A stretch of DNA of 64,000 bases, from NCBI GenBank assembly GCA_050255815.1, contig JBLMVJ010000035.1, positions 10,727-74,726 on the forward strand, in the 5' to 3' direction. Numbering within the stretch: position 1 is the first letter of the stretch; each line of letters begins with the position of its first letter. Source of the DNA: Candidatus Levyibacteriota bacterium (lineage in GTDB: Bacteria > Patescibacteriota > Microgenomatia > Levybacterales > GWA1-39-11). Under the pieces are notes generated by a model, which was not told where the DNA came from, searched no databases, and worked only from the letters and a program-made list of their open reading frames with translations. Shown piece after piece: positions 1 to 64,000 of the stretch. Both the position numbers and the translations under genes were made by a program.

Positions 1-1041
1 TTACCTGAGGCATCTGATTCTGCCTTTTTGATCAAAAATAAAGGTACGGGACAAAATGTTACACAGATAGACACGCATGGAAATATTACTACTCAGGGCA
101 GCCTGCAGGCTGCTGCTGCAAGTTTTAGCGGCCAGCTTACTGCCGGAGACGCCAGCTTTAGCGGAACGTTGCGGGCATCATCTATCCTGGCTGATGATAT
201 AAACGGACTGGACCAGAAAGTGGCTACCGTTGCCGCAGACCTTATTGCCCGGGTAAAACCGGTTCAGAACATCCCCTCTTCTTCTTTTGGTGAGCCCCTT
301 GCTGATGTAAGCCTGCAGGCAAAGTTTGGGACATTTTCTGAAGGCCTGCTTTCCCTGGGGGCTTCTACCTTTGGCAATATTTCCGTTATGGATATGCTTT
401 CCATAGGATCCGGAAGCACATTCACGCTTTCCCAGGGCGCAATCAATACCTTGGGGACAGACTTGCAGATCCAGCCATTACGCCAAGCCGGAGTCAGCTT
501 TATGGCCGGTGCGGTCATCATAACACCTGATGGACAACTGCAGGTAAATGAGGACGCACTGTTTAACAAAAATCTGGCAGTCAAAGGAACGGTATATACT
601 AACTTGGTTTCTCCATTACCCAATTCTGATTTGTCCGTACAACTGGGTTCGGAGTCTACTTCTTCTGCCGGCTTTGCAGTCAGAGGGGCATCATCTTCTG
701 CAGTCCTCCGGGTGAATAACACCGGAGATGTGGTGGCATCCGGATCAGGTACGTTTGCAAAGATTAATATAAGTATGGTAGGACAGGCACTGGCTGCAAA
801 TGAAAATGAAGCGGTTGCCACCGGGTCTGCCGGAACAGCGGTGCTAAAAGCAAACAAAACCCAGCTCACTATTTTAAACCCTTTGATTACTGACCACTCC
901 CTGATTTATATAACCCCTGCCCAAAACACCTATAACCAGGTGCTGTTTTTAATGCGACAGGACCCTAAGAAATCATTTACGGTTGGGGTATCCCAACCCA
1001 TTTCCCAGGATATAGAGTTCAATTGGCTCATCGTGAACTAA
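1..1041 (+). CDS. C-terminal part of a large secreted/surface repeat protein (5' end outside the window)
   Basis: Frame 1 is open from base 1, with no stop before the listed TTG at 28. The 337+ aa are rich in G/S/T/A/N/Q with repeated ASFSGxL-like segments. No family recognised. Confidence 0.5.
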   Translation, partial: LPEASDSAFLIKNKGTGQNVTQIDTHGNITTQGSLQAAAASFSGQLTAGDASFSGTLRASSILADDINGLDQKVATVAADLIARVKPVQNIPSSSFGEPLADVSLQAKFGTFSEGLLSLGASTFGNISVMDMLSIGSGSTFTLSQGAINTLGTDLQIQPLRQAGVSFMAGAVIITPDGQLQVNEDALFNKNLAVKGTVYTNLVSPLPNSDLSVQLGSESTSSAGFAVRGASSSAVLRVNNTGDVVASGSGTFAKINISMVGQALAANENEAVATGSAGTAVLKANKTQLTILNPLITDHSLIYITPAQNTYNQVLFLMRQDPKKSFTVGVSQPISQDIEFNWLIVN

Positions 1042-1234
1042 CGAAGTTAGTGAACGAGAGCGAAGCGACCTTGTGAACTAACGAAGTTAGCAGAATTGTT
1101 CCAAAAAAGTGAAAAAAAGAAAAACATTTCTTATAAAAGAATAAAATAATTTGTTAGAAGAGGGATTAAAAAAAGAAATTATGAGGCTAAATTTGACCAA
1201 TTGTTAGAAAAAGCCACAATAGTAGTTTTTATCC

Positions 1235-1263
1235 TTGACATTATACTTTTACACTGATAAATT
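1235..1263 (+). promoter_or_regulatory. sigma70-like promoter positioned for a leaderless transcript
   Basis: TTGACA at 1235-1240, 17-nt spacer, TGa-TAAATT at 1255-1263, then 7 nt to the ATG at 1271. Confidence 0.4.
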
Positions 1264-1270
1264 TAGACAC

Positions 1271-3373
1271 ATGGGAAATAATTCAACCATTATTCTTCTT
1301 AAGAAAATATCTGTTTGGGTACTTTCTTTTGTACTATTCTTCTTCCCTCTTCTCTTTTTAGTAAACGCAACTGATCCATTCCTTTTGCCAAAACAGGTAT
1401 TCCTGGTTATGGCATCTGTAGTCCTGCTGATCCTTTGGAGCGTTATCATGGTCTTTGAAAAAAAGATTATGATCCGGACCAGTCCGTTTAATCTTCCGGC
1501 AGGACTCTTTACTTTAGCAGTACTTATTTCAGCATTCCTCTCCCGGAATATGTATGATTCACTTGCTCTTGCTATTCCGGTGTTGGCTTCTTTCATACTG
1601 TATTTTGTGGCACAAAACACCATATCAAATAAAAAGGATTTACTGTTTGTCTTATCTGCTCTTCTTTTGGGAGGAGCCGTGTCTTCCCTTATCTCAGTTT
1701 TGTACTACCTGAAGATTTACTTCCTTCCTATTCCGGCAATCCAAAGCCAGTACTTCACTACCTTTGGTTCTCCTATCCAGCACATTATTTATATAGTACC
1801 GCTTTTGATTGTTGCCGCCTACTTCCTGTCTAAAGAAGTGAGAGGGAGAAAACCTGAAGCAAACTACAATACTATATTATTTGGCGGACTTACCGGCACC
1901 CTTCTCATCTCTGCCGTCCTCTTAATAGTACAGGTAGTAACTGCACCACAAAAACCACTCTTACTGCCATACACATTTGGCTTCCAGATTGCTACCGCAG
2001 CTATTTCCCAGGACACCACACGCTTCTTAATTAGCCTGCCGTTTGGGTCCGGATTTGGCACATTCTTATCAGACTTTACCAGGTTTAAACTTCCTGATAT
2101 CAATAATGGCCAGCTTTGGGCTGCATCCTTTAGCACTTCTTCTTCTTTTGTCCTGGAGCTTTTAACCACCGTAGGAGTAGTAGGACTTTTAACCTACTTA
2201 TTTATGATTGCCAAGGTATTAAAGAATAGGACAAAAGACACCACCCCATTATTCTTTGCACTGTTAGTAGTGTTCTTAGTCTCATTCTTCCTGCCGCTTT
2301 CTATCATCTCCCTTACCCTTATCTTTATTTTAATGGCGCTGTTTACCAGCACTTTATTCCTGGACCACAGCAAAAATGTATATGATATAAGCCTTTCTAT
2401 AGTAGCTCTAAAACATGGCCTATTCTCTATAGAGGAAACGTCAGGCGCACCTAAGAAAGCTTCAGAATCTTCAAAGGTGCTTCCGATTATTGTAGCGCTG
2501 GTTATCATTCTGGTTGGCGGGTATACCGGGTATCTCTCATTCAAACTCTTGTCTGCAGACATGAAGATGGCAGACTCTTTGTCACAAAGCAAGAGGAACA
2601 ACGGCCAGGCTATTTATGACCTCCAGAGACAGGCGCTCATAGACTTCCCGTACCGCTCTGATTATTACAGGATCTTCTCCCAGATTAACCTGGCTCTTGC
2701 TAACTCTATAGCCGGTGCTGTCCCACAGGGATCTACCCCTTCCACTACGGCACAGGCAACTATTACGCAATTGCTGCAGCAAAGTATTGCAAACGGCAGG
2801 ACTGCAGTAGCCCTGGCTCCTATGAGCTCAGTAAACTGGGAAAACCTTTCCCAAATCTATAGGAGCTTAATAGGGGTAGGACAAAATGCGGGAGAATTTT
2901 CAGTGGCAACCATGAACCAGGCTATCATTTTAGATCCTTCCAACCCACTCCTGAGGGTAGAATTAGGGGGTATCTACTACCAGCTGCAGCAGTATGACGC
3001 AGCCCAAAACCAATTCCAGATTGCAATTAACCTGAAGCCTGACTTTGCAAATGCATACTACAACCTGGGCCATGCTCTTGAAGCAAAAGGAGATCTGAGA
3101 GGTGCAATAACCGCATACCAGGCAGCACAAAGCCTTACCACCAATGATAATGATAAAAAGAGGTTGGATTCTGAAATGGAAGTTATCCTGAAAAAAATTG
3201 GGACAGAGGTAAAACCGGGCACTCAGCCATCAGCAGCTGCTCCATCTGCAGACCAACCACCACTTGGAATAAGTACACCTTCAGCACAACTGCCTAGCCA
3301 AAAAGACCAGGTAAAATTACCTTCACCACCAACTGAAACTCAACCAACAGCCACACCTAAAACTACGAAATAA
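1271..3373 (+). CDS. polytopic membrane protein, O-antigen-ligase/polymerase-like, with C-terminal TPR repeats and a Pro/Thr/Gln-rich tail
   Basis: About 12 predicted TM segments. TPR-like block AQNQFQIAINLKPDFANAYYNLGHALEAKGDLRGAITAYQ. The listed ORF starts at TTG 1235; ATG 1271 is preferred. The O-antigen-ligase assignment comes from architecture only. Confidence 0.6.
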   Translation: MGNNSTIILLKKISVWVLSFVLFFFPLLFLVNATDPFLLPKQVFLVMASVVLLILWSVIMVFEKKIMIRTSPFNLPAGLFTLAVLISAFLSRNMYDSLALAIPVLASFILYFVAQNTISNKKDLLFVLSALLLGGAVSSLISVLYYLKIYFLPIPAIQSQYFTTFGSPIQHIIYIVPLLIVAAYFLSKEVRGRKPEANYNTILFGGLTGTLLISAVLLIVQVVTAPQKPLLLPYTFGFQIATAAISQDTTRFLISLPFGSGFGTFLSDFTRFKLPDINNGQLWAASFSTSSSFVLELLTTVGVVGLLTYLFMIAKVLKNRTKDTTPLFFALLVVFLVSFFLPLSIISLTLIFILMALFTSTLFLDHSKNVYDISLSIVALKHGLFSIEETSGAPKKASESSKVLPIIVALVIILVGGYTGYLSFKLLSADMKMADSLSQSKRNNGQAIYDLQRQALIDFPYRSDYYRIFSQINLALANSIAGAVPQGSTPSTTAQATITQLLQQSIANGRTAVALAPMSSVNWENLSQIYRSLIGVGQNAGEFSVATMNQAIILDPSNPLLRVELGGIYYQLQQYDAAQNQFQIAINLKPDFANAYYNLGHALEAKGDLRGAITAYQAAQSLTTNDNDKKRLDSEMEVILKKIGTEVKPGTQPSAAAPSADQPPLGISTPSAQLPSQKDQVKLPSPPTETQPTATPKTTK

Positions 3374-3375
3374 GT

Positions 3376-5523
3376 ATGGAAAGTAAAGATGTGCCGTCAA
3401 TAGTATCAAAGCTGCAGATAGGCGTGTTGTGCACCATGCTGGTATTATTCCCCTTAGCATTTATTCCTAACTCCACTGACTCATTTACCATGGGTAAGAG
3501 CCTAATCCTCATACTGGGGACTTCCCTTCTTATCCTGTTGTGGGCAATTGCATCTATATATAAGAAAGGCTTTGTCTATAAATCCAGCCCATTTAACCTT
3601 CCGGTTGCCCTTTTTGGCGTAGTGGTACTTATTTCCTCCCTGCTCTCCCGCAATATGTATGATTCTCTTGTTGCAGCTGTTCCCGTAGTCTTCTCTTGCG
3701 TATTGTACTTTACCATTTCTTATATGATAAGCAGCAGAAAAACACTTATTTTAGCTATTACCAGCCTTATTGCCGGCGGCGCACTGACTGCCCTTTTAAG
3801 TACCGCTTACTATCTGAAACTTTATTTCCTGCCTATTCCGGGTATTAATAACCAGTACTTTTCCCCGTTTGGGTCAGGCGTACAGGAAGCAATTTACCTG
3901 ATTGCCCTTCTCATGTTCCCGCTTTTCTCCCTATTAAGACAAACAAAGACCAGAAAGCTTACGGTTACGCAGGATTTCCTCATTGAAGCAGGTTTGGGAG
4001 GCGCACTTTTGATAGGGGTAATCTTTATTACCCTTTCCATCATTACTTCCCCAACCAAACCTATTATATTGCCATACACATATGGCTTGCAGATTGCAGC
4101 CGCTACTATTAGCCAGGATATCTCGCGCCTCTTTATCTCATTCCCATTTGGATCCGGCTTTGGCACGTTCTTAAATGACTTTGCCCGCTTCAGACTGCAG
4201 GAGCTGAACGCAAACACTACGTTTGCTACCGCCTACCCATCCTATTCATCATCTTTTGCCCTGGAGCTGATGACTACCACCGGCATCTTAGGCATCCTTT
4301 CTTACCTCTTTATAGTGTTTAAGGCCTTAAAAACCCGCATGAAAGACAGCAATCCATCTTACTTTGGCCTGGTTATCTTATTTATTGTCTCATTCTTCTT
4401 ACCGTTTGGCCTTCCAACTATTGCACTGGTCTTTATTCTTTTGGGAGTCTATTCATCATCCTTATTCCTGGCAAATGACAGGCGGGTACATAATACCAGC
4501 CTCTCACTGGTTGCCTTTGACCAGGGAATTATTTCTACAGAGGATGTGTTGAGGAATGAGCGGGTTAAGTCTGAGAGTATTATCCTGCCGGTTCTTATCA
4601 CTATCTTAGTGGTACTAATAGGAGGATTTGCTTCATTTATGATGGTACGCCTGGTAGATGCAGACACCAAAATGGTTTCCTCTTTGGTTGTACCTGCCGG
4701 TAAGAAGCTCACCATCCAGCAGCAATATGACTTGCAAAGAAATGCGGTAAATGAATTCCCTTATAAATCAGACTACCAGAGGACATTCTCCCAGCTTAAT
4801 ATGAACCTGGCTAACTCTATTGCTGCCAGCCTGCCAAAAGGCGCTACCCCATCAGCAGTTGTACAGCAAAGCGTCAACCAGCTCTTACAGCAATCAGTAA
4901 ATTCAGCCAGAAGCGCTGCTGATATAGCACCGCTTACTTCAACCAACTGGTCCAATCTGGCACAAATTTACCGGAACCTGATAGGCGTGGGCCAGGGAGC
5001 TGACCAGTTTGCCATTGCAGCCATGAACCAGGCAACACTGTTAGACCCAACCAATCCATTCTTAAGGCTGGACTACGGTGGTATTTATTACCAGTTAAGC
5101 CAGCTGGATGCAGCCCAAAACCAATTCCAGATTGCCATTAACCTGAAGCCTGACTTTGCTAATGCCTATTACAATCTGGGCCATGTGATAGAGTCCAAAG
5201 GAGACCTTTCTACCGCACTTTCTCTCTACCAGACTACCCTTTCCCTGGCCGGAAACAATCCAACAGATAAAAAGAAACTCAGTGATGAAATAGAAGCATT
5301 GAAGAAAAAGATTAATGAAACAGCAGCTACTCAACAGCAGCAGACACCGGTAAACCTGCAGACCAGCGCAGGCCAGCAGCAACCTATTGGCATTAACGCT
5401 CCTTCAGCTCAATTTCCAGCACCTAGCAGGCCGGTAAAACTTCCTCCACCTCCTGGTGCCAGCGCTTCTCCGGAACCGTCTCCTTCGGCTGCTCCCAGGC
5501 CTACGGCCACCCCCACACAATAA
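3376..5523 (+). CDS. paralog of the preceding gene (polytopic membrane protein plus TPR and a Pro-rich tail)
   Basis: Collinear similarity to the 1271-3373 product along its whole length. The ATG lies 3 nt after the upstream stop. Confidence 0.6.
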   Translation: MESKDVPSIVSKLQIGVLCTMLVLFPLAFIPNSTDSFTMGKSLILILGTSLLILLWAIASIYKKGFVYKSSPFNLPVALFGVVVLISSLLSRNMYDSLVAAVPVVFSCVLYFTISYMISSRKTLILAITSLIAGGALTALLSTAYYLKLYFLPIPGINNQYFSPFGSGVQEAIYLIALLMFPLFSLLRQTKTRKLTVTQDFLIEAGLGGALLIGVIFITLSIITSPTKPIILPYTYGLQIAAATISQDISRLFISFPFGSGFGTFLNDFARFRLQELNANTTFATAYPSYSSSFALELMTTTGILGILSYLFIVFKALKTRMKDSNPSYFGLVILFIVSFFLPFGLPTIALVFILLGVYSSSLFLANDRRVHNTSLSLVAFDQGIISTEDVLRNERVKSESIILPVLITILVVLIGGFASFMMVRLVDADTKMVSSLVVPAGKKLTIQQQYDLQRNAVNEFPYKSDYQRTFSQLNMNLANSIAASLPKGATPSAVVQQSVNQLLQQSVNSARSAADIAPLTSTNWSNLAQIYRNLIGVGQGADQFAIAAMNQATLLDPTNPFLRLDYGGIYYQLSQLDAAQNQFQIAINLKPDFANAYYNLGHVIESKGDLSTALSLYQTTLSLAGNNPTDKKKLSDEIEALKKKINETAATQQQQTPVNLQTSAGQQQPIGINAPSAQFPAPSRPVKLPPPPGASASPEPSPSAAPRPTATPTQ

Positions 5524-5575
5524 GGGTTTAGGGTTTAGTTCACACAAAGAATCGAGCAATCAAAATAAACTCCCA

Positions 5576-5627
5576 CCTTAATTTCATCTCTTGAATATGA
5601 AACCATGGAGAAACGAATGAGTGAACC
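5576..5627. repeat. copy A of a ~55-nt intergenic repeat family
   Basis: ccttaatttcatctcttgaatatgaaaccatggagaaacgaatgagtgaac aligns with 44778-44834 and 22696-22753. Confidence 0.6.
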
Positions 5628-5827
5628 ACAGGACCCCAAATCAGACAGCTTCAAGCTTTTAGATTCATCCCAAGGGTAATAATTTTTAACTATACCCTAT
5701 ACCCTAAACGCTATTTCTCGAGCTCCTTTGAAATAAAAATATCAATCAAGTCCTTGAGCGAGAAAAATACCGGGAGTCTTTGGCAAGCAAGCAGGTCTAC
5801 GAGTGCGCCAAGAGTTAACGGTACACC

Positions 5828-6952
5828 CTATTGGAGGAAGGACAGAGGATTCTGGTTGCCGGAGGCTGAACGTACTTCAAAGTGTAAATGCGGTCCCGTA
5901 GTCCTACCGGTCACCCCTACCCATCCTACCACCGTCTTTCCGGCGGTTACCCTATCCCCTGCAGAAACACCCAAACCACTCATATGGGCATATAGCGTAG
6001 AATACCCATTATCACCGTGAATCACCACGTGGGTTCCATAGCCGTAATTCCAACCGCTGGGGTACGCAGCAGACACTACGCCGTTCTGTGCGGCTATAAT
6101 AGGCGTCCCAATAGGCGCGCCTAAGTCAACTCCCGGGTGGTACCAGTAGAATCCCTGGTTCAGGGTTCCTCTGATAGGCCAGGTAAACCCGGCGTCTGTT
6201 ACGGTAACCGGACCGCTTGCTATATACGTCTGCCTCACATACTGCGGACTTACCTGCTCTTCAGGCTTCACCCCATCAGGAACTATAATAATCTGACCGG
6301 TAACCAGTGAGAATGTCTGGGGATTTGCAAAATCGTTAAACGGAAAATCTACTATAGCCTGCGCGTTTACATTGTATTTTTTAGCTATGGAATAAATAGT
6401 ATCACCCTCTGCAACTTTATGGGAAATTCCGGTGACCGGCAGGATCTTGAGGTTATCGCCTATAGAAATGTCATCCCCGGAGAGGTCATTTGCCCACTTG
6501 ATAGTGTCTGAAGAAATTCCAAATTTAGAAGCTATAGTAGAAATGGTATCTCCTTTCTGCACGGTGTAGGTAATAACTTTGTCACGGACTCCTACCGTAT
6601 TTTGGGTTTGGAAGACGTTATCCTGGGAAAGCGTGAGGGAATCAGCCTGGGGGGACTGGGCAAAGGAAAGCATGCTTTTCTGGGTAGGCAGCAGCTGGGA
6701 ATCAGTAATAAACGGGGAAATCATAACCCCTACCGTCAAAATAACCATAATGCTGACATGCAGGAACATACGGTTTCTCCTGCCGCGCCTTATTAAAACG
6801 CCCTTTACTATATTGTTTTTCTGTTTTTCAAACTCATTGGAGATAAAAATAAACTTGTCCTGTATGTAAATTTTGAAGAAGATGGAGAAAGCTTTTGCTT
6901 CAGAAAGGATAAAACCAATACTTTTTCTAACCGTTTTCAACGTATTTCTCAT
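5828..6952 (-). CDS. LysM-domain M23 family metallopeptidase (cell-wall hydrolase)
   Basis: N-terminal TM segment, two LysM-like repeats (YTVQKGDTISTIASKFGIS and HKVAEGDTIYSIAKKYNV), and M23 motifs HPGVDL and GPHLHFEV. Confidence 0.8.
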   Translation of the reverse strand: MRNTLKTVRKSIGFILSEAKAFSIFFKIYIQDKFIFISNEFEKQKNNIVKGVLIRRGRRNRMFLHVSIMVILTVGVMISPFITDSQLLPTQKSMLSFAQSPQADSLTLSQDNVFQTQNTVGVRDKVITYTVQKGDTISTIASKFGISSDTIKWANDLSGDDISIGDNLKILPVTGISHKVAEGDTIYSIAKKYNVNAQAIVDFPFNDFANPQTFSLVTGQIIIVPDGVKPEEQVSPQYVRQTYIASGPVTVTDAGFTWPIRGTLNQGFYWYHPGVDLGAPIGTPIIAAQNGVVSAAYPSGWNYGYGTHVVIHGDNGYSTLYAHMSGLGVSAGDRVTAGKTVVGWVGVTGRTTGPHLHFEVRSASGNQNPLSFLQ

Positions 6953-7008
6953 AAGGGGAATGAAAGATACTGTACCAAAAAAGGGTTAACAAAACAAGGG
7001 TGCGGAGG

Positions 7009-8271
7009 CTAGTCCTTGCCTAAATTCATTAAGAATTCGTCATTAGTGTCTGTTTTGGCAAGCTTTTCAAGCAAAACCTCTGCCCGCTCATCCGGATTCA
7101 GGATGTCAATCATGCGGCGCATCATAACTACTTTCCTATACTTATCTTCAGGCATCAGAAGCTCTTCCTGACGTGTACCTGATTTTTCTACGTTTATAGC
7201 CGGGAAGATCCTGCGTTCAGCCAGCCTGCGGTCCAAATGCAGCTCCATATTACCGGTTCCTTTAAACTCTTCAAAAACCAGGTCATCCAGCCTGGATCCG
7301 GTCTCTACTAATGCGGTACCTATAATAGTAAGCGATCCTCCATCTTCACAGTTACGTGCGGCCCCAAAGAAACGCTTGGTTGGGTATAAAGCTGCCGGAT
7401 CATATCCTCCGGAAAGGGTACGACCTGAAGGCTCTATAGACAAGTTATAGGCACGGGCCAGCCTGGTAATAGAATCCAGAAGAATTACTACGTGTTTGCC
7501 GTTTTCTACTAAGCGTTTTGCTCTATCTAGGGCTATCTCAGCCACCCTGGTCTGGATCTCAGGAGACTCATCAAAATTGGAAGCTACCACGTCACCCTTC
7601 ACGGAACGCGCTATATCCGTCACCTCTTCAGGACGTTCTCCTATAAGAACCGCCATAAGATGAACATCCGGGAAGTTAGTGGTAATACCGGTGGCAACAT
7701 CCTTCAGGATAGTGGTTTTACCTGCTTTTGGCGGGGAAACTATCATACCGCGCTGTCCAAAACCAATAGGCGCCACCAGGTCAACTACACGGGTAGAAAG
7801 CGGATGTTTTTTAGTAGCCAAAGTAATTTGTGTATTAGGATAGATAGGAGTTAAGTCATCAAAGTAAGGGCGCTTGGTGGACTTTTCAGCCTCAATCCCG
7901 TTTACCTTGCTTATTTTAAGTAAACCATAATAGCGCTCATTATCCTTTGGCGGACGTCCCAGCCCCTCCACCAGGTCTCCCGGACGCAGCCAGAAGCGTC
8001 TGATCTGGGAAGCTGAGATGTAGATATCACGGTCTGATGGCCTGAATTTTGGCCTCAGGAAACCATGGCCTTCATGCTGGATATCTAAAATGCCGGAAAC
8101 TACCTCTCCGGACTCTTCACGCTCATAATCTGAACTGCCGTAGCCGCGCCTATCCTCAATAACCGGTTCTTCCCGGGCTGATACAGGCTCCCCTACCGGC
8201 TCTGAAGCTACAGGCTCTGCCTGACCCTCTTCAACAGGCTCCTTAATAGTTGTTTTACGTGCGACTGGCAT
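7009..8271 (-). CDS. rho: transcription termination factor Rho
   Basis: Walker A SPPKAGKTTILKDVA, an acidic N-terminal extension, cold-shock-like RNA-binding region, and RecA-type core through the C-terminus. Confidence 0.9.
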   Translation of the reverse strand: MPVARKTTIKEPVEEGQAEPVASEPVGEPVSAREEPVIEDRRGYGSSDYEREESGEVVSGILDIQHEGHGFLRPKFRPSDRDIYISASQIRRFWLRPGDLVEGLGRPPKDNERYYGLLKISKVNGIEAEKSTKRPYFDDLTPIYPNTQITLATKKHPLSTRVVDLVAPIGFGQRGMIVSPPKAGKTTILKDVATGITTNFPDVHLMAVLIGERPEEVTDIARSVKGDVVASNFDESPEIQTRVAEIALDRAKRLVENGKHVVILLDSITRLARAYNLSIEPSGRTLSGGYDPAALYPTKRFFGAARNCEDGGSLTIIGTALVETGSRLDDLVFEEFKGTGNMELHLDRRLAERRIFPAINVEKSGTRQEELLMPEDKYRKVVMMRRMIDILNPDERAEVLLEKLAKTDTNDEFLMNLGKD

Positions 8272-8698
8272 AGTTAAATTGAAAAGATAGAGATATAGCT
8301 GTTACCCAAGATTCCGGAATGAAATGAACTAAATTTGTGTCTGTGTCATCTTGGAAAAAGAATTACGCGGTAATTTCTGAAGCTATGGTTGTATTAAAAC
8401 ATGAGACCCGCCATCTTGTCAAGAGACAAGACTCAAGCTACAAGCTAATAATTATCCTCTTCTCTTACCCTTTTACTGCCCAGCTCTTACATTATTATGG
8501 GAAAGCCACTCCAAAATGATTTATAGCGTTCGAGAAAACGAAGTGACTCGAGTTAATGCTATGAACTATAGACCATTAACCATGAACGTATCCCACTTTT
8601 TTACGAAGGAAAAAAGCAAGACCGGAGTGCCAACGAGGATCTTTACTTTTCGAAAGAAGTGAGAAAAACAAGGTCTAAAGATTAGACCCTATAGTATC

Positions 8699-8727
8699 TT
8701 GACAAAGCTCAGCTATTATGATATACT
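8699..8727 (+). promoter_or_regulatory. strong sigma70-like promoter with extended -10
   Basis: TTGACA at 8699-8704, 17-nt spacer, TGa-TATACT at 8719-8727, lying 51 nt upstream of the ATG at 8779. Confidence 0.55.
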
Positions 8728-8778
8728 CCCTGGCGAGCCTGATTTTACAGGCAAATTTACATTTTCCGAAGAAAAAAT

Positions 8779-9450
8779 ATGAACTTTACTAAACTTTCTA
8801 AAATCGCTCTTACCGCCTCAGCTATCCTCATGGGATCCGCAAACCTTGCCTTTGCAGCAGGGTCTACTAATTGTGAAATAGTATACGGTGGCGGACAAGT
8901 TTGTACTCCTCAGATTAAATTTACTATAGATAAAAAGATCCAGAAGCCTACAAAAGGTGGAGGGTTTGTAGACAACCTGGGGGCAAATGATGACAAATTT
9001 AATCCCGGCCAAGACGTAGTCTTTCAAATCACTGTTCAAAATACCGGAGACCAGGCAGTAACATTAAACGTTGTTGACGTGCTTCCTTCTTATATAACTT
9101 TTGTTTCAGGCGGAAACTTTGATTCAGGATCTAATAAGGTTACCAACCAGGTCTCACTCAACCCGAATGATTCAAAAACCTTTACTATTGCAACCAGGGT
9201 GGTAAATGCCGGAGGTCTTCCTGCAAACCAATCAGTTACGTGTGTTACTAACGTTGCAAACGCTATGACCACTGACAACAACAACAGCGCGCAGGATACC
9301 GCACAATTCTGTATCCAGAATAATGTAACCGTACAGCCTCAGATTCCATCAAAATCTATCCCAAATACCGGTCCTGAAGCTTTAGCCTTACTTATTCTCC
9401 CTCCAGTAGGCGCAGCAGGTTTTTACTTAAGACGTAAAGCTGTCCTCTAA
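8779..9450 (+). CDS. secreted surface protein with a DUF11/CARDB-like fold and a sortase-type C-terminal sorting signal
   Basis: Signal peptide ending AFAAG. Central VTLNVVDVLPSYITFVSGG block. C-terminal IPNTG followed by a hydrophobic stretch and RRKAVL. Confidence 0.6.
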   Translation: MNFTKLSKIALTASAILMGSANLAFAAGSTNCEIVYGGGQVCTPQIKFTIDKKIQKPTKGGGFVDNLGANDDKFNPGQDVVFQITVQNTGDQAVTLNVVDVLPSYITFVSGGNFDSGSNKVTNQVSLNPNDSKTFTIATRVVNAGGLPANQSVTCVTNVANAMTTDNNNSAQDTAQFCIQNNVTVQPQIPSKSIPNTGPEALALLILPPVGAAGFYLRRKAVL

Positions 9451-9881
9451 TAAATCTAGAACCAAAAGGTCGGAGAGAGCGGTTTTGTCTCTTCAAACAA
9501 AGCTATCCACCACTCCCAAACTTTCTAGACAATCCCAACGACCAAAAAAATAGAACCTCTCTCCCCTACCTTTTAAGGCTTTGCCTTGCGAAAGGCATTT
9601 GCTTGCCTGAAAAAGACGGGGTTAGGGCGTGTATTTTTTACACTCCCGAATGTGCGTTTAGCTCAACTGATGTATTAGCTTATGTCAGAAAGGCAAAAAC
9701 GTGTTCTTTAACAAAAGGCATGTAGAAAAATGAAGTTTCCATTGCATCCACTTATGTGGATTTAATGGATGCTCCGATAATATCGGAGCAAGGTACTGTA
9801 AGTACCGGGTTTTGCGCGCTATGAGGAGAGACATGGCGCGCGACATCCGGTACTTACCGAGAAAAAACGGAGAAGCAGAAC

Positions 9882-10040
9882 ATGACACAGCCCTCTACAC
9901 CCGAGACCAACACCCTCGCCCATGCGCTTGCGCAAGCTTTGGCTAACCGCCAAGGTAAAAATCCACGCAAGCTGCGGACAGCAAAGGACTTTGAGTTTCT
10001 GGGCCGCGAGGTACTGAAGGTCATAGGACAACAGGCATAG
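9882..10040 (+). CDS. hypothetical 52-aa protein (first ORF of the high-GC island; below the ORF-track cutoff)
   Basis: ATG at 9882 preceded by GGAG at 9869-9872. GC-rich codons. Stop TAG lies 8 nt before the next ATG. Confidence 0.3.
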   Translation: MTQPSTPETNTLAHALAQALANRQGKNPRKLRTAKDFEFLGREVLKVIGQQA

Positions 10041-10048
10041 GAGAACTC

Positions 10049-10333
10049 ATGAACCTACTTCTGGGATACGGATCACTTGCATTCACCTCTTGGTGGATCG
10101 CAGGTACTATCGTCTTTCTTCTGATGCGCAAGCACCGGAAGACCGTCCTCTGGAGAGTGGTTTACGGACCGCTCGTGTTTATCCTCGCGGACTTTATACC
10201 TGCCCTGGCGCAAGCTATGGGTATGCGTATTTGGTACGCTGAAGGAAACGTCAACATCGCCTTCTGCCGGCATGACCCGTCAGAATTCAAGGCGATCTGC
10301 AGAGACTGCGGACAAGAGGTTCACAAATCCTAG
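10049..10333 (+). CDS. hypothetical small membrane protein (high-GC island)
   Basis: Two predicted TM helices and a C-terminal Cys-containing tail (CRHD...CRDCG). GGAG at 10040-10043 lies 5 nt before the ATG. Confidence 0.4.
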   Translation: MNLLLGYGSLAFTSWWIAGTIVFLLMRKHRKTVLWRVVYGPLVFILADFIPALAQAMGMRIWYAEGNVNIAFCRHDPSEFKAICRDCGQEVHKS

Positions 10334-10553
10334 GAGGACAGCGATTGAAGACTAGACCGCCGCCGAAGGCACTTTCCTTGGGAAGCCCCAAAAAGGCAAG
10401 CCCAAAAAGCAAGGTAGTATCCCGCAAACGCGTAAGCGTGTTCGGAACTTGCTTTCTAATGCAGAAATGCACGGGAAGAAATTCCTGGATCCTTACCGGC
10501 CCTAGTTCATCCGAATTCTGGCTTTGCAAGCCAACAGCTCATGGAGAGATGCC

Positions 10554-11990
10554 ATGAATTGGACTGCGCTACTAGCGTGGGTGATGGACCCAGTCCGCAC
10601 CCTTGACGAACTTCGGCAGGCGCACCTTGCCCTGATCGGCCATCCCAACATGGGGAACCGCGTTCAGGTGCGTGCGCGCGTGAGGAACTACATCAATCTG
10701 ATGATCGCCACCCAAGGTGGAGGAGCTCCTGCTCCTTGGCACCCTGGCATGGGCGCTCCTGTGGTTCCTCCAACGCCAACACCTGGCCCTGCGCCCGTTC
10801 CTGGTCCTGGCCCTGCGCCCGTTCCTGGTCCTGGCCCTGCGCCCATCGTCCCGCTCGTTCCGGTTGTCGGCTATCGCCCACGCATGTGGACGTACCGCCG
10901 AATGATACGGAGAGCGCTAAACGAGGGCAACACCGCCTGGATGGATACCGAACTCACGGCATGGGGAGACCCTCCGGGAGTCGGCACTCCAGCACAGCGT
11001 GCGTACCGGCTCGAGAACTTCTCGAGGTCACGGCACGGGTGGAACCGCATCGGGCATGATATCCCGGAGCTTGTTCCGCCTGGCGCACCGGCACCGGCAC
11101 CCCGCCGACAGGTGGACTACGGTCCCCTTGGGTGGATCGCAGGTGCTCTGCTGATCGCAGCCGGCGCAGCCGTACTGTTCTTCGCCTTGATTCTGCCTCT
11201 CTCCAAGTGGGGATGGGACCAGAGCTTCGGCGACGACACGGCAGTGCAGCAGCCCGGCAACCAGCCTGGTAACCAGCCCGGCGGCAACAACGGCAACGGT
11301 AGCGGCAACGCGAACCAGCCTGGCAACAACGGCAACGGTAGCGGCAACGCGAACCAGCCCGGCAACCAGCCCGGCAATAGCGGCGTCATCAAGAACTTGG
11401 CCGACGGCCAGTTCCCCTGGACACCGCCCACACCGGGTACCGACCTTGGGAACGACAAGCAGTTCACCAGCACCATCATCGAGCAGGCCAAGCAGGGAGA
11501 CTGGATTCACAGGCTCTTCAACCCTGGCTTGTTCAACGCAGCCAATAACTACGGCGGAGCCGATTCTTGGGCTATTAGCCTGAACGTCGGTCCGAACGCT
11601 GGTGGCAGCTGGAAGGGCGAGGGAGTCTCGGGACGCTTCGTCTACCGTGCTGTGCAGAATCAGGTGGGTTGGTGCCTTGGCATCCTCACCTCGAAGACGT
11701 GGAACAACATCGACCTGAAGAGTCAACTCCTCAGCGGTTCAGACCCCAGTTTGCCGATCGGATTCAACGTCCGCATCGAACCAGGGTCTACCGTGATGGT
11801 GAAGACGAACTCAGGCGAGATCAAGTCCGGCGTCACAAGCGACATGGGTGATATCCAAGTCGTTCTGCCAGACAGCGGGCTGACCACCATCTGCACTGCG
11901 TTCAGCACTGCAGCACCTACGGGTGAAAGCCAGCTTTGGGTGGGACCTCGGGACCGCTCCAAGGACATCAACACGATCGACGCGCGGTAA
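10554..11990 (+). CDS. repeat-rich single-pass membrane protein of unknown family (high-GC island)
   Basis: The listed ORF starts at TTG 10524; ATG 10554 is preferred because GGAGAG sits at 10543-10548. Contains a PGPAPVPG repeat, one TM helix (LGWIAGALLIAAGAAVLFFALILPL), a QPGN/NGNGSGNA repeat, and a ~270-aa C-terminal domain. Confidence 0.6.
   Translation: MNWTALLAWVMDPVRTLDELRQAHLALIGHPNMGNRVQVRARVRNYINLMIATQGGGAPAPWHPGMGAPVVPPTPTPGPAPVPGPGPAPVPGPGPAPIVPLVPVVGYRPRMWTYRRMIRRALNEGNTAWMDTELTAWGDPPGVGTPAQRAYRLENFSRSRHGWNRIGHDIPELVPPGAPAPAPRRQVDYGPLGWIAGALLIAAGAAVLFFALILPLSKWGWDQSFGDDTAVQQPGNQPGNQPGGNNGNGSGNANQPGNNGNGSGNANQPGNQPGNSGVIKNLADGQFPWTPPTPGTDLGNDKQFTSTIIEQAKQGDWIHRLFNPGLFNAANNYGGADSWAISLNVGPNAGGSWKGEGVSGRFVYRAVQNQVGWCLGILTSKTWNNIDLKSQLLSGSDPSLPIGFNVRIEPGSTVMVKTNSGEIKSGVTSDMGDIQVVLPDSGLTTICTAFSTAAPTGESQLWVGPRDRSKDINTIDAR
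10776..10847 (+). repeat. about 3 tandem copies of a 24-nt unit (cctggtcctggccctgcgcccgtt) encoding PGPAPVPG
   Basis: Units read directly at 10776-10799 (partial match), 10800-10823 and 10824-10847. Confidence 0.85.
11283..11360 (+). repeat. two tandem copies of a 39-nt unit encoding GNNGNGSGNANQP
   Basis: 11283-11321 and 11322-11360 differ at only 1 of 39 positions. Confidence 0.9.
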
Positions 11991-12410
11991 CGCACGGCGA
12001 TCCCAGACTCCTCGGAGTTGCCGATGGAGAGTACCTTAACGTCACGAGCACCGCCTAACCGCTGTGATGATCGTGGTCCGCCTGGAAAAGGAGGTTGACG
12101 ATAACCCTCTGGGTTGTCAGGATCCTGAGCGCAAGCTTGAGGATCTCCTCCACTACGGCGGACAGACTGGACAGTTTATGTGTTTCACGCTCCTTTGAGT
12201 TTTGCATTCAAAGAAAGTCGTGTCACGGCAAAAACTGGTTCCAGTCAGGGTGAGAGACTCATTTATTGAGAATTGATTGGATTTTTTCCATCAAGTCTCT
12301 TTTGAGACTTTCTCCCACCTACATGCCTTTGCGTCTCCCTCACCATTATGGTGAGGGACTGATGAGTATTCTTTCGGAGAAATCTGAGGGAAACGAAACG
12401 CAAAAAAAAC

Positions 12411-13211
12411 ATGAGCATATTAAAATCTGTCCTTTTCTTTATCTTATTTTTGGCTGTTGCAGCCGGGGCTTTCTATGGGGTAGCTGAGCCCCAAAACACC
12501 CTTATTTCTTCCGTAGGCCCTATGCAGCTGACTGCCGGAGGTGCAGGACTCAGCCTGTTCCAGGGAAGCACCGGGCAGTATTATGATTTCTCACCATTTA
12601 AAGATACGGTAACCTTCCAGAACACTACCACTAACGCGCTGGTTACTGCCCAGGATATCCAGTCAACCGGTTATAAAACTTCCCTAAAAGTACCGTTCAT
12701 ACAGAATCTATGGGAAACCTTTCTCTTTTACACAGGAGCAGACACCCCTTCCATGAGGTTTCTGACCGGCAAAAACATCACCTACTCCTCTACCATTAAA
12801 GCCAACAAATTAATAGTCACCAGGACTATTCAGGGGGAGAAAAATCCTATTACAAAAACTGATATGACCATTACCTTTCATGCTATGGATTTTGTGTTTG
12901 ACCGGACAGGAAATTTATATAATTATGTAGACCCTGGAACACAGTCATTCTTTGAGCAGACTTATAACAAAACCTTGACACCTCAGCTGAATGACACTTC
13001 TATCACTGTTATGGGAAATATTGTTTTTATTTATAACCCTAAAATTGCCGCCGTTATGGCTATCCAAACCGTAGGGAACCAGACTATTACGGTGGACCGG
13101 AATGAGAAAGTAATCAGGATTTCTGAAACACCAAAGGTAAAAAACAATATCTACCAGGATTCTCTGCAGGTAACCGTTTTAAACACGCCAAAGGAGGCTT
13201 TTAACCTATGA
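12411..13211 (+). CDS. hypothetical membrane-anchored or secreted protein
   Basis: N-terminal hydrophobic anchor, 266 aa, with a 4-nt ATGA overlap onto the next gene. Confidence 0.55.
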   Translation: MSILKSVLFFILFLAVAAGAFYGVAEPQNTLISSVGPMQLTAGGAGLSLFQGSTGQYYDFSPFKDTVTFQNTTTNALVTAQDIQSTGYKTSLKVPFIQNLWETFLFYTGADTPSMRFLTGKNITYSSTIKANKLIVTRTIQGEKNPITKTDMTITFHAMDFVFDRTGNLYNYVDPGTQSFFEQTYNKTLTPQLNDTSITVMGNIVFIYNPKIAAVMAIQTVGNQTITVDRNEKVIRISETPKVKNNIYQDSLQVTVLNTPKEAFNL

Positions 13212-15049
13212 TAAACGCTATTTTAGCCGCTTTAGCCCTCTACTTGTTGCCTATTATCTTAGGCCGCCCATTGGTAAGGTTTTTCTATAAAAAAGAACTA
13301 GCCTATCCGTTTATTAGCTATTTTACGGCTGGATCTATGCTTTTATATGCCGGGATGCTTCTTTCCTATGCATTAAAACCTTACATCCCTCTGTTCTCAA
13401 GCTTTACTTTGCTGCAGGAAACTATCCTGGCGCTCTCATTTATCATGCTCCCGTTAAACCTGCTGGTAAAAAGGGATGATATTGACCTGGAACCGTTTAC
13501 ATTTCCTGCACTTCTTTCAGCAGGAATTGGCCTTATTTCCTATCTCATATGGCAATATAAATCCCCGTACTCATTTAACTGGGATATGTTTGAGCACCAA
13601 ACACTGGTAAACCAGATTTTGGGTGGACACCTGAGCGTTATTCCATCTCAGCTTACCGATACCTTTGGGTTTAACGGTTACTCTACCCTGTTCCATAGCC
13701 TGGTTGCAGCTTCCCAAACGTTTTTTAGCCCCCAAATACTGCAATACTGGACGGTTATCTCAGGTTTCCATTTAGTAATTGCTGCATTTGCATCATACCT
13801 GTTAACCCGTGAGATCACTGACAATAAACTTGCCGCATCTCTTGCTGCTCTGGTAACCGGTATGGTTTTTGATTCCAGCATTTCATTTACCACCATGTTT
13901 TTTATCCCGCAAACATTTACGGCAGTCCTGTTTGCTTTCCTGTTTACCCAGCTATTATCAGAGGCTAAATCCGGCCGTATTACCAGCCTGCCATTGGCAA
14001 TTTTCCAAGGCCTATTTCTGCTTATCAACCATTATATTGTAGGCCTGGCAGCGGCTGTTTTTTACCTGGGTTCTTATGTCTATATTAAGTTTTCAGCGCT
14101 ACTGGAACGTAGGTTTGGCGCGCGCCATATGGTAATGGCAGTCCTGTTTTTGGCTTTGTTAGGGATCATCTTCTCTCCCGCCCTGCCGTTAGGATTTATT
14201 AACAGCGGAGAGGCTCAGGACTATACCTTAACTATGGTAGATAAATTCAATATTATGAAACAGACATACGGTTACCTGATGCTGCTTTTATTACCGTTAG
14301 GGATCTGGTCAGCAGTAGGAAGTAAAAAACGCATACCACTCTTTTCCTTAATTATTACGGTACTGTTACTTTCTATTGTAATTGCACAACTTCCTTATAC
14401 GGTAAAATTCTTTACCCTGGCCCGCTTTTTTATTGATGCATTTATTGCCATAGGAATTTATTATGTTCTAAAGCCTATGAACACGTTTTTTAAAGGCTTA
14501 TCCTTGGGGGTCTTGGTGCTTGCACTAGGCGGACTTCTGGTAATAAATGCGGCTAACTGGAAAGGGATCTTGCGCTACCAGAACAGCTATACACAAATAT
14601 CCCCGTTTGAGCTGCAGGCAGCAAGCTTTTTGAAAAACGCTTATGGAGGATCTTCCGTCCTTATGGTTTCTGATCCGGCAACCCAGAACATGATGGAGCC
14701 TATTTCAGGCGTAAATTCCCAGGGAGGGGCTTATATGAGCACGTATTCCCGGGAAACTCTGGCTGAGGCAGGTACCACAGATAATCCAGTGCGGGCAGCC
14801 ACAGACCTCTACAAGATTCAGGATAAAATTATACCTGAAGATAAAAGGATTTTAGTCCTTTCAGGGCGCTACTTTGCCTGGCAGAGCGCTTCTATTGGCC
14901 TCAAGAAGGCATTTTCTTACAACGTTTGGAACCCTTCAGGACTTACTCTGGAAGATATAGGGAAAATTGACCACATGCTCTCTGATACAACCCATTTTAA
15001 GTTGGTTTACCAAAACCCTGAAGTGGCTATTCTAGAGGTAACAAAGTAG
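13208..15049 (+). CDS. large polytopic membrane protein with a C-terminal soluble domain (possible GT-C-type glycosyltransferase)
   Basis: At least 12 hydrophobic segments followed by a ~170-aa hydrophilic C-terminus. Sits in a glycosyltransferase neighbourhood. The family assignment is inference. Confidence 0.55.
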   Translation: MINAILAALALYLLPIILGRPLVRFFYKKELAYPFISYFTAGSMLLYAGMLLSYALKPYIPLFSSFTLLQETILALSFIMLPLNLLVKRDDIDLEPFTFPALLSAGIGLISYLIWQYKSPYSFNWDMFEHQTLVNQILGGHLSVIPSQLTDTFGFNGYSTLFHSLVAASQTFFSPQILQYWTVISGFHLVIAAFASYLLTREITDNKLAASLAALVTGMVFDSSISFTTMFFIPQTFTAVLFAFLFTQLLSEAKSGRITSLPLAIFQGLFLLINHYIVGLAAAVFYLGSYVYIKFSALLERRFGARHMVMAVLFLALLGIIFSPALPLGFINSGEAQDYTLTMVDKFNIMKQTYGYLMLLLLPLGIWSAVGSKKRIPLFSLIITVLLLSIVIAQLPYTVKFFTLARFFIDAFIAIGIYYVLKPMNTFFKGLSLGVLVLALGGLLVINAANWKGILRYQNSYTQISPFELQAASFLKNAYGGSSVLMVSDPATQNMMEPISGVNSQGGAYMSTYSRETLAEAGTTDNPVRAATDLYKIQDKIIPEDKRILVLSGRYFAWQSASIGLKKAFSYNVWNPSGLTLEDIGKIDHMLSDTTHFKLVYQNPEVAILEVTK

Positions 15050-15070
15050 TTTTAATGAAAGCTGGGCAGT

Positions 15071-15100
15071 TTGACTTAGCCCTATAGTTTTTGATACAAT
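15071..15100 (+). promoter_or_regulatory. sigma70-like promoter with extended -10
   Basis: TTGACT at 15071-15076, 18-nt spacer, TGa-TACAAT at 15092-15100, then 6 nt to the ATG at 15107. Confidence 0.45.
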
Positions 15101-15106
15101 ACACAT

Positions 15107-15184
15107 ATGTTTCAGAGTGAACTGTTCCACTTAGATAGTGGAGCATCCCTTCGGGCAAGTTCTTCTGAACCAATTTTAGTTTAA
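15107..15184 (+). CDS. possible leaderless 25-codon upstream ORF (MFQSELFHLDSGASLRASSSEPILV)
   Basis: Its first 10 nt (atgtttcaga) are identical to the start of the GT2 gene at 15195. The ATG lies 6 nt after the -10 box. Confidence 0.25.
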   Translation: MFQSELFHLDSGASLRASSSEPILV

Positions 15185-15194
15185 AAATTAAAGT

Positions 15195-15956
15195 ATGTTT
15201 CAGAATAAAAAAGTTTCAGTCATTATTCCATGCAGAAATGAGGAGGCTGCGCTCTATTCCATGCTGCAAAATATCCCCTCTATAGTAGATGAAGTTATTG
15301 TGGTTGATAACGGATCTACTGATAATACGGCCTTTATTGCTACCACCTTAGGGGCAAAAGTCATCAAAGAAAAAAAACAAGTTGACGGTGTAGGTTATGG
15401 ATTTGCCCACCAGACCGGAATGAAACATGCAAAAGGTGATTTCATAGTTGCCCTAGATGGGGATAATACTTACCCTATAGAAAAGATCCCGGAAATCCTG
15501 GCTTATATGGAAAAAGCGCGGGTGGATTTTGTGTCCTGCGCTCGCTTCCCGCTTTCTAACACTGCTGCCATTTCCAAACTACGGCAGTTGGGTGTTAAAA
15601 TTTTAAATTTAGAGGCTTCCCTTTTGTTTGGGTACCATATGAAAGACGTGTTAAGCGGCATGTGGGTTATGAGAAAAGAATGTGTAAGAAAATTGAACGC
15701 AAAATCAGGAGAATGGAATTTCTCCCCTGAAATCAAACTTACCGCATTAATGCATCCTGAGATCAGGTTCTCTGAATACCATATTTCCCACTCTATCCGT
15801 TATAACGGCGTCTCAAAACAGCAGATCTGGAAAACAGGATTAAACCACATGTTTTATATTCTGGAGCTCCGGACAAAATACGCTAAGATGCACCTGCCCA
15901 GACTTAACGTACAGTTTAGCTTTTATAAAGCTGCCTGGGCAAAACTGACTGCCTAA
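15195..15956 (+). CDS. family 2 glycosyltransferase (polyprenol-phosphate sugar transferase-like)
   Basis: VSVIIPCRNEE, VVDNGSTD and LDGDNTY motifs. Confidence 0.8.
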   Translation: MFQNKKVSVIIPCRNEEAALYSMLQNIPSIVDEVIVVDNGSTDNTAFIATTLGAKVIKEKKQVDGVGYGFAHQTGMKHAKGDFIVALDGDNTYPIEKIPEILAYMEKARVDFVSCARFPLSNTAAISKLRQLGVKILNLEASLLFGYHMKDVLSGMWVMRKECVRKLNAKSGEWNFSPEIKLTALMHPEIRFSEYHISHSIRYNGVSKQQIWKTGLNHMFYILELRTKYAKMHLPRLNVQFSFYKAAWAKLTA

Positions 15957-15961
15957 TATCC

Positions 15962-17170
15962 ATGAGAATTCTTTTAATCACCCCATATTTCTATCCCCAT
16001 AAAGGGGGAAGCCAGCAGTATGCGCTGGAGCTCTATAAAACCATCATGAAGCAGAATAAAGATATTCAAGTTGATGTCCTCACCTATAACACAGACCAGT
16101 CAAAAAGTGTGGAAGAATATGAAGGGTTTACCATCTACCGTGTGCCTTGTGTCCAACTCCTGAAGGGACAATTTGCTATTCCTCATTATTGGGAGCTGAG
16201 AAAAACACTGAATAAACTATTCAGGGAAAACCGCTATACGTTTGTGAATAGCCATACGCGGTTTTTTGAAAGTTCCTGGTGGGCGCCGTATGTTGCTTCA
16301 CATTTCCATACCAAATCTATCCTGACTGACCATTGCGCAGCACATCCCACCCATAAAACTAAACTGGTTACCGGCGTGTCATACGTAATAGATAAATTCA
16401 TAGCGCCCCTGTTTTTGCAAAAATATGACTATATTACCGTGACTAATAAAGCCACCCAGGATTTCTTAAGCTCACTTATTTCAAAAGAGTCAGAGGTTAT
16501 TTATGGCGGCGTAGATACAAAACTCTTTAAACCCAGGACAAACAGGAGCAAAGAAAGAAAAATTTTAGGGATCAAAAAAAGATTTTCAAAGAATGATGTG
16601 GTGGTAGCATTTGTAGGCCGCATGATCTATTCCAAGGGTCCGCAAATACTTTTGGAAGCAGCCAAAAAAATTACAAAAAAATACCCGCGGGCATACTTTA
16701 TTTTTGGAGGAAACGGTAGCCTGTACCCTGAGCTTTCTGCCTTCCAAAATGACCATATTTTCTTTACCGGAGAGCTCACAAAAGAAGAAATATCTGACCT
16801 GTTAGCCAAGTCCGATGTCCTGGTTCATCCTTCTTTACACCATGAAGGCTTTCCAAATGTTATTTTAGAAGCAGGAGCAGCAGGCTGTGCAGTTATTGCA
16901 ACAAATATGGGCGGAACGTATGAAATTATTACCCCCAGAACCGGGATCATGGTAAAACCAACAGTTTCAGCAGTAAGCTCAAAACTGGAGCTCCTAATAA
17001 AAAATGGCTTGCAAAGACGTAAATTGGGAAACAGCCTGCATAAATGGGTAGCTGATAATTACGACTGGAAAAGGATTGCGAAGGTATACCAAAAATCCAT
17101 GCAGGAAAAGATCCGGGAAAATACGTTACTGTTCCCAACCATGCGGATGCGCTCTATACCACGTCACTAA
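15962..17170 (+). CDS. GT4-type (GT-B) glycosyltransferase
   Basis: C-terminal EGFPNVILEAGAAGCAVIATNMGG (E-x7-E type) motif. 402 aa. Confidence 0.8.
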   Translation: MRILLITPYFYPHKGGSQQYALELYKTIMKQNKDIQVDVLTYNTDQSKSVEEYEGFTIYRVPCVQLLKGQFAIPHYWELRKTLNKLFRENRYTFVNSHTRFFESSWWAPYVASHFHTKSILTDHCAAHPTHKTKLVTGVSYVIDKFIAPLFLQKYDYITVTNKATQDFLSSLISKESEVIYGGVDTKLFKPRTNRSKERKILGIKKRFSKNDVVVAFVGRMIYSKGPQILLEAAKKITKKYPRAYFIFGGNGSLYPELSAFQNDHIFFTGELTKEEISDLLAKSDVLVHPSLHHEGFPNVILEAGAAGCAVIATNMGGTYEIITPRTGIMVKPTVSAVSSKLELLIKNGLQRRKLGNSLHKWVADNYDWKRIAKVYQKSMQEKIRENTLLFPTMRMRSIPRH

Positions 17171-18133
17171 CGAGTCAATACTCTGCTCCAGCGTATGTTC
17201 CGGGCTCCATTTTAAAAGCTCTTTTGCACGCGTTATATCTGCAACCATTTTGGCATATTCACCCTGGCGCGTTTGTGATTTTTCCAAAGGCAACTGAGCA
17301 CCTGTTTTTTGCTCTACAGCTTTTATAATTTCTAGAACCGAGTTTCCGGATTCTGTCCCTATGTTCATAATTTCACTATTGCCACCATTTAAAAGATACT
17401 CAAGAGCGAGAATATGGGCATTGTTTAGGTCTACTACGTTCACATAATCCCGGATAGGTGTCTTGTCCGGTGTGTCTACCTCAGGACAGGTCAGATAGAA
17501 CGGCTCTATCCCTAAAGCACCGCGTACGGCATTCTGCATGAGGTGTACAGAAGGTTTTTTGCTGTCACCTATCATTCCGTCATCTGTTGCCCCGCAGACG
17601 TTAAAATACCGCAAAATAACGTAATTTAGGCCCTTTAATTTTCCGTACCACTCAATCATTTTCTCTGTCATACGTTTTGACTCCCCATACGGATTACTGG
17701 GGTTGGTGGGATGTTTCTCATCTATGGGAACGTACTGGGCTTCCCCATACACGGCGCAGGTGGAGGAAAAAATAATGTTTTTAATGTTACGGGAAAGCAT
17801 GGCTGCCAGAAGGACCTGGGCGGACGTAGTGTTGTTCCCAAAATATTTCTCCGGGCTTTGCATAGATTCATTTACTGAGCAATTGGCTGCATAATGGATA
17901 ACTGCCTCTATGTCCGGATTTGAATCAAGCACGTGTTCTATGTCTTTTTTGATTTCACCTTCATAGATATTCAGGTTATCGCCAAATTTTTCTTGTAATG
18001 CCTGCATTGCACCATGGAATCCCGTGGAAAAGTTATCCAGGGCCACCACCTGGTAGCCTTTTTGGAGGAATAAGTAGGCGGCTACTGACCCTATATACCC
18101 TGCTGCACCGGTAATTAATATTTTCTTTGCCAT
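17126..18133 (-). CDS. galE: UDP-glucose 4-epimerase
   Basis: ILITGAAGYIGS Rossmann motif and a YGESK catalytic motif. 335 aa. Confidence 0.85.
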   Translation of the reverse strand: MAKKILITGAAGYIGSVAAYLFLQKGYQVVALDNFSTGFHGAMQALQEKFGDNLNIYEGEIKKDIEHVLDSNPDIEAVIHYAANCSVNESMQSPEKYFGNNTTSAQVLLAAMLSRNIKNIIFSSTCAVYGEAQYVPIDEKHPTNPSNPYGESKRMTEKMIEWYGKLKGLNYVILRYFNVCGATDDGMIGDSKKPSVHLMQNAVRGALGIEPFYLTCPEVDTPDKTPIRDYVNVVDLNNAHILALEYLLNGGNSEIMNIGTESGNSVLEIIKAVEQKTGAQLPLEKSQTRQGEYAKMVADITRAKELLKWSPEHTLEQSIDSLVTWYRAHPHGWEQ

Positions 18134-18160
18134 TTGGGGTTAATTGTAGCAAATTACCAC

Positions 18161-18374
18161 AAAAAAAGCTTCCGGGTTTAACGGAGAGGGATGTTCTCCG
18201 TAAAGCCATAAAAAAACTCCTGACCCTTACGGAGAATAAGAATCCCTGCCCAAGACTCCTACTCTCCGTAACGATCAGGAGCAATGGGACATGCCCAAGA
18301 CTCCTGCTCCGATTTATCGGAGTGACTTTCTCCCTTTAAACCGGAAGCTTCAAAAAGCCCAGTATATTGGGAAA
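18161..18374 (-). ncRNA. candidate structured leader or small RNA upstream of galE
   Basis: A 15-bp long-range stem (18166-18181 with 18335-18350) encloses several hairpins and is followed on the minus strand by a U7 tract (18161-18167). A possible promoter is TTTACA (18403-18408) and TATATT (18381-18386) on the minus strand. Confidence 0.35.
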
Positions 18375-18447
18375 AACGGAAATATATTTTCGTGAAAATA
18401 GTTGTAAAAACAATCTATTTTCATCAAAATAGCTTCATCAATTTTCC

Positions 18448-18476
18448 TTGACAGGAAAATATATTTTTGCTAATTT
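18448..18476 (+). promoter_or_regulatory. sigma70-like promoter with extended -10
   Basis: TTGACA at 18448-18453, 17-nt spacer, TGc-TAATTT at 18468-18476. Confidence 0.45.
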
Positions 18477-18482
18477 TATCTC

Positions 18483-18598
18483 AAAGTACTAGTCTCACCC
18501 TGCCTAGAGACTATGTACTTATAAATTTTCTAAAAGAGCATTGCTTTTCGTACTTAAGAATTTATACAACTAGTAGCGAAAGCGATGCTCTTTTTTTT
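18483..18598 (+). ncRNA. candidate ~115-nt small RNA (promoter, 5' hairpin, intrinsic terminator)
   Basis: 5' hairpin agtactagtctc...gagactatgtact. A ~15-bp stem (18534-18550 with 18577-18592) is followed by T8 at 18591-18598. No plausible ORF. Confidence 0.35.
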
Positions 18599-19054
18599 GG
18601 TAAAGTACTGCTCTCAGAGCAAGACTACCGGAATATGTAACCCTTTTTTCAAAAGCTCCTTCAATTGCTCTTTTCCCACCTTGTCCACGGTTATCTGATA
18701 TAAATCCGTCTCAAAATTCTGCTTCTTTTTTTCTTTGGTAAACAATTTAAAGAGCTTCATAACAGATAAAGTATACCACTTCTTGTCAACTCTTTCAACC
18801 TATAGATAAACAGTCTACACCCTAGAGTTTTTAGGCATACAAAAAGGATTGTTAAATCAATGAAAAAAAATCACAGAAAAAAATGTGGATAACTTTAGGG
18901 AAAATATTTTACCTCTTGACAGAGAATGTTAACGGGTTAAAAGGTTAAGAAAATTAAAGGGTTTTAAAAAAAACGGAAAGAGTTTGGGGATAAGAAAAAT
19001 TTGAGCAAACATCCAACTCGTTAACACGTGAACACGTTAACCGGTTAATAGTTT

Positions 19055-19885
19055 TTACTCTACCATGCGGCCAAAGAAGATGCGGCCGGCATCAGTGGCT
19101 ATGACGCGGGAAACTACTACCTTTATAGTCTTATCTATGAGGTTTTCACCGTTTTCTACTACTATCATGGTACCATCAGGCAAGTACCCTACCCCCTGGT
19201 TAGGGCCTTTTCCACGTTGCACTATCTTCACAAAAAACTCTTCACCCGGAACCGCCGTAGTCTTTAAGATATTTGCCATTTCAAACAAATCTATAGACGT
19301 GGCACCGGTTATCCGGGCTTTTTTAGAGAGGTTGTAGTCACATGTAATAATCCGTCCACGGGTCTTTCTGGCATAGCCAATAATCCGTTCATCTACCGGC
19401 TTTTTTCCGTCCTCATCATCTACGTTTAGCATCTTTACCCCGCGCATCTTCCGGAAATCCTCCAGGCTCTTTAAAGCGTTCCTGCCACGTTCTTTTTTAA
19501 CGTCATCTTTAGAATCCGCAATGTTCTTTAATTCATCTAAAACACCGGAAAGGATGACGAAATTACCAATAAATACGCCAATTTTTACCAGGTCAAACAC
19601 GCGGCCGTCTATAATAGCGGATGTATCCAGAATAAAACCGGGATCTTCTTTTTCTTTACTTGACCGTTTTCTGGAAGCAGGCCTGGGGACACTCTGGACT
19701 ACCCGCTTTGCTACTTCTTCAGCAATCTGGGCAACTACTTTAGGCGGAAGTAAAATGCCCTGCACTGCCTGGCGCGCTATCCCACGCGCATTTTTATTAG
19801 ACACTATCACTTCTGGGATCTCCTCCGTGCTTTTACGAGGTTTTTTTACTGCTGTTTTTTTTGTGGATGATTTCTTAACTGCCAT
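19055..19885 (-). CDS. PIN/TRAM domain protein (YacL-like)
   Basis: Basic N-terminus, PIN-like ILDTSAIIDGR, and a C-terminal TRAM-like barrel. Sits downstream of radA, as in Firmicutes. Confidence 0.75.
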   Translation of the reverse strand: MAVKKSSTKKTAVKKPRKSTEEIPEVIVSNKNARGIARQAVQGILLPPKVVAQIAEEVAKRVVQSVPRPASRKRSSKEKEDPGFILDTSAIIDGRVFDLVKIGVFIGNFVILSGVLDELKNIADSKDDVKKERGRNALKSLEDFRKMRGVKMLNVDDEDGKKPVDERIIGYARKTRGRIITCDYNLSKKARITGATSIDLFEMANILKTTAVPGEEFFVKIVQRGKGPNQGVGYLPDGTMIVVENGENLIDKTIKVVVSRVIATDAGRIFFGRMVE

Positions 19886-20039
19886 ATGTAATTCAGCTTC
19901 AATTATAACACGTAACGTGATATATCGGAATTCAGAATTGAATCCCGTTATACCACGTAGTGGTACAGAAGCAATGCGATTCTATCATAGCTCAAACAAC
20001 GTTAGATTACGTTCTAGTCCTGAGAAGATTCTGAGAATA

Positions 20040-21434
20040 TTAGGAAAGTTTGCTAACCAGAGGTAATAATCCCTTTGCAGTTTCCATGGTCACGGCTTTA
20101 AACCCAAACTTCTTTGCCTCCTTGATACGTTTTTCCAGGTTCATAACCTTCTTAATCTCTCCCAACAGGCCTACCTCTGCTATGGCAGCAGTTTTAGCAA
20201 GCGATTTTCCTTTCAGGGAGCTTATGATAGACAGGCACACTGCCAGGTCTGAAGCCGGCTCTGATATCTTAAAGCCACCTACTACATTTACGTACACATC
20301 ATACTTATCCAGCGGCAGCTTTCCATGTTTCTGCAGGATAGCCAGCAAGAGTTCCAGGCGTTTCTCTGAAACACCGTTTGCAACGCGGCGGGGAAAAGCC
20401 AGGCTGGAATGGATTACTAATGCTTGTATCTCTACTAAAATAGGTCTGCTCCCCTCCATGATAACTGCTACACAAGAACCGGGGGAAGCAACAGAGTCAC
20501 CCATGAACAATTCAGACAAGTCTGTAATTTGTTTAAGGCCATATTCTTCCATACCAAATATTCCCACCTCTGAGGTATCCCCAAACCTGTTTTTAAATGC
20601 CCGTAGAATACGCACTCCGGTCATTTTCTCTCCTTCCAGGTATAACACGGTATCAACCATATGGGACAACATCATAGGGCCTGCCACCATCCCTTCCTTA
20701 GTCACATGGCCTATGAGAAAAACCGGGGTGTGAGTAGTCTTTGCAAAAGCTACAAGCCTACCCGTAGCATGGCGCACCTGGGGAATAGAACCTGCATAAC
20801 CGGGGACGTCCCCACTCTCCATAGTCTGGATTGAGTCAATGATCAGCAGGTCAAAGTGTTCTTGCTGTGCCTGCTCCAGGGCTAAATCTATGTCTGAGGT
20901 AGCTAAGATAAATAAATTTTCCGAGTTAGTTTTCCTGTCTTTTTGCAGCCTTTGTGCCCGGAGAGTAACTTGCGCTTCAGATTCTTCACCGGTAACATAC
21001 AGTATCTTGCGGGTGGCGGGTAGCGAGTGGCTTGTAGTTTTCTCACCACCTGCTACGTGCCCTTTGCTATCTGCCAGGTTAAGCGCCGTCTGTAAAAGTA
21101 TTGTTGACTTACCAACCCCCGGATCTCCTGAAAGTAAGACTACGGAACCGGGGACAATCCCGGCTCTGGCCTCCTCCCCCAAAACTCTATCAAACTCTGA
21201 GAACCCCGTAGAAAACCGCTCTACCAAATTTACTTTCACATCACTTATCCTGGTCGGCTTTGCTGAGGAAACGAATTTGGAACTGTGACTCTTTGCCCCT
21301 CTGCCCCTCTGACTCTCAGAAGTCTTAAACTCTTTCATGGTATTCCATTCCCCACACTCCGGGCATTTTCCGTACCATTTTTGCGAGTCGTATCCGCAAC
21401 TACTGCAGACGAATGAAATATTAGTTTTAGACAT
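20040..21434 (-). CDS. radA: DNA repair protein RadA/Sms
   Basis: N-terminal zinc ribbon CSSCGYDSQKWYGKCPECGEWNT, Walker A GDPGVGKST, KNRFG motif, and a Lon-like C-terminus. Confidence 0.9.
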   Translation of the reverse strand: MSKTNISFVCSSCGYDSQKWYGKCPECGEWNTMKEFKTSESQRGRGAKSHSSKFVSSAKPTRISDVKVNLVERFSTGFSEFDRVLGEEARAGIVPGSVVLLSGDPGVGKSTILLQTALNLADSKGHVAGGEKTTSHSLPATRKILYVTGEESEAQVTLRAQRLQKDRKTNSENLFILATSDIDLALEQAQQEHFDLLIIDSIQTMESGDVPGYAGSIPQVRHATGRLVAFAKTTHTPVFLIGHVTKEGMVAGPMMLSHMVDTVLYLEGEKMTGVRILRAFKNRFGDTSEVGIFGMEEYGLKQITDLSELFMGDSVASPGSCVAVIMEGSRPILVEIQALVIHSSLAFPRRVANGVSEKRLELLLAILQKHGKLPLDKYDVYVNVVGGFKISEPASDLAVCLSIISSLKGKSLAKTAAIAEVGLLGEIKKVMNLEKRIKEAKKFGFKAVTMETAKGLLPLVSKLS

Positions 21435-21445
21435 ATTTCCGAGGG

Positions 21446-21510
21446 AATTTAGAGTCTAGAATTCAGATTTCAGAATTAAATTTTGAATTCTAAATTTTGA
21501 ATTCTAAATT
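21446..21510. repeat. AT-rich GAATTC/TAGAAT spacer repeat (S1-radA spacer)
   Basis: Shares aatttagagtYtagaatt and attctaaattc with 42790-42841. Also shares a 22-nt exact match (21458-21479) with the reverse complement of 34518-34539, inside a 23S intron. Confidence 0.6.
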
Positions 21511-22596
21511 CTACCGGTATCCTACGAAGGTCTTCGTAACAATAGGAGATAATACAACTACTCTCTTTTTGGTATCAACTTCTACCACTTCTGCACTTAC
21601 AGACTGTCCTGGTTCATAGGTGGTACCTGCAGGAATCTTGCTGGAAGAAATAAATCCATTTACACCGTCTCCCAGTTTAACAGTCACACCCTTTGACCTT
21701 ACATCTGAAACGGTCCCGGTTACTTTCTCTTCCGGCTTAAACTTCTCTGCTGCTTTAGCAAATGAGTCGTTGAGCAGAGATTTTACTGAAAGGTTTACCC
21801 TCCTGTTCTCTGCGTCTACGCTTAACACTACCGCCTCAAATGCATCACCTTTTTTATATAAATCATTTAAGTTCTCTACCCTCTCATGGGAAATCTCAGA
21901 AATATGGATAAAACCTTCGGTAAGTTTTCCTTCTGTTGCCTGCGTAGTCACATACACACCATATGATGCAACCTGGGAAACAGTTACCGGCACTTTTTTA
22001 TCTTTGGGGAAAAGTTTGCGCAAAATCTCTGCATCAGTTACATATGAAACAGCTTTCTGGGAAAAAATAGCCCTCTTTTTTGTTTTGTCAGACTCAATAA
22101 TTTTTACTTCTATAGTTTTGCCGCTTAGGTTCTCTCCGTCAAGCACCTGTGAGTTAGGAAGAAAACCGCGGATGCCATTTTCTGCTTCAACAAAAAATCC
22201 GCCGCGGGTAGGTTCTAAAACTTTCACGCTTACGGTCAGGTTATCTGCCAGTGCCTTGTCTAAATTAGAGAAAATGAGGTTGCCCAGCGTACGGCGCAGA
22301 GAAACAACAGGAAAACCCTCTTCTGCTTCAGGAGAAATAACAACAGCTTTTACTTTTTCTCCTACTTTCAGCATGGAAAGCAGGTGGTTGAGGTTATTTT
22401 TATCAACTTCCAGAACTAATGCATCTGATTTTGCACCAATATCTAAAAGGATTTCTTGGGGAGTGAGTTTTTTAACGGTTCCTTCTACTTCCTCACCTTT
22501 TTTAAACACCTTAAAACTTGAGGATGACCTGGCCATGAGCTCAGCCATGGAAGAAGCATGTCCTGGATTAGATGCGTTTTTGCTTGAAGTTGGCAC
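21511..22596 (-). CDS. rpsA: 30S ribosomal protein S1 (four S1 domains)
   Basis: Repeated S1-fold motifs (GEEVEGTV, GFLPNSQ, EGFIHISE, VTGTVSDV). The listed start is GTG 22596; ATG 22548 (MAELM) may be the true start. Confidence 0.75.
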   Translation of the reverse strand: MPTSSKNASNPGHASSMAELMARSSSSFKVFKKGEEVEGTVKKLTPQEILLDIGAKSDALVLEVDKNNLNHLLSMLKVGEKVKAVVISPEAEEGFPVVSLRRTLGNLIFSNLDKALADNLTVSVKVLEPTRGGFFVEAENGIRGFLPNSQVLDGENLSGKTIEVKIIESDKTKKRAIFSQKAVSYVTDAEILRKLFPKDKKVPVTVSQVASYGVYVTTQATEGKLTEGFIHISEISHERVENLNDLYKKGDAFEAVVLSVDAENRRVNLSVKSLLNDSFAKAAEKFKPEEKVTGTVSDVRSKGVTVKLGDGVNGFISSSKIPAGTTYEPGQSVSAEVVEVDTKKRVVVLSPIVTKTFVGYR

Positions 22597-22695
22597 TTAG
22601 TAATTCCCCTTTCATAATTAGAATGATACATTCTACCACAGGAAGAACCTATCCGCAAGGAAATTCCAAAGCTCTTATTTCCCTTCTGATCGATC

Positions 22696-22753
22696 CCTTC
22701 CAATTCCATCACTTGAAACAGAACCCATGAGAAACGAGTGAACGAGCGCCCGG
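22696..22753. repeat. copy C of the ~55-nt intergenic repeat family
   Basis: ccttccaattccatcacttgaaacagaacccatgagaaacgagtgaacgagcgcccgg aligns with copies A and B. Confidence 0.5.
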
Positions 22754-22881
22754 AAAGAACACACATGAGGGACTGTTGCGAAGCGGTTCTTTCAGTGAGT
22801 GAACGAGTTTTGAATGGATGAATGGTTCATCGTGATGGCAGTTTTTGCTCAACTTTTTGCTGCCAAAAAGTTGAAAGAAAC

Positions 22882-23343
22882 CTAAATGAACCTAAAAAGA
22901 ATCACGTAGAGGATAAAAACTGTGGCCACTTGTGTCACTATGCCCCACGGCTGGTCCAGGCGGGAATTAATAAGATGCTGCACTTTATACATCCATTTGG
23001 ACCATTGGGAGAATACATTATTAGTCCGCAAAATAAGGTACGGTGCCGTAATCCAGTCAGGCAGCTGGGCGGCAATAACAGAAGCAAACAAAAGTATACT
23101 GTCTGTCCCCCCTAAAACCCCATGGTACAGTACATAAGCTGACAGAAAGCTAATCCCCACGTCTATACCGGATTCTATGACAAGCGCCTGCTTAGTCTTA
23201 TCCCGGTGGTGGAGTCCGGTATCCCAGTGGGGAATTAAATCTAGCGCAAAATGGGAAACAAAAGAGGCTGGGATTGCTACATATGGGTTGTGGAATTTTG
23301 CGGCAATAAGTGCTGCAACTAACGCGTGTCCGGTGGCTGTCAT
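22882..23343 (-). CDS. membrane-bound metal-dependent hydrolase, YdjM/DUF457-like
   Basis: Begins MTATGH. HFALDLIPHWD motif. Four hydrophobic segments. Confidence 0.5.
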   Translation of the reverse strand: MTATGHALVAALIAAKFHNPYVAIPASFVSHFALDLIPHWDTGLHHRDKTKQALVIESGIDVGISFLSAYVLYHGVLGGTDSILLFASVIAAQLPDWITAPYLILRTNNVFSQWSKWMYKVQHLINSRLDQPWGIVTQVATVFILYVILFRFI

Positions 23344-23641
23344 GCGATCAATTATATCAGATTTCAGATAACACTGGTCTTCTTCCCGTCATAATTCTGT
23401 CAAGATTTAATAACTTCAATAAGGCAAAATAATCTTCTATGAACAGCTATGAATTAGGGAAAAACATTGGACAAGCACAGGATAAAGGTATTGAACATAG
23501 GCTTTCTCCACCCAGGCCAGGCATAGAAACAAGAAGAATGACGACAAGGGCTGTAATAGATGTACTATTACTCAGAGAAAGAGGGATTACTCTTGGGAAA
23601 CCTTCTGCCAAGAGGGTTAAATAATCTGCTAAAATATCCTC

Positions 23642-24241
23642 ATGGATCTTTTGATAGGGGTTGTCATCCTCATTTTCTCTGCTATTTTACATGAGGTTAT
23701 GCACGGATGGGTAGCTGATAAGTTAGGCGACCCTACGGCCCGGCTCATGGGGCGCTTGACCCTCAATCCCATCCCCCACATAGACCCGCTCATGAGCGTT
23801 GTCATTCCCATTATTCTGATTCTGGCACACTCCCCTATTATTTTTGGGGCTGCAAAACCGGTCCCGGTAAATCCTATGCATTTGCATGACGGGAAAAAAG
23901 ATTTTGCACTGGTAGGACTAGCGGGTCCGTTAACTAATGCAGTTATTGCAATTATTGCAGCCGGCCTTTTACACATAGTTCCTGCTGATAACTTCATTGC
24001 CTATATATTATCCCTGGTAGTCCTCTATAACCTCATCCTGGCTTTTATCAACCTAATCCCTATCCCGCCACTAGATGGATCACGGGTCATCACATTCTTG
24101 CTCCCTGACGATCTGGCACGCAAGTACCTTTCTATAGAGTCTTTTGGTATTGTCATCTTATTCCTTCTTCTGTCGTTTACTAATCTGGGAGCTGTCCTTT
24201 TCAACCTCATCACCTTCTCCATGCACTTATTAGGTTTGTAG
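23642..24241 (+). CDS. M50 family (site-2 protease-like) membrane zinc metalloprotease
   Basis: HEVMHG zinc motif in TM1 and NLIPIPPLDG motif. Confidence 0.7.
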   Translation: MDLLIGVVILIFSAILHEVMHGWVADKLGDPTARLMGRLTLNPIPHIDPLMSVVIPIILILAHSPIIFGAAKPVPVNPMHLHDGKKDFALVGLAGPLTNAVIAIIAAGLLHIVPADNFIAYILSLVVLYNLILAFINLIPIPPLDGSRVITFLLPDDLARKYLSIESFGIVILFLLLSFTNLGAVLFNLITFSMHLLGL

Positions 24242-24270
24242 TTGCAAGAAAATACACAGTCTTGTACCAT
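24242..24270 (+). promoter_or_regulatory. sigma70-like promoter abutting the enolase start
   Basis: TTGCAA at 24242-24247, 17-nt spacer, TACCAT at 24265-24270, then 8 nt to the ATG at 24279. Confidence 0.4.
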
Positions 24271-24278
24271 TAGTTCAG

Positions 24279-25529
24279 ATGAAAATTACTGATATCAAAG
24301 CGCTTGAAATCCTTGACTCCCGCGGCAACCCCACCGTACGCACTTTTTTGCAAACTGAGGATAACTCCTGGCATGTTGGATCTGTCCCTTCCGGCGCCTC
24401 TACCGGATCTAATGAAGTCTTGGAGCTGCGTGACAATGATGAGAAGCGGTATGGCGGGAAAGGTGTCCAGAAAGCCGTAGAGAACGTAAATACAAAGATC
24501 AAAGACCTGGTCAAAGACCAGGAAACAGACCCTAAAGAGATAGACAAAAAAATGCTGGAGCTCGATGGTACCGGGGATAAATCAAACCTGGGTGCAAATG
24601 CAATACTGTCAGTTTCCATGGCAGTGACCCACGCTGCCGCACACTCTTCCCACCTGCCTCTTTGGCAATATGTAAGGCAATACTTCTTCCCCAACCTGAA
24701 TAACCTGGAAGCAAATAAATTTCCCCAGCTTATGGTGAACATAGTAAACGGTGGCAAGCATGCAGGCTGGAACTTTGACCTGCAGGAATTTATGGTAGTA
24801 CCGGTCTCCGCTACTCCCTCTGAGAGTATCAGGGTTGCCTCTGAAGTCTTCCATTCACTTGGGAAATTACTGAAGGAGAAAAATCTTTCCACTTTAGTGG
24901 GTGATGAAGGCGGCTATTCCCCTGCTTTAGGTTCTAATGAAGAAGTATTGGATACCATAACAGAAGCAGCAAAACGCGCTGGATATGAAAGAGGAAAAGA
25001 CTACCGCCTTTCTCTAGACTGTGCTGCATCCGAGTTTTTTGAGGACGGCAAATATATATTTAAGAAGGCAAATAAAACGTTAAACGGGGAAGAACTCAGG
25101 AATTATTATAAGGAGCTGGGGCAAAAATATGGAATACTTTCTTTTGAAGACCCCTTTGATGAAGATGACTGGGATTCTTGGAAGGCATTCCAGGAAACTT
25201 CTGGCTCGGAATTCACCTTAATAGGAGATGACCTGTTTACTACAAATCCTGAGCGAATTAAACACGGAATAGAAATGAAAGCCGCAAACGGGGTTTTAAT
25301 CAAGTTAAACCAGATAGGCACGGTGTCTGAAACCGCAGAAGCAATACGGCTAGGAAAAGATGCGGGCTGGAAGATAGCCGTCTCCCACCGGTCAGGAGAA
25401 ACAGAAGATAATTTTATTGCAGATTTAGCTTATGCCAGCAACGCTGACTTTATCAAATCCGGCTCCATGAGCAGATCTGAAAGACTTTCCAAATACAACC
25501 GCCTCCTGGAAATAGAAAAAGGTATCTAG
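24279..25529 (+). CDS. eno: enolase
   Basis: MKITDIKALEILDSRGNPTV N-terminus, SHRSGETED motif, 416 aa. Confidence 0.92.
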   Translation: MKITDIKALEILDSRGNPTVRTFLQTEDNSWHVGSVPSGASTGSNEVLELRDNDEKRYGGKGVQKAVENVNTKIKDLVKDQETDPKEIDKKMLELDGTGDKSNLGANAILSVSMAVTHAAAHSSHLPLWQYVRQYFFPNLNNLEANKFPQLMVNIVNGGKHAGWNFDLQEFMVVPVSATPSESIRVASEVFHSLGKLLKEKNLSTLVGDEGGYSPALGSNEEVLDTITEAAKRAGYERGKDYRLSLDCAASEFFEDGKYIFKKANKTLNGEELRNYYKELGQKYGILSFEDPFDEDDWDSWKAFQETSGSEFTLIGDDLFTTNPERIKHGIEMKAANGVLIKLNQIGTVSETAEAIRLGKDAGWKIAVSHRSGETEDNFIADLAYASNADFIKSGSMSRSERLSKYNRLLEIEKGI

Positions 25530-25573
25530 ATCCCTTGCTTTATACTTAATACATACTACATAATACTTAATAC

Positions 25574-26203
25574 ATGTCTTACCTGGTTTTAGTCCGTCAT
25601 GGATTATCTGAGTACAATAAAAAGGGCTTATGGACCGGATGGACTGATGTATCACTGGCGCCGGAAGGGATTGAACAGGCTAAAAAAACCGGCGAAGAAT
25701 TAAAAGACATCCGCATAGATTACGCTTACACCTCTGATTTAAAAAGGACCCAGGAAACGTTACACGAAATTCTACAGGTTATCGGCCAGTTTCCGGAAAT
25801 AACTTCAGATAAAGCCTTTAATGAGCGTAATTACGGAATCTACACTGGACGCAACAAATGGGATGTAAAAAAAGAGGTTGGGGAGGAAAAGTTTTTAGAT
25901 ATCAGAAGAGTTTATGATTACTCCATTCCTGAAGGGGAATCTTTAAAGCAGGTTTATGAACGCGAAGTGCCATATTATAAAGCGGAGATTGAACCAAAAC
26001 TCATGGCAGGTAAAAATGTTGTGATTGCATCCTCCGGAAATCCATTGCGGGCGTTGGTTAAATACCTGGAAAATATTTCAGACGAGGACATAGACAAGCT
26101 TGAAATAGGAACAGGCGAAGCATATGTTTACCAGATAGATTCCAATGGCAAAGTAATTAATAAGGAAATCAGAGGTAAAAATCCCATGGCAGGAAAGGTA
26201 TAG
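25574..26203 (+). CDS. gpmA: 2,3-bisphosphoglycerate-dependent phosphoglycerate mutase-like histidine phosphatase
   Basis: LVRHGLSEYNKKGLWTGWTDV (RHG motif). Adjacent to eno. Confidence 0.75.
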   Translation: MSYLVLVRHGLSEYNKKGLWTGWTDVSLAPEGIEQAKKTGEELKDIRIDYAYTSDLKRTQETLHEILQVIGQFPEITSDKAFNERNYGIYTGRNKWDVKKEVGEEKFLDIRRVYDYSIPEGESLKQVYEREVPYYKAEIEPKLMAGKNVVIASSGNPLRALVKYLENISDEDIDKLEIGTGEAYVYQIDSNGKVINKEIRGKNPMAGKV

Positions 26204-26944
26204 TTACTTCTGAGGTACTGCGGCTTGAATCTCCGGCTTCACCATAGTGTATGGAAGCGTTATGAGTTTATTGTCTGCCTTAATCCGCAGCTCATCCTGC
26301 TTATTAAACTTCACAAATTTCTCAGCAACAAAAACGTTCACATCCCTACCCTCCTTATTAGTACCGGTAACTTTTACCCACTCCTTCTTTCCGTCCTGAT
26401 CATATAATCCTCCATAAACCTCTACCATTTTTAAATCATCAAGCTTAATACCCAGCTTCTCAACATCCTGTTGGGACATAACTGAACCATCCACTCTTGG
26501 CTCTAAATGGAATATAGGAGCTTGGTACTCTGCTTTCGTAGTAATATTTCCGCTAATAGGAATCTCTCCTATGGATCCTCCTCTATAAACTATTCCATCT
26601 CTTCCTGTATTTGGATCCGTAGCTATGGCTTCCGGCCTAGGATCCCCAAATTTATGGCCTTCTGACGCTAGGCTTTCTGCAAGGGCATTAGTATCTGCTT
26701 CCTGCTGTGTAGTGAGTCCTATTTGGGTAATATGGGAGGCTGCAGAATCTATGGTGCCCGCAGCGTCCCCTATAGGTCCTGAGGCAACCTTTACCCCGCC
26801 TATTCCGAGCGCTGCAATAAAAGCTGCTACGGTTAACTTTGCTTTTTCTGAAAAACGAGGTTTCCGGGGGCTTGAAATGTCCCGGGCATTCTCCATTTTA
26901 AAGCTGGGGCGCCTATCCCCTACTGTGTCTACCATACCTACCAT
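26204..26944 (-). CDS. hypothetical membrane-anchored protein
   Basis: Single N-terminal TM segment (LTVAAFIAALGIGGV). No family recognised. Confidence 0.5.
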   Translation of the reverse strand: MVGMVDTVGDRRPSFKMENARDISSPRKPRFSEKAKLTVAAFIAALGIGGVKVASGPIGDAAGTIDSAASHITQIGLTTQQEADTNALAESLASEGHKFGDPRPEAIATDPNTGRDGIVYRGGSIGEIPISGNITTKAEYQAPIFHLEPRVDGSVMSQQDVEKLGIKLDDLKMVEVYGGLYDQDGKKEWVKVTGTNKEGRDVNVFVAEKFVKFNKQDELRIKADNKLITLPYTMVKPEIQAAVPQK

Positions 26945-26984
26945 CCTACCTTTTTAGCTCTTCCGGTGTCAAGCTGGTAGATAA

Positions 26985-27983
26985 ATGCAGTATAATATTC
27001 CCATGTCTCCCATCATTTCAGTTGACCATCTAGTAAAAACATATAAAGTCCACAAGAAAGACCCGGGGTTTATGGGATCCGTAAAGTCTTTAGTAAACAG
27101 AAAATATGAACAGGTCCATGCGGTAAAAGATATTTCTTTTGAGATAAATCCCGGAGAGCTGGTAGGCTTTATAGGGCCTAATGGTGCAGGAAAAACTACC
27201 ACGCTGAAATGTCTGTCCGGTTTGCTTTTTCCCAGTGCCGGAAAGGTTGAAGTATTAGGATATGAACCTTTCCAAAGAAAAACCCCTTTTCTGAAGCAGA
27301 TTGCCCTGGTCATGGGACAGAAAAACCAGCTCTGGTGGGACCTTCCCCCTACAGAAACTTTTATCTTAAATAAGGAAATATATGAGGTGCCGGAGAAGCG
27401 GTTCAAAGAAACACTGAATGATTTAGTGGAACTCTTAGATGTAAAGGACGTGTTGAATATTCAGGTCCGGAAGTTATCTCTAGGGCAACGCATGAAATGT
27501 GAGCTAATTGCTGCCCTTCTCCACTCCCCTAAGGTTTTATTTTTAGACGAGCCAACCATAGGACTGGATGTAGTAATGCAGAAAAAACTCCGCGACTTTA
27601 TTAAACAATACAATGAAAAATACAACGCCACTATTATTTTGACCAGTCATTATATGGAGGATGTGCGGCAGCTATGTGAGCGAGTCATAGTCATAGACCA
27701 TGGAATGCTGCTGTTTGACGGAAGATTAGACGCGCTGGTGAAAGAATACACCCAGCACAAACTGATCTCTATAGTGTTTGAGAAAAAAGTGGAACGAAAG
27801 GATCTGGAAAAGTTAGGAACAGTACTGGAATATGACTTTCCAAAGGTTATCCTTTCCGTAAACCGCAAAGATTCCAACCAGGCTACTTCAAAACTCCTGA
27901 AAGACTTCCCCGTTGCGGATTTAAATATCCAGGAACCGGATATAGAAGACATCATTAGAGAGGTCTTTTCAAGAAAGAAATAA
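26985..27983 (+). CDS. ABC transporter ATP-binding protein (ABC-2 type system)
   Basis: Walker A GPNGAGKTT, signature LSLGQRM, Walker B LFLDEPT. Confidence 0.85.
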   Translation: MQYNIPMSPIISVDHLVKTYKVHKKDPGFMGSVKSLVNRKYEQVHAVKDISFEINPGELVGFIGPNGAGKTTTLKCLSGLLFPSAGKVEVLGYEPFQRKTPFLKQIALVMGQKNQLWWDLPPTETFILNKEIYEVPEKRFKETLNDLVELLDVKDVLNIQVRKLSLGQRMKCELIAALLHSPKVLFLDEPTIGLDVVMQKKLRDFIKQYNEKYNATIILTSHYMEDVRQLCERVIVIDHGMLLFDGRLDALVKEYTQHKLISIVFEKKVERKDLEKLGTVLEYDFPKVILSVNRKDSNQATSKLLKDFPVADLNIQEPDIEDIIREVFSRKK

Positions 27984-27986
27984 ACC

Positions 27987-28040
27987 AAGAAATTCAGTAG
28001 AAATAGATAGAAATTCATAGAAACTAAATTGTATTTATTG
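27987..28040. repeat. degenerate copy of the 74-nt GAAATT-rich element
   Basis: agaaattcagtagaaatagatagaaattcatagaaactaaattgtatttattg resembles the 5' two-thirds of 29685-29758. Confidence 0.4.
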
Positions 28041-28093
28041 CTGCACTTCAGTTTCTACCAATTTCAACTAATAGCTACCATTTTCTATGCCTT

Positions 28094-28894
28094 ATGTTGC
28101 GCAGTCTGAAATTATTTTTAGTAGAATGCCAGCTGGTGATTGAGGTAAAAAGCCTCTCCGTAGTGTGGTTTTTAGCCTCCATTTCAGGATCTATCCTTAT
28201 GATTATCTTCTGGACCGGTGTTACCAGCGCAAACGGCGGCTCCATTTCCGGCTGGAACACGGGAAGTTTTGCCACGTACTACCTCCTGGTTGCTCTGGCG
28301 GGGTCTCTCTTTATAGCCCATATAGAAGAAAATGTTTCCTTTCAAGATATCCAAAGAGGTGAGCTCTCTATGTATCTTTTGAAACCCTTCCCTTATTTTA
28401 GGTTTAAGCTGCTGATTGAGCTCCCCTGGCGCTTCATGCAAGGTGCTTTTGCCATTATAAGCATGATTTTAGTATTTCTGCTGGTTCCTCACCTGATCCA
28501 GATCACCCTTTCCCCGGTCCTGCTTCCTATGGCAATTTTATTAGTTTTCAGCGCCTTTTTATTGTCATTTACTTTCAAAATGTGCCTGGGGCTTCTGGCT
28601 TTCTGGTTTACAGAAATCAACTCACTCCTGCAGCTGACTGAAATTATTCTTACCCTCTGCGCAGGCTTCATAGTGCCATTGGTGTTCCTCCCAAATTATT
28701 TGCAAACCCTTTTTAATATCCTTCCGTTCTCTTACATGGTCTACTACCCTATCCTGGCACTTTTAGGAAAACTTAACCCAGACCAAGAAATACGAGTGTT
28801 TGGTATACAAATGTTGTGGACCTTTTTATTCTATCTACTCTATAAATTTCTCTGGAGGAAAGGAAGGCTGAAATTTACTGCCGTAGGACACTAA
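28094..28894 (+). CDS. ABC-2 type transporter permease (type 1 of a pair)
   Basis: Six TM segments. Resembles the 29793-30587 product; both end in an aromatic/basic tail (KFTAVGH versus KLYGAQGR). Confidence 0.7.
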   Translation: MLRSLKLFLVECQLVIEVKSLSVVWFLASISGSILMIIFWTGVTSANGGSISGWNTGSFATYYLLVALAGSLFIAHIEENVSFQDIQRGELSMYLLKPFPYFRFKLLIELPWRFMQGAFAIISMILVFLLVPHLIQITLSPVLLPMAILLVFSAFLLSFTFKMCLGLLAFWFTEINSLLQLTEIILTLCAGFIVPLVFLPNYLQTLFNILPFSYMVYYPILALLGKLNPDQEIRVFGIQMLWTFLFYLLYKFLWRKGRLKFTAVGH

Positions 28895-28895
28895 T

Positions 28896-29681
28896 ATGCA
28901 TTACCTAAAGATCTTAAAAGCGCTGATAGTCATTAACACCGCATACGCGTTAGAGTACAAGGCGCATTTTGTGGCCCAGGTTTTTGCAAGCCTGGCCTGG
29001 GGCGTATTTTCCGTGGTCAACATGATCCTTTTGACGTACCGCGTCCACTCTGCTTTTGGCTGGAGCAGGAATGAGCTCATCCTTCTTTCCGTTATGGTTA
29101 ATGTAGTCTATGGCATCCACCGTATGTTGTTTGATGTAAACTTCTGGAGATTCTCCCGGATTATCCATTATGGAGAAATGGACATGGTGCTGTTAAAGCC
29201 CGTGGACTCCCAGTTCCAAATGAGCATGTGGATCATAGATATTAGCGGTATCTTCAGATTTTTAGTTGCCCTAGCGCTCACCTTTATCCTGGTTTTTGCC
29301 ATGCACTTTCCTATTTCTCTGACAAGTGTGTTGATTGCCACTATTTTAAGCCTGGCCGGTGTGGTCCTTCTCTATGCTTTCACCTATATCTTCCTAACCC
29401 TCACCATCTGGTTCTCTAACCTCTCTAACCTGATGGGACTGGTGAATAATATCCTTTCTATGTCCCGGTATCCAAAAGAAATGTATGAAGGATTAGGCAC
29501 CTACTTTTTCTTTTTTCTCTTGCCTTTAATTGTTATAATAAGCACTCCTACAAAAGCTCTCATCCAAAAGGGGAACCTGTTAGATAGTCTGCTTTTAGTA
29601 CTCTTTACTATCCTATTTTTTGCAATCTCAAGGGTGTTCTGGAAATTCGCCCTGCGGTTCTATGTCAGTGCTTCAGGATAA
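28896..29681 (+). CDS. ABC-2 type transporter permease (type 2 of a pair)
   Basis: Six TM segments. Resembles the 30671-31453 product (C-termini YVSASG versus YTSASS). Confidence 0.7.
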   Translation: MHYLKILKALIVINTAYALEYKAHFVAQVFASLAWGVFSVVNMILLTYRVHSAFGWSRNELILLSVMVNVVYGIHRMLFDVNFWRFSRIIHYGEMDMVLLKPVDSQFQMSMWIIDISGIFRFLVALALTFILVFAMHFPISLTSVLIATILSLAGVVLLYAFTYIFLTLTIWFSNLSNLMGLVNNILSMSRYPKEMYEGLGTYFFFFLLPLIVIISTPTKALIQKGNLLDSLLLVLFTILFFAISRVFWKFALRFYVSASG

Positions 29682-29684
29682 ACA

Positions 29685-29758
29685 GGAAATTAATAGATAT
29701 TCATAGAAATTAAGAAATTGATTGTAATTACACAATTTAGTTTCCATGAATTTCGCGA
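29685..29758. repeat. 74-nt GAAATT-rich intergenic element, copy 1
   Basis: About 95% identical to 48527-48599, read directly. Confidence 0.85.
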
Positions 29759-29792
29759 CCGTAGGGAGCTTATTTCCAAAAATTTCTTTCTT

Positions 29793-30587
29793 ATGTATAA
29801 ATATTTCCGTATCTTCACCAATGTCTGGGGCAAAGCCCTTTCTTACCGGGTCAACTTTATCATGTGGCGTGTCCGTGTGGTGCTCCAACTTCTAACGTTA
29901 TTCTTTTTGTGGTCTACTATTCTCACCAACAGGACTGCTATCTTTGGCTACTCTACTTCCCAAATGCTCACGTACATTTTAGGCACTTCGCTCATTTCTT
30001 CTGTAGTTTTGTCCAGCCGCACTTTTGAAGTAGGAGACCAGATAAATGACGGTACGCTTTCTAATTTTCTGATCAAACCCATGTCCTACATAAAATACTG
30101 GTTCTTTTATGACCTGGGGGATAAAGCCAGCAACATATTTTTCTCTATAATCGAATTAACGATAATCATCTTTCTGTTCCGTCCGCCCCTTTATGTCCAA
30201 ACCAATCCCACCTATCTCATGTTTACCCTGGTTTCCGCGTTTTTAGCATTACTTTTATACTTTTACTTTGGCTTTTTACTGGGGCTTTTAGGATTCTGGA
30301 GCAATGAAGTGTGGGGACCACGCTTTATTTTCTTTATCATCATTAACTTTTTTGCCGGCGCTATGTTCCCGCTGGATGCGCTGCCAAAACAAGTGGTAAG
30401 CGTTCTCCAGCTTTTCCCATTCCCGTACCTTCTATACTTTCCGCTGAAGATTTATTTAGGAAAGATTTCTTTCCCGTTGATTATTCAAGGGCTCTTCATC
30501 TGTTCCGTGTGGATGGTAGGATTGTATTTTATTTGTAAATTTATCTGGTTAAAAGGATTGAAATTGTATGGGGCGCAAGGGAGATGA
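29793..30587 (+). CDS. ABC-2 type transporter permease (second type 1 copy)
   Basis: The listed ORF (29718) begins inside the repeat element. ATG 29793 (MYKYFRIF) is preferred. Confidence 0.65.
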   Translation: MYKYFRIFTNVWGKALSYRVNFIMWRVRVVLQLLTLFFLWSTILTNRTAIFGYSTSQMLTYILGTSLISSVVLSSRTFEVGDQINDGTLSNFLIKPMSYIKYWFFYDLGDKASNIFFSIIELTIIIFLFRPPLYVQTNPTYLMFTLVSAFLALLLYFYFGFLLGLLGFWSNEVWGPRFIFFIIINFFAGAMFPLDALPKQVVSVLQLFPFPYLLYFPLKIYLGKISFPLIIQGLFICSVWMVGLYFICKFIWLKGLKLYGAQGR

Positions 30588-30670
30588 GAATGTATCAAGT
30601 GTTAAGTAGCAAGTAGTATGTATTTTCTTGTGTCTCTTTGACTCTTTTGTAACCTTTGACTCTCATAATT

Positions 30671-31453
30671 ATGTCTAAATATTTTAAAATCTGGTTCACT
30701 TCTATGCTGCACCAGGCGCAGACTGCGTTTGCGTCCCGCCTGGGGGTGGTAGTGTTTTTAGTGGGAAAGCTCTTGCGCTTCTACTTTTTCCTCCTCTTCC
30801 TCTTTTTAATAGTCCATCAAACAAAAAGCATAGCGGGATATTCTCTATGGGAAGTAATTTTTTTCTATGCAACGTTTAATTTAATAGATTCTTTTCCCCA
30901 AATGGTCCTCCGATCTGTCTATGGATTTAGGAATTATGTAGTGTCAGGATTTTTTGATTTTTATATGGTCCAACCAGTCTCCCCCCTATTTAGGTCACTT
31001 TTTGGCGGTTCTGATATTCTTGATATCCCAATGCTATTTTTATCTATTGGATATATTATTTATTCTTCATTTATGCTACCCCATTTTTCAATCACCGGCG
31101 TCTTTTTATACATCTTACTGATCTTAAATGCCTTTATTATCTCTTTAGCATTCCATATTCTGGTCTTATCTATTGGGGTTATAAGCACGGAGGTGGATAA
31201 TACGGTAATGCTCTACCGGGACCTGACACAAATGGGAAGGCTGCCTATAGATATTTATAAACAAGCAGTAAGTTTTATCCTGACGTTTGTAATTCCCGTG
31301 GGAGTTATGATCACGTTTCCCGTAAAAGCGCTTCTGGGCGCACTTTCTCTCCAATTCATAGGATACTCTGTGGTATTTTCCGTGGTATTTCTTACGCTCT
31401 CACTCTTTCTCTGGACAAAGTCATTGAAAAATTACACCAGTGCCAGCAGCTAA
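30671..31453 (+). CDS. ABC-2 type transporter permease (second type 2 copy)
   Basis: The listed start is TTG 30656. ATG 30671 (MSKYFKIW) is preferred. Confidence 0.65.
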   Translation: MSKYFKIWFTSMLHQAQTAFASRLGVVVFLVGKLLRFYFFLLFLFLIVHQTKSIAGYSLWEVIFFYATFNLIDSFPQMVLRSVYGFRNYVVSGFFDFYMVQPVSPLFRSLFGGSDILDIPMLFLSIGYIIYSSFMLPHFSITGVFLYILLILNAFIISLAFHILVLSIGVISTEVDNTVMLYRDLTQMGRLPIDIYKQAVSFILTFVIPVGVMITFPVKALLGALSLQFIGYSVVFSVVFLTLSLFLWTKSLKNYTSASS

Positions 31454-31456
31454 TGA

Positions 31457-32062
31457 CTATTTGTTGTACTTGCTCATATAGAGGTCTATGCCGTGTTTTA
31501 CAATAAGCGCTACATCTTTCACCGTCTGGTTCACCATAGTCCTGGTTTTACTCTTATCTGCTGCGGTAAATGCTGCCAGAACATAGCCGCCAACCACCTC
31601 TGAAGTTTGGTTTTTTCCGCGTACTTGGCCTGTTCTACCCGGATGGCCAATACCCAACCGGATCCTGAGGAATTTATCCGTACCCAAGCGTTCTAAAATA
31701 GACTCTACTCCATTATGGCCACCTGATGCCCCGCCAAACCTAATCCTGATTTTCCCCAGGGGTAAATCCAGGTCATCATGGACTATGCAAATATCTTCAG
31801 GTTTTATTTTAAAATAAGAAGAATATAATTGGATTGCTTCACCGGAATTATTCATGAAAGTGGTAGGCTTGAGAAGCACTATTTTCTCCCCTTCTATTTC
31901 TACTTCTGCGGTTAGTGATTTAAACTTTTTCTCTTCACTCCATTCCGTCTTTTTCAATTTTGTATACTTCTTGAGGATAGTGTCCAACGCAATAAATCCC
32001 ACATTATGGCGGGTATTTTCATACTTCTCACCGGGATTTCCAAGACCTACTATTAGCTTCAC
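31457..32062 (-). CDS. pth: peptidyl-tRNA hydrolase
   Basis: MKLIVGLGNPGEKYENTRHNVGF N-terminus and GGHNG motif. Confidence 0.9.
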   Translation of the reverse strand: MKLIVGLGNPGEKYENTRHNVGFIALDTILKKYTKLKKTEWSEEKKFKSLTAEVEIEGEKIVLLKPTTFMNNSGEAIQLYSSYFKIKPEDICIVHDDLDLPLGKIRIRFGGASGGHNGVESILERLGTDKFLRIRLGIGHPGRTGQVRGKNQTSEVVGGYVLAAFTAADKSKTRTMVNQTVKDVALIVKHGIDLYMSKYNK

Positions 32063-32195
32063 GAATCAATTATATCACGCAAAATTAAGAAAAATGTGAT
32101 GTTTGTCACAGAAAACTAACAGGGAATGAAATATTCGAGTTAATAAGACCTTTCCGCGCTAAAACGTGGACTTCGCCTGCTTTTTGAAAAAAGTT

Positions 32196-33350
32196 TTAAT
32201 AATTTTTGCCGGGGTTGGTGATGAGGACTTCATGGGGGTGGGATTCCGTAAGGGAGGCCTGGGTAATCTGGATGAAACGGACCTTTTTCTGCAATTCAGG
32301 AATAGTCTTTGCTCCTACATAAAACATGCCGGACTTCATACCACCTATTGCCTGGCTCAGAATGTCTTGTAGGTTTCCTTTTACCGGTACCAGTCCCTCT
32401 ACCCCTTCAGCAACTAGTACTTTATCTTTATAAGATTTACCGTGGTACTCATCCTCACTCTTTATTTTTGCCCCGTGCTGCATAGCGCCAACAGACCCCA
32501 TTCCCCGGTAAGATTTAAAGCGGTAAACTTTCTGATCTTTCTTCCAGATACTCTTAAAACGGGTCGGGACATTTTCCGCAGTTAATTCTATTACCTCTCC
32601 CGGCGCTTCTTCTGTGGAAGCAAAAAAGGAACCCATCATAACCGTTTCAGCGCCTGCTGCAAGGGCTTTCACCATGTCACCTGAGTACTTGATACCCCCG
32701 TCTGCAATAACCGGCACCCCATGCTTTTTAGCGGCCCTTACGGTTTCCATAATGGCAGTTATCTGAGGAACTCCCATCCCTGAGATAATCCGGGTAGTAC
32801 AAATGGCACCAGGACCCATCCCTACTCTCAATGAATCTGCTCCTGCTTTACATAAATCTTCTGCTGCGTCATATGTAGCAATATTTCCTATAATAAGCTC
32901 TACTTTTGGATAATTCTTTTTGATAAATTTGGTGGCTTCTATGAATTTATTAGTCCACCCGTGTGCTGAGTCTAGCACTATAACATCTGCGCCTGCTTTC
33001 AGAAGTGCTTCCAAACGTTCTTTGTAACCGTCCGAAACACCAATAGCAGCACCTACTAAAAGCTTCTCTTTCTTTACCTGATAAACTTCTTCTGCTTGTC
33101 TTATAGGAGTGAGATTTCTATGGATAATTCCTATACCACCTAATTTTGCCAGCCCTATGGCCAGCTCAGATTCAGTTACGGTATCCATGGGAGCGGAAAC
33201 AAAGGGAGATTGTAAAGAGATTTTTTTAGTTAAACGGGTGGAAAGGTCTATATCAGAACGGGAAAAATCAGAATAACCGGGGGTAAGCAAAACATCATCA
33301 AAGGTGAGACCTACGGGAAGTTGATTTAGGGTACCAGAAGTAGCTGCCAT
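32196..33350 (-). CDS. guaB: IMP dehydrogenase family enzyme lacking the CBS (Bateman) subdomain
   Basis: [20 protein letters not shown], catalytic-loop [11 protein letters not shown], and [12 protein letters not shown]. Only 384 aa, with a short linker where the CBS pair normally sits. Confidence 0.8.
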
Positions 33351-33355
33351 GATTA

Positions 33356-33384
33356 ATGATACAGCACGCTCCCTGTATTGTCAA
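33356..33384 (-). promoter_or_regulatory. sigma70-like promoter abutting the guaB-like start (leaderless geometry)
   Basis: On the minus strand: TTGACA (33384-33379), 17-nt spacer, TATCAT (33361-33356), then 5 nt to the ATG at 33350. Confidence 0.45.
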
Positions 33385-33479
33385 TAATAGTAGATGAAAG
33401 GGAAATCGCAGGGAAAGTGGAGGTAAAACACTTCACTCGCTAATAATTGGAAGAATAACTAAACCGATTTTGCTCCTCA

Positions 33480-33575
33480 GTCCTGGCCTTGACCTTAGGC
33501 GCGCAGTCCCAAAGGGGGACGAGCACCGCAAGTCAAGCAACTGGAATGGAAACAAAACAGTACAAATGTAGTAGA
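33480..33575 (-). pseudogene. degenerate 5S rRNA-like tandem copy
   Basis: The 36-nt segment 33461-33496 repeats 33579-33614 (the 5S 3' end plus trailer) with 4 mismatches. In between are a helix IV-like hairpin and a CCATTCC loop-C-like remnant. Confidence 0.3.
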
Positions 33576-33598
33576 TGATAAACCGGCTTTGCCCTTCA

Positions 33599-33719
33599 GT
33601 CCTGGCCTTGACCTATCTTCCCATGTTGTGTAACAACAAAGTATTGTGAGCGCTGACGTGTTTCACTTCTCTGTTCGGAATGGGAAGAGGTGGGACCACA
33701 TCGCTCTAAAGACCAAGAC
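33599..33719 (-). rRNA. rrf: 5S rRNA
   Basis: The reverse complement reads TCTTGGTC...GGTCCCACCTCTTCCCATTCCGAACAGAGAAGTGAAAC...GGCCAGGA, with helix I pairing between the termini. Confidence 0.85.
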
Positions 33720-34000
33720 TCAAGAGCAAAACCGGTAAGATCCGAATCTACTCGAATAGTTTGGGGTAACTTCTAGGCTACCCCATTCTTCTCGAATATT
33801 TCGAATTAACATTAACAAACACTAGCGCATTCGAATTGATTCGATTTAAATTCGAACCATTCGAGAATGATTTCTTAGAATCCACGCTATTTGGATCGAC
33901 CTATTAGTACAACTTCGCTGAAACAGTTACCTGTCTTACACGTGTTGCCTATCAACCTGATGGTCTCTCAGGGGTCTAAAAGAGATCTTATCTTAGGGTG

Positions 34001-34033
<33 letters not shown>

Positions 34034-34268
34034 CATGGAAATCTAGCTACCCAGCAGTGCACTTGTAAGTACAACTGGCACACCAGGGATTTCCTCACCC
34101 CAGTCCTCTCGTACTAGGGGCGACTCCCTTCAAATCTCAAACGGTTGTCCTGGATAGAGTCCGAACTGTCTTACGACGTTCTTAACCCAGCTCGCGTACC
34201 TTTTTAACTGGCGAACAGCCAGACGCTTGGGAGCTTCTCCACCCCCGCGCTAAGATGAGCCGACATCG

Positions 34269-34698
34269 CTGTCAATCCAATCAGTAATTAAGAAAGACTT
34301 AAAAACTTAAAACTGATGGTGATACTCTTGTTACCAAGAGCCTCTGACTATACCTTCATCCGCCAACTGGCGGAGCTAGTCGTATGATACAGATTATAAA
34401 TTTCTCTTTATGAGATGAATCCATATCTCACCCTCTCACCTATGCTGGTGAGGGGTTCAGTCGATAGGGTCCAAAAGAAATTTAAAATTCAGAAGTTAAA
34501 ATTCAGAATTAAATTCTTAATTCTGAAATCTGAATTCTTAACTCTATTTGAACCTCGGTATTACCCTCTTGTGTTCAGAAAGTAGGGTTTCACCGATTTG
34601 GACTAGTTATTTAAATTATTAGTACCTTGTTTTTTGACTCAAATACTAATAAATACAGGCAAGAGTATTACTACTCAGGCGCCCCGATATTTTCATAT
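34269..34698 (-). mobile_element. group I-type intron (430 nt, no ORF) after the E. coli U2500 equivalent
   Basis: Exon junction is GGCACCU | CGAUGUCGGCUC. The 5' exon ends in U and the intron ends in G. GATGAAGGTATAGTC (reverse complement of 34346-34360) resembles the group I J8/7-P7 core. Confidence 0.7.
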
Positions 34699-34742
34699 AA
34701 GGTGCCAAACCGCATCGTCGCTGTGGACGCTTGGATGCGATC

Positions 34743-34775
<33 letters not shown>

Positions 34776-35230
34776 AAGCTACGTCCCAACCACTAAGGAA
34801 CGCAGGATCACTAACACCTGCTTTCGCACCTGCTCGACTTGTAGGTCTCGCAGTCAAGCTGGCTTGTGCGTTTGCACAATACGCTCCGATTTCCGTCCGG
34901 AGTTAGCCAACCTTTGTACGCCTCCGTTGCACTTTAGGAGGCAACCTCCCCAGTTAAACTGCCCACCAGACACTGTCTTTTAGCCGTATTTTTATGCGGC
35001 ATTAAAGTAATGCTCACTCATCTTAAAGAGAGGTATTTCATTGATGACCGAAGTCTCCCTCCTATACTAAACAGTTAAAATAAGCTTGCAAATGTCAAGC
35101 TACAGTAAAGCTCCCGGGGTCTTTTTGTCCTAGGACAACCAGGCCGCGTCTTCACAGCCATCTCAATTTCGCCGTGTAAATGTTCAAGACAGTTACTCAG
35201 TCGTTCTACCTTTCGTGCGGGTCGGAACTC

Positions 35231-35548
35231 CATTGTTTTAATGTTCCAACATGGAACCTCACAGTCGCCTGTGAGATCGGACTATATCTTTCCCTTACCA
35301 AATTGGTGAGGGATCTAGCGTCTAGTCTCTGAGGGTTTTCCGATAAATCGGAATCTTCCCTGCTGATTGGCTCCACCAAGCAGATTTTTACTCTTACGAG
35401 TACTGTTGGATACTGAGCTGTTCCAGCAAATAGCTAGATTTTACACTCATTTAGGTTAACGATTGTGTTCTTACGTGACTGTTTTGCTTGTTCCTGATGT
35501 GTATCCCGATTAGATCGGGACTCGGGCAAGTTGATTTGACCCAAACCA
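35231..35548 (-). mobile_element. group I-type intron (~318 nt, no ORF) after the E. coli U1951 equivalent
   Basis: Exon junction is UCCUUGUCGGGU | (G)AGUUCCGACC. The 5' exon ends in U and the intron ends in G. AAGATATAGTCC (reverse complement of 35279-35290) and GAGACTAGACG core-like motifs are present. Confidence 0.65.
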
Positions 35549-36885
35549 ACCCGACAAGGAACTTCGCTACCATAGAACAGTTATAGTTACTGCTGCCGTT
35601 CACCGGAGCTTTAGAAAGCGGCTCCACCTTGCGGTTTCACCACCCACTATTGACTTACCGGCACTGGGCAGGTGTCAGCCCCTATACGTTACCTTTCGGT
35701 TTTGCAGGGACCTGTGTTTTAGATAAACAGTCGCTAAGTAATCTTTTGCTTAACCTGGATGTTACTCCAGGCAGGGCATCTCCCATAGGTTACGCCCAGC
35801 TTTTGTTGCCGAGTTCCTTGAACATTTGTCTCACGGTCGCCTTAGTCTACTCGACCAATCCACCTGTGTCGGTTATGCGGTACGGCAAAATATAGCACTC
35901 CTCACGAATCTTTTCCTGAAGACTGAAACTTACGATCCTCACCCTACTTTCTTGCGATTTCAGATTTGCATTCGCCACTTAATTAAACACTTTGACGGAT
36001 TTGCCCATCAAAACTATCTTATGGCTTGGACCCTGTTTACAGGGCGATCCTTTCCACTCTTGTCCATCCTTGAGTAATAACGCACTATACTCTGTAGCAG
36101 AATATTAACTGCTTGTCCATCCGGCTACCCCGCGCTTTATGACGGGCCACCGTTAGGAGCCGACTAACGCTGCGCTGACTTACATTGCGCAGCAAACCTT
36201 GGATTTTCGGCGGACGCCGTTCTCAGGCGTCATTCGCTACTCATGCCGGCATTCTCACTTGTAAACGCTCCACCATACCTTACAGTACAGCTTCGCTGCA
36301 TTTACGACGCTCCCCTACCACTTGCTCCGATAAATCGGAGTCAAATCTCCATCGTCGGTATTAAGCTTAATCCTCGATCATTTCCGGCGCCATTCTCCAA
36401 TGTCGACTAGTGAGCTGTTACGCTTTCTTTAAAGGATGGCTGCTTCTGAGCCAACCTCCTAGCTGTCTATGGAAAATGACTTCCTTATCAACTTAGCTTA
36501 AATTTAGAGACCTTAGATGGGAGTCTGGGCTGTTTCCCTTTAGACCCACGAGCTTAGCCCCGCAAGTCTGACTCTCTATTAAGTTTTTACGGTATTCGGA
36601 GTTTGATTGATCCTGAAAAGTTGCCTCTCCAGAGACCATTCAGTGCTCTACCCCCGTAAAAACATACAAAAGGCTATACCAAAATATATTTCGGGGAGAA
36701 CCAGCTATCTCCAGGTTCGTTTAGTATGTCACCCCTTACCACAAGTCGTCTCAGATCATTGCTGCGATCACGAGTTCGGGCCTTCCTCATCCTTTCGAAC
36801 AAGTTCACCCTGCTCATGGTAAGCTCACCTGGTTTCGGGTCTTTTGCAATGCGCATTTAGGTATCCCAGTTAGAGATCGCTTTCA

Positions 36886-36992
36886 CTATGCCTCCCCCCT
36901 CACCTTTCCAACGAAAATTCCAACCTTTGTTTTAAATCGAGCTTGTTTCGATAATATTTCAAAGTGGTAATCCTCATTAGAATGGTGAGGGG
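36886..36992 (-). other. 107-nt stem-closed expansion/insertion in the 23S domain II helix-25 region
   Basis: Closed by cccctcacc (36886-36894) pairing with ggtgagggg (36984-36992). Absent from the E. coli and B. subtilis sequence as I recall it. Confidence 0.5.
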
Positions 36993-37360
36993 TTAGACTG
37001 CGCAATACAAAAACTCACCGGCTCATTCTTCAATAGGCACGACGTTATACCCTTGCGGGCACTTCGTCTGCTTGTTAGCTAATAGTTTCAGTAACTCTTT
37101 CATTCCCCTCCCGGGGTGCTTTTCACCTTTCCCTCGCGGTACTAGTTCACTATCGGTAGATGTTGATATTTAGCTTTGGAGCGTGGTCGCCCCGGCTTCC
37201 CACAGGGTTTAATCGTACCCCATGGTACTCAGGAACAGGCAAGAAGTGAAAATCATTTCAAATACGGGACTATCACCCTCTTTGGTCTCTTTTTCCAAAA
37301 CGTTCTTCTATGATTTCCATTTGTGACTTCTTTTGCATTTAAGCAAGCCGTCCTACAACC

Positions 37361-37660
37361 CCCCTCACCTTTTTATCACTAACCTTTTTAAAAGTTCTTG
37401 CCAAGCTTTTGCGCGCTTCTTAAGCGCCTGCTCTCTTCTAAAAGCTAATTTATAAGAAGTATATGCTTCATAATAAATAAGCTCCCATGGCAAAAACTTT
37501 TTAGTATATATAGACTTTCCTTTATTATGGTCCGTAAATCGAGTTTTAAGATCTTTTGTTGAACCAATATAAAACTGGTCGAACTTTACACTCTTAAGAA
37601 TATACGTGTAGAACATAAGTCTATTATAGTTATTTAAGTTAGGAACAAAAAGGTGAGGGG
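37361..37660 (-). mobile_element. 300-nt stem-closed intervening sequence in 23S domain I carrying a GIY-YIG ORF
   Basis: Perfect 10-bp closing stem: cccctcacct (37361-37370) with aggtgagggg (37651-37660). It replaces the short hairpin that follows ...CAGCYCAAACC in other bacteria. Confidence 0.6.
37365..37616 (-). CDS. small GIY-YIG (URI-domain, COG2827/YhbQ-like) nuclease encoded inside the 23S insertion
   Basis: MFYTYILKS...FYIGSTKDLKTRFTDHN...E...ALKREQALKK pattern. Same orientation as the rRNA. The stop codon lies within the closing stem. Confidence 0.8.
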   Translation of the reverse strand: MFYTYILKSVKFDQFYIGSTKDLKTRFTDHNKGKSIYTKKFLPWELIYYEAYTSYKLAFRREQALKKRAKAWQELLKRLVIKR

Positions 37661-38003
37661 TTTGAGCTGTTCCGCGTTCGCTCGCCGCTACTGACGGAAT
37701 CTCTGTGATTTCTTTTCCTCGGACTACTTAGATGTTTCAGTTGGTCCGGTATCCCGCCGACTACTAATATATTAATCTTGCGACTAATAACTTCATAGCA
37801 GGCTCCCAGTTAAACTGGGGGGTTTCCCCATTCGGACACCACCGGATCATAATGTCTTCGGCCATTCCCCGGTGATTTTCGCGAGCCAGATGCGTCCTTC
37901 TTCGGTCAACACCTCCTAGGCATCCACTATTAGCATGAATCAAATAGCGTAGATTCTAAAAAACCAATTCATTAAAAACCATGCCTCGGCTTGAAACATG
38001 GAA

Positions 38004-38028
38004 AATCCGCCACCCGGCGGATTTTTTT
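38004..38028. terminator. GC hairpin with flanking A/T runs in the tRNA-Ala to 23S spacer
   Basis: aatccgcc-accc-ggcggatt followed by T7 on the plus strand, and by TTTTCC on the minus strand. Confidence 0.35.
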
Positions 38029-38222
38029 AATCCTCCGTCCCGATTAGATCGGGACTTCGGCCTAGTTGTTTGTTTGTAATTCTTCCAATTATTAATGAGC
38101 AAAACGCTTTTTGCGTTGCCCTCGGATGTAATCCGAGGCCATATCTCTCCTGTACTCGTTTCTCGCCGGGAAGTATATTGCCCTTCCACCAGCGAGGAAC
38201 CAATACAAGAAAACTAAAAAAG

Positions 38223-38295
38223 TGGACCCAAGGAGATTTGAACTCCTGACCTCGTCATTGCAAATGACGCGCTCTACCAGCTAAGCTATGGGCCC
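38223..38295 (-). tRNA. tRNA-Ala (anticodon UGC)
   Basis: The reverse complement GGGCCCATAGCTTAGCTGGTAGAGCGCGTCATTTGCAATGACGAGGTCAGGAGTTCAAATCTCCTTGGGTCCA folds as a cloverleaf with G3:U70. CCA is not encoded. Confidence 0.95.
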
Positions 38296-38560
38296 CGAGT
38301 GTAACGAGGGGCACACAAGGTTCTGATTTCGCAGAAATCAGGTTCTTATGGGCCCTTGAGATATATTGCAATCACTCAAACCTGCTTACCTAAGCATGAA
38401 GCTTGGCAAAGCGGTCCACAAAAAAGACATTTTCAAACCAAAACAGGGAATCAAAAAAAATAGAAACGCGAGCAACAGGGATCGAGATTACTCGATGTAT
38501 TGAGGTTAAATTACGTTTTTCGTCATAAAATAGGCTTGATTTCCCGTAAAGGTAAAGACT

Positions 38561-38589
38561 ATTCTAGCTTTATTTGAGGCTCTTGTCAA
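38561..38589 (-). promoter_or_regulatory. candidate promoter of the tRNA-Ala/23S/5S operon
   Basis: On the minus strand: TTGACA (38589-38584), 17-nt spacer, TAGAAT (38566-38561). Confidence 0.5.
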
Positions 38590-38604
38590 GAGTCAAGAAA
38601 ATAC

Positions 38605-40068
38605 TCAGGATGCAATCTTTTCTTCACTTTCCGGAGCAGCAAAAACAGTACTGGGTTTTAAAAGCATGCTGGTAGCATAATACACCATGCCTGCAGTCCA
38701 AGCTTGATCCAAAGCGCTTGTCTGTCCTGAAAACCTGTCCCGCCAGCGCACATAGGCTCCGGTTTCATCCCGTTTAAACATCTCTATATTAGAACCAAAC
38801 TCACGGATCCGCTCCAGTGATGCTTCTAAAACTTCTTCTGCTTCCCGCCGGTATCCCCTTTTATCCAGTCCTATCGCGGCAAGACCGGACATAAATGGCC
38901 AGTATGTCTCCGGACCATTATGATACCCGTCAGGGTCATGCACTTTTGTATATTTCCCATATGTCCTAAAGCCAGCCTCAGGGTTAAACAGGTCTTCCAT
39001 AAACCCCCGCTTTACCAGATCATGGATATATTGCTCTTCTACTACACTCTCCCCTTTGTGGGTTGCCCACAGGGCAAGTATTGGATCAACCGTAATATTG
39101 GTCACTCTTCTATTGTCTTCATCCAGCGCTTCCGCAAAATACCAAAGATCGGCTTTTTGATCCCGCATAAGAAATCCCCCTTCCGCAGAGTTGAACCGGG
39201 CCTTTAGCTCTGCAGCTTCTTGCCGCAATGTTTCAGCGTAGGCAGGATCTACTCCTTCAAAAAAATCAGCTCCATACCTAAGCGCTCCCCACACAAAAAT
39301 ATTTACCTCAACCGGCTTCCTCCCGAATGGCTTACGGGGATCCCTTCCCTTTTCTTCTGTCACATCATTCTCATGAAGCATGCTGTATGCACTATCTTTC
39401 CAGTTTTGGTTTAAAAGGCCGCCAAATTTCCGGTTAGGATTATAGGAAAAGCCCGCAAATCCGTTGTATTCCCGGATATTTCTCCTGCACCATTCCAGCT
39501 CTTGCTTCATAACCGCCCGCTGCTCAGGGGTAGGATCAAATATCTTCTCCTGGTATAGTTCTCCTTTCAGGATGACGTCTAAAGGAGTTGCATCAGCGCT
39601 GTCCCAGTTTTTCATAATCCCGTCTTTATCTACAAACCATGGACGCTCTCCCCGCGCCAACTGTTCATCAGTCCTGGTTATTAAATGCTCATACCCGGTT
39701 TTTCTGGCTTCATGGATGCTCTGTCCTGCCCAAACACCCAGCTCAGGGTCATCTGCAGGTGCAATATAATAATCCATAGCAAAAAATCCGTTAATAGCAC
39801 GGTTAAACAAAGATCTTTCTGCGGGACTCAGGGTTGTTTTATCCTTAAACGTTTCCAGAAGATAACTAAACGTAATGTAGGTATCGCGCCCAAAATGGGC
39901 ATGATACATTCCTTCAGACCCTTTTGAAGATGAGGCAAAATAGCCTTCATCTGTAATAAGTTCATCTAAATTCTCAAGGGCACGCGCCTGAAGCTTTACG
40001 AGGTCTCTTGTGCTCAACCTATGTTCTGAAGGAATGGATCTTGTCCTACTCTCTAAGTAGTTGTTCAT
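38605..40068 (-). CDS. six-hairpin glycoside hydrolase, glycogen-debranching/amylo-alpha-1,6-glucosidase-like
   Basis: HFGRDTYITFSYLLE-type motif and a size typical of GDE_C-like proteins. Family call is from memory. Confidence 0.5.
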   Translation of the reverse strand: MNNYLESRTRSIPSEHRLSTRDLVKLQARALENLDELITDEGYFASSSKGSEGMYHAHFGRDTYITFSYLLETFKDKTTLSPAERSLFNRAINGFFAMDYYIAPADDPELGVWAGQSIHEARKTGYEHLITRTDEQLARGERPWFVDKDGIMKNWDSADATPLDVILKGELYQEKIFDPTPEQRAVMKQELEWCRRNIREYNGFAGFSYNPNRKFGGLLNQNWKDSAYSMLHENDVTEEKGRDPRKPFGRKPVEVNIFVWGALRYGADFFEGVDPAYAETLRQEAAELKARFNSAEGGFLMRDQKADLWYFAEALDEDNRRVTNITVDPILALWATHKGESVVEEQYIHDLVKRGFMEDLFNPEAGFRTYGKYTKVHDPDGYHNGPETYWPFMSGLAAIGLDKRGYRREAEEVLEASLERIREFGSNIEMFKRDETGAYVRWRDRFSGQTSALDQAWTAGMVYYATSMLLKPSTVFAAPESEEKIAS

Positions 40069-40139
40069 AACGCCGAGAATAGGATATACCTACGGGAAAA
40101 AATCTGCAAGCTGGGCAAAAGATTAAAGTAATCTATTGT

Positions 40140-41138
40140 TTAGAAAACAAGCGCCAGTAACCGGTAGGCTATGAATGCTAGCCCGGCACATATGGGAATG
40201 GTAAATATCCACGCCCTCACTATACTTCCGGCCACGTTCCAACGGACGGCTGAAGCACGCTTGCTTGCCCCTACTCCTAAAATAGTGGAAGAAATAACGT
40301 GTGTAGTAGACAGGGGAAACCCAAACCGGGAGGCTACTTCTATGATAACCCCTGCAGACGTTTCTGCCCCAAAACCATAGACCGGAGTAAGTCTTACCAG
40401 TTTAGAACCCATGGTGTTGATAATCCGCCACCCTCCTCCGGCAGTCCCTAAAGCCATGGCAATGGCTGACATGATAATAACCCAGAGCGGCACCCTAAAC
40501 GGTTCGGCAGGAATCAAATGGGAAGAAATAAGAGATAAGGTAATAATACCCATGGTCTTTTGGGCATCATTGCTGCCATGGGAAAAGGCCATAAATGCTG
40601 AGGACAGGATTTGTGCCCGCCGGAAAAATCCGTTCACTAACCCCAGCCTTACATTAGCAAATAAAACAAAGATGATTTTCATAAAAATGAATCCGGCAAA
40701 TAGTCCCGCCACCGGAGAAGCCAGGAATGGCACCACTACTTTTTGAAGGAGAGCCTGCCATTGGACCTGGTTCACTCCCGCAAATGCAATGCCCGCCCCC
40801 ACCAACCCTCCTATTAAGGCATGTGAGGAACTGGAAGGAATACCTTTCCGCCACGTAATTAAATTCCAAATGATTGCCGCGATAAGCGCTGCAATAATTA
40901 CCTGCTCGGGTACGTTTGTCCCTACAATCCCACTCCCAATAGTTTTAGCAACCGCTGTTCCGGAAATAGCCCCTAAGAAATTGAGCCCGGCTGCCATAAT
41001 TATGGCCCAAAAGGGAGATAAAACCCTGGTTGAGACTACTGTTGCTATAGCATTTGCCGTATCATGGAAGCCGTTTATAAAGTCAAAAATAACTGATAAA
41101 AGCAGTATTATGATGAGGATGAGGTGTAGGTCACTCAT
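40140..41138 (-). CDS. pit: inorganic phosphate transporter, PiT family
   Basis: GFHDTANAIAT and HGSNDAQKTMG signature motifs. About 10 TM segments. Confidence 0.85.
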   Translation of the reverse strand: MSDLHLILIIILLLSVIFDFINGFHDTANAIATVVSTRVLSPFWAIIMAAGLNFLGAISGTAVAKTIGSGIVGTNVPEQVIIAALIAAIIWNLITWRKGIPSSSSHALIGGLVGAGIAFAGVNQVQWQALLQKVVVPFLASPVAGLFAGFIFMKIIFVLFANVRLGLVNGFFRRAQILSSAFMAFSHGSNDAQKTMGIITLSLISSHLIPAEPFRVPLWVIIMSAIAMALGTAGGGWRIINTMGSKLVRLTPVYGFGAETSAGVIIEVASRFGFPLSTTHVISSTILGVGASKRASAVRWNVAGSIVRAWIFTIPICAGLAFIAYRLLALVF

Positions 41139-41760
41139 ACTTAGTTATGAGGCTGGAGAGAATATCTGCAATATCCTCTAAAGAATCCGTTGCTTGCTCC
41201 ATGGTTTCGTAGATGTCTTTCAGGATGATTATTTTTTTTATGTCCCGGCTCTTAAAAAGCGACCGAAGTCCTTCTTTTAAGAGGACGTCTGCTTCATTTT
41301 CTTTATTATTAATTTCTACCACCAATTTGTGTACTTTAGAGAAATTCTTGCGTGAGCGAATAAGCGGCAAAGCTTTTGAAACAAGTTGGCTGGCCTCTAA
41401 AATAATTTGGGCAAAATGAATGATAGTTTCATCTTTTTTCTTAAGGGGATATACTTCCAGCCTGTTTCCTGAAAGATGAATCAGATCAATGACATCATCC
41501 AGTGCCCGGGTGAGGAACATGATATCTTCCCTATCCATGGGAGGCACAAAGGCTTTGCTGACTTCTTCATAGAGCTGGTGTGCTATTTCATCCCCTGCCT
41601 GCTCCAGATTATGAATTTTCTTGGCAATTTTTGCTGAATTCCGGGGATTTTTTGCAAGAGAAAGAAGTTCCAAAGCAGCTTTCACATTGTTCTCTGCTGC
41701 TTCCTCAAATGATTGATAAAAAATACCTGATCTGGTTTGGAAAACCGATAATAATTTCAC
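41131..41760 (-). CDS. DUF47/PhoU-like phosphate transport regulator
   Basis: Helical 209-aa protein overlapping the pit start by 8 nt. This is the typical Pit partner. Confidence 0.7.
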   Translation of the reverse strand: MKLLSVFQTRSGIFYQSFEEAAENNVKAALELLSLAKNPRNSAKIAKKIHNLEQAGDEIAHQLYEEVSKAFVPPMDREDIMFLTRALDDVIDLIHLSGNRLEVYPLKKKDETIIHFAQIILEASQLVSKALPLIRSRKNFSKVHKLVVEINNKENEADVLLKEGLRSLFKSRDIKKIIILKDIYETMEQATDSLEDIADILSSLITKYE

Positions 41761-41853
41761 TGAATATACTTAAAGATCCTACAATATTATACTATCCGGG
41801 GCAAGGGGAGAAATTTATTGGGTAGCTTTGAAAAGAGTTGATGCAACAGGAAT

Positions 41854-42789
41854 TTATGCTTTTTGCATGGTGAGCCAGCGCTCTATATCTAGTGCTGCCA
41901 TGCAGCCAAATCCTGCGGCAGTTACTGCCTGGCGGTACCTATCATCCTGGACATCCCCGGAAACAAAAACACCTTCTATATTAGTCCTCACCCGTTCTTT
42001 TGCGCTTACATACCCGCTTTGCGTCAAATCTACCCCTTTAAAGATAGATGAATTTGGCGTATGGCCAATAGCCACAAATATACCGTCTATAGGCATTTCT
42101 GTTACTTCCTGGGAGACGGTATTCTGGATTTTAACCTTCTCTACTTTGTTCCCCCCCAGTACTTCAACAATTTGAGAGTTAAGCATAACTTTAATTTTTG
42201 GGTTATTTTTTACTTTATCCTGCATAATCTGGGATGCCCTAAAGCTGTCCCTTCTATGGAGCAAGGTAACTTCTGCAAAATTGGTGAGGAAGTTTGCTTC
42301 CTCCATAGCAGAATCCCCTCCGCCTACAACTATGATCTTTTTTCCCCTAAAAAATGCCCCGTCACAGGTTGCACAGTATGAAATACCGCGCCCGGTCAGC
42401 TCTTTTTCACCCGGTACGCCCAGTGTTTTTGAATTCTCACCGGTAGCCAGGAGAAGGGCTTTGCCTTTATAGGTCTTCCCGTCCGCTGTTATAGAAAACG
42501 GAGAGGATGCCCCTGTCAAATCTGTAGGATCAGCATCCGCATTCACGAACGTTACTCCAAAACGCTCTGCCTGGCTTCTCATTTCCATCATAAGCTGGGG
42601 TCCCTGTATTCCTTTGGGAAAGCCCGGGAAGTTTTCAACCTCCGTAGTAAGCATGAGCTGGCCACCCCAAGTCTTCCCTGCAATGATAAGAGTTTTAAGT
42701 CCGGCTCTGGAGGTATAAATTCCTGCAGTGAGGCCGGAAGGACCGGATCCTATGATGATTACATCAAAAATGGGTAATTCAGAATTCAT
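41854..42789 (-). CDS. trxB: thioredoxin-disulfide reductase
   Basis: FAD motif IIIGSGPSG, redox-active CATCDG, and NADPH motif VVGGGDSAMEEA. Confidence 0.88.
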   Translation of the reverse strand: MNSELPIFDVIIIGSGPSGLTAGIYTSRAGLKTLIIAGKTWGGQLMLTTEVENFPGFPKGIQGPQLMMEMRSQAERFGVTFVNADADPTDLTGASSPFSITADGKTYKGKALLLATGENSKTLGVPGEKELTGRGISYCATCDGAFFRGKKIIVVGGGDSAMEEANFLTNFAEVTLLHRRDSFRASQIMQDKVKNNPKIKVMLNSQIVEVLGGNKVEKVKIQNTVSQEVTEMPIDGIFVAIGHTPNSSIFKGVDLTQSGYVSAKERVRTNIEGVFVSGDVQDDRYRQAVTAAGFGCMAALDIERWLTMQKA

Positions 42790-42841
42790 AATTCAGAGTT
42801 AATAATTAAATTTAGAGTTTAGAATTTTATATTCTAAATTC
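42790..42841. repeat. AT-rich GAATTC/TAGAAT spacer repeat (trxA-trxB spacer)
   Basis: Shares aatttagagtYtagaatt and attctaaattc with 21446-21510. Confidence 0.55.
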
Positions 42842-43168
42842 TTACGAGGAGAGGGCTTCGTCCAGTGCTTTCTTAAATACGTCTTTTGGCTGGACTCCCA
42901 CGGTAGTTGCTACCGGCTTTCCCTTCTGGAAAATAATAACCGTGGGGATAGACATGATCCCAAAACTGGAAGGGGTTTTTACGTTCTCATCTACGTTCAT
43001 CTTCCCTACCTTTACCTTCCCCTCATACTCTTTCTCCAATTCTTCAATAATAGGAGTGAGCATATGGCAGGGAGTGCACCACTCTGCCCAAAAATCCACC
43101 ACAAAAGGAACGTCTGACTTTAAAACGTCTTGCTCAAATGTATCATCAGAAAGTTTTACAACTGACAT
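42842..43168 (-). CDS. trxA: thioredoxin
   Basis: 108 aa with active site WCTPC, a variant of WCGPC. Confidence 0.9.
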   Translation of the reverse strand: MSVVKLSDDTFEQDVLKSDVPFVVDFWAEWCTPCHMLTPIIEELEKEYEGKVKVGKMNVDENVKTPSSFGIMSIPTVIIFQKGKPVATTVGVQPKDVFKKALDEALSS

Positions 43169-43350
43169 ATTTGTATACCGGGAATCCTTAAAAGAAGAAT
43201 GCAGAACTAACGGTACGGAAACCAGTATAATCTCCCGACCGGCTTAAAGTCAAGAAAGAGTTTTCACAGCCTCGGAATTTGAAAATAGACCCCTAAAAGC
43301 ATATAATGAGTGTCCCAGAGAGATTATTATTATTAGGGGAGGGTTGCTTT

Positions 43351-44736
43351 ATGAAAGTAAGTTCTGCCCGAGAGGACATATTTATTGTTTTTTTGTCCTT
43401 CTGGAGCACAATTTTATTAACGCGTTATCTAACGTTTGAATTTATTAAGGTGTTCCACCAGTATCCTGTCCTGTACCTTTCAGGTGTGCCTATCCATCAC
43501 TTTTTAGTTGGCCTCATTCTAGTTTCTTTTGTCCTGGTAGTACGCATATTCAGGAATAGTTTTTCCCTGATTAATTTGATTCTCTTAGGCATGGGGTTGG
43601 GCTTTATTACTGATGAATTCTGGCTCATAACCACCGGGGATTTCACTACAAATAATATCTACTGGGCAGGGGAAAATCTCACGGCTATCGTTGTTTTGGG
43701 CCTCCTCTCTTTTTTGTTTGTGAAGTTTCTGGAAAGGCGGTCCAGTATGAAGCTGGATAAAGGAAACCGTCCGCTGCATGTAAACCCAAAAAATCCGCTG
43801 GTCTCCGTGGTTATCCCCGCTTTAAATGAAGAGAAGTTCCTGGAAAATAACCTATATAGCATCATCCAGCAAAAATTTAAGGATTTTGAGCTGATTGTAG
43901 TAGACAACAATTCTACTGACAGGACTGCTGAAATAGCCCGGTCTTTTGGTGCAAAAGTCATTTTCAACGCAGTAAAAGGCGTGGGCGCAGCGCGCCAGGC
44001 CGGATTCATGGCGGCAAAAGGCAAAATTATAGCTACCACAGACGCTGACAATATTTTACCCAGGGATTGGTTGGAAACCATAGTGAAACGGTTTGAAAAA
44101 GACCCTGAACTGGTAGCTTTTGGGGGCCTTTTCCGCCTCTACTCCGGACCGCTTTCAGCACGTATTGCCGTAAAGTACCTTTCCTATCATATGTTCAAGC
44201 TGGATAAGCTGTTTGCGCATAACTGGAGTTTAATTGCCCAGAACATGGCGGTGAAGAAAAGCGCATTCCTGAAAGTAGGTGGCTTTAAGCATGTCCAAAT
44301 GGGAGAAGACGCGGACCTGGCACAACGGCTGGGCAATATTGGAAAGGTTGAACTGGACCCCAACTTTTTAGTATATGCATCCGGAAGGCGCGTGCGGCAC
44401 GGCCTGTGGTATGGCATCTGGTCTTATGGCCCCAATGCGTTTAGCCGAATGTTTTTTAAAAAGCATAAATTTGACCGCCTACCCACGGTGAGGAAAGAAA
44501 AATCTATCATCAACAACTTCTCTTTTATTCCGCTTTTAGCTTCAGTTATTTACCTTATTATCCTGTTTACCTCTATGAATGCGTCTTTAAACCATGCAAA
44601 ACAGGATTTGTTGCATAAAACGTCTATCAGCATCTCTAAGATGAAGCTTAAAAAGATTGCGTCAGAACTGGGCCCAACCCTCCCCTGGAGTGAACTGATT
44701 AAGAAAACTCGCGACCTCCACTTCCTGGAGAATTAG
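43351..44736 (+). CDS. membrane-bound family 2 glycosyltransferase
   Basis: N-terminal TM region followed by VSVVIPALNEE, VVDNNSTD and TDADN motifs, with a C-terminal TM segment. The listed ORF starts at 43306; ATG 43351 is equally possible. Confidence 0.7.
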   Translation: MKVSSAREDIFIVFLSFWSTILLTRYLTFEFIKVFHQYPVLYLSGVPIHHFLVGLILVSFVLVVRIFRNSFSLINLILLGMGLGFITDEFWLITTGDFTTNNIYWAGENLTAIVVLGLLSFLFVKFLERRSSMKLDKGNRPLHVNPKNPLVSVVIPALNEEKFLENNLYSIIQQKFKDFELIVVDNNSTDRTAEIARSFGAKVIFNAVKGVGAARQAGFMAAKGKIIATTDADNILPRDWLETIVKRFEKDPELVAFGGLFRLYSGPLSARIAVKYLSYHMFKLDKLFAHNWSLIAQNMAVKKSAFLKVGGFKHVQMGEDADLAQRLGNIGKVELDPNFLVYASGRRVRHGLWYGIWSYGPNAFSRMFFKKHKFDRLPTVRKEKSIINNFSFIPLLASVIYLIILFTSMNASLNHAKQDLLHKTSISISKMKLKKIASELGPTLPWSELIKKTRDLHFLEN

Positions 44737-44777
44737 GTGCTATTCTCTTCAACTCTGCGAAATCATATAAACAACTT

Positions 44778-44834
44778 CCTTAATTTCATCACTTGGAATA
44801 TAAAACCATGGAGGAATGAATGAGTGAGCGCCCG
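44778..44834. repeat. copy B of the ~55-nt intergenic repeat family
   Basis: ccttaatttcatcacttggaatataaaaccatggaggaatgaatgagtgagcgcccg. Confidence 0.6.
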
Positions 44835-44841
44835 AAAAAAA

Positions 44842-44884
44842 TCACAGACCCGCACGTGCGATTGGGTCTGTGACTTCTTATTTT
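44842..44884. terminator. bidirectional intrinsic terminator between convergent genes
   Basis: 10-bp stem tcacagaccc/gggtctgtga (44842-44851 with 44864-44873). It is preceded by A7 and followed by a T-rich run. Confidence 0.6.
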
Positions 44885-44951
44885 AGGCGCGCAGTTCCGA
44901 TTTATCGGAACGAGCACCGCAAAGCTTAATACATTTTGAATATAATCAAAA

Positions 44952-45401
44952 TTAAGCTTTATAATACCGTTTGATTTGGAATAATAGGTAAAAACCTACT
45001 AAATCAAACACAACTCCGGAGATAGAAATAGCAAGAACAGATGAAACAAGTGTTACTACTTCTGACCAGAACATCATGTTCCACCCATTCATCTTGCCGC
45101 TTTTAAGTCCGGGGAAGGCTGCAAGCATTAATCCTGAAGAAGCAATTAACAAAACTGCTGCTAATATGCCGCTTCCGGCTGCTCTTACGCCTCCTACTCC
45201 TCCTAAGGCAGCAAGCGGAGAAAGTGTTGCCATGATTCCCAAACCTGCAATTCCTGCAAGCAATCCTAATATTCCAAAGATTAAAGCAACCCATGGAGCA
45301 AGTTTAACTAATACTTCCTGGAAGTTTTTAGGCAGGGAAGGAACTGCGGAATACCACTTCTCTACTGTCTCTATGATTGAATCAGTTGATGATTTTGCCA
45401 T
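44952..45401 (-). CDS. hypothetical small integral membrane protein
   Basis: The preferred start is ATG 45401 (MAKSSTD), preceded by AAGGAGGTG. This is the only strong SD seen outside the high-GC island. Three or four TM segments. Confidence 0.55.
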   Translation of the reverse strand: MAKSSTDSIIETVEKWYSAVPSLPKNFQEVLVKLAPWVALIFGILGLLAGIAGLGIMATLSPLAALGGVGGVRAAGSGILAAVLLIASSGLMLAAFPGLKSGKMNGWNMMFWSEVVTLVSSVLAISISGVVFDLVGFYLLFQIKRYYKA

Positions 45402-45613
45402 ATATACAAAGTCACCTCCTTTAGAAGCTCTTGCTTGTTGAGAAGCAAAAAGCTTAGAGATTCTTAAGCCCCTCGGAAAACGCTCCGTGAGGCGTGAACG
45501 AATAGTTCTGAAAAGCCGAACGGTAAGTTCAGTGGGGCTAAACAGACTATCTATAATTATTGTGTATGAAAATTTCCTTTGATGCAAGAGGACCAATACT
45601 ATATGATAGGATG

Positions 45614-47032
45614 CTAGAGCTCCAGACCCATCTGCGGGCTTGTCTTCTTCTTATCTATATGCAATATTCCATCTTCTGCATTCCATATTGCTACTTTTCC
45701 GTATTCTCCGTCAAATCCCGGGATTATTGAAATATTCCTGGACCTTACCTTCTCTACTCCTTCCGCTACGTCATTTCCCACCAGTTTTCTTATTTCATCA
45801 AGAGAGGTCCTTAAAAGGATTTCATGTTCTGTGCTAAACTTCTGCACTAAAGAGTCAAATACGGCCAAGACCTTTTGGGATGATGGCATGGAATGTATAG
45901 CCTCTGCAATGACCTCCAATAATGGGACCAGATTTACAGATGGAGGCCTGATTGCTTTAACGTCCTGTATCCATACCACCCCATTTCCGTCTTGTTTCAG
46001 GGTAAAATTCTGGGAAGGGTTTGAAGCCAGGTCCTCTACCCTATGCATTACTCCTACCGTTAAAGGCCTGCGGCATACCGGACATAATTTATCTTTTGGT
46101 GTTTCATCAGGTGAATAGGAGACTTTACAATTCCGGTGGCCGGTATAATGGTACTTACCCTCTTCAGGATAGAACTCTATGGTATAGCCCAGCTCAAACA
46201 CCTTTTCTTTTCCCCGTACCAGCCCATTCATGATGTTGCTATACGTAATATCCTCATCTTTAATTCTTGATTCCTGATTCTTGCTTCTTAACACTGTTGC
46301 TTCCCGGCCCATTTTCTCCAAAGAATGCGCATCAGAAAAAGAAACAATAGAGCGGGTGTCCAGTTCTTTAATCCGCCAATTCATAGATGGATCTGAAGAA
46401 AGCCCGGTCTCTATGGCAAAAATGTATTTAGCATACTCTCCAAAACAGTCTGTAATATGGTCATACCCTGATTTAGACCCATATAAAGAAAACCATGGTG
46501 TCCAGACATGGCATGGGATCAAAACTATACGGGGATTAATTTCAAAAAGCATTTCAGCCAGGTTTCTGGAACTGATCCCTAAAATTGGCCTACCATCAGA
46601 GGACAAGTTTATTCCCCGGCTTACCAGGCCTTTATTAACCTTCTCTGCCGTCTCAAAATCAGGAGACAGGATAAGGTTATGGATACGGTGGACTTTTCCG
46701 TTTTCTGAATAGATAGCTGCCACCTCTACTGAAAGCATAAAATAAGGACCTAAGAAAGGCTGGGGAGGCAATGCATTTGCAGGAATAAACCGGTCTTTTA
46801 ACTTGAATATACCCGGCTGGAATTCCTCAAGCTGGGAAAAGACTTCCTTAAACCAGACAGGATGGGTAAAGTCAGCCACTGAAAGGATATTAATCCCCTT
46901 CTTTCTGCCCCACAAATACATATTGGGGAGGTTCATGCGGGGAGAAACTGCACGTGAGAATCTGGAATGAAGATGTAGGTCTAAGACTAGTTCCATGCAC
47001 CTCATTAAAGCATGGAAAATTCTAAGATTCAA
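45614..47032 (-). CDS. PHP-domain endonuclease Q (EndoQ/TIGR00375)-like protein
   Basis: LDLHLHSRFSRA PHP start, IPCHVWTPWFSLYGSKSGYD, FYPEEGKYHYTGHRNC, and zinc finger CPVCRRPLTVGVMHRVEDL. The start may be ATG 46996. Confidence 0.7.
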   Translation of the reverse strand: MNLRIFHALMRCMELVLDLHLHSRFSRAVSPRMNLPNMYLWGRKKGINILSVADFTHPVWFKEVFSQLEEFQPGIFKLKDRFIPANALPPQPFLGPYFMLSVEVAAIYSENGKVHRIHNLILSPDFETAEKVNKGLVSRGINLSSDGRPILGISSRNLAEMLFEINPRIVLIPCHVWTPWFSLYGSKSGYDHITDCFGEYAKYIFAIETGLSSDPSMNWRIKELDTRSIVSFSDAHSLEKMGREATVLRSKNQESRIKDEDITYSNIMNGLVRGKEKVFELGYTIEFYPEEGKYHYTGHRNCKVSYSPDETPKDKLCPVCRRPLTVGVMHRVEDLASNPSQNFTLKQDGNGVVWIQDVKAIRPPSVNLVPLLEVIAEAIHSMPSSQKVLAVFDSLVQKFSTEHEILLRTSLDEIRKLVGNDVAEGVEKVRSRNISIIPGFDGEYGKVAIWNAEDGILHIDKKKTSPQMGLEL

Positions 47033-47307
47033 TCTGCTATTTATGCTGCCGGTTGGAATGAGGGACGGATTTTGCGCGGTTTTCTTGGTCTTCCCGGCTG
47101 GGGAGGAACCTCTCCGGCTGTCGCTTTTAATACCGGCCTATTTACCGGCTGCAACACCCGTTCTATCCCCTGACCTTCTCTATGAAAGGGTTCAGGAAGA
47201 GGCGCAAAACTTCTGCGTTCAATAGAGTCTGCCATATGAAAAAGATAATACTGCGAAATTAAAAAGAATGCAAGCTGAGCTTGTAAGGATTTGGGGGGTA
47301 CTATATA

Positions 47308-47604
47308 ATGGGTTACATGCAAAAGGTAGGTACTATTTTAGATAAATTTAACCCCGTAGCTGATAAATATATCTCACGCGAGTTTCAATCTTTTGGTATC
47401 TACATGTCAGAAGAATTAAACGATTATAAGCACAAATCCCTCTATATAAAGTTGGCAAAAACTACCAATAGGGCACTTTTAGAGAAGGCGCTCTCCTTTG
47501 TTAAAGACGCAAAAACCACTACCCCTAATAAAGGCGCCCTGTTTATGTGGAAGCTAAAACAACTCCGGGATGCAGCTGAGGGGAAAGAAGAGAAAAGCAC
47601 GTAG
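47308..47604 (+). CDS. hypothetical protein
   Basis: 98-aa ORF with no recognised motif. Confidence 0.4.
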   Translation: MGYMQKVGTILDKFNPVADKYISREFQSFGIYMSEELNDYKHKSLYIKLAKTTNRALLEKALSFVKDAKTTTPNKGALFMWKLKQLRDAAEGKEEKST

Positions 47605-47630
47605 CACGTAGTTTCTAGCAAAAAAAGACT

Positions 47631-47924
47631 ATGAATTCTTCTTATGAAAAAGTTTACATGGCAACAAGGCAAATCCCAAAAGGGAAAGTTACTACCTATG
47701 GAGCCATAGGCAAGAAGCTTAATATGTCTCCCCGGGTAGTAGGACATGCGCTTCACGCCAATCCTTATGAAGGTGACGTTCCCTGCCACCGGGTGGTAAA
47801 CCGTGACGGACGAGTAGCGCCTAACTTTGCCTTTGGAGGGAAAGATATCCAAAAAAAACTACTTGAAGCGGAAGGAGTTATTTTTCAAGACCAACTTCAC
47901 GTGAAGCCGGAATTCATTATCTGA
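47631..47924 (+). CDS. MGMT/Ogt C-terminal-domain protein (DNA-binding domain with PCHRV cysteine retained)
   Basis: IPKGKVTTYGAIGKKL and VPCHRVVNRDGRV motifs. Only 97 aa, so the N-terminal domain is absent. Confidence 0.7.
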   Translation: MNSSYEKVYMATRQIPKGKVTTYGAIGKKLNMSPRVVGHALHANPYEGDVPCHRVVNRDGRVAPNFAFGGKDIQKKLLEAEGVIFQDQLHVKPEFII

Positions 47925-48485
47925 CTACCACGTCTGGCACGCAGCGTCTCCCATACAGACTTTCCATGATATGCTGTTTCTAGGCCCATACTGGTCAAAC
48001 ATGCTATCCTTTGGATTATTAAGGTACTGGGTTACCTCTACTCCGCAGGCAATAAGCGCATATTGGATTCCGTCAGACCGGTAAAGAAAAGCTTTCTTTG
48101 TCCCGTTCCCGGCAGGAGTAGGACAAGAAGTATCCCCACCGGTAGGGTCTGCCGGCAGCGCTTGTATGTACTTAGGGGCCAGGTTGGGTATCCATCCCCC
48201 TGCTCCACCATTATTACTAAACGTATCCCCTCCGTCAGAGGAATAATAAGCGTCACCTGTTGAAGGATAATTTCCGTTATCGTTGTAATATTGTTCCAGC
48301 GCTCCCTGCAGCTGCTTCAGGATGGTACGCCTCTGGGAATCCCGTGCTTTTGCAAATTGGGTAAGGGGGTTTAGAACAGAGAGGAGGACTACAGCAAGAA
48401 CTCCTAAAATTCCTATAACGGTAATCAGCTCAATGAGAGTGAATCCGGCACGAGTTTCTATAAGCTTTGGGGCAGAAAACCTCAT
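47925..48485 (-). CDS. type IV pilin/pseudopilin
   Basis: Prepilin N-terminal motif AGFTLIELITVIGILGVLAVV. Confidence 0.75.
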   Translation of the reverse strand: MRFSAPKLIETRAGFTLIELITVIGILGVLAVVLLSVLNPLTQFAKARDSQRRTILKQLQGALEQYYNDNGNYPSTGDAYYSSDGGDTFSNNGGAGGWIPNLAPKYIQALPADPTGGDTSCPTPAGNGTKKAFLYRSDGIQYALIACGVEVTQYLNNPKDSMFDQYGPRNSISWKVCMGDAACQTW

Positions 48486-48526
48486 ATCTTAAGTTAACCA
48501 CAGGAAAATTGACTAGTCAATGAAAA

Positions 48527-48599
48527 GGAAATTAATAGATATTAATAGAAATTAAGAAATTGATTGTAATTGCACAATTAATTTCCATGAATTTCGCGA
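48527..48599. repeat. 74-nt GAAATT-rich intergenic element, copy 2
   Basis: Matches 29685-29758 apart from three substitutions and one indel. Confidence 0.85.
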
Positions 48600-48626
48600 A
48601 GCAAGTTTCTATCAGTTTCTAAGGTG

Positions 48627-50399
48627 TTATTTCTTTTGCGCTTTGAAGATTTCTTCTACTTCTTGCAGGGTGGTTGCGTCTTCCGGCTTTTTGTCATCCC
48701 TAAATTTTTCTAACCTGGGAAACCGCAAAGCATAGCCCGGCACATCTACGTCAAATGCTGACCCTGATTTGGAAGGCTTCATACTGCGTCCTGCGGTATG
48801 CACGGGGGATCGGGTCAACTCATCAGCCTTAATTTCTACCACTATTTCCGGGTTTACCCACACATCCGGCTCCAGCCATTTATCTACTTCAAACAGTACT
48901 GGCTTGTGGCTTGCCTTAATCCTCTCTGCCCTCCTGTGCAGCTCTTTCCATTCTTCATCAGTCAGTCCGGTTCCCACCTTTGCTATAGTTTCAAATTTAT
49001 CCTGTTTCTCATTGTAAATCCCTATCAAAAACGCTCCTATCCCAAAAGACGTCCGCTTTCCCCGTCCTGAATAATACCCCATGACTACACAGTCCACCGT
49101 GTCTTCCAGTTTTGACTGGTATGACCGTTTCAGCTTTATCCAATTCCAGCCCCTGGCGCCCGCCTGATACGTACCGTCTAGTTTTTTAGCCAGGATTCCC
49201 TCCAACCCCCGGGAAATGGCATCATCAAAAAAGTTTTCTATTTCTTTTGCATCCCCCAGAACCTGCTCTTCTGCCTGATAGATAGTCTTTCCTTCTTTAA
49301 TGATTCTAGAAACTGCCTTCCTGCGGTCTTTATATGCTTCAGGGATATAATTTTTTCCATTCAGGTACAGCAGGTCAAAAACCATCAGCTTCAGGGGAAT
49401 CTTTTTTGCCATTTCTTCTATGTCATACTTCCGCTTTCTTTGGGCGGTCAGCTGGAACGGAAGATATTCATTTGTTTCCGGATTGTAGGCAATTGCTTCC
49501 CCCTCCAGAATCACTTCATCCGCATCTATTTGGGAGACCAGCCCTTCCTCTACATCCGGGTACATAAAGGTAACCTCTTCAAGATTTCGCGTGAATAGCT
49601 TTACTCTAAACCCTTTCCCCTTTTCCCTCTTCAGGTGCGCCTGTAGCCTAAATCCGTCAAATTTTGGCTCTATAGCGCATTCCCCTATCTTATCTACAAT
49701 TTCCTGCCCTGAAGAAAGACGCTCTGCGCGGGCCATAAGGATGGGGGTAAAAACTGATGGCTTTATATGTGATAAGCCCTTCAAGCCATCCTCTTTTATA
49801 GTTTTTCCTATTATTCCCAAATCAGGCCGGATGTTATATGCCCGCTCAATTTCCGGTCTGGCTTTCTTATCTTTCCCCAGCATCCAGGATAAAGAATCCA
49901 GAACGGTCATATCAGAAAAGCCCAGGCGGAGCTTTGCCACCGGAATCCTGGAAACAAATCTGCGGGATAACGGATCTAAATCCTGCAAAAGCTCTGCCAT
50001 AAGACCTATTTTTTTCTCTACAGAACCCGCTCCTCCACTTTCTGCAACCTGCCTCAACACTTCAAACACCTGGGAAACCGTACCATCTCTTCCCATTTTT
50101 GTTCCCCCCAGGCTTTGGGCTATCTCACCCAAATCCCCAACTTTTTTATATTCTGCTGCAGCTTTTTCATCTGAAACAGCAAAAGCCTGGGCTATAGCTC
50201 TTACCATCATCTTGTCAGCCATCCCAAACTCTAACGGTTCAAAAAGCGGCGCTACCCTTCCCTGCAAAAGATACATTACTTTATCAAAAACGTCCGCCGG
50301 CACTTTTTCAAAAAGTTCTGAGAGAATGAGAATCATGTCATTGCGGGAAGCAGTGTTTTCCAGTTTTTCTAAATGGATTGATAGCTCTGAGAATTTCAT
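48627..50399 (-). CDS. lig: ATP-dependent DNA ligase (Lig1/archaeal-type, DBD + adenylation + OB)
   Basis: Motif I EPKFDGFR, EGEAI, EGILAK, WIKLK and an OB domain. 590 aa. Confidence 0.88.
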   Translation of the reverse strand: MKFSELSIHLEKLENTASRNDMILILSELFEKVPADVFDKVMYLLQGRVAPLFEPLEFGMADKMMVRAIAQAFAVSDEKAAAEYKKVGDLGEIAQSLGGTKMGRDGTVSQVFEVLRQVAESGGAGSVEKKIGLMAELLQDLDPLSRRFVSRIPVAKLRLGFSDMTVLDSLSWMLGKDKKARPEIERAYNIRPDLGIIGKTIKEDGLKGLSHIKPSVFTPILMARAERLSSGQEIVDKIGECAIEPKFDGFRLQAHLKREKGKGFRVKLFTRNLEEVTFMYPDVEEGLVSQIDADEVILEGEAIAYNPETNEYLPFQLTAQRKRKYDIEEMAKKIPLKLMVFDLLYLNGKNYIPEAYKDRRKAVSRIIKEGKTIYQAEEQVLGDAKEIENFFDDAISRGLEGILAKKLDGTYQAGARGWNWIKLKRSYQSKLEDTVDCVVMGYYSGRGKRTSFGIGAFLIGIYNEKQDKFETIAKVGTGLTDEEWKELHRRAERIKASHKPVLFEVDKWLEPDVWVNPEIVVEIKADELTRSPVHTAGRSMKPSKSGSAFDVDVPGYALRFPRLEKFRDDKKPEDATTLQEVEEIFKAQKK

Positions 50400-50968
50400 T
50401 TTTTAACGGGAGGTTTTACTCTAAATACCATGGTTCCACTTTTTTCTAACCTTAATGGTTCGAGAATTGTTGACCATGTGGGAGTTAATTTCCATTTATC
50501 TGCACCAATCTCTTCAGGTCTTATTTGTCTACCTTTTATAGAAAAAAATACATTCAGTACTTCCGCACGTGATCTATTATTTGTGTTTGCTAATATTATC
50601 CCTGTTTCTGTACCTTGCATACTTGCAAGTGCTCCTTCAATGCCAAAAATGCCGATTGTGCCTCTCACCTTTTTTCCAGCCCTAATACCGGTTAATAGTT
50701 TTGCTTCTCCTGGGGTTGGGTTTAAAATAAAACCTTTAGAGGTAAGCATCATGTCAGGATCGATATTATAAGCATCTTTTACGTCCATAGAATTTCCTTC
50801 AAGCTCAGTTGCACCATCTACAATATTTACCTCGCGGTCTTTAATAAGAATCTTTACCCCACTCCCAATAGCGGCATGCTCGATTGCATTGAGTGCAGTT
50901 TCCCTATCTCTCCAATCAAGTTCCTGCAAATGTGCAAAGTCTAATTCTTCTTGTAATACATCTACCAT
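50396..50968 (-). CDS. hypothetical protein translationally coupled to the DNA ligase
   Basis: 190 aa with an ATGA overlap onto the ligase start. No motif recognised. Confidence 0.5.
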   Translation of the reverse strand: MVDVLQEELDFAHLQELDWRDRETALNAIEHAAIGSGVKILIKDREVNIVDGATELEGNSMDVKDAYNIDPDMMLTSKGFILNPTPGEAKLLTGIRAGKKVRGTIGIFGIEGALASMQGTETGIILANTNNRSRAEVLNVFFSIKGRQIRPEEIGADKWKLTPTWSTILEPLRLEKSGTMVFRVKPPVKK

Positions 50969-51013
50969 ACTGTGTTTGTATTGTACACTTTTTTGTGGCT
51001 ATACACCTCTGGA

Positions 51014-52045
51014 TTAAGCCATGACGTATTTCACGCCTTTTGTCACGCCTTTCTTCTTCAGTATCCCTTTTTTCACCAAATCCTGCACTTCCCTTAACAC
51101 CGTATCCTCAGATACCATAGGAAACAAAGAACTGTATGCCTTATTCTCTATATAGCCGTTTTGTTTTATATACTCTATAACTTTTAATTGCCTATCAGAA
51201 AGCATAATAGGCCCGCCCAGCTTTTTGCGCAATCCTAAATCTGCAGAAATAGACTCAATTTTTGCTTTTATTTTAGACAGTTCTGAAGACAAGCATTCGG
51301 TGAAATATGCAAGCCATACCGTCTGGTCTCCCTTAAACTTCTCCACACTCTGGAGCGCGTCATAATATTCTTTGGGATTATTATCAAAGTGTTCTTCCAG
51401 GGAGAAAAACTGGCGGATGTCATACCCTTCTTTAAACAAAACCAGGGTAGAGAGCGCGCGCCCTACCCTGCCATTCCCGTCTAAAAATGGATGGATCCGG
51501 ACAAATTCATAATGCACTACACCGGCCTTTAATACCGGATGCATATCTGATTCTTCCTGAATAAAGGACACCAGTTCTTTTACCTGCCAGGGAACCTCTA
51601 TCACTTTTGGCGGGCGGAAAGAAACCTCTCCGGTTATAGAATTTTTAATGACTACATCTTTATCCCGGTAGTCCCCTGATTTATCCAGAGGTAAAATGTT
51701 TGCCACCACTATCTTATGCAGCTGGCGAATTGTGTCCTCATCTATGCGCTTGCCCATAGTCCGCCCCATATATTCCATGACCTTCCGGTAGTTAATGACT
51801 TCCTGTACGTCCCTATTCCGCGCCGCAATAGTTTCACCGTCTAAGATTTTTTGGACCTGGATAAGGGACAATTCATTCCCTTCTATATGGGTACCAAAAT
51901 GGACTGAGCGGACCACTGCCTCTTCCTGGAACTTTTTCTCCCAATAGGGAAGCAATGGGGCATTTTCTATAACTTCCTTTGCCGCCTCTGTACTACCAAT
52001 ATTTTTAAGGATTGCGTTGGTGATAGAAAACGTGGGTGCGTACAT
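51014..52045 (-). CDS. fic: Fic family protein (AMPylase-type) with a C-terminal wHTH-like region
   Basis: HPFLDGNGRVGR matches the Fic motif HxFx(D/E)GNGRxxR. A THIEGN-like N-terminal helix is also present. Confidence 0.88.
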   Translation of the reverse strand: MYAPTFSITNAILKNIGSTEAAKEVIENAPLLPYWEKKFQEEAVVRSVHFGTHIEGNELSLIQVQKILDGETIAARNRDVQEVINYRKVMEYMGRTMGKRIDEDTIRQLHKIVVANILPLDKSGDYRDKDVVIKNSITGEVSFRPPKVIEVPWQVKELVSFIQEESDMHPVLKAGVVHYEFVRIHPFLDGNGRVGRALSTLVLFKEGYDIRQFFSLEEHFDNNPKEYYDALQSVEKFKGDQTVWLAYFTECLSSELSKIKAKIESISADLGLRKKLGGPIMLSDRQLKVIEYIKQNGYIENKAYSSLFPMVSEDTVLREVQDLVKKGILKKKGVTKGVKYVMA

Positions 52046-52075
52046 GCTAAAAACGAATGGTATTAGTGTGAATAT

Positions 52076-52342
52076 TTACGAACGCTTTTCTTCAAGTCGT
52101 CTGAGAAGACCTGAGAGCTGGTAGGTCACAAAGACCGCAATAATAGTAACAATAATGGCATAGAGAAGTAGCGAGATGAGTCCTGCATTTCCGGGAAGAT
52201 ATTTCTTCACATAACTATTTACAACTTCCTGAATAAGACTATTCCAGGCAAGAGCTGAAACCAGCCCAAAACCTGCAGTTGCCAGAGTCAGCATCTGGCG
52301 GACAATCTCTATGTGAAGCTTTTGCTTTTTTTCACTTGCCAT
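52076..52342 (-). CDS. small two-TM membrane protein
   Basis: 88 aa with two hydrophobic helices. Confidence 0.5.
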   Translation of the reverse strand: MASEKKQKLHIEIVRQMLTLATAGFGLVSALAWNSLIQEVVNSYVKKYLPGNAGLISLLLYAIIVTIIAVFVTYQLSGLLRRLEEKRS

Positions 52343-52486
52343 AGGACTATGCTCAAGAATACTCTCTTTTGCAATTTGCTTTTGAGCACATACTCAGAAA
52401 GTGAGGATTGCAAATTCGAGCTTGATGAGTATATTCTAACACACTTGTAAATTTACGGAGGGTTAAAGTACAATACAGGCAACTCC

Positions 52487-53533
52487 ATGACGGTTACACA
52501 TCTCACTCTTCAACACCTGAGGAATCATCTGAAACGCTCATTTGAATTCAAAGATATCACTATTATCATAGGCCGGAACACTGCGGGCAAAACAAATATC
52601 CTGGAGGCGCTCTCTATCCTCTCCCATGGTACTTCCTTCCGGGCAGTACGGGATGCAGATGTAATCCAGGAGGGACGTGATTTTGCAAAAATAGAAGCAG
52701 ATGTTTCAACTACTGATGACAAAGCCAGGCTACATGCTATTTTTGCATTACACGGAACTTATTTATCTAAAAAGTACCAGGTGAACGGCGTTGCCCGGTC
52801 TCTACGTACATTTTCCGAATATTTCTACACAGTCCTTTTTACCCCCCAGGATATAGAAATAGTTACTGATACGCCTTCCCTGCGCCGCCGCTACATAGAT
52901 TCTATCCTAACCAAATCCCACAAAGAATACCGTTCTGCCCTCTCTAAATATGAAAAAGCGCTGCGCCAAAGAAACCGCATGCTGCATGATGCAAAGATAG
53001 GCCGGAAAGAATACAGACGTGCGGATTATGAATTCTGGGAGAACCTACTCATAGAACATGGAACAATAATTCATCGGTTCCGAGAGGTATTTGTAGACTA
53101 TGTTAATAATTTCAAAAAGGAAGTTTTCCAATTTGAAATGTTTTATGACCACAGTATCATATCTACTGAGCGCCTGTTTAAGTATCATTTTGAAGAAGCT
53201 GCTGCAGGTGTGACGTTAGTGGGACCACAGAGGGATGACTTTAAATTCTTCTTCCCGGGTACCAAGAAGGAAATCAAGGAGTTCGGTTCCCGCGGTGAAC
53301 AGCGGCTCACCATCCTTCAGCTCAAACTAATAGAAATTAGCTACTTGCTACACGCTACCGGCCAAAGGCCTATCTTACTTTTAGATGACATATTCTCAGA
53401 GTTGGATGCGGAGAACATAGATATGATTTACCATTTTATTGAGGACCAGCAAACCATTATCACTACCACGCACCGGGAATTTGTCCCCAAAAAAATCCTC
53501 AAGCAAGAGAATTTAGCGATAATTGAACTTTAG
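52487..53533 (+). CDS. recF: DNA replication and repair protein RecF
   Basis: N-terminal GRNTAGKTNILEAL Walker A, SRGEQR signature, LLLDDIFSELD Walker B. Confidence 0.8.
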   Translation: MTVTHLTLQHLRNHLKRSFEFKDITIIIGRNTAGKTNILEALSILSHGTSFRAVRDADVIQEGRDFAKIEADVSTTDDKARLHAIFALHGTYLSKKYQVNGVARSLRTFSEYFYTVLFTPQDIEIVTDTPSLRRRYIDSILTKSHKEYRSALSKYEKALRQRNRMLHDAKIGRKEYRRADYEFWENLLIEHGTIIHRFREVFVDYVNNFKKEVFQFEMFYDHSIISTERLFKYHFEEAAAGVTLVGPQRDDFKFFFPGTKKEIKEFGSRGEQRLTILQLKLIEISYLLHATGQRPILLLDDIFSELDAENIDMIYHFIEDQQTIITTTHREFVPKKILKQENLAIIEL

Positions 53534-54056
53534 AAAGTTCGCCTTTTGAAATATAGAAAAATGTATTGTGGGGAGCGGAAACCAGATAGAATCCCGCCAA
53601 AGGCAACAGTACTTTCATAACAGCCGAATGGGAAACAATAAGAATATTGGCACCATTTTCTTTTGCCTTGATTTCACTATACGCAGCAGCAACCCTGGCC
53701 CTCAGTTCTGTCTTTGGCTCACCATAATCTTCATGCCCCAATGCCCTCACCTCAGAGAATGTCCTTCCTTCCATATCCCCTGCGCTCCGCTCATTAAACC
53801 CTGCTACTTTAACCAGATCAGCTATTCCCAACTCTTCCTGCAGAATTTCCCCGGTCTCTATGGTCCTGAGGTATTCAGAAGTATACACCGTTGAAAAAAC
53901 AAAACCTCTTTGTTTAAGTTTTCTTCCTAATGCCCTCGTCTCATCTTTGGAAGATTCCAGGAGGGGAATATGAGGAGTGCTTCCCTGGATCCGGTATTCC
54001 AGATTCCACTGGGTTTTCCCATGCCTTACAAAACCCTCAATCTGCTCTTTTCCCAT
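53499..54056 (-). CDS. histidine phosphatase family protein
   Basis: RHGKTQWN motif and a later SH motif (VSHSAV). Confidence 0.7.
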   Translation of the reverse strand: MGKEQIEGFVRHGKTQWNLEYRIQGSTPHIPLLESSKDETRALGRKLKQRGFVFSTVYTSEYLRTIETGEILQEELGIADLVKVAGFNERSAGDMEGRTFSEVRALGHEDYGEPKTELRARVAAAYSEIKAKENGANILIVSHSAVMKVLLPLAGFYLVSAPHNTFFYISKGELSKVQLSLNSLA

Positions 54057-54096
54057 GAAGGGAATGTATCAAGAAAAGCTAGAAAAATCAATCCGT

Positions 54097-54972
54097 TTAT
54101 GTGGTTTTGACAAAGTTAGTAAAAAGCTCTTTAATGTCTTTTGATTCCGAAGTATGGGTAATCTCATAAACAAAATGCGCAAGAGGAAGTTTTACTCCGG
54201 TTTCTTTCTCAAAATACGGGATAGACTCCACCGTGTAATACCCTTCTACAGTTCCCCTGGTTAATTCCAGACTTTTTTCCGGTGAGTGAAAGGCCAGATG
54301 CTTCCCAAAAGTAAAATTTCTGGATTCTTCACTGCTGCAGGTTAAAATAAGATCCCCTACGGTTGCCGGCATAGCCTTCTCATCTATAGGGTAATCAAGT
54401 TTTTTACGCAGGTTATTAAATTCTTCCATAGCCAAAAGCATGATTTTTACACGGGTATTCATCTCATACCCCAATCCGTCAGTAACCCCGCATGCTATGG
54501 CATAGATATTTTTAAACGCTGCTGCTAACTCCAATGACCGCACTCCGCGGGTTACTTTTACCCTAAAAAAGTCTGTCTGGAATAGTTTTTTTACCTCTTC
54601 CGCTTTTTCCTCATTGTCTTTGAATCCCAGGTTAACCAGCGTTGGCATTTTTTTCACTACTTCTTCAGCAAAACTGGGACCCATGAGGGTGAAATATGAA
54701 GGATCATCCAATGTCTTTGAAACTATTTGGAAAGGCAGGTCATGAGTATGCCGCTCTATTCCTTTTGCGCAGTTAATGTAGGTTATACCTTTTACACCCC
54801 GGCTGGGCTCCAATACTTCCCGGATTGCCTGGGTAGGAATGGCACCCACTACCGTAGACCCTTCTCCCAAAACCTCCCCATCCTGCCATATAGAAACCTG
54901 GTGGCTATTTGCATCCAAAACTGACTTCATGGCGGTTCCAAAAGCACCCGCTCCCATGAGTGTAATGTTCAT
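54097..54972 (-). CDS. gpsA: NAD(P)H-dependent glycerol-3-phosphate dehydrogenase-like protein
   Basis: N-terminal MGAGAFGTA Rossmann motif and collinear GpsA-like layout. Short at 291 aa. Confidence 0.6.
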   Translation of the reverse strand: MNITLMGAGAFGTAMKSVLDANSHQVSIWQDGEVLGEGSTVVGAIPTQAIREVLEPSRGVKGITYINCAKGIERHTHDLPFQIVSKTLDDPSYFTLMGPSFAEEVVKKMPTLVNLGFKDNEEKAEEVKKLFQTDFFRVKVTRGVRSLELAAAFKNIYAIACGVTDGLGYEMNTRVKIMLLAMEEFNNLRKKLDYPIDEKAMPATVGDLILTCSSEESRNFTFGKHLAFHSPEKSLELTRGTVEGYYTVESIPYFEKETGVKLPLAHFVYEITHTSESKDIKELFTNFVKTT

Positions 54973-55032
54973 ATTTATTTGAGATATTCGAGAAATAAAA
55001 TAATCTTCATTGATATTTGAGTTGATTCGAGC

Positions 55033-55845
55033 TTATTGTAGTCCTTTCATCACATAAGGGATTTCATTTGCCAGGTCTGAAGCATTGAAGGCAAGCCCTA
55101 CCTTCTTTTCCAGTGACTCCCCTGCTTTTTTATTAATGTATGAAGCTGCACAAGCTGCCAAAAATGCCTCATTTTTGCAGTATAATGATGCTGCCAGCCC
55201 TGCCAGCACATCCCCGGTCCCGCCTTTTGTCATGCCGGCATTTCCTCCTGAAACAGTAACGGTTTGGTCAGGTGATGCTATCACGTCCTCTACCCCCTTT
55301 TTCAAGATCACACAATGGTATGTATTTGCTGCTTCTGAAATATCCCTACCGTCCAGCAGGGTTTCATATTCTTTTTGATGGGGAGTAAGAATTGGCATCT
55401 GGTTCAAACCCAGTAGTATTTCCGGTTCTATAGTCTGCAGGCTACCGCCATCCAAAACCCAGCGCTTATCAGGATACGAAATCAAAAGTCGTTCAGTAAG
55501 AAGTTTTGTATCCTCTTCTCCCGGCTCCTGCCCTTCGGGACGGGGCAAACCGGGACCAATGAGAATAACATCTGCTTCTCTTATGTAGTCATCCAGTTTT
55601 TCCCTGGGTACCACAATGCCATTTTTAAAATCTTCTTTTGCTTTTTGGATAAGTTCATTGTTTTGGGGGACTGAGGAATAAAAAACCATGTCTACTATCC
55701 GTGATGCAACAGTTAGCGGCCAGATAGAGGCGGCGTGGAAAAGTGTAGAACCCGCAATGATAAGGATTTTTCCATTCTGCCCTTTGTGGGAATCAGCCGG
55801 CGGCACATAGAGACTCTTCAGAACTGATGGATCAAACTCATGCAT
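55033..55845 (-). CDS. ADP/ATP-dependent NAD(P)H-hydrate dehydratase (YjeF C-terminal-domain type)
   Basis: KGQNGKILIIAGS and GNAGMTKGGTGDVLAG motifs. Confidence 0.75.
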   Translation of the reverse strand: MHEFDPSVLKSLYVPPADSHKGQNGKILIIAGSTLFHAASIWPLTVASRIVDMVFYSSVPQNNELIQKAKEDFKNGIVVPREKLDDYIREADVILIGPGLPRPEGQEPGEEDTKLLTERLLISYPDKRWVLDGGSLQTIEPEILLGLNQMPILTPHQKEYETLLDGRDISEAANTYHCVILKKGVEDVIASPDQTVTVSGGNAGMTKGGTGDVLAGLAASLYCKNEAFLAACAASYINKKAGESLEKKVGLAFNASDLANEIPYVMKGLQ

Positions 55846-55964
55846 GGGGATATTGTATCATCTTAAGAGTATCAGGAGCATCATGGGTATCACGTGTATC
55901 AAGGGGAATTTGGAAAAAGCTCTTGGTACCCTTGGTACTTTTGGTACGCTTGCTACCCTTTTCT

Positions 55965-56675
55965 CTATTCACCTTCTATGGTTGTGCCATGAAAATCGCG
56001 CCCTTCCAGCGCGTTTTTAATGTTGTCAAAGTCATCACCCTTAAGGATAATAACCTTAAGCCCTAGCTCCTGTGCCTTTTGTGAGGCAATAGGATCAAAG
56101 GGCAAATTCATACCCGGAACCCATTCATCTCCGGTTAATTTCCGGAAGCCGCTCCAGGTGATTTTCTCTAACGGTTTTGCTTTGGGGTCTATTCGGGGGT
56201 CTGCGGTGTATACCTGGGGAATGTTAGTAAGGTTGAGGACTGTCTTTACGTTGTAGTCTTCACAGATCATGGTGGCGCAAAAATCCGTGCTCCAGCCCGG
56301 CTTCCACCCTGCAGCAATCACTACCGGCTCCTCTACCTTACGGATAATTTCATAATGCTTAATCACATAGGGGTGCGCAATGTCCCGGAAAATAGTCCTG
56401 ACCAAATGGGCATTTAATTTAGTTGCATGGATCCCAAGCCAATCCAAATCATCAGAAGTAAGCTCATGACCTACTACATTACGTCCGGCATCCCGGTATT
56501 TGCGTGCAATAGTACCTCCTCCAACCACTAAAAAAAATTGAAGGTTTGGGTCTGCCTTCAATTCTTTTCTGATAAATGCATTGAGGTTAGAGAGGAATTC
56601 CGTAGATACTCCACCATCAGGGACAAGAAGTGATCCTCCCACAGAGAGTACAATTTTGTGTTTACCGTTTGCCAT
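55965..56675 (-). CDS. pyrH: UMP kinase, archaeal-type (amino acid kinase fold)
   Basis: KIVLSVGGSLL and VVGGGTIAR motifs. 236 aa. The layout resembles archaeal PyrH rather than bacterial PyrH. Confidence 0.7.
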   Translation of the reverse strand: MANGKHKIVLSVGGSLLVPDGGVSTEFLSNLNAFIRKELKADPNLQFFLVVGGGTIARKYRDAGRNVVGHELTSDDLDWLGIHATKLNAHLVRTIFRDIAHPYVIKHYEIIRKVEEPVVIAAGWKPGWSTDFCATMICEDYNVKTVLNLTNIPQVYTADPRIDPKAKPLEKITWSGFRKLTGDEWVPGMNLPFDPIASQKAQELGLKVIILKGDDFDNIKNALEGRDFHGTTIEGE

Positions 56676-56774
56676 ACCAAAAAGAGCGAATCAGGTATCA
56701 TGTAGGATAACAAATACGCCTGTGGAAATCAAGGCTGATTGAATATAACCGGCATTAAGCTTATTATGTAAAAG

Positions 56775-56909
56775 ATGCCTGAAAATACTTTTCCTGAAAA
56801 AATTCCTGTCCAGTCCTGCCCCCAATGTGGTGAAACCATAGGGGCTATACCCGGTGGACGGGATGCTACCTGCCATAATTGTGGATTCAAAGATCCCTGT
56901 TGTGAGTAA
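56775..56909 (+). CDS. unlisted 44-aa zinc-ribbon protein (MPENTFPEKIPVQSCPQCGETIGAIPGGRDATCHNCGFKDPCCE)
   Basis: A CPQC...CHNC pair forms a classic zinc ribbon. The ORF is below the track cutoff and lies 38 nt upstream of the next + strand gene. Confidence 0.4.
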   Translation: MPENTFPEKIPVQSCPQCGETIGAIPGGRDATCHNCGFKDPCCE

Positions 56910-56947
56910 AAGTTCCGCCTTGTTGACATGAGGAGTATACTAGAAGT

Positions 56948-57529
56948 ATGAGTTGGATTTTCAGGCTGTACATTTTCTTTGTTGCCATTATACTCACTAC
57001 AACCACCGGTTTTGGCATAGCTGCTTTTTATCCCCAACCCATCTCTCCCAGGTACCCTATCTCCAACCCTACGGTTATAGTTCCAAAAAGCTGCTACGCT
57101 ACTCCGCAGGAAGCTGCTACTCCTGAGTGCCAAAAAATTTATGCACAGTTAGAATCAGGACAAACGCAAAACATACAAGCCCAACAGGATTTTGAAAATA
57201 AAATGGAAGCTTACAATAATATAAATGCCGGATACACCAGGACCGCAATCTTTTTAGGCATTTCAGTAGGTGCTTTATTTGCCATTTTAGGGATTGGGAT
57301 TATCAGGTTTTCTCCGCTGGTTGCAAACGGGGTTATCCTGGCCGGAGTTTTGACTGCTATCTTAACGCGCTTTCTGATCATGCTGGCCTCATTGGGCTCA
57401 TCCGCTACCGGAAGTTCCAGTGCTGACGCCCTTTCCTATGTTGAGTTCACTATTCTCCTGATGCTGTCAGCAGCTGTCCTTTTTGTAGGCTTTACCACGC
57501 TGCGCTCACTGCAGGTAAAAACAAAATAA
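56948..57529 (+). CDS. hypothetical membrane protein
   Basis: One N-terminal and three C-terminal TM segments. Confidence 0.5.
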   Translation: MSWIFRLYIFFVAIILTTTTGFGIAAFYPQPISPRYPISNPTVIVPKSCYATPQEAATPECQKIYAQLESGQTQNIQAQQDFENKMEAYNNINAGYTRTAIFLGISVGALFAILGIGIIRFSPLVANGVILAGVLTAILTRFLIMLASLGSSATGSSSADALSYVEFTILLMLSAAVLFVGFTTLRSLQVKTK

Positions 57530-58387
57530 CTACCGGAGTTTAAAGTATTTAAGGATTTCTAAAAAGCCGTTTTCATCTACTGAGGGTGCCAGGAAATAGT
57601 TGCCATCCCCTTTTGTTTTCGCCTCTTCCTGTAATGCAAGGCTGGTATTTCCTACTACCGCTACGTTTCCGCATTCCTTCATAAAAACCCAATCTCCTGT
57701 AGTGTCCCCTACCCCCAAAATTTCAGGAAATGAAAGCCCCATGGAATCAACTACTTCCCGGACAGCGGAAAGTTTTGTAATTCCTTTCAGGGTAACCAGG
57801 GCATACCGCCAATCCCCGGTCATGGGATGGGACGTCCATAACAAGTTTATCCGGTCTAGGTAAGGCCCTATGATTTTTTTAATTTCCTCTATTTCCTCTG
57901 CTGTCCTGACGGTTGCCAGCATTTTTATCACCTCTAATTCTTCCACATGTTTTTCTAAAGATGGTGAAACCAGGATTTGTTTTTCCATAACGCCTGACCT
58001 TTTCTCCGTGATTTCCGGATTATGTGATGCATCCACAAATGTGTCAGTAAGCGTGTTTACACTAATATGGATCTTTTTTTCAACACAAGCCTTAATTATT
58101 TCTTGTACCAGTTTAGTTTCCAGGGTATGCTTCCTGATAATTTCTTTTTTTATAGGGTTAAAGATGAGGGTACCGCCGTCACCTATATGGGGGTTATCCA
58201 GGTGAGCTTCCCAAATGATATTTTCTATAACGTAAGATGCTTTACCGGTACACAATATAACAGGAATTCCCTTCTGATTGAGGGTTTTGAGGGCATGCAT
58301 CACCTCAGGGTTAGGTTTAGGAAAATTAAACCCTTTCTTATTTCCTATAATAACCCCATCAATATCTGAAATTATTGCGCGAATCAT
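57530..58387 (-). CDS. HAD-superfamily hydrolase (Cof/IIB type)
   Basis: ISDIDGV motif I and GVGDTTGD motif IV. Confidence 0.7.
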   Translation of the reverse strand: MIRAIISDIDGVIIGNKKGFNFPKPNPEVMHALKTLNQKGIPVILCTGKASYVIENIIWEAHLDNPHIGDGGTLIFNPIKKEIIRKHTLETKLVQEIIKACVEKKIHISVNTLTDTFVDASHNPEITEKRSGVMEKQILVSPSLEKHVEELEVIKMLATVRTAEEIEEIKKIIGPYLDRINLLWTSHPMTGDWRYALVTLKGITKLSAVREVVDSMGLSFPEILGVGDTTGDWVFMKECGNVAVVGNTSLALQEEAKTKGDGNYFLAPSVDENGFLEILKYFKLR

Positions 58388-58424
58388 TACGTAATTCTAA
58401 CATTTCCAATGATAGACTTATACT

Positions 58425-58979
58425 ATGGATCAAAAACTGGAGGCGGCAACACTTGCCGGGGGGTGTTTTTGGTGTACGGAGGCTATCTTTAAACGGCTAA
58501 AAGGCGTTGAAAAAGTAACCTCAGGTTACTCCGGCGGCAAACAGGAAAACCCGAGTTACGAGGAAGTGTCCTCCGGTGACACTGGCCACGCGGAAAGCAT
58601 CCAAATAGAATTTGACCCTAGCATAATTCCTTATGAGAAAATTCTGGAGATTTTCTTCCATTTACATGACCCTACCACAAAAAACCGGCAGGGAAATGAC
58701 GTGGGAGAACAATATAGATCTATGATCTTCTATCACTCTCTATATCAAAAGTCAGCTGCAGAAAAGGTAAAACAGGAAGTAGAAAAAGAAGGAAAATACA
58801 AAGACCCAATAGTAACTGAGATAATCCCCTATGACGCCTTCTACTCTGCTGAAGGCTACCACCAGAATTATTATGAGAATAACCAGAACCAGGGATACTG
58901 CAGTTTTATCATTACCCCAAAAATCCAGAAACTCCTACGGGAATATACAAAAGAAGTGAAAGAGGAATACCTTTCTTAA
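58425..58979 (+). CDS. msrA: peptide-methionine (S)-S-oxide reductase
   Basis: GGCFWCTEA active-site motif. Confidence 0.92.
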   Translation: MDQKLEAATLAGGCFWCTEAIFKRLKGVEKVTSGYSGGKQENPSYEEVSSGDTGHAESIQIEFDPSIIPYEKILEIFFHLHDPTTKNRQGNDVGEQYRSMIFYHSLYQKSAAEKVKQEVEKEGKYKDPIVTEIIPYDAFYSAEGYHQNYYENNQNQGYCSFIITPKIQKLLREYTKEVKEEYLS

Positions 58980-59518
58980 GCCCTTTTCTTAGAAGTTCTT
59001 AACACAAAGAGTTTTGCAATAAAAACTACCACCATAGTTGCTGCCCAGCCAAAGAAGACCTGCCAGAGAAGTTTATTTTCCCGTATCTCCACCTCTTTTA
59101 AGGAACGCCCTACCAGCACGTATCCATTCTTATACTTTTCTACCACTGCTGCGGAACGCACACCTGCCTGGGGCTGCCAGGTAAAGCGTACTTCTTGTTT
59201 TTGGGAGACGGTATCAAAAACTCCGACAGGAAGTTCCGGAACCTTACCGCCAATTTCCCCCGTTGAAATAGTCAATTTCTTATTTGCGTCAAAAATCATG
59301 ATAAAAACCGCCAGGCTTTTACCCATATCTATGCGGGAAGGCGGGATAATGGTGTCAGCAGGAGTGCCCTGGGCCAGGCTGTTTGCTATGTCCTGGGCAA
59401 ACTGGATCTGGGGGTCATTTGCGTTCATACGCAAATTCTGCTGTTCTACAAAATACATAAGTCCGCACAAAAGTGTAACCGCGAGCCCCAGAGGAATAAA
59501 TTTTCTCAAGCCTCCCAT
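58976..59518 (-). CDS. hypothetical membrane protein
   Basis: N- and C-terminal TM helices. 4-nt overlap with the 3' end of msrA (convergent). Confidence 0.45.
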   Translation of the reverse strand: MGGLRKFIPLGLAVTLLCGLMYFVEQQNLRMNANDPQIQFAQDIANSLAQGTPADTIIPPSRIDMGKSLAVFIMIFDANKKLTISTGEIGGKVPELPVGVFDTVSQKQEVRFTWQPQAGVRSAAVVEKYKNGYVLVGRSLKEVEIRENKLLWQVFFGWAATMVVVFIAKLFVLRTSKKRA

Positions 59519-59591
59519 ACCTCCATTATAACGTCAGAATTTTAAAAAAAACAAGTTCCCTTTAAAATTTAGCTTTCTTCCTTTATAATCA

Positions 59592-60194
59592 ATGTTTATG
59601 GCCACCCTCCCAACTAACTACCAAAAACATATGTCCGCTGACCCATCCCGCAAATTCTTCCTGCGCCGTTTTAACAAGACATTGGTTAAAAACATAAAAA
59701 ACCTGAATGTTTCCTCTATTCTAGACGCGGGGTGCGGGGAAGGATTTACCCTTAACCAGCTATATGAGGCAAAAGCGGCAAAACACCTGGAAGGGGTGGA
59801 TTTTTCAAAACAGGCAGTAAGCCTGGGAAATAAACAGTTTCCCAAGCTGAAACTAAAACAGGGTGACATTTACAAACTACCCTACAAAAAAGATGAATTT
59901 GAGCTGGTTATATGTTCTGAGGTTTTAGAGCATTTGGAACACCCGGAAAAGGCTGTTAGAGAAGTACTTCGCGTTTCCAAAAAGTATGTGCTCTTCAGCG
60001 TACCCAATGAGCCCTTTTTTATGGGATCCAGACTTTTAAAAGGCATGAATATCAAACAGCTGGGCAACCACCCGGAACACATTAACCATTGGAACGTTTT
60101 TTCCTTCCCGCAAATGCTACAGAAAAACGGGGTAAAAGTGAAAAAAGTCCTCTACCCATTCCCGTGGATTTTAGTATTAGGGAAAAAAGAATAA
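59592..60194 (+). CDS. class I SAM-dependent methyltransferase
   Basis: ILDAGCGEG motif I and VICSEVLEHL. Confidence 0.75.
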   Translation: MFMATLPTNYQKHMSADPSRKFFLRRFNKTLVKNIKNLNVSSILDAGCGEGFTLNQLYEAKAAKHLEGVDFSKQAVSLGNKQFPKLKLKQGDIYKLPYKKDEFELVICSEVLEHLEHPEKAVREVLRVSKKYVLFSVPNEPFFMGSRLLKGMNIKQLGNHPEHINHWNVFSFPQMLQKNGVKVKKVLYPFPWILVLGKKE

Positions 60195-60197
60195 CTT

Positions 60198-61142
60198 CTA
60201 TTCTTCAGAGGAATATTTGAGACGGCCCAGAAATTTCTCCCCATTCTCCTGGCGGTCATTTAAGTGGACCAGAAGGTCTGCAAGAAAACCGGTGAAAAAT
60301 GCCTGGATACCGGACAGGACCAACATCACCCCTAAGAATAATAACGGACGAGTCCCTATAGTCTCTCCTGCAAAATGGAGAAATGACAAATATCCAAGCA
60401 CAAGTATACCCAAAAGAAATAGGATCTCTCCAACTATTCCAAAGAAATGCAAGGGCCGTTCTTTGTATCTGCTTAAAAAGATCATGGTTAACATATCCGG
60501 CATGTCTTTCCAGAGTTTTGAAAACCCGTACTTGGAAACGCCAAATTTCCGCTTAGCATGTTCTACCGGCACTTCCATGACGGTAAATCCATGCTGATAC
60601 GCCAAAAGGGGGATAAACCGGTGGAATCCTCCATACAGCTTTAAGGACTTTGCTGCCTGCGCGGTATATCCTTTTAAACCGCAGTTATAATCATGCAGTT
60701 TTAGTCCCCAAAAACGGTTTGCCAAAGAATTAAAGAACTTGGAAGATAATTTTTTCTTGAAAGAATCCTGCCTGTTTTTCCTCCATCCGCACACTACCTC
60801 TGCCCCGTTTGGGTCTTCCAGTGCGTCCAATATTTTTTTTATCTCAGACGGCTTATCCTGTAAATCTGCGTCTAACGTAACAATATATTCACCTTTTGCC
60901 TGGGAAAACCCTACGCTCAGCGCCTCAGATTTCCCCACATTTTTGCGGAAAGAAAAGATCTTCACATCCTTATCCTTTTTATGGAAAGCTTTCAGTAAAC
61001 GGAGGGTTGCATCTGTGGACCCGTCATCAATGAACAAAATCTCATAAGGCTTTTTTAGCTTGGATAGCTCTTTTACCAGCACTTCATAGAACGCTTCCAG
61101 AGACTCCTCTTCATTGTAAACCGGAACTACAATACTAATCAT
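60198..61142 (-). CDS. family 2 glycosyltransferase with C-terminal TM helices (polyprenol-phosphate glycosyltransferase-like)
   Basis: ISIVVPVYNEE, IDDGSTD and LDADLQD motifs, plus two C-terminal TM helices. Confidence 0.8.
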   Translation of the reverse strand: MISIVVPVYNEEESLEAFYEVLVKELSKLKKPYEILFIDDGSTDATLRLLKAFHKKDKDVKIFSFRKNVGKSEALSVGFSQAKGEYIVTLDADLQDKPSEIKKILDALEDPNGAEVVCGWRKNRQDSFKKKLSSKFFNSLANRFWGLKLHDYNCGLKGYTAQAAKSLKLYGGFHRFIPLLAYQHGFTVMEVPVEHAKRKFGVSKYGFSKLWKDMPDMLTMIFLSRYKERPLHFFGIVGEILFLLGILVLGYLSFLHFAGETIGTRPLLFLGVMLVLSGIQAFFTGFLADLLVHLNDRQENGEKFLGRLKYSSEE

Positions 61143-61267
61143 TTTGGATATTATAGCATCTTCCAGGATGGAAGATGATATATCGAAAGATTCATTAGTT
61201 ATAAATCTCCCAAAGGGATATGGTATATGAGGGTTCTTTTTAGTTATACCAAAACTGAGGCTAATTA

Positions 61268-63682
61268 CTAAATTTTAGAGAATGCTATGAAGTCTCCGGT
61301 CTCATATAAAATTTTGTAGGAAGGGTTTTTTCTGAGGTTTTCAACCATTTGTTTCTGCGCAGGAAGAGACGGCTGTGCATAGGTATCATTAAGAAGAAAA
61401 ACAATTACATCAGCCTCATCTAATCCATTGGGAATGGTGTAAATCTTCTCCCTCTGGGATAGATGAGAACCAACATTATTACTGGCTGCTACACTATATT
61501 TTTCATCTATGGTCATAAGAAACTGTGAAATTTCCTTACGGTTTGAAAGCTGCCTGGTAAACATATCTATGTTAGGATGCAGGCTTCCCGGAAGAGGCCC
61601 TAAAACATATGCGGAGAACAGGGAGGATCCCAGCAGGACTGCTATTAAAACAGTGTCATTTAAAAGCCTTATCCTTTTTTGTGCAATCTTTATTCCATAC
61701 ACTGCTGAAGTAAAGATAAACGGGGTGATAGTTGCCGTGTACTGGTAATAAATTTCATGCAGCTGCCCGTTATTGCTTAAGACATTAATAGCTAAATCAG
61801 GAATGGCAAAGATAAGTGACGGGATTGCAAAGAGCGGTAAAAAAGCAACCGGAGACATAATCTCAAGAATATAATTAATCCGTGCGGGGGATGCTAACAA
61901 CTGGACCCATTTCTGGGGGGCAATAAACAGGGACAGGAAAATTTCCCCGGGAGAAGACCCCAAATGGGAAAAGTAAGAAAGTGCAAAATGGACATCTCCT
62001 CTTTGTCCCGGTATCACATGGGAAACCAAAACGTAAAACATGCCTAAAGAGATAAAAAAGGTAAGAATACCCGTTACTGCAACGCCTAGCCGGGTTATGT
62101 GCAGGCTTTTCTTCTTCCACTCTATGCCATCCATGGCAAGGCGTATCCCTAAAAACGCTGCAACAATCCACACTTCTTCTTTCGTCAATGCTGACAATAC
62201 GATAAACAGGAAAAACAAAAACCTCTTTTTTTTCAAAAGAAAATAATAAGCGGCCAGCAAAAATCCGGTGGCTAAAACAACCGGATGGAAATCATATAAA
62301 ACTGAGTACGAAAGGCCGGGATTTAAAAGATAGGCGCAGGAAACTGCAAGGGCAAGAAGCGGTTTTTTTAAAACGGATTTTGCAATAAGAAAGATAAAAA
62401 CAGCGCCCATTGCAACGGTAAATGCCTGTAAAAAGATAAGGACCCGGGGGTCAGACCAAAAAGCATACAGCGGCGCAAAAAAGACCAGGATCACATCAGC
62501 GTGAAAGGCAAGACGGGAAATAACCTTAGTCCCATTAGGGTCAGTAAATTGGAAAACGTTCCCGTGCAAGGTATTCCATACCGTCTGGTCCATATTTCCC
62601 AGGTCAAATCTGCCGGTAAAAAAATTGTCATAACGCAAAAATCCTGCAATGGTGTAATACAGGGTAAATAAGGAAACCATAACCCCCAGGAAAAGTTCTG
62701 TACCATACTCTTGCACCATGAATATAACCCTTTGGATAGTTTTGCTTCTATACCAAAGCACTACAAAACATACAAAAAGAACTTCCCCTGCAACTTGTAA
62801 GATGCGTGCTAAAATAGATGCAAAAACTGCCACTCCCACACCCAAAAACGGGGCCAGTCCTACAGACATCATCCCTTCCCTCACACCCAAACCCATAGGG
62901 GTTAAAATAGTAATATATCCAAAAAAGAGGCTGAATATAAAAAATGAGATAAATGCCAGGAGCATAAAAGGGGTCAAAAACGTCACGGATAAAACAGCAA
63001 AAAATGTCCCCAAACCAAATAGGGAAAGGTAACAGATGGTAAGAAACAGCAACTGAAGTGTCTGCACAGCGGTAAAACCGGGCAGCAAAGGCCGTAAGCG
63101 CTTTGCAAACGGAGCGGGTACCTTAGTCAAAAACCAGGAATGAAATAAGAAAATGCTTCCCATTAAAACTCCTCCTGCCTCTAAAAGGAACATGAGAATT
63201 GAAGAAAGTGGATTGTTGTAGAACACGTATTGGTTAAGAAGCGGCAAGGCAGGTATGCTAGCCAGAACACACCCGGCAGCAAAAAATTCAGCTTCTATAA
63301 GCAGGAGGTGGAAGATTTCTTTCTTTTTTGCCCCATGTGCAGAAAGCAGTATTCCCTTGCCTAAAAAAGACCAAAAGTTGCCCGGAATATAACGCTTCAA
63401 TTCTGAAATTGACCATATATATGTTGCGCGCTCACGGGGAATTGTAATATTTTTATTGCACAGCAGGATGTACCAGATGATGCTTCTAATTAAAAAGTAG
63501 AAAAAGTAACATGCTACGGAAAAGAATAAAAATGAAAAAGAAACGTGGGAAAAAACCCGGGAGAAAGAAATGTTTTGCTTTGATAAGGTGTACAGGAGAA
63601 AGACAAAAGCAAGTGCGGCCAGCGGCCAGCTGAACAGAAATTTCAGCGTGTTGTAATACCGTGAGAACGGTGATAATTTCAT
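61268..63682 (-). CDS. 804-aa polytopic membrane protein (N-terminal flippase-like region + DUF2079-like putative glycosyltransferase region)
   Basis: At least 20 TM segments. RYDNFFTGRFDLGNMDQTVWN resembles the DUF2079 hallmark. Assignment is from memory. Confidence 0.5.
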   Translation of the reverse strand: MKLSPFSRYYNTLKFLFSWPLAALAFVFLLYTLSKQNISFSRVFSHVSFSFLFFSVACYFFYFLIRSIIWYILLCNKNITIPRERATYIWSISELKRYIPGNFWSFLGKGILLSAHGAKKKEIFHLLLIEAEFFAAGCVLASIPALPLLNQYVFYNNPLSSILMFLLEAGGVLMGSIFLFHSWFLTKVPAPFAKRLRPLLPGFTAVQTLQLLFLTICYLSLFGLGTFFAVLSVTFLTPFMLLAFISFFIFSLFFGYITILTPMGLGVREGMMSVGLAPFLGVGVAVFASILARILQVAGEVLFVCFVVLWYRSKTIQRVIFMVQEYGTELFLGVMVSLFTLYYTIAGFLRYDNFFTGRFDLGNMDQTVWNTLHGNVFQFTDPNGTKVISRLAFHADVILVFFAPLYAFWSDPRVLIFLQAFTVAMGAVFIFLIAKSVLKKPLLALAVSCAYLLNPGLSYSVLYDFHPVVLATGFLLAAYYFLLKKKRFLFFLFIVLSALTKEEVWIVAAFLGIRLAMDGIEWKKKSLHITRLGVAVTGILTFFISLGMFYVLVSHVIPGQRGDVHFALSYFSHLGSSPGEIFLSLFIAPQKWVQLLASPARINYILEIMSPVAFLPLFAIPSLIFAIPDLAINVLSNNGQLHEIYYQYTATITPFIFTSAVYGIKIAQKRIRLLNDTVLIAVLLGSSLFSAYVLGPLPGSLHPNIDMFTRQLSNRKEISQFLMTIDEKYSVAASNNVGSHLSQREKIYTIPNGLDEADVIVFLLNDTYAQPSLPAQKQMVENLRKNPSYKILYETGDFIAFSKI

Positions 63683-63782
63683 GCTTCATATTGTAGCACG
63701 GAACACGTTTACTCCATCTGAGAAAAATCTTAAGGATTAGGCTGTCTTGCAAAGGAAGCAGGAACGAGTATATATTAATAAT

Positions 63783-64000
63783 ATGTTTCCCAGGCTTTTT
63801 AGGATCCTCTTGTTGCTTTTGGTGCTCTACACTCTTCTCCCTTCTGTGGCATTAGGGCAACAAACCTCTACCGGAAGCGTCCAGGGAGCTGCAACACTGG
63901 GCGTGGCCCGGATAGTAGAAACGGCTGAGAAAAACCCGCAGGATGGCAGCATACTGACTGACACCCCCAAAGGTGCAGCACTTTCAAGCCTGGCCTATGA
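63783..64000 (+). CDS. 5' part of a secreted protein (runs off the window)
   Basis: ATG at 63783. Signal-peptide-like MFPRLFRILLLLLVLYTLLPSVALG. Open to the window end. Confidence 0.4.
   Translation, partial: MFPRLFRILLLLLVLYTLLPSVALGQQTSTGSVQGAATLGVARIVETAEKNPQDGSILTDTPKGAALSSLAY

Follow-up and report, generated by a model that had tools for sequence, protein, structure and literature searches.

Evidence for an ORF-less IA-type group I intron after U2500 in the 23S rRNA gene of a Levyibacteriota bacterium

What is the sequence that interrupts the 23S rRNA gene of a CPR bacterium in its peptidyl-transferase loop, and how would it be removed from the transcript? The question is raised by a window of 64,000 nt (the whole stretch of DNA that was analysed) from a metagenome-assembled genome of Candidatus Levyibacteriota (Patescibacteria). 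The window is gene-dense, with about 43% G+C, and its 23S rRNA gene occupies 33883-37949 of the minus strand (Rfam LSU_rRNA_bacteria, 2126.5 bits), with a tRNA-Ala(UGC) gene upstream (38222-38295) and a 5S rRNA gene downstream (33600-33717). At 4067 nt, against a model of 2925 positions, the gene carries about 1.1 kb of extra sequence. Neither a 16S gene nor a further 23S copy was found in the 64,000-nt window.

The insert considered here is 431 nt long and lies on the minus strand at 34269-34699, between 23S U2500 (34700) and C2501 (34268). Numbering follows E. coli K-12 rrlH, with the T of GGCACCT counted as nucleotide 2500. BLAST pieces equate window position 34700 with E. coli 2500 and 34268 with E. 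coli 2501, and the exons joined without the insert (a 300-nt query) give a single colinear alignment to E. coli 23S; this one-piece alignment and the 2500/2501 junction together set the bounds at 34269-34699 and the length at 431 nt. A sequence-only reading of the same DNA had given 34269-34698 and 430 nt. Its lower bound and its placement of the split exactly after the U2500 equivalent hold, while the alignment to E. coli corrects the upper bound and the length. In the RNA sense the junctions read ...GGUUUGGCACCU / UAUAUGAAAAUAUCGGGGCGCC ... AUUGACAG / CGAUGUCGGCUC, or, taken wider, ...GCGGUUUGGCACCU / UAUAUGAAAAUAUCGGGGCGCC ... GAUUGGAUUGACAG / CGAUGUCGGCUCAUC. The 5′ exon ends in U and the insert in G, as that reading had also stated.

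The insert is almost certainly a group I intron, and that it is an ORF-less one of the IA structural type, placed after U2500 of a Levyibacteriota 23S gene, can be said with only slightly less confidence. The sequence-only reading had proposed a group I intron without an ORF; all structural hallmarks of the group can be read in the sequence, covariation among 25 homologues at the same site supports the fold, and an ORF scan of the insert returned nothing longer than 56 aa. The window intron thus encodes no homing endonuclease of the kind that marks a mobile intron. Its elements were read from the sequence and then checked pair by pair, and are as follows.

34678-34707, minus strand: P1, the 5′ exon GGCACCU (34700-34706) with the guide GGGGCGCC (intron positions 15-22)
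34685-34690, minus strand: P10 strand AUAUCG (intron positions 10-15), with CGAUGU, the first six bases of the 3′ exon (34262-34268, CGAUGU...), as read from the sequence
34663-34676, minus strand: P2 hairpin, GAGUA-GUAA-UACUC, with a GNRA loop
34616-34652, minus strand: P2.1 hairpin, from the pair check and the minimum-free-energy fold
34601-34606, minus strand: P3 5′ strand CUAGUC, pairing with 34376-34381
34555-34596, minus strand: P4 (UCGGU/ACCGA) and P5, with A-rich J4/5 and J5/4 and a conserved GAACA-type loop on P5
34468-34554, minus strand: P6 (GGUUC/GGACC) and its long AT-rich hairpin extension
34458-34464, minus strand: P7 5′ strand U-(C bulge)-GACUG, pairing with 34345-34350, as read from the sequence
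34431-34454, minus strand: P7.1 hairpin, CCCUCACC-AGCAUA-GGUGAGAGGG
34386-34427, minus strand: P7.2, GAUAUGGAUU/AAUCUGUAUC, with an inner hairpin
34376-34381, minus strand: P3 3′ strand GACUAG
34359-34374, minus strand: P8 hairpin, UCCGCC-AGUU-GGCGGA
34345-34358, minus strand: J8/7 (UGAAGGUA) and P7 3′ strand UAGUCA
34325-34340, minus strand: P9 hairpin, CUCUUG-GUAA-CAAGAG
34277-34319, minus strand: P9.1-like 3′ terminal hairpin, particular to the window intron and predicted from this single sequence
34269, minus strand: terminal G (omega-G, G431), before the 3′ splice site

P1 has a U2500•G16 wobble at the splice site and a single A×C mismatch, and it is extended by a short GAAA-capped stem (intron positions 2-13). 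The internal guide GGGGCGCC is unchanged in all 26 sequences compared, that is, the window intron and the 25 homologues. The strand for P10 reads ACAUCG or ACAUUG in the homologues, which is likewise complementary to CGAUGU, and it lies directly 5′ of the P1 part of the guide, so that one continuous guide aligns both exons. A continuous guide that serves both exons is the classical group I arrangement. In the core, P4 is flanked by A-rich J3/4, J4/5 and J5/4, and P3 and P7 together make a pseudoknot. When the whole intron is folded by minimum free energy without constraints, P2, P2.1, P4, P5, P6, P7.1, P7.2, P8 and P9 are recovered. Two candidate pairings were discarded along the way: UGAGAU/AUCUCA was given up as P7.2 for GAUAUGGAUU/AAUCUGUAUC, the helix that corresponds to the one in the homologues, and GCCU (after P2) with AGGC (after P7) was dropped, as the pairing is not kept across homologues.

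Homologous introns sit at the identical rRNA position elsewhere, as in an L2500 (rrl_2500) lineage. One genome per prokaryotic species was scanned for a G directly before the conserved 3′ exon (GCGATGTCGGCTCNTC...), since only an insert ending in G after U2500 puts one there. At least 120 species carry such an insert. The matches listed come from many Patescibacteria as well as from Omnitrophota, Actinomycetota, Planctomycetota, Chloroflexota, Acidobacteriota and a Coxiella endosymbiont, and 106 of these listed loci have the 5′ exon on the same stretch, with inserts mostly of 226-915 nt and one of 3248 nt. Nearly all listed U2500 loci have GGGG a few bases into the insert, and their guides fall into the classes GGGGCGCC, GGGGUGC and GGGGUGR. 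In the GGGGUG classes exon A2497 faces U in an A-U pair, which supports the register of P1 given above.

Among the matches listed, at least 25 inserts of the GGGGCGCC class have long blocks of conserved sequence in common with the window intron, as does a homologue from metagenome data (L122); these relatives (the 25 and L122) measure 288-567 nt. No ORF of at least 100 aa occurs in the 26 class members from the genome scan, a set that leaves L122 aside. The inserts of about 800 nt at U2500, all outside the GGGGCGCC class, contain a reading frame of some 200 aa in which LLGDG and MDDG motifs occur, and the three ORFs submitted to Pfam (L007, L024, L050) all match LAGLIDADG_2 (E = 4e-35 to 4e-44). 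Among the matches listed, LAGLIDADG_2 genes at U2500 are thus found only in the sister guide classes. Because longer introns at this site in other taxa encode LAGLIDADG_2 homing endonucleases, U2500 is a homing site.

The 25 homologues, without the window sequence, were built into an nhmmer profile, which matches 34709-34259 over the full model (E = 1e-52) and nothing else in the 64 kb. Covariation was measured on a plain, sequence-only MAFFT alignment of the 26 sequences, with a structure derived from the window sequence. On this alignment 84.1% of cells pair, compared with 35-41% when partners are slid by 1-3 columns, a comparison in which a structure taken from one of the aligned sequences is favoured over the slid controls, above all in the paired fraction. 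The covariation score reaches 0.341, compared with 0.055-0.081 in the controls, 31 pairs change on both sides, and none of 500 shuffles reaches the observed values.

A second count fixed the registers by invariant anchors alone, with no tuning for each sequence, and gave paired fractions of 0.99 for P3, 0.97 for P5, 1.00 for P6, 0.92 for P8 and 0.88 for P9, with U-A to C-G and similar exchanges at the variable positions. In P3, 99% of cells are paired and a U-A pair is exchanged for C-G in nine sequences; P5 is 97% paired with covariation, and P8 is 92-93% paired with many compensatory changes. On the MAFFT alignment P9 is 98.7% paired, with changes on both sides in five of its six pairs. For P6 the family-wide figure (100% of cells, anchor-fixed register) refers to the basal G-C, G-C and U-A pairs, and the two further pairs, U-G and C-G, of the window's 5-bp stem come from the pair check on the window alone. 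P4 and the P7 core are invariant and, as they never vary, uninformative for covariation. The same holds around the putative guanosine site, where U236-A355, the bulged C237, G238-C354, J8/7 UGAAGGUA, J3/4 CAAA and J4/5 GAAA fit the expected features but are all family-invariant and so invisible to covariation. P7.2 pairs in only 35-45% of cells on the MAFFT alignment; this reflects misalignment of a variable hairpin by MAFFT and is not counter-evidence. The conserved core with its P3/P7 pseudoknot is therefore accompanied by covariation in the helices that vary.

The stretch that separates P7 from the 3′ strand of P3 folds into two hairpins, P7.1 and P7.2, and this module places the intron in class IA as described previously (PMC3984707; PMC1995217), at the level of the class and not of IA1, IA2 or IA3. 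The two-hairpin module is predicted in 25 of the 26 family members (the window intron and 24 of the 25 homologues), with stem sequences that are unrelated from one member to the next. The exception, L051, gives a different free-energy fold, yet complementary GATAGAAGTT/AACTTTTAT arms are present there as well. A P2 hairpin with a GNRA loop is predicted at the same place in all 26, again with differing stem sequences. The introns of phage Twort (orf142-I2) and Synechococcus C9 (L2593) also have two extra hairpins between P7 and the P3 3′ strand, and in Twort the P7.1/P7.2 hairpins wrap the guanosine-binding pocket (PMC1995217). These IA-type introns share with the window intron a short P5 and GNRA loops on P2 and P9. 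They differ from it in site and host gene, and the likeness is one of architecture.

The intron is very probably removed by splicing in vivo, because a working peptidyl-transferase centre is incompatible with 431 additional nucleotides in the central loop of domain V, where U2500 and C2501 would otherwise adjoin. The sequence-only reading had argued that the insert must be excised; given where it lies, in the peptidyl-transferase loop, that inference is sound. From the observed position, sequence features, homology and covariation, we infer the steps of the well-known group I pathway. The guide 5′-AUAUCG/GGGCGCC would pair, in the pre-23S transcript, with the 5′ exon GGCACCU to form P1, in which the U2500•G16 wobble would mark the splice site. 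G238 (34462) would be the partner in the guanosine-binding G-C pair of P7, and an external guanosine held at this G238-C354 pair would attack after U2500. G431 would then take the binding site, and the 3′ exon CGAUGU would pair with AUAUCG to form P10. The free 3′-OH of U2500 would attack after G431, ligating U2500 to C2501 and restoring the peptidyl-transferase loop, so that the spliced junction in RNA would read ...GGCACCU followed by CGAUGUCGG. The GNRA loops of P2 and P9, together with P2.1, P7.1/P7.2 and P9.1, would be expected to stabilize the core.

Recognition by the standard model is poor. At its gathering score, RF00028 gave no match at the U2500 insert in a scan of the whole window. 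In a permissive local scan of 651 nt the insert scored 24.4 bits, below the gathering threshold of 50 (E = 4.7e-4), and the model (1-253) aligned end to end to 34324-34652. P4-P5 and the J8/7-P7-P9 block align well (GAUGAAGGUAUAGUCA versus consensus UgAAGAUAUAGUCu), and a large unaligned insertion falls where P7.1/P7.2 sit. The J8/7-P7 3′ block, invariant in the family, is aligned to the consensus gAAGAUAUAGUCu; the sequence-only reading had picked out GATGAAGGTATAGTC as resembling this part of the core, and it is indeed present at plus-strand 34346-34360, aligned to the RF00028 J8/7-P7 consensus. On its own, the 24.4-bit match is suggestive evidence for a group I intron. The Rfam scan proposed by that reading thus yielded an alignment and a score short of the gathering value. 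That reading had also counted the absence of a significant covariance-model match against a group I intron, a test that would mislead, because RF00028 misses the GGGGCGCC-class intron at the gathering score in all four other loci examined. For the same reason the low score reflects weak coverage by the model, and not decay of the window copy. In a survey of tRNA introns a second covariance model was needed, since some group I introns escape RF00028 when it is used by itself (Nakagawa et al., 2026, PMC13011429). For annotation, the window thus offers a well-formed IA-type intron in the peptidyl-transferase loop of a CPR 23S gene that the standard Rfam model leaves uncalled, and surveys in which RF00028 is applied at the gathering score will arrive at too few rRNA introns and list such inserts as "uncharacterised".

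A further feature of the window intron lies in P6. Its extension is an imperfect hairpin of about 77 nt built from AATTCAGA-like units and their complements, which folds with dG -29.7 kcal/mol (z = -6.2). An AT-rich repeat common to the insert and to spacers of protein genes had been pointed out in the sequence-only reading, and further copies are found in the window, the second of which overlaps the 5′ end of a listed ORF.

34473-34549: AT-rich palindromic repeat, nested in the P6 loop
21446-21513: repeat copy in the intergenic spacer between two genes
42776-42844: repeat copy upstream of trxB, overlapping the 5′ end of the listed trxB ORF
41854-42789, minus strand: thioredoxin reductase trxB ORF

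The TrxB protein shows 100% identity to one from a Candidatus Levyibacteriota MAG, and its next-best named matches are also from Patescibacteria, which makes the host a CPR bacterium. The P6 loop is short in most homologues. Unrelated low-complexity inserts occur in L6, P8, L5 or the 3′ tail of several (L105, L091, L090, L089, L001, L033, L122), and the P6 loop itself accepts inserts in L105, L091, L090 and L122, so such loops tolerate extra sequence. The palindrome would then be a secondary insertion of a genomic repeat at a P6-loop position that tolerates it. A metagenome scan with a 23-nt core word returned just two contigs, both from a more distant relative, with 23S about 85-88% identical; a close relative without the P6-loop repeat (an empty site) was not found in that scan.

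These features bear on the foremost alternative, a group I intron so decayed that it has lost the ability to splice, in which case the 23S copy would be non-functional or in need of trans-acting rescue. The intron has no ORF, its RF00028 score is low, a repeat has been inserted in its P6 loop, and a family-invariant base is changed: C stands at intron position 233 (34467), where J6/7 begins, and all 25 homologues have G there. C233 could conceivably weaken catalysis. However, the core helices, the guide, P10 and the terminal G are all intact, the family profile is matched over its full length (E = 1e-52), and two of the apparent signs of decay are properties of the subfamily, in that the low Rfam score is common to it (four of four other members missed) and the P6 loop tolerates inserts in the four homologues just named. 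The 23S exons are also well conserved (2126 bits), with no other 23S copy in the window. We regard decay as very unlikely.

The U2500 intron is one of four inserts in the window 23S gene, the others being a second intron at site 1951/1952 and two non-intron inserts. The second intron (35258-35526) scores 80.5 bits with RF00028. Each non-intron insert is closed by a long stem (36897-36991 and 37362-37659), and the larger of the two encodes an 83-aa GIY-YIG protein. With two such stem-closed inserts in the same gene, it might be asked whether the U2500 insert too is an intervening sequence that RNase III cuts out while the ends stay unjoined, so that the 23S rRNA is left in fragments, as with the classical bacterial ones in helix 25 and helix 45. 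Yet the ends of the U2500 insert are not joined by a stem, its site is the single-stranded peptidyl-transferase loop and not the tip of a helix, and it shows instead covariation in a group I core, a guide that serves both exons, and G as its last base. This reading is even less probable than decay.

Least credible of all is an assembly or binning artefact that joined foreign sequence into the rRNA gene: the contig does come from a metagenome assembly, and rRNA genes are often mis-assembled, but the same architecture with homologous sequence recurs at the identical position in well over 100 independent assemblies, closed chromosomes included, the guide is complementary to its own flanking exons, and both the P6-loop repeat and the CCCTCACC stem recur elsewhere on the same contig.

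The CCCTCACC hairpin, noted in the sequence-only reading at 34432-34455, is present one position lower, at 34431-34454, and is P7.1 of the intron. The CCCUCACC stem is specific to this genome, and each of the four 23S inserts has a copy of it. The 8-mer CCCTCACC occurs 10 times in the window against 1.9 expected, a number reached by none of 100 shuffles, and it is at background rate in the other 123 loci. The CCCUCACC/GGUGAGGG stem is found in the following places.

12337-12357: intergenic hairpin with the CCCTCACC...GGTGAGGG stem
34431-34454: the same stem, as P7.1 of the U2500 intron
35292-35312: the same stem, as P8 of the second (1951/1952) intron
36897-36991 and 37362-37659: the same stem, as the closing stems of the two non-intron 23S inserts

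The P8 hairpin of the U2500 intron is, for its part, identical to hairpins in other contexts in related genomes. The recurrence of CCCUCACC/GGUGAGGG, the P6 palindrome shared with spacers and the copies of the P8 hairpin suggest a speculative reading, which we consider unlikely, in which the peripheral hairpins are not inherited intron parts and are instead copies of genome-specific hairpin or palindrome modules that colonise every removable 23S insert. If so, they could serve as a common tag recognised by a processing or chaperone protein, or they could be a family of small mobile hairpins that reshape the periphery of ribozymes, and they would add a new layer to the biology of introns and rRNA inserts in CPR bacteria.

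Group I introns in CPR 23S rRNA genes were reportedly first noted by Brown et al. in 2015. Inserts are now described in 82% of CPR 23S genes, with 222 ORF-less group I introns in CPR 23S, and the group I introns are concentrated at recurrent hot spots in the 3′ part of the gene (Tsurumaki et al., 2024, PMC11270868). Many other CPR 23S introns contain LAGLIDADG genes, and GIY-YIG genes are found in non-intron inserts (Tsurumaki et al., 2024, PMC11270868). The window intron shares with this set its host clade, its gene, a place in the 3′-biased cluster of hot spots and the ORF-less class, and its gene likewise combines several inserts, including a non-intron insert that encodes a GIY-YIG protein. 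The text of that survey gives hot spots 23IS9-11 without coordinates, and U2500 may be one of them; if a cut-off like that of RF00028 was used there, inserts of the GGGGCGCC class may be counted among its uncharacterised ones. In patescibacterial tRNA genes the introns are mostly IA, the 28 introns at position 35/36 including 25 of type IA and none of type IC (Nakagawa et al., 2026, PMC13011429).

Beyond the CPR, rrl_2500 is a group I site in green-algal chloroplasts, listed for streptophytes (Lemieux, Otis and Turmel, 2016, PMC4877394). These introns occupy the same large-subunit rRNA site as the window intron; they are organellar, whereas the window intron lies in a bacterial genome of free-living type. 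Earlier bacterial 23S introns include those of Thermotoga (L1931), Simkania (L1931) and Coxiella (L1917 and L1951), as cited in PMC3984707 and PMC13011429. They lie at sites other than U2500, many with LAGLIDADG genes, and it is the second intron of the window gene, at 1951/1952, that matches this set. The U2500 intron is thus an ordinary further member of a known assemblage, as CPR rRNA introns, ORF-less ones among them, and the 2500 site have already been published.

A last observation concerns the labels of some homologous loci. Several genomes labelled as "uncultured Gammaproteobacteria" have exons 94-95% identical to those of Levyibacteriota or Patescibacteria MAGs, as compared over 600-nt exon windows that are interrupted by other introns in some loci. 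With exons this close to those of Levyibacteriota or Patescibacteria, the gammaproteobacterial labels are doubtful.

The 23S gene that carries the U2500 intron contains three further inserts, one of which is a second ORF-less group I intron. This 318-nt intron lies between the equivalents of E. coli positions 1951 and 1953, with a U at the end of the 5′ exon and a G as its last base. At the profile level it shows no relationship to the U2500 intron. The other two inserts are not introns and are closed by the same stem. The longer of them gives neither a group I nor any other Rfam signal, and it carries a gene for a GIY-YIG protein, in which it resembles the non-intron inserts with GIY-YIG genes found in CPR rRNA genes (Tsurumaki et al., 2024; PMC11270868).

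Inserts of the 23S gene besides the U2500 intron
35230-35547, minus strand: second ORF-less group I intron, 318 nt (RF00028, 80.5 bits)
36897-36991, minus strand: second non-intron insert, 95 nt including stems, at about model position 655, closed by CCCUCACC/GGUGAGGG
37362-37659, minus strand: 298-nt non-intron insert, located in the 23S 5′ domain, with CCCCUCACC/GGUGAGGGG as its closing stem
37365-37616, minus strand: ORF in the 298-nt insert, encoding the 83-aa GIY-YIG protein (Pfam PF01541, E = 1.7e-15)

Hairpin stems built from CCCTCACC occur in each of the four 23S inserts (34433-34454, 35292-35312, 36897-36991, and 37362-37659) as well as in one intergenic hairpin (12337-12357), and single copies of the motif lie at 29398 and 53744. 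The window holds 10 occurrences where 1.9 are expected, a count attained in none of 100 shuffles, while the other 123 loci (849 kb) hold 1.66 occurrences per 64 kb. The excess of CCCTCACC is specific to this genome.

Two other elements of the U2500 intron also recur outside it. The P8 hairpin (34359-34374), TCCGCCAGTTGGCGGA, has identical counterparts in other contexts in related genomes, and the AT-rich AATTCAGA-type palindrome of the P6 loop has two more copies in the window. The occurrence of identical TCCGCCAGTTGGCGGA hairpins in differing contexts suggests that small hairpin modules have been reused or moved.

Copies of the P8 hairpin (loci from other genomes) and of the P6-loop palindrome (window)
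L033, 3801: TCCGCCAGTTGGCGGA hairpin, as P7.1 of the intron at this locus
L101, 1432: TCCGCCAGTTGGCGGA hairpin, in a tRNA-23S spacer
L029, 6291: TCCGCCAGTTGGCGGA hairpin, at a site in this locus
21446-21513: AATTCAGA-type palindrome, between two minus-strand genes
42776-42844: AATTCAGA-type palindrome, within the divergent region 5′ of trxB

Inserts with a terminal G after U2500 are present in at least 120 species representatives (loci L001-L120), and their distribution extends far beyond CPR, to soil Actinomycetota (Thermoleophilia, Gaiellales), Planctomycetota, Chloroflexota, Omnitrophota, and Acidobacteriota. Further carriers are a tick endosymbiont of the genus Coxiella and a single contig that bears the label Undinarchaeota. 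Inserts of approximately 800 nt at this site encode an ORF of approximately 200 aa, for which a LAGLIDADG_2 match was obtained in each of the three representatives tested. Several carrier MAGs titled ‘uncultured Gammaproteobacteria’ (L038, L076, L055, and others) look wrongly labelled, because their 23S exons are 94-95% identical to those of Levyibacteriota or Patescibacteria MAGs (pairs compared: L038 with L091, and L076 with L033).

The rRNA locus occupies 33600-38295 on the minus strand, in the order tRNA-Ala, 23S, 5S. Neither a 16S gene nor tRNA-Ile is found anywhere within the 64-kb window, and since the 16S gene is missing from this interval, it is apparently not linked to 23S and 5S. 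As to base composition, the 2-kb bin 10001-12000, which overlaps an ORF at 10524-11990, has a G+C content of 59.7%, compared with 40-46% elsewhere in the window.

Follow-up and report, generated by a model that had tools for sequence, protein, structure and literature searches.

The 23S rRNA gene of this Candidatus Levyibacteriota contig is interrupted, within helix 71, by 318 nucleotides that have no counterpart in the rRNA of Escherichia coli. The locus raises the question of what this insertion is, whether it could be removed from the transcript, and how it has been maintained. A sequence-only reading had proposed an ORF-less group I intron following the equivalent of U1951. Here, we assess that proposal in the window, i.e., the whole 64,000-nucleotide stretch of DNA analysed, and in related sequences from genomes and metagenomes.

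Host gene and boundaries of the insertion

The host gene lies on the minus strand of the window, at 33883-37949. It scores 2126 bits with the Rfam model LSU_rRNA_bacteria and covers model positions 1-2925; that is, it is full length. Its span of 4067 nt, compared with a 2925-position model, implies about 1.1 kb of insertions. In addition to the insert of interest, the gene contains a second intron, at L2500 (34269-34699), and two insertions in domains I-II that are not introns, of approximately 281 nt and 89 nt. Rfam searches place a tRNA-Ala(UGC) gene upstream and a 5S gene downstream of the 23S gene, and found no 16S gene in the 64-kb window. By taxonomy, Candidatus Levyibacteriota is a phylum in the Microgenomates group of Patescibacteria (CPR). 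The host was identified through RadA, encoded on the minus strand at 20040-21434: an NCBI entry under the name Candidatus Levyibacteriota matches this protein with 100% identity, and the next-best matches of RadA are from Levybacteria and Patescibacteria.

In minus-strand orientation, the 5' exon has ...GGUAGCGAAGUUCCUUGUCGGGU at its end, the intron extends from UGGUUUGGGUC to AAAACAAUG, and the 3' exon begins with GAGUUCCGACCCGCACG. In a MAFFT alignment with E. coli 23S rRNA, the insert appears as one gap-free insertion of 318 nt, at window positions 35548..35231, right after U1951. The E. coli reference copy lacks 1 nt upstream of position 1911; the numbering was calibrated on U1911, U1915, U1917, U1939, C1962, A2058 and the sarcin-ricin loop, each landmark being given its standard E. 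coli position. The curated Rfam LSU model provides a placement independent of the MAFFT alignment. In this model the loop of helix 71 (H71) has 4 positions, and the window has 322 nt there, i.e., 318 extra, between ...UUGUCGGGU and UCCGACC.... Because the two alignments agree, the coordinates and the U1951 assignment made from the sequence alone are correct, and the Rfam boundaries coincide with them exactly. Direct reading also upholds the earlier statement that the 5' exon ends in U (U35549) and the insert in G (G35231). Intron base i thus corresponds to window position 35549 - i.

Because U is the first base of the intron and G that of the 3' exon, both splice sites are formally shiftable by one base. 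They are fixed by four features, namely P1 with its U·G pair, P10, a 2-bp P9.0, and the terminal G. With boundaries shifted by one base (exon ...UU, intron ...GG), U21 would take the place of G22 opposite the splice-site U, and P9.0 would be lost; the shift is also ruled out by relatives with an A or a G as the first intron base, which set the exon end at U1951. The first base of the 3' exon, G35230, is the equivalent of position 1952, which is A in E. coli. A G at this exon position is also found in the metagenome contigs L040, L064, L097 and L153, where it is unambiguous because their introns start with A.

Group I fold and its covariation support

The type of the insert was assessed with the Rfam covariance model RF00028 (Intron_gpI). 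The model aligns over its full length (positions 1-253) to 35258-35526 of the minus strand, with 80.5 bits against a gathering threshold of 50 and an E-value of 7e-19 for the whole window, and a chance match is thus excluded. The group I type, previously proposed from core motifs, is borne out by this result. Of these motifs, AAGATATAGTCC (35290..35279) corresponds to J8/7-P7' and GAGACTAGACG (35329..35319) to J6/7-P7, and the two agree with the RF00028 consensus. The hairpins described at the same time can also be assigned: the one of CCCTYACC type is P8 (35312..35292), and the two of CCGAT type are P2 (35520..35504) and P6a (within 35360..35333). All three fold in isolation. The complete set of elements is listed in Table 1.

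Table 1. Elements of the L1951 insert and its flanking exons (window coordinates; nt, intron numbering)
Element	Window position	Strand	Basis
Whole group I intron, 318 nt	35231..35548	minus	MAFFT alignment with E. coli 23S; Rfam LSU model; RF00028
P1, 5' exon strand UCGGGU	35549..35554	minus	direct reading; RNAalifold; family alignment
Internal guide sequence, P1 3' strand GCCCGA, nt 22-27	35522..35527	minus	reading; RNAalifold; family alignment
P10 part of guide, AACUU, nt 17-21	35528..35532	minus	pairs with 3' exon GAGUU
P10, 3' exon strand GAGUU	35226..35230	minus	direct reading; E. coli alignment; family alignment
P2 hairpin UCCCGAU-CUA-AUCGGGA, nt 29-45	35504..35520	minus	isolated fold -8.5 kcal/mol, z -2.6
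P2.1 region, nt 47-106	35443..35502	minus	homology to relatives, read from alignments
P3 5' strand AUCUAGC, nt 110-116	35433..35439	minus	pairs with 35313-35319
P3 3' strand GCUAGAU, nt 230-236	35313..35319	minus	RNAalifold; family alignment
P4 5' strand UGCUGG, nt 121-126	35423..35428	minus	pairs with 35361-35366
P4 3' strand UCAGCA, nt 183-188	35361..35366	minus	family alignment
P5 (GCUC/GAGC) around P5a, A-rich bulge AAAAU, and P5b with GUAA tetraloop	35370..35418	minus	family alignment; isolated fold z -3.55
P6 (GGG/CCC) and P6a (UUCCGA-UUUA-UCGGAA), nt 189-216	35333..35360	minus	family alignment; isolated fold
P7 5' strand G-(A bulge)-GACUA, within GAGACUAGACG	35323..35329	minus	family alignment
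P7 3' strand UAGUCC	35279..35284	minus	family alignment
P8 hairpin CCCUCACCA-AUU-UGGUAAGGG, nt 237-257	35292..35312	minus	isolated fold -8.5 kcal/mol
J8/7 AAAGAUA, conserved catalytic-core joiner	35285..35291	minus	matches RF00028 consensus AAGAUAUAGUC
P9 hairpin CUCACAG-GCGA-CUGUGAG, nt 274-291	35258..35275	minus	family alignment
P9.1 hairpin GUUCC-AUGUU-GGAAC, nt 292-306	35243..35257	minus	isolated fold
3' end AUG, including omega G35231 (nt 318)	35231..35233	minus	direct reading; relatives

Two alignments were used to evaluate this fold. In the first, the five closest sequences were analysed with RNAalifold, which recovers P1, P3, P4, P5, P5a, P5b, P6, P6a, P8 and P9; 25 pairs keep pairing through double changes. 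The second, referred to as the family alignment, comprises 23 sequences (the present intron and 22 relatives) and a structure that includes the P7 pseudoknot and P10. In this alignment 80.5% of the cells are paired, compared with 34-43% when the partners are slid by 1-3 columns. Double changes occur at 45 pairs, and none of 500 shuffles reaches any of these measures. Covariation supports P3, P5, P5a, P6, P7 and P9, and with them the P3/P7 pseudoknot and the conserved P3-P9 core. The family-wide paired percentages are low for P2, P2.1, P8 and P6a, because MAFFT misregistered these variable hairpins, which were judged instead by direct reading and isolated folds.

At the splice sites, U35549 is the U of the U·G wobble, with G35527 as its partner. 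P1, UCGGGU/GCCCGA, is paired in 5 of 5 sequences analysed with RNAalifold and shows no variation among the 21 distinct family members. The P10 segment AACUU lies directly 5' of the P1 guide, and 91% of the P10 cells are paired across the family alignment. P9.0 consists of A272-U317 and U273-A316 (A272 and U273 being 35277-35276). In the close relatives, on contigs L124, L095, L119, L156 and L138, a J7/9 of GAU goes with an intron end ...AUG, and GAA with ...UUG.

In the core, P3 shows compensatory changes across the family, and P4 is 100% paired and nearly invariant. P5 (nt 131-134 with 176-179) is also 100% paired, with three of its four pairs covarying, and encloses P5a, the A-rich bulge and P5b (nt 140-173); P5a is 92% paired, and all seven of its pairs covary. 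In P6, 100% of the cells are paired and one pair covaries, and the isolated P6/P6a fold is marginally above shuffles (z -1.4). P7 is formed by G220, the bulged A221 and nt 222-226 with nt 265-270; it is 99% paired in 21 sequences, with an exchange of A-U for U-A at the last pair. By analogy with Tetrahymena, in which G264-C311 is the guanosine-binding pair, the G-C pair 35327/35280 in P7 would be the one that binds guanosine. J8/7 is nearly invariant in the family, and P8 shows compensatory changes among the five closest sequences (RNAalifold). P9 is 100% paired, six of its seven pairs covary, and its GCGA tetraloop is invariant across the family.

As isolated hairpins, P2, P5ab, P8 and P9/P9.1 fold better than shuffles, P9 together with P9.1 reaching -16.2 kcal/mol (z -4.05). 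P2.1 is the least certain element of the structure: its proximal stem, ACAC(A)UCA/UGAGUGU, was assigned by homology to CACUNN/NNAGUG of the relatives, and its distal part is poorly structured, the isolated fold being no better than shuffles (z +0.55). In all 22 relatives, inspection by eye shows a GNRA-capped P2 in the same place, of differing sequence. The present copy alone has no GNRA tetraloop on P2, which is closed by CUA. Because of this loss, folding may be impaired or protein-dependent; together with the weak P2.1, it may leave this copy with a reduced autonomy.

The intron resembles subgroup IC (Tetrahymena/Azoarcus-like) in several features, namely the J6/7-P7 and J8/7 sequences, the presence of P2 plus P2.1, the A-rich bulge of P5a with a GNRA L5b, and the GNRA L9. 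By analogy with Tetrahymena and Azoarcus, the GCGA loop L9 docking on P5 and the GUAA loop L5b docking on P6a are likely tertiary clamps. Two further pairings were considered. RNAalifold proposed one between a conserved AGGAA after P2.1 and GUUCC of the 3' exon, which was not adopted; the sequence from contig L095 breaks the pairing, and covariation cannot be shown because the 3' exon does not vary there. P10 might also extend into a second segment, in which UGGGUC would pair with GACCCG of the exon; its 6 bp compare with 4.2 in shuffles, the nearest relatives do not have it, and it is kept as a possibility only.

Relatives, coding capacity and inheritance

Relatives were sought in two ways. 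A scan of species-representative genomes for the core motif yielded 37 loci, which, when mapped on E. coli 23S, are mostly at other sites of the gene, namely L2593, L1931, L2604 and L2500. Because the same motif pair occurs at several 23S sites, and in both CPR and non-CPR bacteria, it marks a widespread ribozyme type and not the L1951 site. A metagenome scan with a pattern comprising the 5' exon and the guide, TTCCTTGTCGGGT-N5-35-ACTTGCCC, matched at least 120 contigs; this is a lower bound, and the family counts below come from a biased sample because the scan required the ACTTGCCC guide. Complete introns, defined as the span between GGGU and NAGUUCCGAC, were obtained from at least 104 contigs. 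Among the matches listed, all 104 complete L1951 introns end in G, and their lengths are 240-1013 nt.

There are at least two core classes at this site. Among the matches listed, the larger class accounts for about 58 of the 104 complete introns and has the core GUAACGACU...GUAUAGUCU. The class of the present intron, with the core UGCUGGAA...AAUCAGCAGG...AGAGACUA...GAUAUAGUCC, has about 22 members among these matches. Its closest relatives there are the introns of contigs L124 (271 nt) and L095 (316 nt), each 77% identical to it over approximately 180 nt. The introns of L156, L095, L119 and L124 pass the RF00028 threshold on their own, and the relatives score 58-85 bits, compared with 80.5 for the present intron. 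The ORF-less introns of L124, L095, L119, L156 and L138 are like the present one in site, guide, P3-P9 core and GCGA L9 loop. They differ in having a GNRA-capped P2, extensions of P2.1, P6 and P9 that are shorter or longer, and A instead of G at exon position 1952. The L2500 intron of the same gene was rejected as a paralogue; it shares just motif matches of 9-14 nt with the present intron and has a different core class. Introns that share AGACUAGACG...AAGAUAUAGUC are found at L1931 (L020, L034), L2500 (L019), L2593 (L004, L012, L025 and others) and L2604 (L039), several of them in non-CPR bacteria (Gammaproteobacteria, Bacteroidota). Those at L1931 are 69-71% identical to the present intron over a core of about 180 nt. 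Since these insertion sites differ, so do the guide sequences.

The ORFs overlapping the intron are 50-58 aa long, the longest available, and have no Pfam match. A LAGLIDADG profile built from 23 endonucleases of L1951 introns detected no similar sequence in the six frames of the whole window (best E-value 0.5). The ORF-less character proposed from the sequence thus holds. Among the 104 complete introns in the matches listed, an ORF of at least 130 aa is present in 57 of the 70 introns of at least 600 nt and in none of the 34 shorter ones; two such ORFs that were scanned are LAGLIDADG_1 (E-values 5e-26 and 5e-31). Most of the ORF-bearing L1951 introns among the matches listed have the core GUAACGACU...GUAUAGUCU, unlike the present intron, which belongs to the minority ORF-less class and not to the LAGLIDADG-bearing majority class. 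In the longer members of its own class, the longest ORFs do not exceed 128 aa, and two that were scanned are without a significant Pfam match; the length of these members is due to peripheral RNA insertions rather than evident endonuclease genes. Without a homing-endonuclease gene, the intron cannot home by itself.

How, then, has the intron been maintained? Among the matches listed, L124 and L095 come nearest to it in the flanking 23S exons, and these are the same contigs that carry the most similar introns. We extended this comparison to the 82 contigs among these matches that have 300 nt of downstream exon. In 69 of the 82, the contig nearest in exon sequence has an intron of the same class; 34 such cases would be expected, and 1000 shuffles yield 54 at most. 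Within the intron's own class, the distances between intron cores and between exons are correlated (Spearman 0.67; 0 of 2000 Mantel permutations), a result based on the 300 nt of exon adjoining the intron, to which co-conversion during homing could contribute. Because the divergence of the intron tracks that of the host 23S rRNA, these data suggest that inheritance is mainly vertical. Persistence by vertical inheritance within a Microgenomates-type lineage is most likely.

Proposed splicing, alternative explanations and significance

Taken as a whole, the locus is best explained by a bona fide group I intron in the H71 loop, after U1951 of the Candidatus Levyibacteriota 23S rRNA, that is spliced and has been kept vertically; we regard this explanation as highly probable. 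The analysis shows its position, fold, splice-site pairings, conservation and covariation, its ORF-less state, and its co-divergence with the rRNA of the host, and from these we infer splicing of the present copy by standard group I chemistry. In this mechanism, the guide AACUU-GCCCGA would pair with the 5' exon end UCGGGU to form P1, in which the U·G pair marks the cleavage site. The G-C pair of P7 would hold an external guanosine, which would then attack the splice site at U35549. Subsequently, the terminal G35231, placed by the 2-bp P9.0, would replace the bound guanosine while P10 holds the 3' exon GAGUU, and exon joining would produce UCGGGU-GAGUUCC. The ligated exon, UCGGGU-GAGU-UCCGAC, would restore helix 71, with G at position 1952. 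Helix 71 sits at the ribosomal subunit interface, where it presumably could not tolerate 318 extra bases.

This last consideration bears on the main alternative, namely that the insert is a decaying, catalytically dead remnant, deprived of its endonuclease gene and of some tertiary contacts, that is either left unremoved or dependent on a host or trans-encoded maturase. The absence of an ORF, a P2 devoid of the GNRA loop seen in 22 of 22 relatives, and a P2.1 fold no better than shuffles would all be in line with decay. The core is nevertheless intact, from P1 with its U·G pair through P3-P9, J8/7, and the P7 G-C pair with its bulged A, to the L9 GCGA loop, P9.0, terminal G and P10, and the RF00028 score of 80.5 bits is as high as those of the relatives (58-85). 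Moreover, 318 unremoved nucleotides in H71 should be strongly deleterious, given the established structure of the ribosome, and this is apparently the sole 23S gene in the window. We consider a dead remnant improbable.

Still less probable, and only marginally credible, is a classical bacterial intervening sequence, which would be excised by RNase III with no ligation of the exons and leave a fragmented 23S rRNA. Such sequences are classically located in helices 9, 25 and 45, and the present site is helix 71. It is true that domains I-II of the same gene hold non-intron insertions (about 281 nt and about 89 nt), and that CPR 23S genes have such insertions at known intervening-sequence sites (PMC11270868). 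The insert itself, however, fits the group I covariance model, its group I helices covary, and in the minimum free-energy fold its ends do not pair together into an RNase III stem. An artefact of assembly or binning, in which an intron-bearing rRNA fragment of another organism was joined into the contig, is to be considered insofar as rRNA operons are notoriously difficult in metagenome assembly. Against this, both exons are in one continuous full-length 23S gene (model positions 1-2925), which is flanked by tRNA-Ala and 5S genes in the same order as in the relative L095; exon and intron similarity indicate the same relatives; and the same junction is found in independent contigs from many samples. 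We deem an artefact just as implausible as an intervening sequence, and retain a spliced, vertically kept group I intron as our preferred explanation.

Comparison with known systems indicates how much of this is precedented. The L1951 intron of Coxiella burnetii, reportedly described by Raghavan et al. in 2007, is like the present element in being of group I type at this bacterial 23S insertion site, when compared by published description. It is unlike it in having a homing-endonuclease gene and more than twice the length, i.e., 720 nt with a LAGLIDADG ORF of 157 aa (PMC1995217). L1951 had rightly been named a known bacterial group I site with reference to Coxiella (PMC1995217), and the position 1952 reported for CPR bacteria is the same site (PMC11270868). 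Defined by its site, the class of L1951 introns also includes members from organelles; an intron-encoded LAGLIDADG endonuclease is typical of the class but not obligatory. In the survey of CPR rRNA by Tsurumaki et al. 2024, group I introns make up 45% of 968 23S insertions, position 1952 (site 23IS8) is among the frequent, LAGLIDADG_1-rich insertion sites, and the insertions are described as removed from transcripts (PMC11270868). The present intron is like the 23IS8 introns in host group, gene, site (after U1951, before 1952) and detection by Rfam Intron_gpI, and in being part of a multi-insertion 23S gene typical of CPR. The survey stresses the LAGLIDADG_1 genes at that site, unlike the present copy, which has no ORF (PMC11270868). 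One supplementary file of the survey contains no match to Levybacteria, 1951 or 1952 (PMC11270868). Group I introns in tRNA genes of Patescibacteria, mostly without endonuclease genes, self-splice in vitro (PMC13011429). The present element is a further ORF-less representative of the described class of CPR L1951 introns; site, ribozyme type, host group and ORF-less state are all precedented, and no new question is opened.

In practical terms, this Levybacteria MAG calls for an exon-intron-exon annotation of its 23S gene, and the intron is to be removed before the rRNA is used in phylogeny, probe design or ribosome modelling. The locus adds one well-delimited, covariation-supported case to the known abundance of CPR rRNA introns, and the 23-sequence family provides material for splicing assays or subgroup classification.

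A broader interpretation joins these results, and we put it forward tentatively, at slightly less than an even chance. At CPR L1951 there would be at least two core classes without evident core similarity; the present intron would be of the ORF-less kind with Tetrahymena/Azoarcus-like motifs, would have co-diverged with the host rRNA, and would further have lost the GNRA loop of P2. If this is true, the intron would be a long-term, vertically inherited resident and not a recently homed element, and the loss of the P2 GNRA loop would imply either that the peripheral clamp has been rewired or that the intron depends on a host factor.

P2 cap and a possible second P10 segment

The 318-nt, ORF-less group I intron at the L1951 site of the window was compared with 22 metagenome L1951 introns of the same core class. 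In all 22 of these relatives, helix P2 is capped by a GNRA tetraloop, namely GAAA, GCAA, GUAA or GGAA (family alignment A2, columns 43-62; loci L045-L156). The window copy is the sole exception; its P2 (35504-35520) consists of 7 bp closed by a CUA triloop.

Near the 5' end of the window intron, nucleotides 6-11 (UGGGUC; 35538-35543, minus strand) can pair with GACCCG in the 3' exon, at +8 to +13 (35217-35222, minus strand). This pairing comprises 6 bp, compared with 4.2 in shuffled sequences, and is a possible second P10 segment. At the same place, many L1951 introns carry GGUCG or GUCGGAA, i.e., motifs complementary to the 3' strand of helix 71; these motifs are missing from the nearest relatives of the window intron.

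Further insertions in the 23S gene and its surroundings

The same 23S gene contains a second intron-like insertion, after the U2500 equivalent, as well as two insertions in domains I-II (table). The core of the U2500 insertion reads GGUGAAACCC...GGGUAAUACCGAGG...AUCGACUGA...GAAGGUAUAGUCAGAGG, and belongs to a different class from that of the L1951 intron; against the Rfam Intron_gpI model it scores 24.4 bits, under the gathering threshold. We considered whether this insertion is a paralogue of the L1951 intron, and rejected this notion, as the motif matches common to the two span only 9-14 nt. Both domain I-II insertions lack an intron signature, and may be IVS-type (intervening sequence) expansions, resembling those reported for CPR bacteria (PMC11270868).

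Coordinates of the rRNA locus, the 23S insertions and the L019 23S gene
Feature	Length	Position	Strand	Remark
rRNA locus	 	window 33600-38295	minus	order tRNA-Ala(UGC) - 23S - 5S
U2500 insertion	431 nt	window 34269-34699	minus	after U2500 equivalent; last base G
Domain I-II insertion	~281 nt	window ~37368-37648	minus	Rfam LSU model position ~285
Domain I-II insertion	~89 nt	window ~36899-36987	minus	Rfam LSU model position ~655
L019 23S gene	 	about 1700-4060 of JBBABB010000003.1	 	Candidatus Paceibacterota MAG

No 16S gene was found within the whole 64-kb window. The tRNA-23S-5S order is identical in L095, a related contig. Elsewhere in the window, 48627-50399 (minus strand) encodes a DNA ligase of the ATP-dependent type, which comprises N, adenylation and C domains; this gene has no relation to the intron.

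The L1951 site in other genomes and metagenomes

Another 23S gene with several insertions is that of L019. Its L1951 intron (240 nt, ORF-less) has a mixed-looking core, in which the P3-P6 region is IA/IB-like, yet the motifs AGAGACUACACG...GAAGAUAUAGUCC are also present. The P7 and J8/7 motifs of its L2500 intron are those of the window L1951 intron, and an additional large insertion lies near position 2263.

The L1951 site is very often occupied, namely in at least 120 metagenome contigs (loci L040-L159), by introns of at least two unrelated core classes. Among the matches listed, 57 of the 70 L1951 introns of 600 nt or longer contain an ORF of about 150 aa; both such ORFs that were scanned are LAGLIDADG_1. 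Also among the matches listed, intron class follows the similarity of the host 23S, with 69 of 82 nearest neighbours matching in class, against 34 expected.

Follow-up and report, generated by a model that had tools for sequence, protein, structure and literature searches.

The short G+C-rich helix that recurs in and around the 23S rRNA gene described here is probably the terminal inverted repeat of small selfish elements built around a gene for a single-domain GIY-YIG protein of ~83 aa, from which the gene-less copies of the helix would be derived. The arms of the repeat belong to the element and not to the host site, and they co-vary with the protein. The GIY-YIG unit has been copied to new sites, accompanied by gene-less derivatives, and these sites are often helices of structural RNAs. 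The window referred to below is the whole stretch of DNA that was analysed (64,000 nt, from a Candidatus Levyibacteriota bacterium).

The 23S rRNA gene and the recurring helix

The tRNA-Ala, 23S and 5S genes are grouped at 33600-38295, all on the minus strand; the 16S gene was not found within the 64-kb window, and the rRNA genes are unlinked. The 23S rRNA gene has an excess length of ~1.1 kb due to four insertions, which are listed here together with the hairpins and the gene under discussion.

12336-12358, no strand assigned: solo intergenic hairpin, TCCCTCACCAT-T-ATGGTGAGGGA
33883-37949, minus strand: 23S rRNA gene, 4067 nt
about 34269-34676, minus strand: group I intron after U2500
34431-34455, minus strand: hairpin in the U2500 intron, CCCCUCACC-AGCAUA-GGUGAGAGGG, with a bulged A
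35258-35526, minus strand: group I intron in the U1951 region
35291-35313, minus strand: P8 of the U1951-region intron, UCCCUCACC-AAUUU-GGUAAGGGA, from the Rfam Intron_gpI alignment and fold
36896-36992, minus strand: 97-nt insert without a gene in the helix 28 tip; its arms are CCCCUCACC (36984-36992) and GGUGAGGGG (36896-36904)
37361-37660, minus strand: 300-nt insert in a domain I hairpin (Rfam LSU model 274-295), with the 83-aa GIY-YIG gene inside
37361-37374, minus strand: 3′ arm of the GIY-YIG insertion, RNA sense AAAAAGGUGAGGGG
37365-37616, minus strand: GIY-YIG nuclease ORF, 83 aa, single domain, co-oriented with the 23S rRNA gene
37623-37628, minus strand: TATAAT box, read from the sequence, 6 nt ahead of the start codon of the GIY-YIG ORF
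37647-37660, minus strand: 5′ arm of the GIY-YIG insertion, RNA sense CCCCUCACCUUUUU, forming a perfect 14-bp inverted repeat with the 3′ arm

The first-pass annotation had described five instances of one helix and considered them unlikely to be independent. Every instance was found in the sequence, and the lack of independence is borne out by the count for CCCTCACC, which has 10 matches on both strands of the window against 1.90 expected, a number reached in 0 of 100 shuffles. Eight of these matches are paired instances that together make up the five hairpins, and the two unpaired singletons, at 29398 and 53744, are as many as chance would provide. In the GIY-YIG insertion, CCCCTCACC is located at 37361-37369 and GGTGAGGGG at 37652-37660, and the perfect inverted repeat extends to 14 bp (37361-37374 / 37647-37660). 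The intron that was said to follow U2500 does so, and in its hairpin, at 34431-34455, a single A is bulged out of the 3′ arm of the RNA. The hairpin of the U1951 intron is present at 35291-35313 with the single G:U pair reported, and the intergenic palindrome at 12336-12358 is perfect (11+1+11).

The smaller rRNA insertion required revision in position, length and helix. Its first arm had been assigned to 36886-36894, which is off by 10, as CCCCTCACC sits at 36896-36904 and pairs with 36984-36992; hence, the insert is 97 nt long and not an expansion of 107 nt. In the Rfam LSU alignment, an 89-nt insert appears near model position ~655 and interrupts the tip of the hairpin at model 644-669, which is helix 28 by our own helix mapping. 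The earlier placement in the region of helix 25 is rejected by this alignment, in which the equivalent of helix 25 (model 572-600) is intact in the 23S rRNA of the window. Comparison of 36850-37700 with Rfam at E≤1 gave the LSU model as the sole match, with no Intron_gpI ribozyme core.

The outer CCCC/GGGG of both rRNA stems is probably native rRNA, as judged from the Rfam alignment and from the uninterrupted helix 28, AACCCCGCTAAGCGGGGGG, of the closest relative, L009. In the RNA sense, the 11-mer AACCCCUCACC is common to three copies and AAAGGUGAGGGGGG to both rRNA inserts, and only one copy within the 64-kb window lies outside the 23S gene. The hairpin of the U2500 intron was placed between the P3′ and P7′ strands and is therefore regarded as P8 by analogy with the other intron; the two P8 hairpins could share ancestry and would then represent one event. 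The possibility that this sequence is the general P8 of CPR group I introns was rejected on account of three introns at locus L030 that do not have it. A sixth pair, TCCTCACC / GGTGAGGA, at 41985-42290 with a 290-nt loop, was taken as chance; it lies inside a 311-aa ORF (41854-42789), where no GIY-YIG remnant was traced.

Other repeats were observed in the window. A perfect 12-nt inverted repeat, AAAGGCATGTAG / CTACATGCCTTT, at 9714-9725 and 12319-12330 surrounds an island (9726-12318) of 59.7% G+C that includes a 488-aa ORF with Pro/Gly/Asn repeats and no Pfam match. The CCCTCACC palindrome is located 5 nt outside the right arm of the island, and the hairpin may therefore mark or attract an integration site. 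A second hairpin, TCCCGATTAGATCGGGA, is identical at 35504-35520 (U1951-region intron) and 38038-38054 (23S leader), with 0 copies expected. A third, TCCGATAAATCGGA, has four copies (18308, 35339, 36326 and 44896; expected 0.03), one of them in an intron and one in the body of the 23S gene. The genome represented by the window seems to contain several families of small dispersed hairpins. The U2500 intron further includes a long A+T-rich palindromic stretch with aattcagaa repeats (34466-34554), for which only weak hairpin-type matches were found in Rfam.

The GIY-YIG gene and its flanking arms

The 83-aa protein encoded in the domain I hairpin matches Pfam PF01541 (E 1.7e-15) and otherwise only the overlapping T5orf172 model. 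Residues Y5, Y16, R26, H30, E50 and E62 are invariant among 143 homologues, and the named homologues come from Levybacteria, Paceibacterota and other Patescibacteria. Searches of PADLOC gave sub-threshold matches only and PHROGs none; in NCBIfam, the only match was a sub-threshold one to a group I intron endonuclease model (18.9 against a cut-off of 56 bits). The ORF extends into the 3′ arm, GGTGAGGGG, which contains its TGA stop codon. At the other end, L001, L005, L009 and L012 likewise have a TATAAT 6-10 nt ahead of the start codon despite diverged surroundings, and this conservation suggests that the ORF may be expressed independently. The box may be an internal -10 element inside the rRNA gene that directs synthesis of a leaderless or near-leaderless mRNA.

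Loci with homologues of 46-59% identity were taken from one-genome-per-species contigs (80 loci), and in the 67 short-ORF loci with full flanks, the 100 nt on either side of the ORF were compared for the longest perfect inverted repeat that they share. Such a repeat, 10 nt or longer, surrounds the ORF in 54 of the 67, mostly from Patescibacteria, with a median of 14 and a maximum of 30 nt; displaced controls have a median of 6 nt, and a length of 10 nt is attained in 5 of 217. The median distance from the end of the 5′ arm to the ATG is 9 nt, and the 3′ arm overlaps the stop codon or the ORF in 28 of the 54. The arm consensus is YCCCNCAC(A)CC...GGTG(T)GNGGGR, with outer ends (A)YCCC[T/G/C]CAC(A)CC and a complementary partner, and at the variable position both arms change together. 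The outer 8-12 bp are perfectly Watson-Crick paired and conserved in sequence, and the inner stems drift.

The exact arm variant of the window was found around the gene in the 23S rRNA gene of L012 and, not in rRNA, in L047, L053, L066, L127 and L189. Proteins with the same arm class are more alike (59.3 versus 51.3% identity, permutation p<0.0005). A single class can be found in several host RNAs, and one host site, P3 of RNase P RNA, is occupied by several classes. As the class tracks the protein and crosses host sites, the arms travel with the gene and are not set by the host helix.

Two further observations concern hairpins at other loci. Locus L057 includes a tandem array of four 39-nt units, each starting with GGGTTTACCCCTCACCTTTTTT (2112-2260), and several short CCCCTCACC hairpins adjoin its GIY-YIG homologue. 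Loci L093, L103, L104, L119 and L138 and other metagenome loci have distinct long G+C-rich palindromes, CCCCTCACCTTTATCCTCTCCCCC...GGGGGAGAGGATAAAGGTGAGGGG, with the same outer arm; this palindrome family is probably from other bacteria.

The motif had been named beforehand as one to be sought in the rRNA insertions of relatives, and it is present in them. An ORF occupies the same 23S hairpin in relatives, with proteins 64-82% identical to that of the window (71-82% in the metagenomic contigs L001-L009), and the arms are identical, AAACCCCTCACCTTT...AAAGGTGAGGGG (L001-L009 and L012), though the flanking rRNA has diverged. Helix 28 is without an insert in L009, L001 and L005, and none of the L001-L009 contigs has this insert. 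Conversely, the 23S rRNA of L009 carries an insert of 95 nt without a gene in the region of helix 9/10, a site that is empty in the window, and the arms of this insert, TCCCTCACCATTATG...AATGGTGAGGGA, equal those of the intergenic palindrome of the window over 14-15 nt. The 23S rRNA of L012 (Patescibacteria STL-PAT6) has three CCCTCACC-armed inserts, namely the GIY-YIG unit and two gene-less hairpins of ~100 nt elsewhere. The same 23S gene also includes a second GIY-YIG paralogue with different arms, GGCAGCTCATT / AATGAGCTGCC, at 8470-8785. Short gene-less hairpins are found at the domain I site of the 23S rRNA in L147 and L133.

Gene-less copies, host RNAs and the origin of the hairpins

Gene-less hairpins have the arm variant of their own genome in L012, L079, L018, L033, L050, L029, L062, L189 and L127. 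In five of these (L018, L033, L050, L062 and L029), one solo hairpin each matches the arms of the resident GIY-YIG element over 13-15 nt, which exceeds the family core. The derivation is most direct in the 23S rRNA of L079, which has two TCCGTCACC-armed inserts, a GIY-YIG element in the region of helix 25 and a 101-nt gene-less insert near the 5′ end. The latter is a copy of the element with an internal deletion: its 5′-terminal ~57 nt and 3′-terminal ~45 nt align with the element, the ORF is deleted, and the limits of homology are exactly the arms, TCCGTCACC / GGTGACGGA.

The 97-nt insert of the window was likewise considered as a recognisable deletion remnant of the GIY-YIG insertion, and this was rejected, as no local alignment between them scores above shuffled sequences. 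Among the gene-less rRNA inserts of ~95-103 nt (window, L009 and two in L012), no alignment of the interiors scores above shuffled sequences either, and only the arms are shared. Given the dissimilar interior of the window insert, its derivation is argued from the arms and from the other genomes.

Host sites were counted over 69 short-ORF loci using Rfam and aragorn. Eight elements are inside RNase P RNA genes of CPR genomes (L014, L018, L027, L033, L050, L058, L062 and L080), four inside 16S rRNA (V1 or V3 hairpins) and three inside 23S rRNA, and nine end 5-20 nt before a tRNA gene. The RNase P site was assigned to P3, as the 5′ strands of P1 and P2 are upstream and GAGGAAAGUCC is immediately downstream. 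Many copies occupy apical loops of structured RNA genes, and all RNA-hosted copies are co-oriented with the host RNA (16S, 23S, RNase P RNA and tRNA 5′ ends). In several of the eight RNase P RNAs, the element is accompanied by another hairpin that lacks the gene and has an identical arm variant (for example L033, 6492-6525; L062, in P12). No description of GIY-YIG elements in P3 of RNase P RNA was found in the literature searched.

In eight of the nine tRNA cases (L022, L026, L047, L051, L064, L067, L070 and L074), a 5′ part of the tRNA of 9-39 nt is duplicated upstream of the element. It looks as if these elements had been inserted inside the tRNA gene, with the duplication restoring an intact copy. 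Direct repeats of this length (9-39 nt) are confined to the tRNA-adjacent copies, and a consistent target-site duplication was not seen at the rRNA sites.

The fold of the 97-nt insert of the window is a single extended hairpin (-52.1 kcal/mol, z -9.8), the sense strand being 12 kcal/mol stabler than the antisense. The gene-less rRNA inserts in general are single long hairpins with z of -8 to -10, and their sense strand is stabler by 8-19 kcal/mol and has more G:U pairs. The stability of the sense strand and the excess of G:U pairs indicate that the inner stem evolves as an RNA helix.

The following mechanism is proposed. In the autonomous form, a perfect inverted repeat would tightly surround a GIY-YIG gene of ~83 aa, as at 37361-37660 in the window. 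The 97-nt insert, both intron P8 hairpins and the intergenic palindrome would be gene-less copies with CCCTCACC arms, either solo hairpins or deletion derivatives. The GIY-YIG protein, like SsnA (see below), would recognise the hairpin by its stem sequence in single-stranded DNA and nick beside it, after which repair or copying would spread the hairpin unit. In the transcript, the arms would pair and lengthen an existing helix. Because arm pairing would do no more than this, the insertions could be tolerated in rRNA, in RNase P RNA and in P8 of introns, and for the same reason the interruption would be phenotypically quiet. The extended helix may be kept as an expansion segment or removed by RNase III.

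The first-pass annotation had offered two interpretations of the helix, the footprint of a small mobile hairpin or a shared module recognised by a nuclease, by RNase III or by an RNA chaperone. The former is supported, since the same arms occur in relatives at 23S sites that are empty in the window and vice versa, and since the gene-less copy in L079 derives from the GIY-YIG element of the same 23S gene. Of the latter, the nuclease part is retained in a specific form, in which the likely partner is the GIY-YIG nuclease encoded in the insertion, and it is plausible, by analogy, that the hairpin is targeted in single-stranded DNA and not in RNA. RNase III or an RNA chaperone as the cause was not upheld, because either leaves the shared sequence unexplained, the arms bracket GIY-YIG genes outside RNA genes and the arm variant follows the protein and not the host RNA.

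Among other explanations, it is unlikely, if worth weighing, that the arms are halves of a palindromic homing site. The enzyme would then cut a pre-existing CCCNCACC-loop-GGTGNGGG, an ORF or filler would enter the loop, and the short hairpins would be unoccupied targets. The short hairpins at the 23S site in L147 and L133 do appear empty. The short hairpin occurs in at least 120 metagenome contigs (at least 125 hairpins, several in some contigs), mostly outside rRNA among the matches listed; only five of those listed are in or beside rRNA, and two of these are alleles of the domain I site without the gene. The native helix 28 of L009 (CCCCGC/GCGGGG) and P12 of RNase P RNA resemble the outer arm, and the interiors of the gene-less inserts are mutually unrelated, as this explanation would allow. 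However, at least five 23S sites, two 16S sites and P3 of RNase P RNA would all need the same non-native stem, and relatives have such sites without the stem, as in the insertion-free alleles at helix 28 and at the L009 site. Moreover, the two-site homology in L079 takes in the arms plus about 45 nt of the interior and stops exactly at the arm ends, and the 13-15 nt match of solo hairpins to the resident element goes beyond the family core.

An origin of the helix as the RNA processing stem of a classical intervening sequence (IVS), for example an RNase III substrate, with one IVS duplicated and the nuclease irrelevant, is improbable. It would fit the location of both insertions at helix tips with long stems and the inner stems with G:U pairs that are stabler on the sense strand, and an RNase III-type IVS origin has been proposed for non-intron insertions in CPR 23S rRNA (PMC11270868). 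On the other hand, the arms bracket GIY-YIG genes with no host RNA gene detected nearby in L053, L066, L189 and L127, the element in L047 is immediately upstream of a tRNA gene, and there is the intergenic copy at 12336-12358. The outer 8-9 bp retain perfect Watson-Crick pairing and a conserved sequence even between elements with proteins of ~50% identity, unlike the drifting inner stems. RNase III is not known to have a sequence requirement of this kind.

It is very improbable that the hairpins are fixed marks of a host-domesticated Ssn-like system, serving for example in restriction of incoming single-stranded DNA, and are not now mobile. Ssn has been shown to modulate transformation and its domestication has been proposed (PMC11893778), and in the present family the ORF is conserved with intact catalytic residues. 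Against this, site occupancy varies among close relatives, deletion derivatives occur at new sites within one gene, and several paralogous elements with different arms share one 23S gene in L012; placement in essential RNA genes also fits a selfish element better. Finally, the idea that an 8-mer rich in G+C recurred by chance, alongside native rRNA helices, can be dismissed, for although CCCC/GGGG in the two rRNA stems is probably native, the excess of matches (10 where 1.9 are expected, a count attained by none of 100 shuffles), the pairing of copies within 300 nt and the conservation of the arms in relatives argue against it.

The interpretation as the terminal inverted repeat of a selfish GIY-YIG element ties the GIY-YIG-bearing and the short ORF-less rRNA insertions of CPR bacteria to one family with a recognisable signature, and this family reaches RNase P RNA, 16S rRNA and intron P8 as well. 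The arm consensus would provide a simple key for annotating rRNA insertions in metagenomes, and the protein-hairpin pair is concrete and testable. If the mechanism holds, a parasite consisting of a nuclease and a hairpin can live inside essential structural RNAs. More tentatively, and with the balance somewhat against it, the elements may constitute a distinct class of mobile element that moves via single-stranded DNA hairpins and prefers the apical loops of structured-RNA genes, where its repeat serves as a helix extension. This class would then represent a third way, beside self-splicing introns and inteins, to invade essential genes harmlessly, and could account for a large share of the short non-intron rRNA expansions that lack an explanation in CPR bacteria.

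Comparison with known systems

The rRNA genes of CPR bacteria are riddled with insertions, and the explained part consists of introns and LAGLIDADG proteins only (PMC11270868). Tsurumaki et al. (2024, J Bacteriol, PMC11270868) catalogued rRNA insertions of CPR bacteria that are not introns and encode GIY-YIG proteins, along with many short ones, and both kinds were left uncharacterised. As far as the catalogue goes, the insertion in the window is the same phenomenon. That paper reports no shared closing helix, inverted repeat or hairpin, and makes no link to the short ORF-less insertions or to RNase P RNA.

The IVSs of 23S rRNA are removed by RNase III and some bear an ORF, such as the helix 45 IVS of Coxiella with S23p (PMC4990558). 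With these IVSs, the window inserts share the sporadic occurrence of a non-intron insert at a variable 23S helix tip, the long closing stem and, in some cases, an ORF. They differ from them in site (a domain I hairpin and helix 28, in place of helices 25 and 45), in having a GIY-YIG nuclease as the ORF product and in the occurrence of the arms also in 16S rRNA, RNase P RNA, introns and intergenic DNA.

As in REP/REPIN-RAYT systems, a gene is found between inverted palindromic repeats, gene-less repeats are dispersed (PMC3116915, PMC3337134) and recognition is presumably as a single-stranded DNA hairpin. However, the enzyme of the window is of the GIY-YIG type and not an HUH/Y1 transposase, so that the layout alone is analogous, and copies of the window type are located inside structural RNA genes, whereas REPs are only extragenic. 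Homing endonucleases of the I-TevI type likewise have a GIY-YIG catalytic domain encoded in an insertion within an essential gene, but the window element has neither a ribozyme nor a separate DNA-binding domain. Classical IS and MITEs combine terminal inverted repeats with a target-site duplication of fixed length; inverted repeats are present here, and direct repeats (9-39 nt) are seen in tRNA-adjacent copies only and not at rRNA sites.

The closest parallel is with the recently discovered Ssn nucleases, which are specific for single-stranded DNA. Ssn proteins are small single-domain GIY-YIG nucleases with genes flanked by the hairpin repeats NTS/SRM (Chenal et al. 2025, Nat Commun, PMC11893778). 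SsnA binds its cognate hairpin as single-stranded DNA only, by sequence and structure, cuts just upstream of it, and tolerates loop extensions and split stems (PMC11893778). The authors note a resemblance to insertion sequences and REP/RAYT, and a role in restriction of single-stranded DNA was proposed for Neisseria (PMC11893778). The window element is similar in its single-domain GIY-YIG protein of less than about 150 aa (83 aa, compared with 94 aa in SsnA), its inverted, hairpin-forming flanking repeats with a C-rich/G-rich stem starting (A)TYCCC, the additional gene-less cognate hairpins in the genome (four further copies in the window) and the co-evolution of the repeat variant with the protein.

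There are also differences. The gene in the window is enclosed by the two halves of a single hairpin, of which one adjoins the start codon and the other the stop codon, whereas a canonical Ssn gene lies between two complete hairpins. The SRM pattern HGTCWYN(0-2)YYVSBRHN(0-5)WNVSBRGN(0-2)RNCYNB, with its upstream GTC, has 0 matches in the window. The hosts here are CPR bacteria, and copies lie in helices of rRNA, RNase P RNA and introns, none of which is mentioned in PMC11893778. Rhizobial homologues of the window protein do have canonical SRM flanks, and a Neorhizobium homologue matches the pattern on both sides; the plasmid collection yielded three distant homologues only, which were used solely to link the family to canonical SRMs. 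With the family profile, SRM-flanked rhizobial proteins score 55-57 bits, the non-SRM Acetoanaerobium protein (L092) 59.7 bits, and UPF0213 chains in the PDB 47.9 and 41.5 bits. Judged by these scores, the window protein would be about equally close to UPF0213 and to SRM-flanked Ssn-like proteins. Given the unmatched SRM pattern, the split hairpin and this equidistance, the window element is not classed as a member of the Ssn/SRM systems; by analogy, it would nevertheless work like an Ssn/SRM pair.

Follow-up and report, generated by a model that had tools for sequence, protein, structure and literature searches.

A hairpin-framed GIY-YIG nuclease gene in 23S rRNA as a candidate mobile cassette of Patescibacteria

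The 23S rRNA gene in the 64,000-nt stretch of DNA analysed here (the window) carries, in place of its H15 hairpin, an insert in which a GIY-YIG nuclease gene occupies the loop of a long stem. On balance, we think that this segment is probably one copy of a compact hairpin-framed mobile cassette that is common in Patescibacteria (CPR) and is probably excised by RNase III. In order, the cassette consists of a C-rich arm, in some copies a −10 box, a GIY-YIG gene of about 83 codons and, sharing sequence with the 3′ end of that gene, a G-rich arm (Table 1).

Table 1 Features of the H15 cassette, its host gene and the related hairpins in the window
Feature	Positions	Strand	Details
23S rRNA gene, host of the insert	33883-37949	minus	Rfam RF02541, 2126.5 bits, model 1-2925
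Cassette (arm, −10 box, GIY-YIG ORF, arm) in place of the H15 hairpin	37361-37660	minus	Rfam alignment, E. coli mapping, fold
5′ C-rich arm, RNA sense CCCCUCACCUUUUUGUU-C-CUAACUU	37636-37660	minus	Outer 14 nt invariant in 8 relatives; inner part covaries
TATAAT, −10-like box	37623-37628	minus	Ends exactly 6 nt upstream of the ATG
83-codon GIY-YIG ORF	37365-37616	minus	ATG 37616-37614; TGA 37367-37365; Pfam PF01541, dN/dS, AF2
3′ G-rich arm, RNA sense AGGUUAG-U-GAUAAAAAGGUGAGGGG	37361-37385	minus	Pairing, ORF overlap, covariation
ORF-less hairpin, same arms (CCCCUCACC...GGUGAGGGG), 79-nt interior	36896-36992	minus	Replaces the loop at E. coli 604-624 (H28)
Small 'empty' hairpin, same arms (CCCCUCACC-AGCAUA-GGUGAGAGGG)	34431-34455	minus	Inside a 431-nt insert after E. 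coli U2500
Fourth palindrome, same core (TCCCTCACC-ATTAT-GGTGAGGGA)	12336-12358	plus	420-nt intergenic gap, outside rRNA

Anatomy of the H15 insert

The host 23S rRNA gene is 4,067 nt long, compared with the 2,925 positions of the Rfam model. A separate insert at E. coli position 1951 of the same gene is a group I intron by Rfam (80.5 bits). At H15, the Rfam alignment places 281 nt where the model has a hairpin loop of about 3 nt, at model positions 274–300 and directly after ...GAACAGCUCAAACC. Mapping to E. coli sets the insertion point just 3′ of nucleotides 265–275 (AGCCCAGAGCC), and the hairpin concerned, which would follow E. coli nucleotide ~275, is H15, a helix that E. coli itself does not have. 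No Rfam match to a ribozyme or intron was obtained within the 300-nt cassette, and the non-coding part of the insert amounts to 45 nt; a group I intron reading of the H15 insert was rejected on these two grounds. The original prediction of a stem-closed, non-ribozyme insertion at a hairpin tip of domain I is thus borne out.

That prediction had also described a perfect 10-bp closing stem. Positions 37361–37370 (CCCCTCACCT) are the exact reverse complement of 37651–37660 (AGGTGAGGGG), and the real helix is longer, at 24 bp: 14 bp are perfect, 17 bp form once G-U pairs are admitted, and a further 7 bp lie beyond a 1-nt bulge. The insert folds with a minimum free energy of −101.4 kcal/mol (z = −7.2), a stability equalled by 0 of 100 shuffled sequences. 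The 3′ G-rich arm doubles as coding sequence, specifying the C-terminal ..RLVIKR and the stop codon. Across all orthologous copies, the closing stem measures 21–30 bp with a constant outer 14 bp, and six pairs of the inner stem are altered on both sides, a covariation that occurs despite the coding of protein by the 3′ arm. The cassette ends in terminal inverted repeats, as insertion sequences and transposons do. The 9-mer CCCCTCACC occurs five times in the window, always within the 23S rRNA gene, against an expectation of 0.53.

A −10-like hexamer stands at the same 6-nt spacing from the start codon as the TATAAT of Table 1 in 29 of 145 family members, against a background of about 1 at each other position. 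A clear −10 box is missing from two of the eight orthologues, and a scan of the insert for consensus sigma-70 promoters returned no −35/−10 pair, so the case for a promoter comes from the −10 box by itself. TATAAT is a candidate promoter of a leaderless mRNA.

A conserved minimal GIY-YIG nuclease

The GIY-YIG ORF begins with ATG, encodes 83 aa and runs in the rRNA sense orientation, with its TGA stop inside the GGUGAGGGG arm, exactly as had been proposed. Its product matches Pfam PF01541 with 57.5 bits, above the curated cut-off of 22.6 (E = 1.7e-15). GIY-YIG and T5orf172 are the only Pfam matches of the protein, and there is none to the S23p / 23S_rRNA_IVP family. Among solved structures, profile comparison places it closest to the UPF0213 (YhbQ-like) proteins 1zg2 (E = 3.6e-11) and 1ywl (E = 7.5e-09), which, together with the Pfam match, upholds the earlier YhbQ-type assignment. 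The match to the Slx1 profile is weaker (about 5e-05), and identity to UPF0213, YhbQ or Slx1 proteins is low, at about 30%.

The AF2 model (pLDDT 95.6) has a β-β-α-β-α layout, and Foldseek returns UPF0213 and Slx1 as the best structural matches (Slx1 TM 0.68, r.m.s.d. 2.0), with the I-TevI catalytic domain also detected (TM 0.54). The protein has the core fold and the conserved Tyr, Tyr, Arg, His and Glu of the GIY-YIG superfamily; Y4, Y15, R25, H29, E49, R60 and E61 are invariant among 32 sequences. No invariant Asn follows E61 in these 32 sequences, as in the minimal Slx1/UPF0213 branch, which is defined by a single domain of about 80–100 aa and the lack of a conserved Asn on the C-terminal side of the catalytic Glu (Dunin-Horkawicz 2006, PMC1564403). 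A DNA-binding domain and a linker are absent from the 83 residues. From its sequence and modelled fold, the protein is a predicted nuclease of the minimal Slx1/UPF0213/Ssn-like type, not an I-TevI-type homing enzyme. Its gene is present once in the window, an exact-sequence look-up of the 83-aa protein gave no match, and the cassette, whose sole ORF it is, encodes no transposase of a known family.

All 13 contigs with the closest proteins carry the ORF within 23S rRNA, at the same site and in the sense orientation, as is also the case for four further proteins (P0008, P0010, P0012 and P0014). Eight distinct relatives share the insert at the identical site. Disruption of the ORF in relatives, which the original prediction had named as evidence against it, was looked for among them, and the 83-codon frame is intact in all eight. 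The gene is under purifying selection: dN/dS among the eight orthologues is 0.04–0.38 in frame, versus about 1–3.5 in a +1-frame control. The insert is inherited with its 23S rRNA gene throughout a clade related to Levybacteria, and the H15 copy looks vertically inherited over the long term, a history that a domesticated gene would fit too. Among the matches listed in a metagenome scan, relatives were 44–60% identical and none came from the close H15 clade.

Hairpins without an ORF in the window

Three ORF-less hairpins with H15-type arms are present in the window (Table 1). In relatives L008, L014 and L181, the H28 position is occupied by a native hairpin that is short. Comparison of the interior of the H28 hairpin with the H15 cassette gave no significant similarity (z < 3), and derivation of the H28 insert from the cassette by deletion was rejected because the interiors are non-homologous and only the arms are common. 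No flanking duplication was found at the H15 copy of the window. On both counts, these particular copies are only presumed to be mobile.

A wider family of hairpin-framed cassettes

Of 144 family members, located in rRNA or elsewhere, about 100 are framed by the inverted repeat CCCC[C/T/G][A/C]CACC...GGTG..GGGG (99 of the 144 distinct ORFs when a flanking inverted repeat starting CCC/CCCC...CAC(C) is counted at a score of at least 12); because the members are phylogenetically related and were gathered by similarity to the query, this and the other family counts and p-values overstate independence. Arm sequence is conserved beyond what pairing alone entails, across proteins that are only 45–60% identical. 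Protein identity is 64% within an arm class and 53% between classes, a gap reached in 0 of 500 permutations. On the sense strand, internal pairs include 103 G-U against 44 A-C mismatches, an excess which indicates that the stem is selected in the single strand.

Extra copies of a locus's own arms were present at 20 of 72 loci, with 36 occurrences compared with 9.2 for non-cognate arms. The six extra copies that we inspected (at loci L154, L085, L026, L112 and L023) are ORF-less hairpins of 38–133 nt. One locus, L083, repeats the pattern of the window independently, with an ORF-bearing copy in H15 and an ORF-less copy in H25 that have near-identical arms. Some ORF-less hairpins resemble intrinsic terminators, such as the GAAA-stem-TTTT of L026.

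Copies embedded in rRNA genes are in the sense orientation in 23 of 23 cases, spread over at least six rRNA sites (orientation was taken from Rfam for four loci and from blastn against E. coli 16S and 23S rRNA for the remainder). Likewise, tRNAs at most 150 nt from a cassette are co-oriented with it in 31 of 31 cases, versus 70% of tRNAs farther away. Direct duplications of at least 8 nt, with a mode of 11 nt, adjoin the arms in 23 of 104 elements compared with 3% in controls, and flanking duplications of ~11 nt were found at tRNA ends. The occurrence of the same kind of arms at these several rRNA sites, beside tRNAs and elsewhere indicates that the unit is not tied to one 23S rRNA target.

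Proposed mechanism and rival explanations

In the mechanism that we propose, the arms would pair in the pre-rRNA as a helix of at least 24 bp, restoring an H15-like stem on the solvent side with the ORF looped out. A closing helix of 21–30 bp is the type of substrate that RNase III cuts, and as such it would suit an intervening sequence (IVS) that is excised as well as an expansion segment that is retained. RNase III most likely cuts this helix, given that it is long and nearly perfect, which would remove the insert and leave the 23S rRNA in pieces, as in a classical IVS. Translation could use either the RNA set free in this way or a leaderless mRNA transcribed from the TATAAT 6 nt upstream of the AUG. 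Reasoning from Ssn nucleases, we consider it probable that the enzyme recognizes the hairpin of its own arms (CCCCTCACC...GGTGAGGGG) in single-stranded nucleic acid; through such recognition the cassette and the ORF-less copies would be maintained in the genome and could both spread.

More tentatively, the family may represent a previously unrecognized class of CPR mobile element, whose terminal hairpin holds in its loop a sole gene, for a minimal Slx1/Ssn-like nuclease. Elements of this class would insert at rRNA hairpin tips and tRNA ends, always in the sense orientation and sometimes with a duplication of ~11 bp, and would seed ORF-less hairpins. Their expression and release would come about through the transcription and processing of stable RNA, by RNase III in rRNA and RNase P at tRNA 5′ ends.

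Classical homing would instead have the GIY-YIG protein cut H15 rDNA that lacks the insert, with repair copying the insert in and the stem serving only to remove it. The identical position of the insert in 23S rRNA across the clade, the well-known homing endonucleases among GIY-YIG enzymes and the structural detection of the I-TevI catalytic domain (TM 0.54) speak for such a process. The homing-type nuclease of the original prediction is nevertheless doubtful: an 83-aa protein without a DNA-binding domain scores 18.9 bits against TIGR01453, the group I intron endonuclease model, far under the cut-off of 56.05, and falls in the Slx1/UPF0213 branch, which was set apart from the homing-enzyme lineage by Dunin-Horkawicz 2006 (PMC1564403). 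Relatives with the same kind of arms are found at many unrelated sites. With the single rRNA operon that is usual in these genomes, homing would depend on cells exchanging DNA. The family also has flanking duplications, and to our knowledge homing leaves no such mark. We regard homing as quite unlikely. The insert could also be an H15 expansion retained in mature 23S rRNA, its nuclease being a domesticated YhbQ-like housekeeping repair gene with its own −10 box, but this is an unlikely explanation of the whole. Long vertical inheritance, strong purifying selection, a conserved −10 box upstream of the ATG and a single gene copy in 64 kb agree with it, and expansions at H15, H25 and H28, which lie on the surface, are tolerated in other lineages. 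A housekeeping role would not account for the conservation of the arms across the family, for the cognate hairpins that have no ORF, for the flanking duplications or for the distribution over many rRNA and tRNA sites of different lineages; it would moreover be unusual for every ribosome to keep an AT-rich coding loop of 280 nt.

A role of the arms solely as RNA-processing or stability signals, unrecognized by the nuclease and spread by hairpin recombination or by another, unlinked enzyme, seems improbable to us. The G-U bias of the sense strand could reflect the transcript alone, and some ORF-less hairpins are terminator-like (L026), yet the arm sequence itself is conserved, arm class tracks protein similarity, and related Ssn nucleases have been found experimentally to recognize their flanking hairpins in a sequence-specific manner (PMC11893778). 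One could also suppose that the insert is decaying and its ORF a dead relic within an rRNA expansion specific to the lineage, but only its AT-rich composition points that way; this extremely improbable reading is refuted by the intact ORF in 8/8 copies, the dN/dS of 0.04–0.38, the invariant catalytic residues and the confident fold.

Relation to known systems

The mobile cassette that we favour resembles the Ssn systems, in which nucleases of the cd10448 family, single-domain GIY-YIG proteins of under 150 aa, bind hairpin repeats flanking their own genes and cut single-stranded DNA site-specifically beside them (Chenal et al. 2025, PMC11893778). Shared features are a GIY-YIG protein with one domain and about 90 aa, inverted hairpin-forming repeats that bracket the gene and recur as many ORF-less copies, and repeat variants that change between lineages together with the protein. 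An hhalign comparison of the CPR profile with a GIY-YIG protein of Sinorhizobium (S. meliloti) encoded between canonical Ssn-related motifs (SRMs) gave a probability of 97.3% (E = 2e-11, 32% identity). The Ssn-related motif (HGTCWY...RNCYNB hairpins) occurs 0 times in the window and 8 times in 803 kb of family loci, versus 4 after shuffling; in view of this lack of enrichment, we do not count the cassette among canonical Ssn loci. The two also differ in that the Ssn gene lies between two complete hairpins, whereas the gene here lies inside the loop of one split palindrome, and in that the CPR cassettes are located within or adjacent to genes for rRNA and tRNA, a setting unmentioned in PMC11893778.

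RNase III-processed IVSs, as in Salmonella, Leptospira and Coxiella, are alike in that a surface hairpin tip is replaced and the ends form a long stem; some have an ORF, and the genomes in which they occur are reduced and have one rRNA operon. Known IVS sites are helices 9, 25 and 45, not H15, and the ORFs of known IVSs encode S23p / 23S_rRNA_IVP proteins, unlike the GIY-YIG ORF of the cassette. REP/RAYT systems and MITEs share with it a copy that bears a gene between palindromic repeats, alongside short copies that have these ends but no gene; the cassette enzyme differs from that of REP/RAYT systems in being a hydrolytic nuclease of the GIY-YIG type rather than a Y1 (HUH) or other known transposase. 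I-TevI and the Seg enzymes belong to the same catalytic superfamily and are likewise tied to mobile DNA, but they are ~250 aa long, with a linker and a DNA-binding domain, belong to a UvrC-related lineage and act on double-stranded targets without framing hairpins. T4 SegB sits in a tRNA gene cluster (PMC2330249). UPF0213/YhbQ and Slx1 proteins are single-domain, have no conserved C-terminal Asn and provide the best sequence and structure matches, but they are encoded by stand-alone repair-type genes for which the available sections of PMC1564403 describe no framing hairpin or rRNA location.

The novelty claimed for the insert in the original prediction was too strong. GIY-YIG ORFs in non-intron CPR rRNA insertions, 15 in 16S and 15 in 23S rRNA, are already published (Tsurumaki et al. 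2024, PMC11270868, which cites Brown et al. 2015). As presented in the available sections of that paper, those insertions are the same phenomenon, being neither group I nor group II and sparsely distributed over several sites; their ORFs were counted and put aside as probably not homing, and those sections give no account of arms, ORF-less hairpins, sense-only orientation, a tRNA link, duplications or a −10 box. Within the parts of the literature at hand, we found no description of the repeat that frames ~100 of 144 members, of ORF-less hairpins with genome-specific arms, of the co-orientation, of the ~11-nt duplications or of the 6-nt −10 spacing.

The rRNA genes of CPR/Patescibacteria are unusually rich in insertions. 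Those of intron type are explained by LAGLIDADG homing enzymes, whereas the non-intron insertions, including those that bear GIY-YIG ORFs, were previously left unexplained. The present analysis links non-intron insertions to a hairpin-framed cassette that resembles Ssn and hairpin-repeat systems, and offers a concrete mechanism; if the proposed element class is real, it would account for a share of these insertions. The family supplies natural nuclease–hairpin pairs whose specificities can be assayed, and the mechanism predicts that the 23S rRNA of this lineage is broken at H15 and H28. Repeated arms within the rRNA gene may also contribute to assembly breaks inside 23S rRNA.

A stem-closed nuclease gene in 23S rRNA

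The H15 insert (37361-37660, minus strand) puts 281 nt in place of a ~3-nt loop in the hairpin at Rfam model positions 274-300, directly 3′ of GAACAGCUCAAACC and, on E. coli 23S, just past nt 265-275. This hairpin is helix H15, which is missing from E. coli; the helix names (H15, H25 and H28) follow the standard numbering, and the Rfam and E. coli coordinates were computed. The original prediction described a GIY-YIG ORF closed within 23S by a 10-bp stem, with its stop codon in the stem and no ribozyme, and this observation was borne out. The 10-bp stem is exact in the window sequence and continues to 17 bp, a 1-nt bulge and a further 7 bp, and the entire insert folds at −101.4 kcal/mol (z = −7.2). 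The TGA stop falls within the GGUGAGGGG arm, all but 45 nt of the insert are coding, Rfam detects no intron in it, and the product matches Pfam GIY-YIG with E = 1.7e-15. The arms (37361-37385 and 37636-37660) also resemble ribosome-binding sequences, possibly by coincidence: the 3′ arm AAAGGUGAGG looks like a Shine-Dalgarno sequence, the 5′ arm UCACCUUU like the 3′ end of 16S.

The 23S gene lies between an upstream tRNA-Ala and a downstream 5S gene; the rRNA operon, tRNA-Ala(UGC)-23S-5S, spans 33600-38295. No 16S gene occurs anywhere within the 64-kb window, and in the relatives L002 and L008 protein genes lie upstream of the tRNA; 16S is therefore unlinked in the window's clade.

An exact-protein look-up returned no database record of the H15 protein. 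Among its 143 homologues, every one with a named source comes from CPR/Patescibacteria. On all contigs encoding the closest proteins (P0001, P0004 and P0005, on 13 contigs, and P0008, P0010, P0012 and P0014), the ORF occupies this one 23S position and runs in the rRNA sense; a Levybacteria genome (L015) is among these contigs. Most cassette-bearing contigs are shorter than 2 kb. The 83-codon ORF is intact in 8 of 8 distinct copies, with dN/dS of 0.04-0.38 (synonymous sites close to saturation) against ~1-3.5 for a +1-frame control. The closing stem measures 21-30 bp across all copies; its outer 14 bp do not vary, six inner pairs are altered on both sides, and the 3′ arm also encodes the C terminus, LLKRLxIxR. 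ORF pairs nearest in sequence are also nearest in flanking rRNA (flank identity 93-96% for L002/L008, 83% for the 3′ flanks of the window copy and the relative L014), a pattern that fits vertical co-inheritance of ORF and 23S. Collectively, these data show that the H15 insert is a hairpin-framed cassette carrying a selected nuclease gene.

Features of the 23S gene, its inserts and related hairpins
Feature	Coordinates	Strand	Details
23S rRNA gene	33883-37949	minus	4067 nt vs 2925-position Rfam model
431-nt insert	34269-34699	minus	after E. coli U2500
Group I intron in 23S	35231-35548 (Rfam 35258-35526)	minus	after E. coli 1951, 80.5 bits; no ORF of 60 aa or more
97-nt ORF-less hairpin	36896-36992		replaces loop of hairpin at E. 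coli 604-624 (H28)
GIY-YIG ORF	37365-37616	minus	ATG start, 83 aa, rRNA sense
Near-identical palindrome	12336-12358		intergenic, TCCCTCACC-ATTAT-GGTGAGGGA
Cassette sites in rRNA genes, whole family	23S near E. coli 270, 540, 2630; 16S near 68, 440, 1130

Cognate hairpins elsewhere in the window

The ORF-less H28 hairpin and the H15 insert share the same arms, AACCCCUCACC...AAAGGUGAGGGGGG. Only the window's lineage has this hairpin; at the corresponding position, the relatives L008, L014 and L181 keep a native hairpin, which is short. Independent assemblies of relatives (L002, L012 and L013) end at 23S model position ~650, the position of the H28 hairpin. The U2500 insert encloses another palindrome with H15-type arms and a 6-nt loop (34431-34455), which is one of the CCCCUCACC hairpins. 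This insert begins after a U, ends in G and gives a sub-threshold match to the group I intron model (24.4 bits, E = 4.7e-4). Across the window, CCCCTCACC occurs five times against 0.53 expected. The intergenic palindrome sits in a 420-nt gap between ORFs (11990-12411) that has no Rfam match and might be a further insertion site or contain an RNA gene not yet recognised.

A family of arm-flanked nuclease genes

Two scans, of species-representative genomes and of metagenomes, each confirmed more than 580 relatives, a lower bound; from both sources we sampled 160 further loci among the matches listed. As these loci were gathered by similarity to the window ORF and are phylogenetically related, the counts and p-values below overstate independence. 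An inverted repeat with a score of 12 or more flanks 99 of 144 distinct ORFs, its 5′ arm beginning CCC, mostly CCCC[C/T/G][A/C]CAC(C), and its 3′ arm often overlapping the stop codon. Arm class tracks protein similarity: identity is 64% within classes and 53% between them, a gap reached in none of 500 permutations. In 20 of 72 loci the arms recur in extra copies, 36 in all, where non-cognate arms give 9.2. We inspected six of these copies, from five loci, and each is an ORF-less hairpin, 38-133 nt long and nearly perfectly paired. Locus L083, with an H15 ORF copy between CCCCATCCATCATG arms and an ORF-less H25 insert with CCCCTCCATCATG arms, independently shows the arrangement seen in the window. 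Sense-strand G-U pairs in the stems outnumber A-C mismatches by 103 to 44, so pairing is selected in one strand.

Elements lie inside rRNA genes in 23 of 148 distinct cases, at six or more sites, always in sense (23/23). A tRNA lies within 150 nt of 29 elements, and the 31 tRNAs in question all run in the direction of the ORF, compared with 70% of more distant ones; most of the 31 begin 2-18 nt past the ORF stop codon. Immediately next to the arms, 23 of 104 elements have direct repeats of 8 nt or longer, compared with 3% of controls; the mode is 11 nt, and the repeat often consists of the 11 nt at the start or end of the tRNA. The family thus shows conserved arms, ORF-less cognate hairpins, strict stable-RNA co-orientation and occasional flanking duplications.

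Cassettes lie 5′ of tRNA-Ala/Val at loci L045, L150, L142, L089, L174 and L127, and 3′ of tRNAs at L143, L144 and L168. At these nine loci a ~11-nt duplicate of the tRNA's first or last bases lies on the far side, and the outer arm bases are common to the acceptor-stem strand; if RNase P processed the 5′ end of the tRNA, its cut would fall inside the cassette stem. Five further loci (L115, L128, L169, L069 and L173) carry a longer tRNA 5′ duplicate of 21-35 nt upstream of the cassette and a complete tRNA after it, and three of these duplicates end at anticodon position 34. The arrangement suggests that the cassette entered a tRNA gene and that the gene was restored.

Upstream of the ORF, 29 of 145 members have a −10-like hexamer whose end is separated from the ATG by exactly 6 nt, where other positions average ~1 match. 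Nine of these hexamers are perfect TATAAT and about half have a TGn extension. The window copy reads TATAAT-N6-ATG, and TATAAT lies 6-10 nt upstream in 6 of 8 H15 orthologues; the H15 insert contains no −35 element.

Alternative explanations and a proposed mechanism

The original interpretation, an RNase III-type intervening sequence or a retained expansion segment tied to a homing-type nuclease, is supported in part. Classical homing at H15 would suit a GIY-YIG nuclease gene at one fixed rDNA site. Invariant residues of the protein include Y4, Y15, R25, H29, E49, R60 and E61, and its confident AlphaFold model (pLDDT 95.6) has a β-β-α-β-α layout. Among solved structures the protein is closest to the UPF0213 members 1zg2 and 1ywl, followed by Slx1 (TM 0.68, rmsd 2.0) and, at a greater distance, the I-TevI catalytic domain; the group I intron endonuclease model scores far under cut-off. 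In Dunin-Horkawicz 2006 (PMC1564403), stand-alone GIY-YIG proteins of this type fall in the Slx1 lineage, apart from the homing-enzyme lineage. We consider homing at H15 distinctly improbable.

A retained expansion segment with a domesticated gene would account for long vertical inheritance under purifying selection; it leaves unexplained the family-wide arms, the ORF-less cognate hairpins, the flanking duplications and the spread over many rRNA and tRNA sites, and we regard it as unlikely. Similarly doubtful is that the arms are RNA signals only, a reading that accommodates one-strand pairing and leaves aside the match between arm class and protein. With an intact ORF of low dN/dS in every copy, a dead remnant is scarcely credible.

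We favour the hairpin-framed cassette and propose that its arms rebuild an H15-like helix in pre-rRNA. Because this helix is at least 24 bp long, RNase III probably cuts it, which would release the ORF RNA and fragment 23S; translation could proceed from the released RNA or from a leaderless transcript starting at the −10 box. By analogy with Ssn proteins, the nuclease probably recognises its own-arm hairpin in single strand, and such recognition would maintain and spread both the cassette and the ORF-less copies.

Relation to published systems

The survey of Tsurumaki et al. 2024 (PMC11270868) counts GIY-YIG ORFs in CPR rRNA insertions, 15 in 16S and 15 in 23S, all in non-intron insertions, and its authors regard the ORFs as outside homing; the H15 finding therefore belongs to a published class. 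Ssn proteins (cd10448), which consist of a single GIY-YIG domain, cleave single-stranded DNA next to hairpin repeats flanking their own genes, a layout that its describers likened to an insertion sequence (Chenal et al. 2025, PMC11893778). The CPR profile has a match of 97.3% probability in a Sinorhizobium homologue bordered by canonical Ssn-related motifs, whereas the window lacks the published motif, which shows no enrichment in CPR loci either. Our search of the GIY-YIG literature found no description of the cassette architecture (arms, ORF-less copies, co-orientation, duplications and −10 box); this architecture and the link to Ssn-type systems are what goes beyond the published class.

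Variation among other loci

At locus L024 (~3610-3700) the GIY-YIG cassette occupies H25, and H15 holds an ORF-less hairpin with ~20-bp arms resembling those of the window (CCUAACCUUUAAUUGA...). The H25 insert of L008 is different and repeat-rich. Locus L159 (622-2785) carries an insertion of ~2.1 kb, GIY-YIG cassette included, close to 23S model position 2643-2655, and at L154 a group II intron D1-D4 match (3292-3370) lies just downstream of a 16S gene with three hairpin copies.
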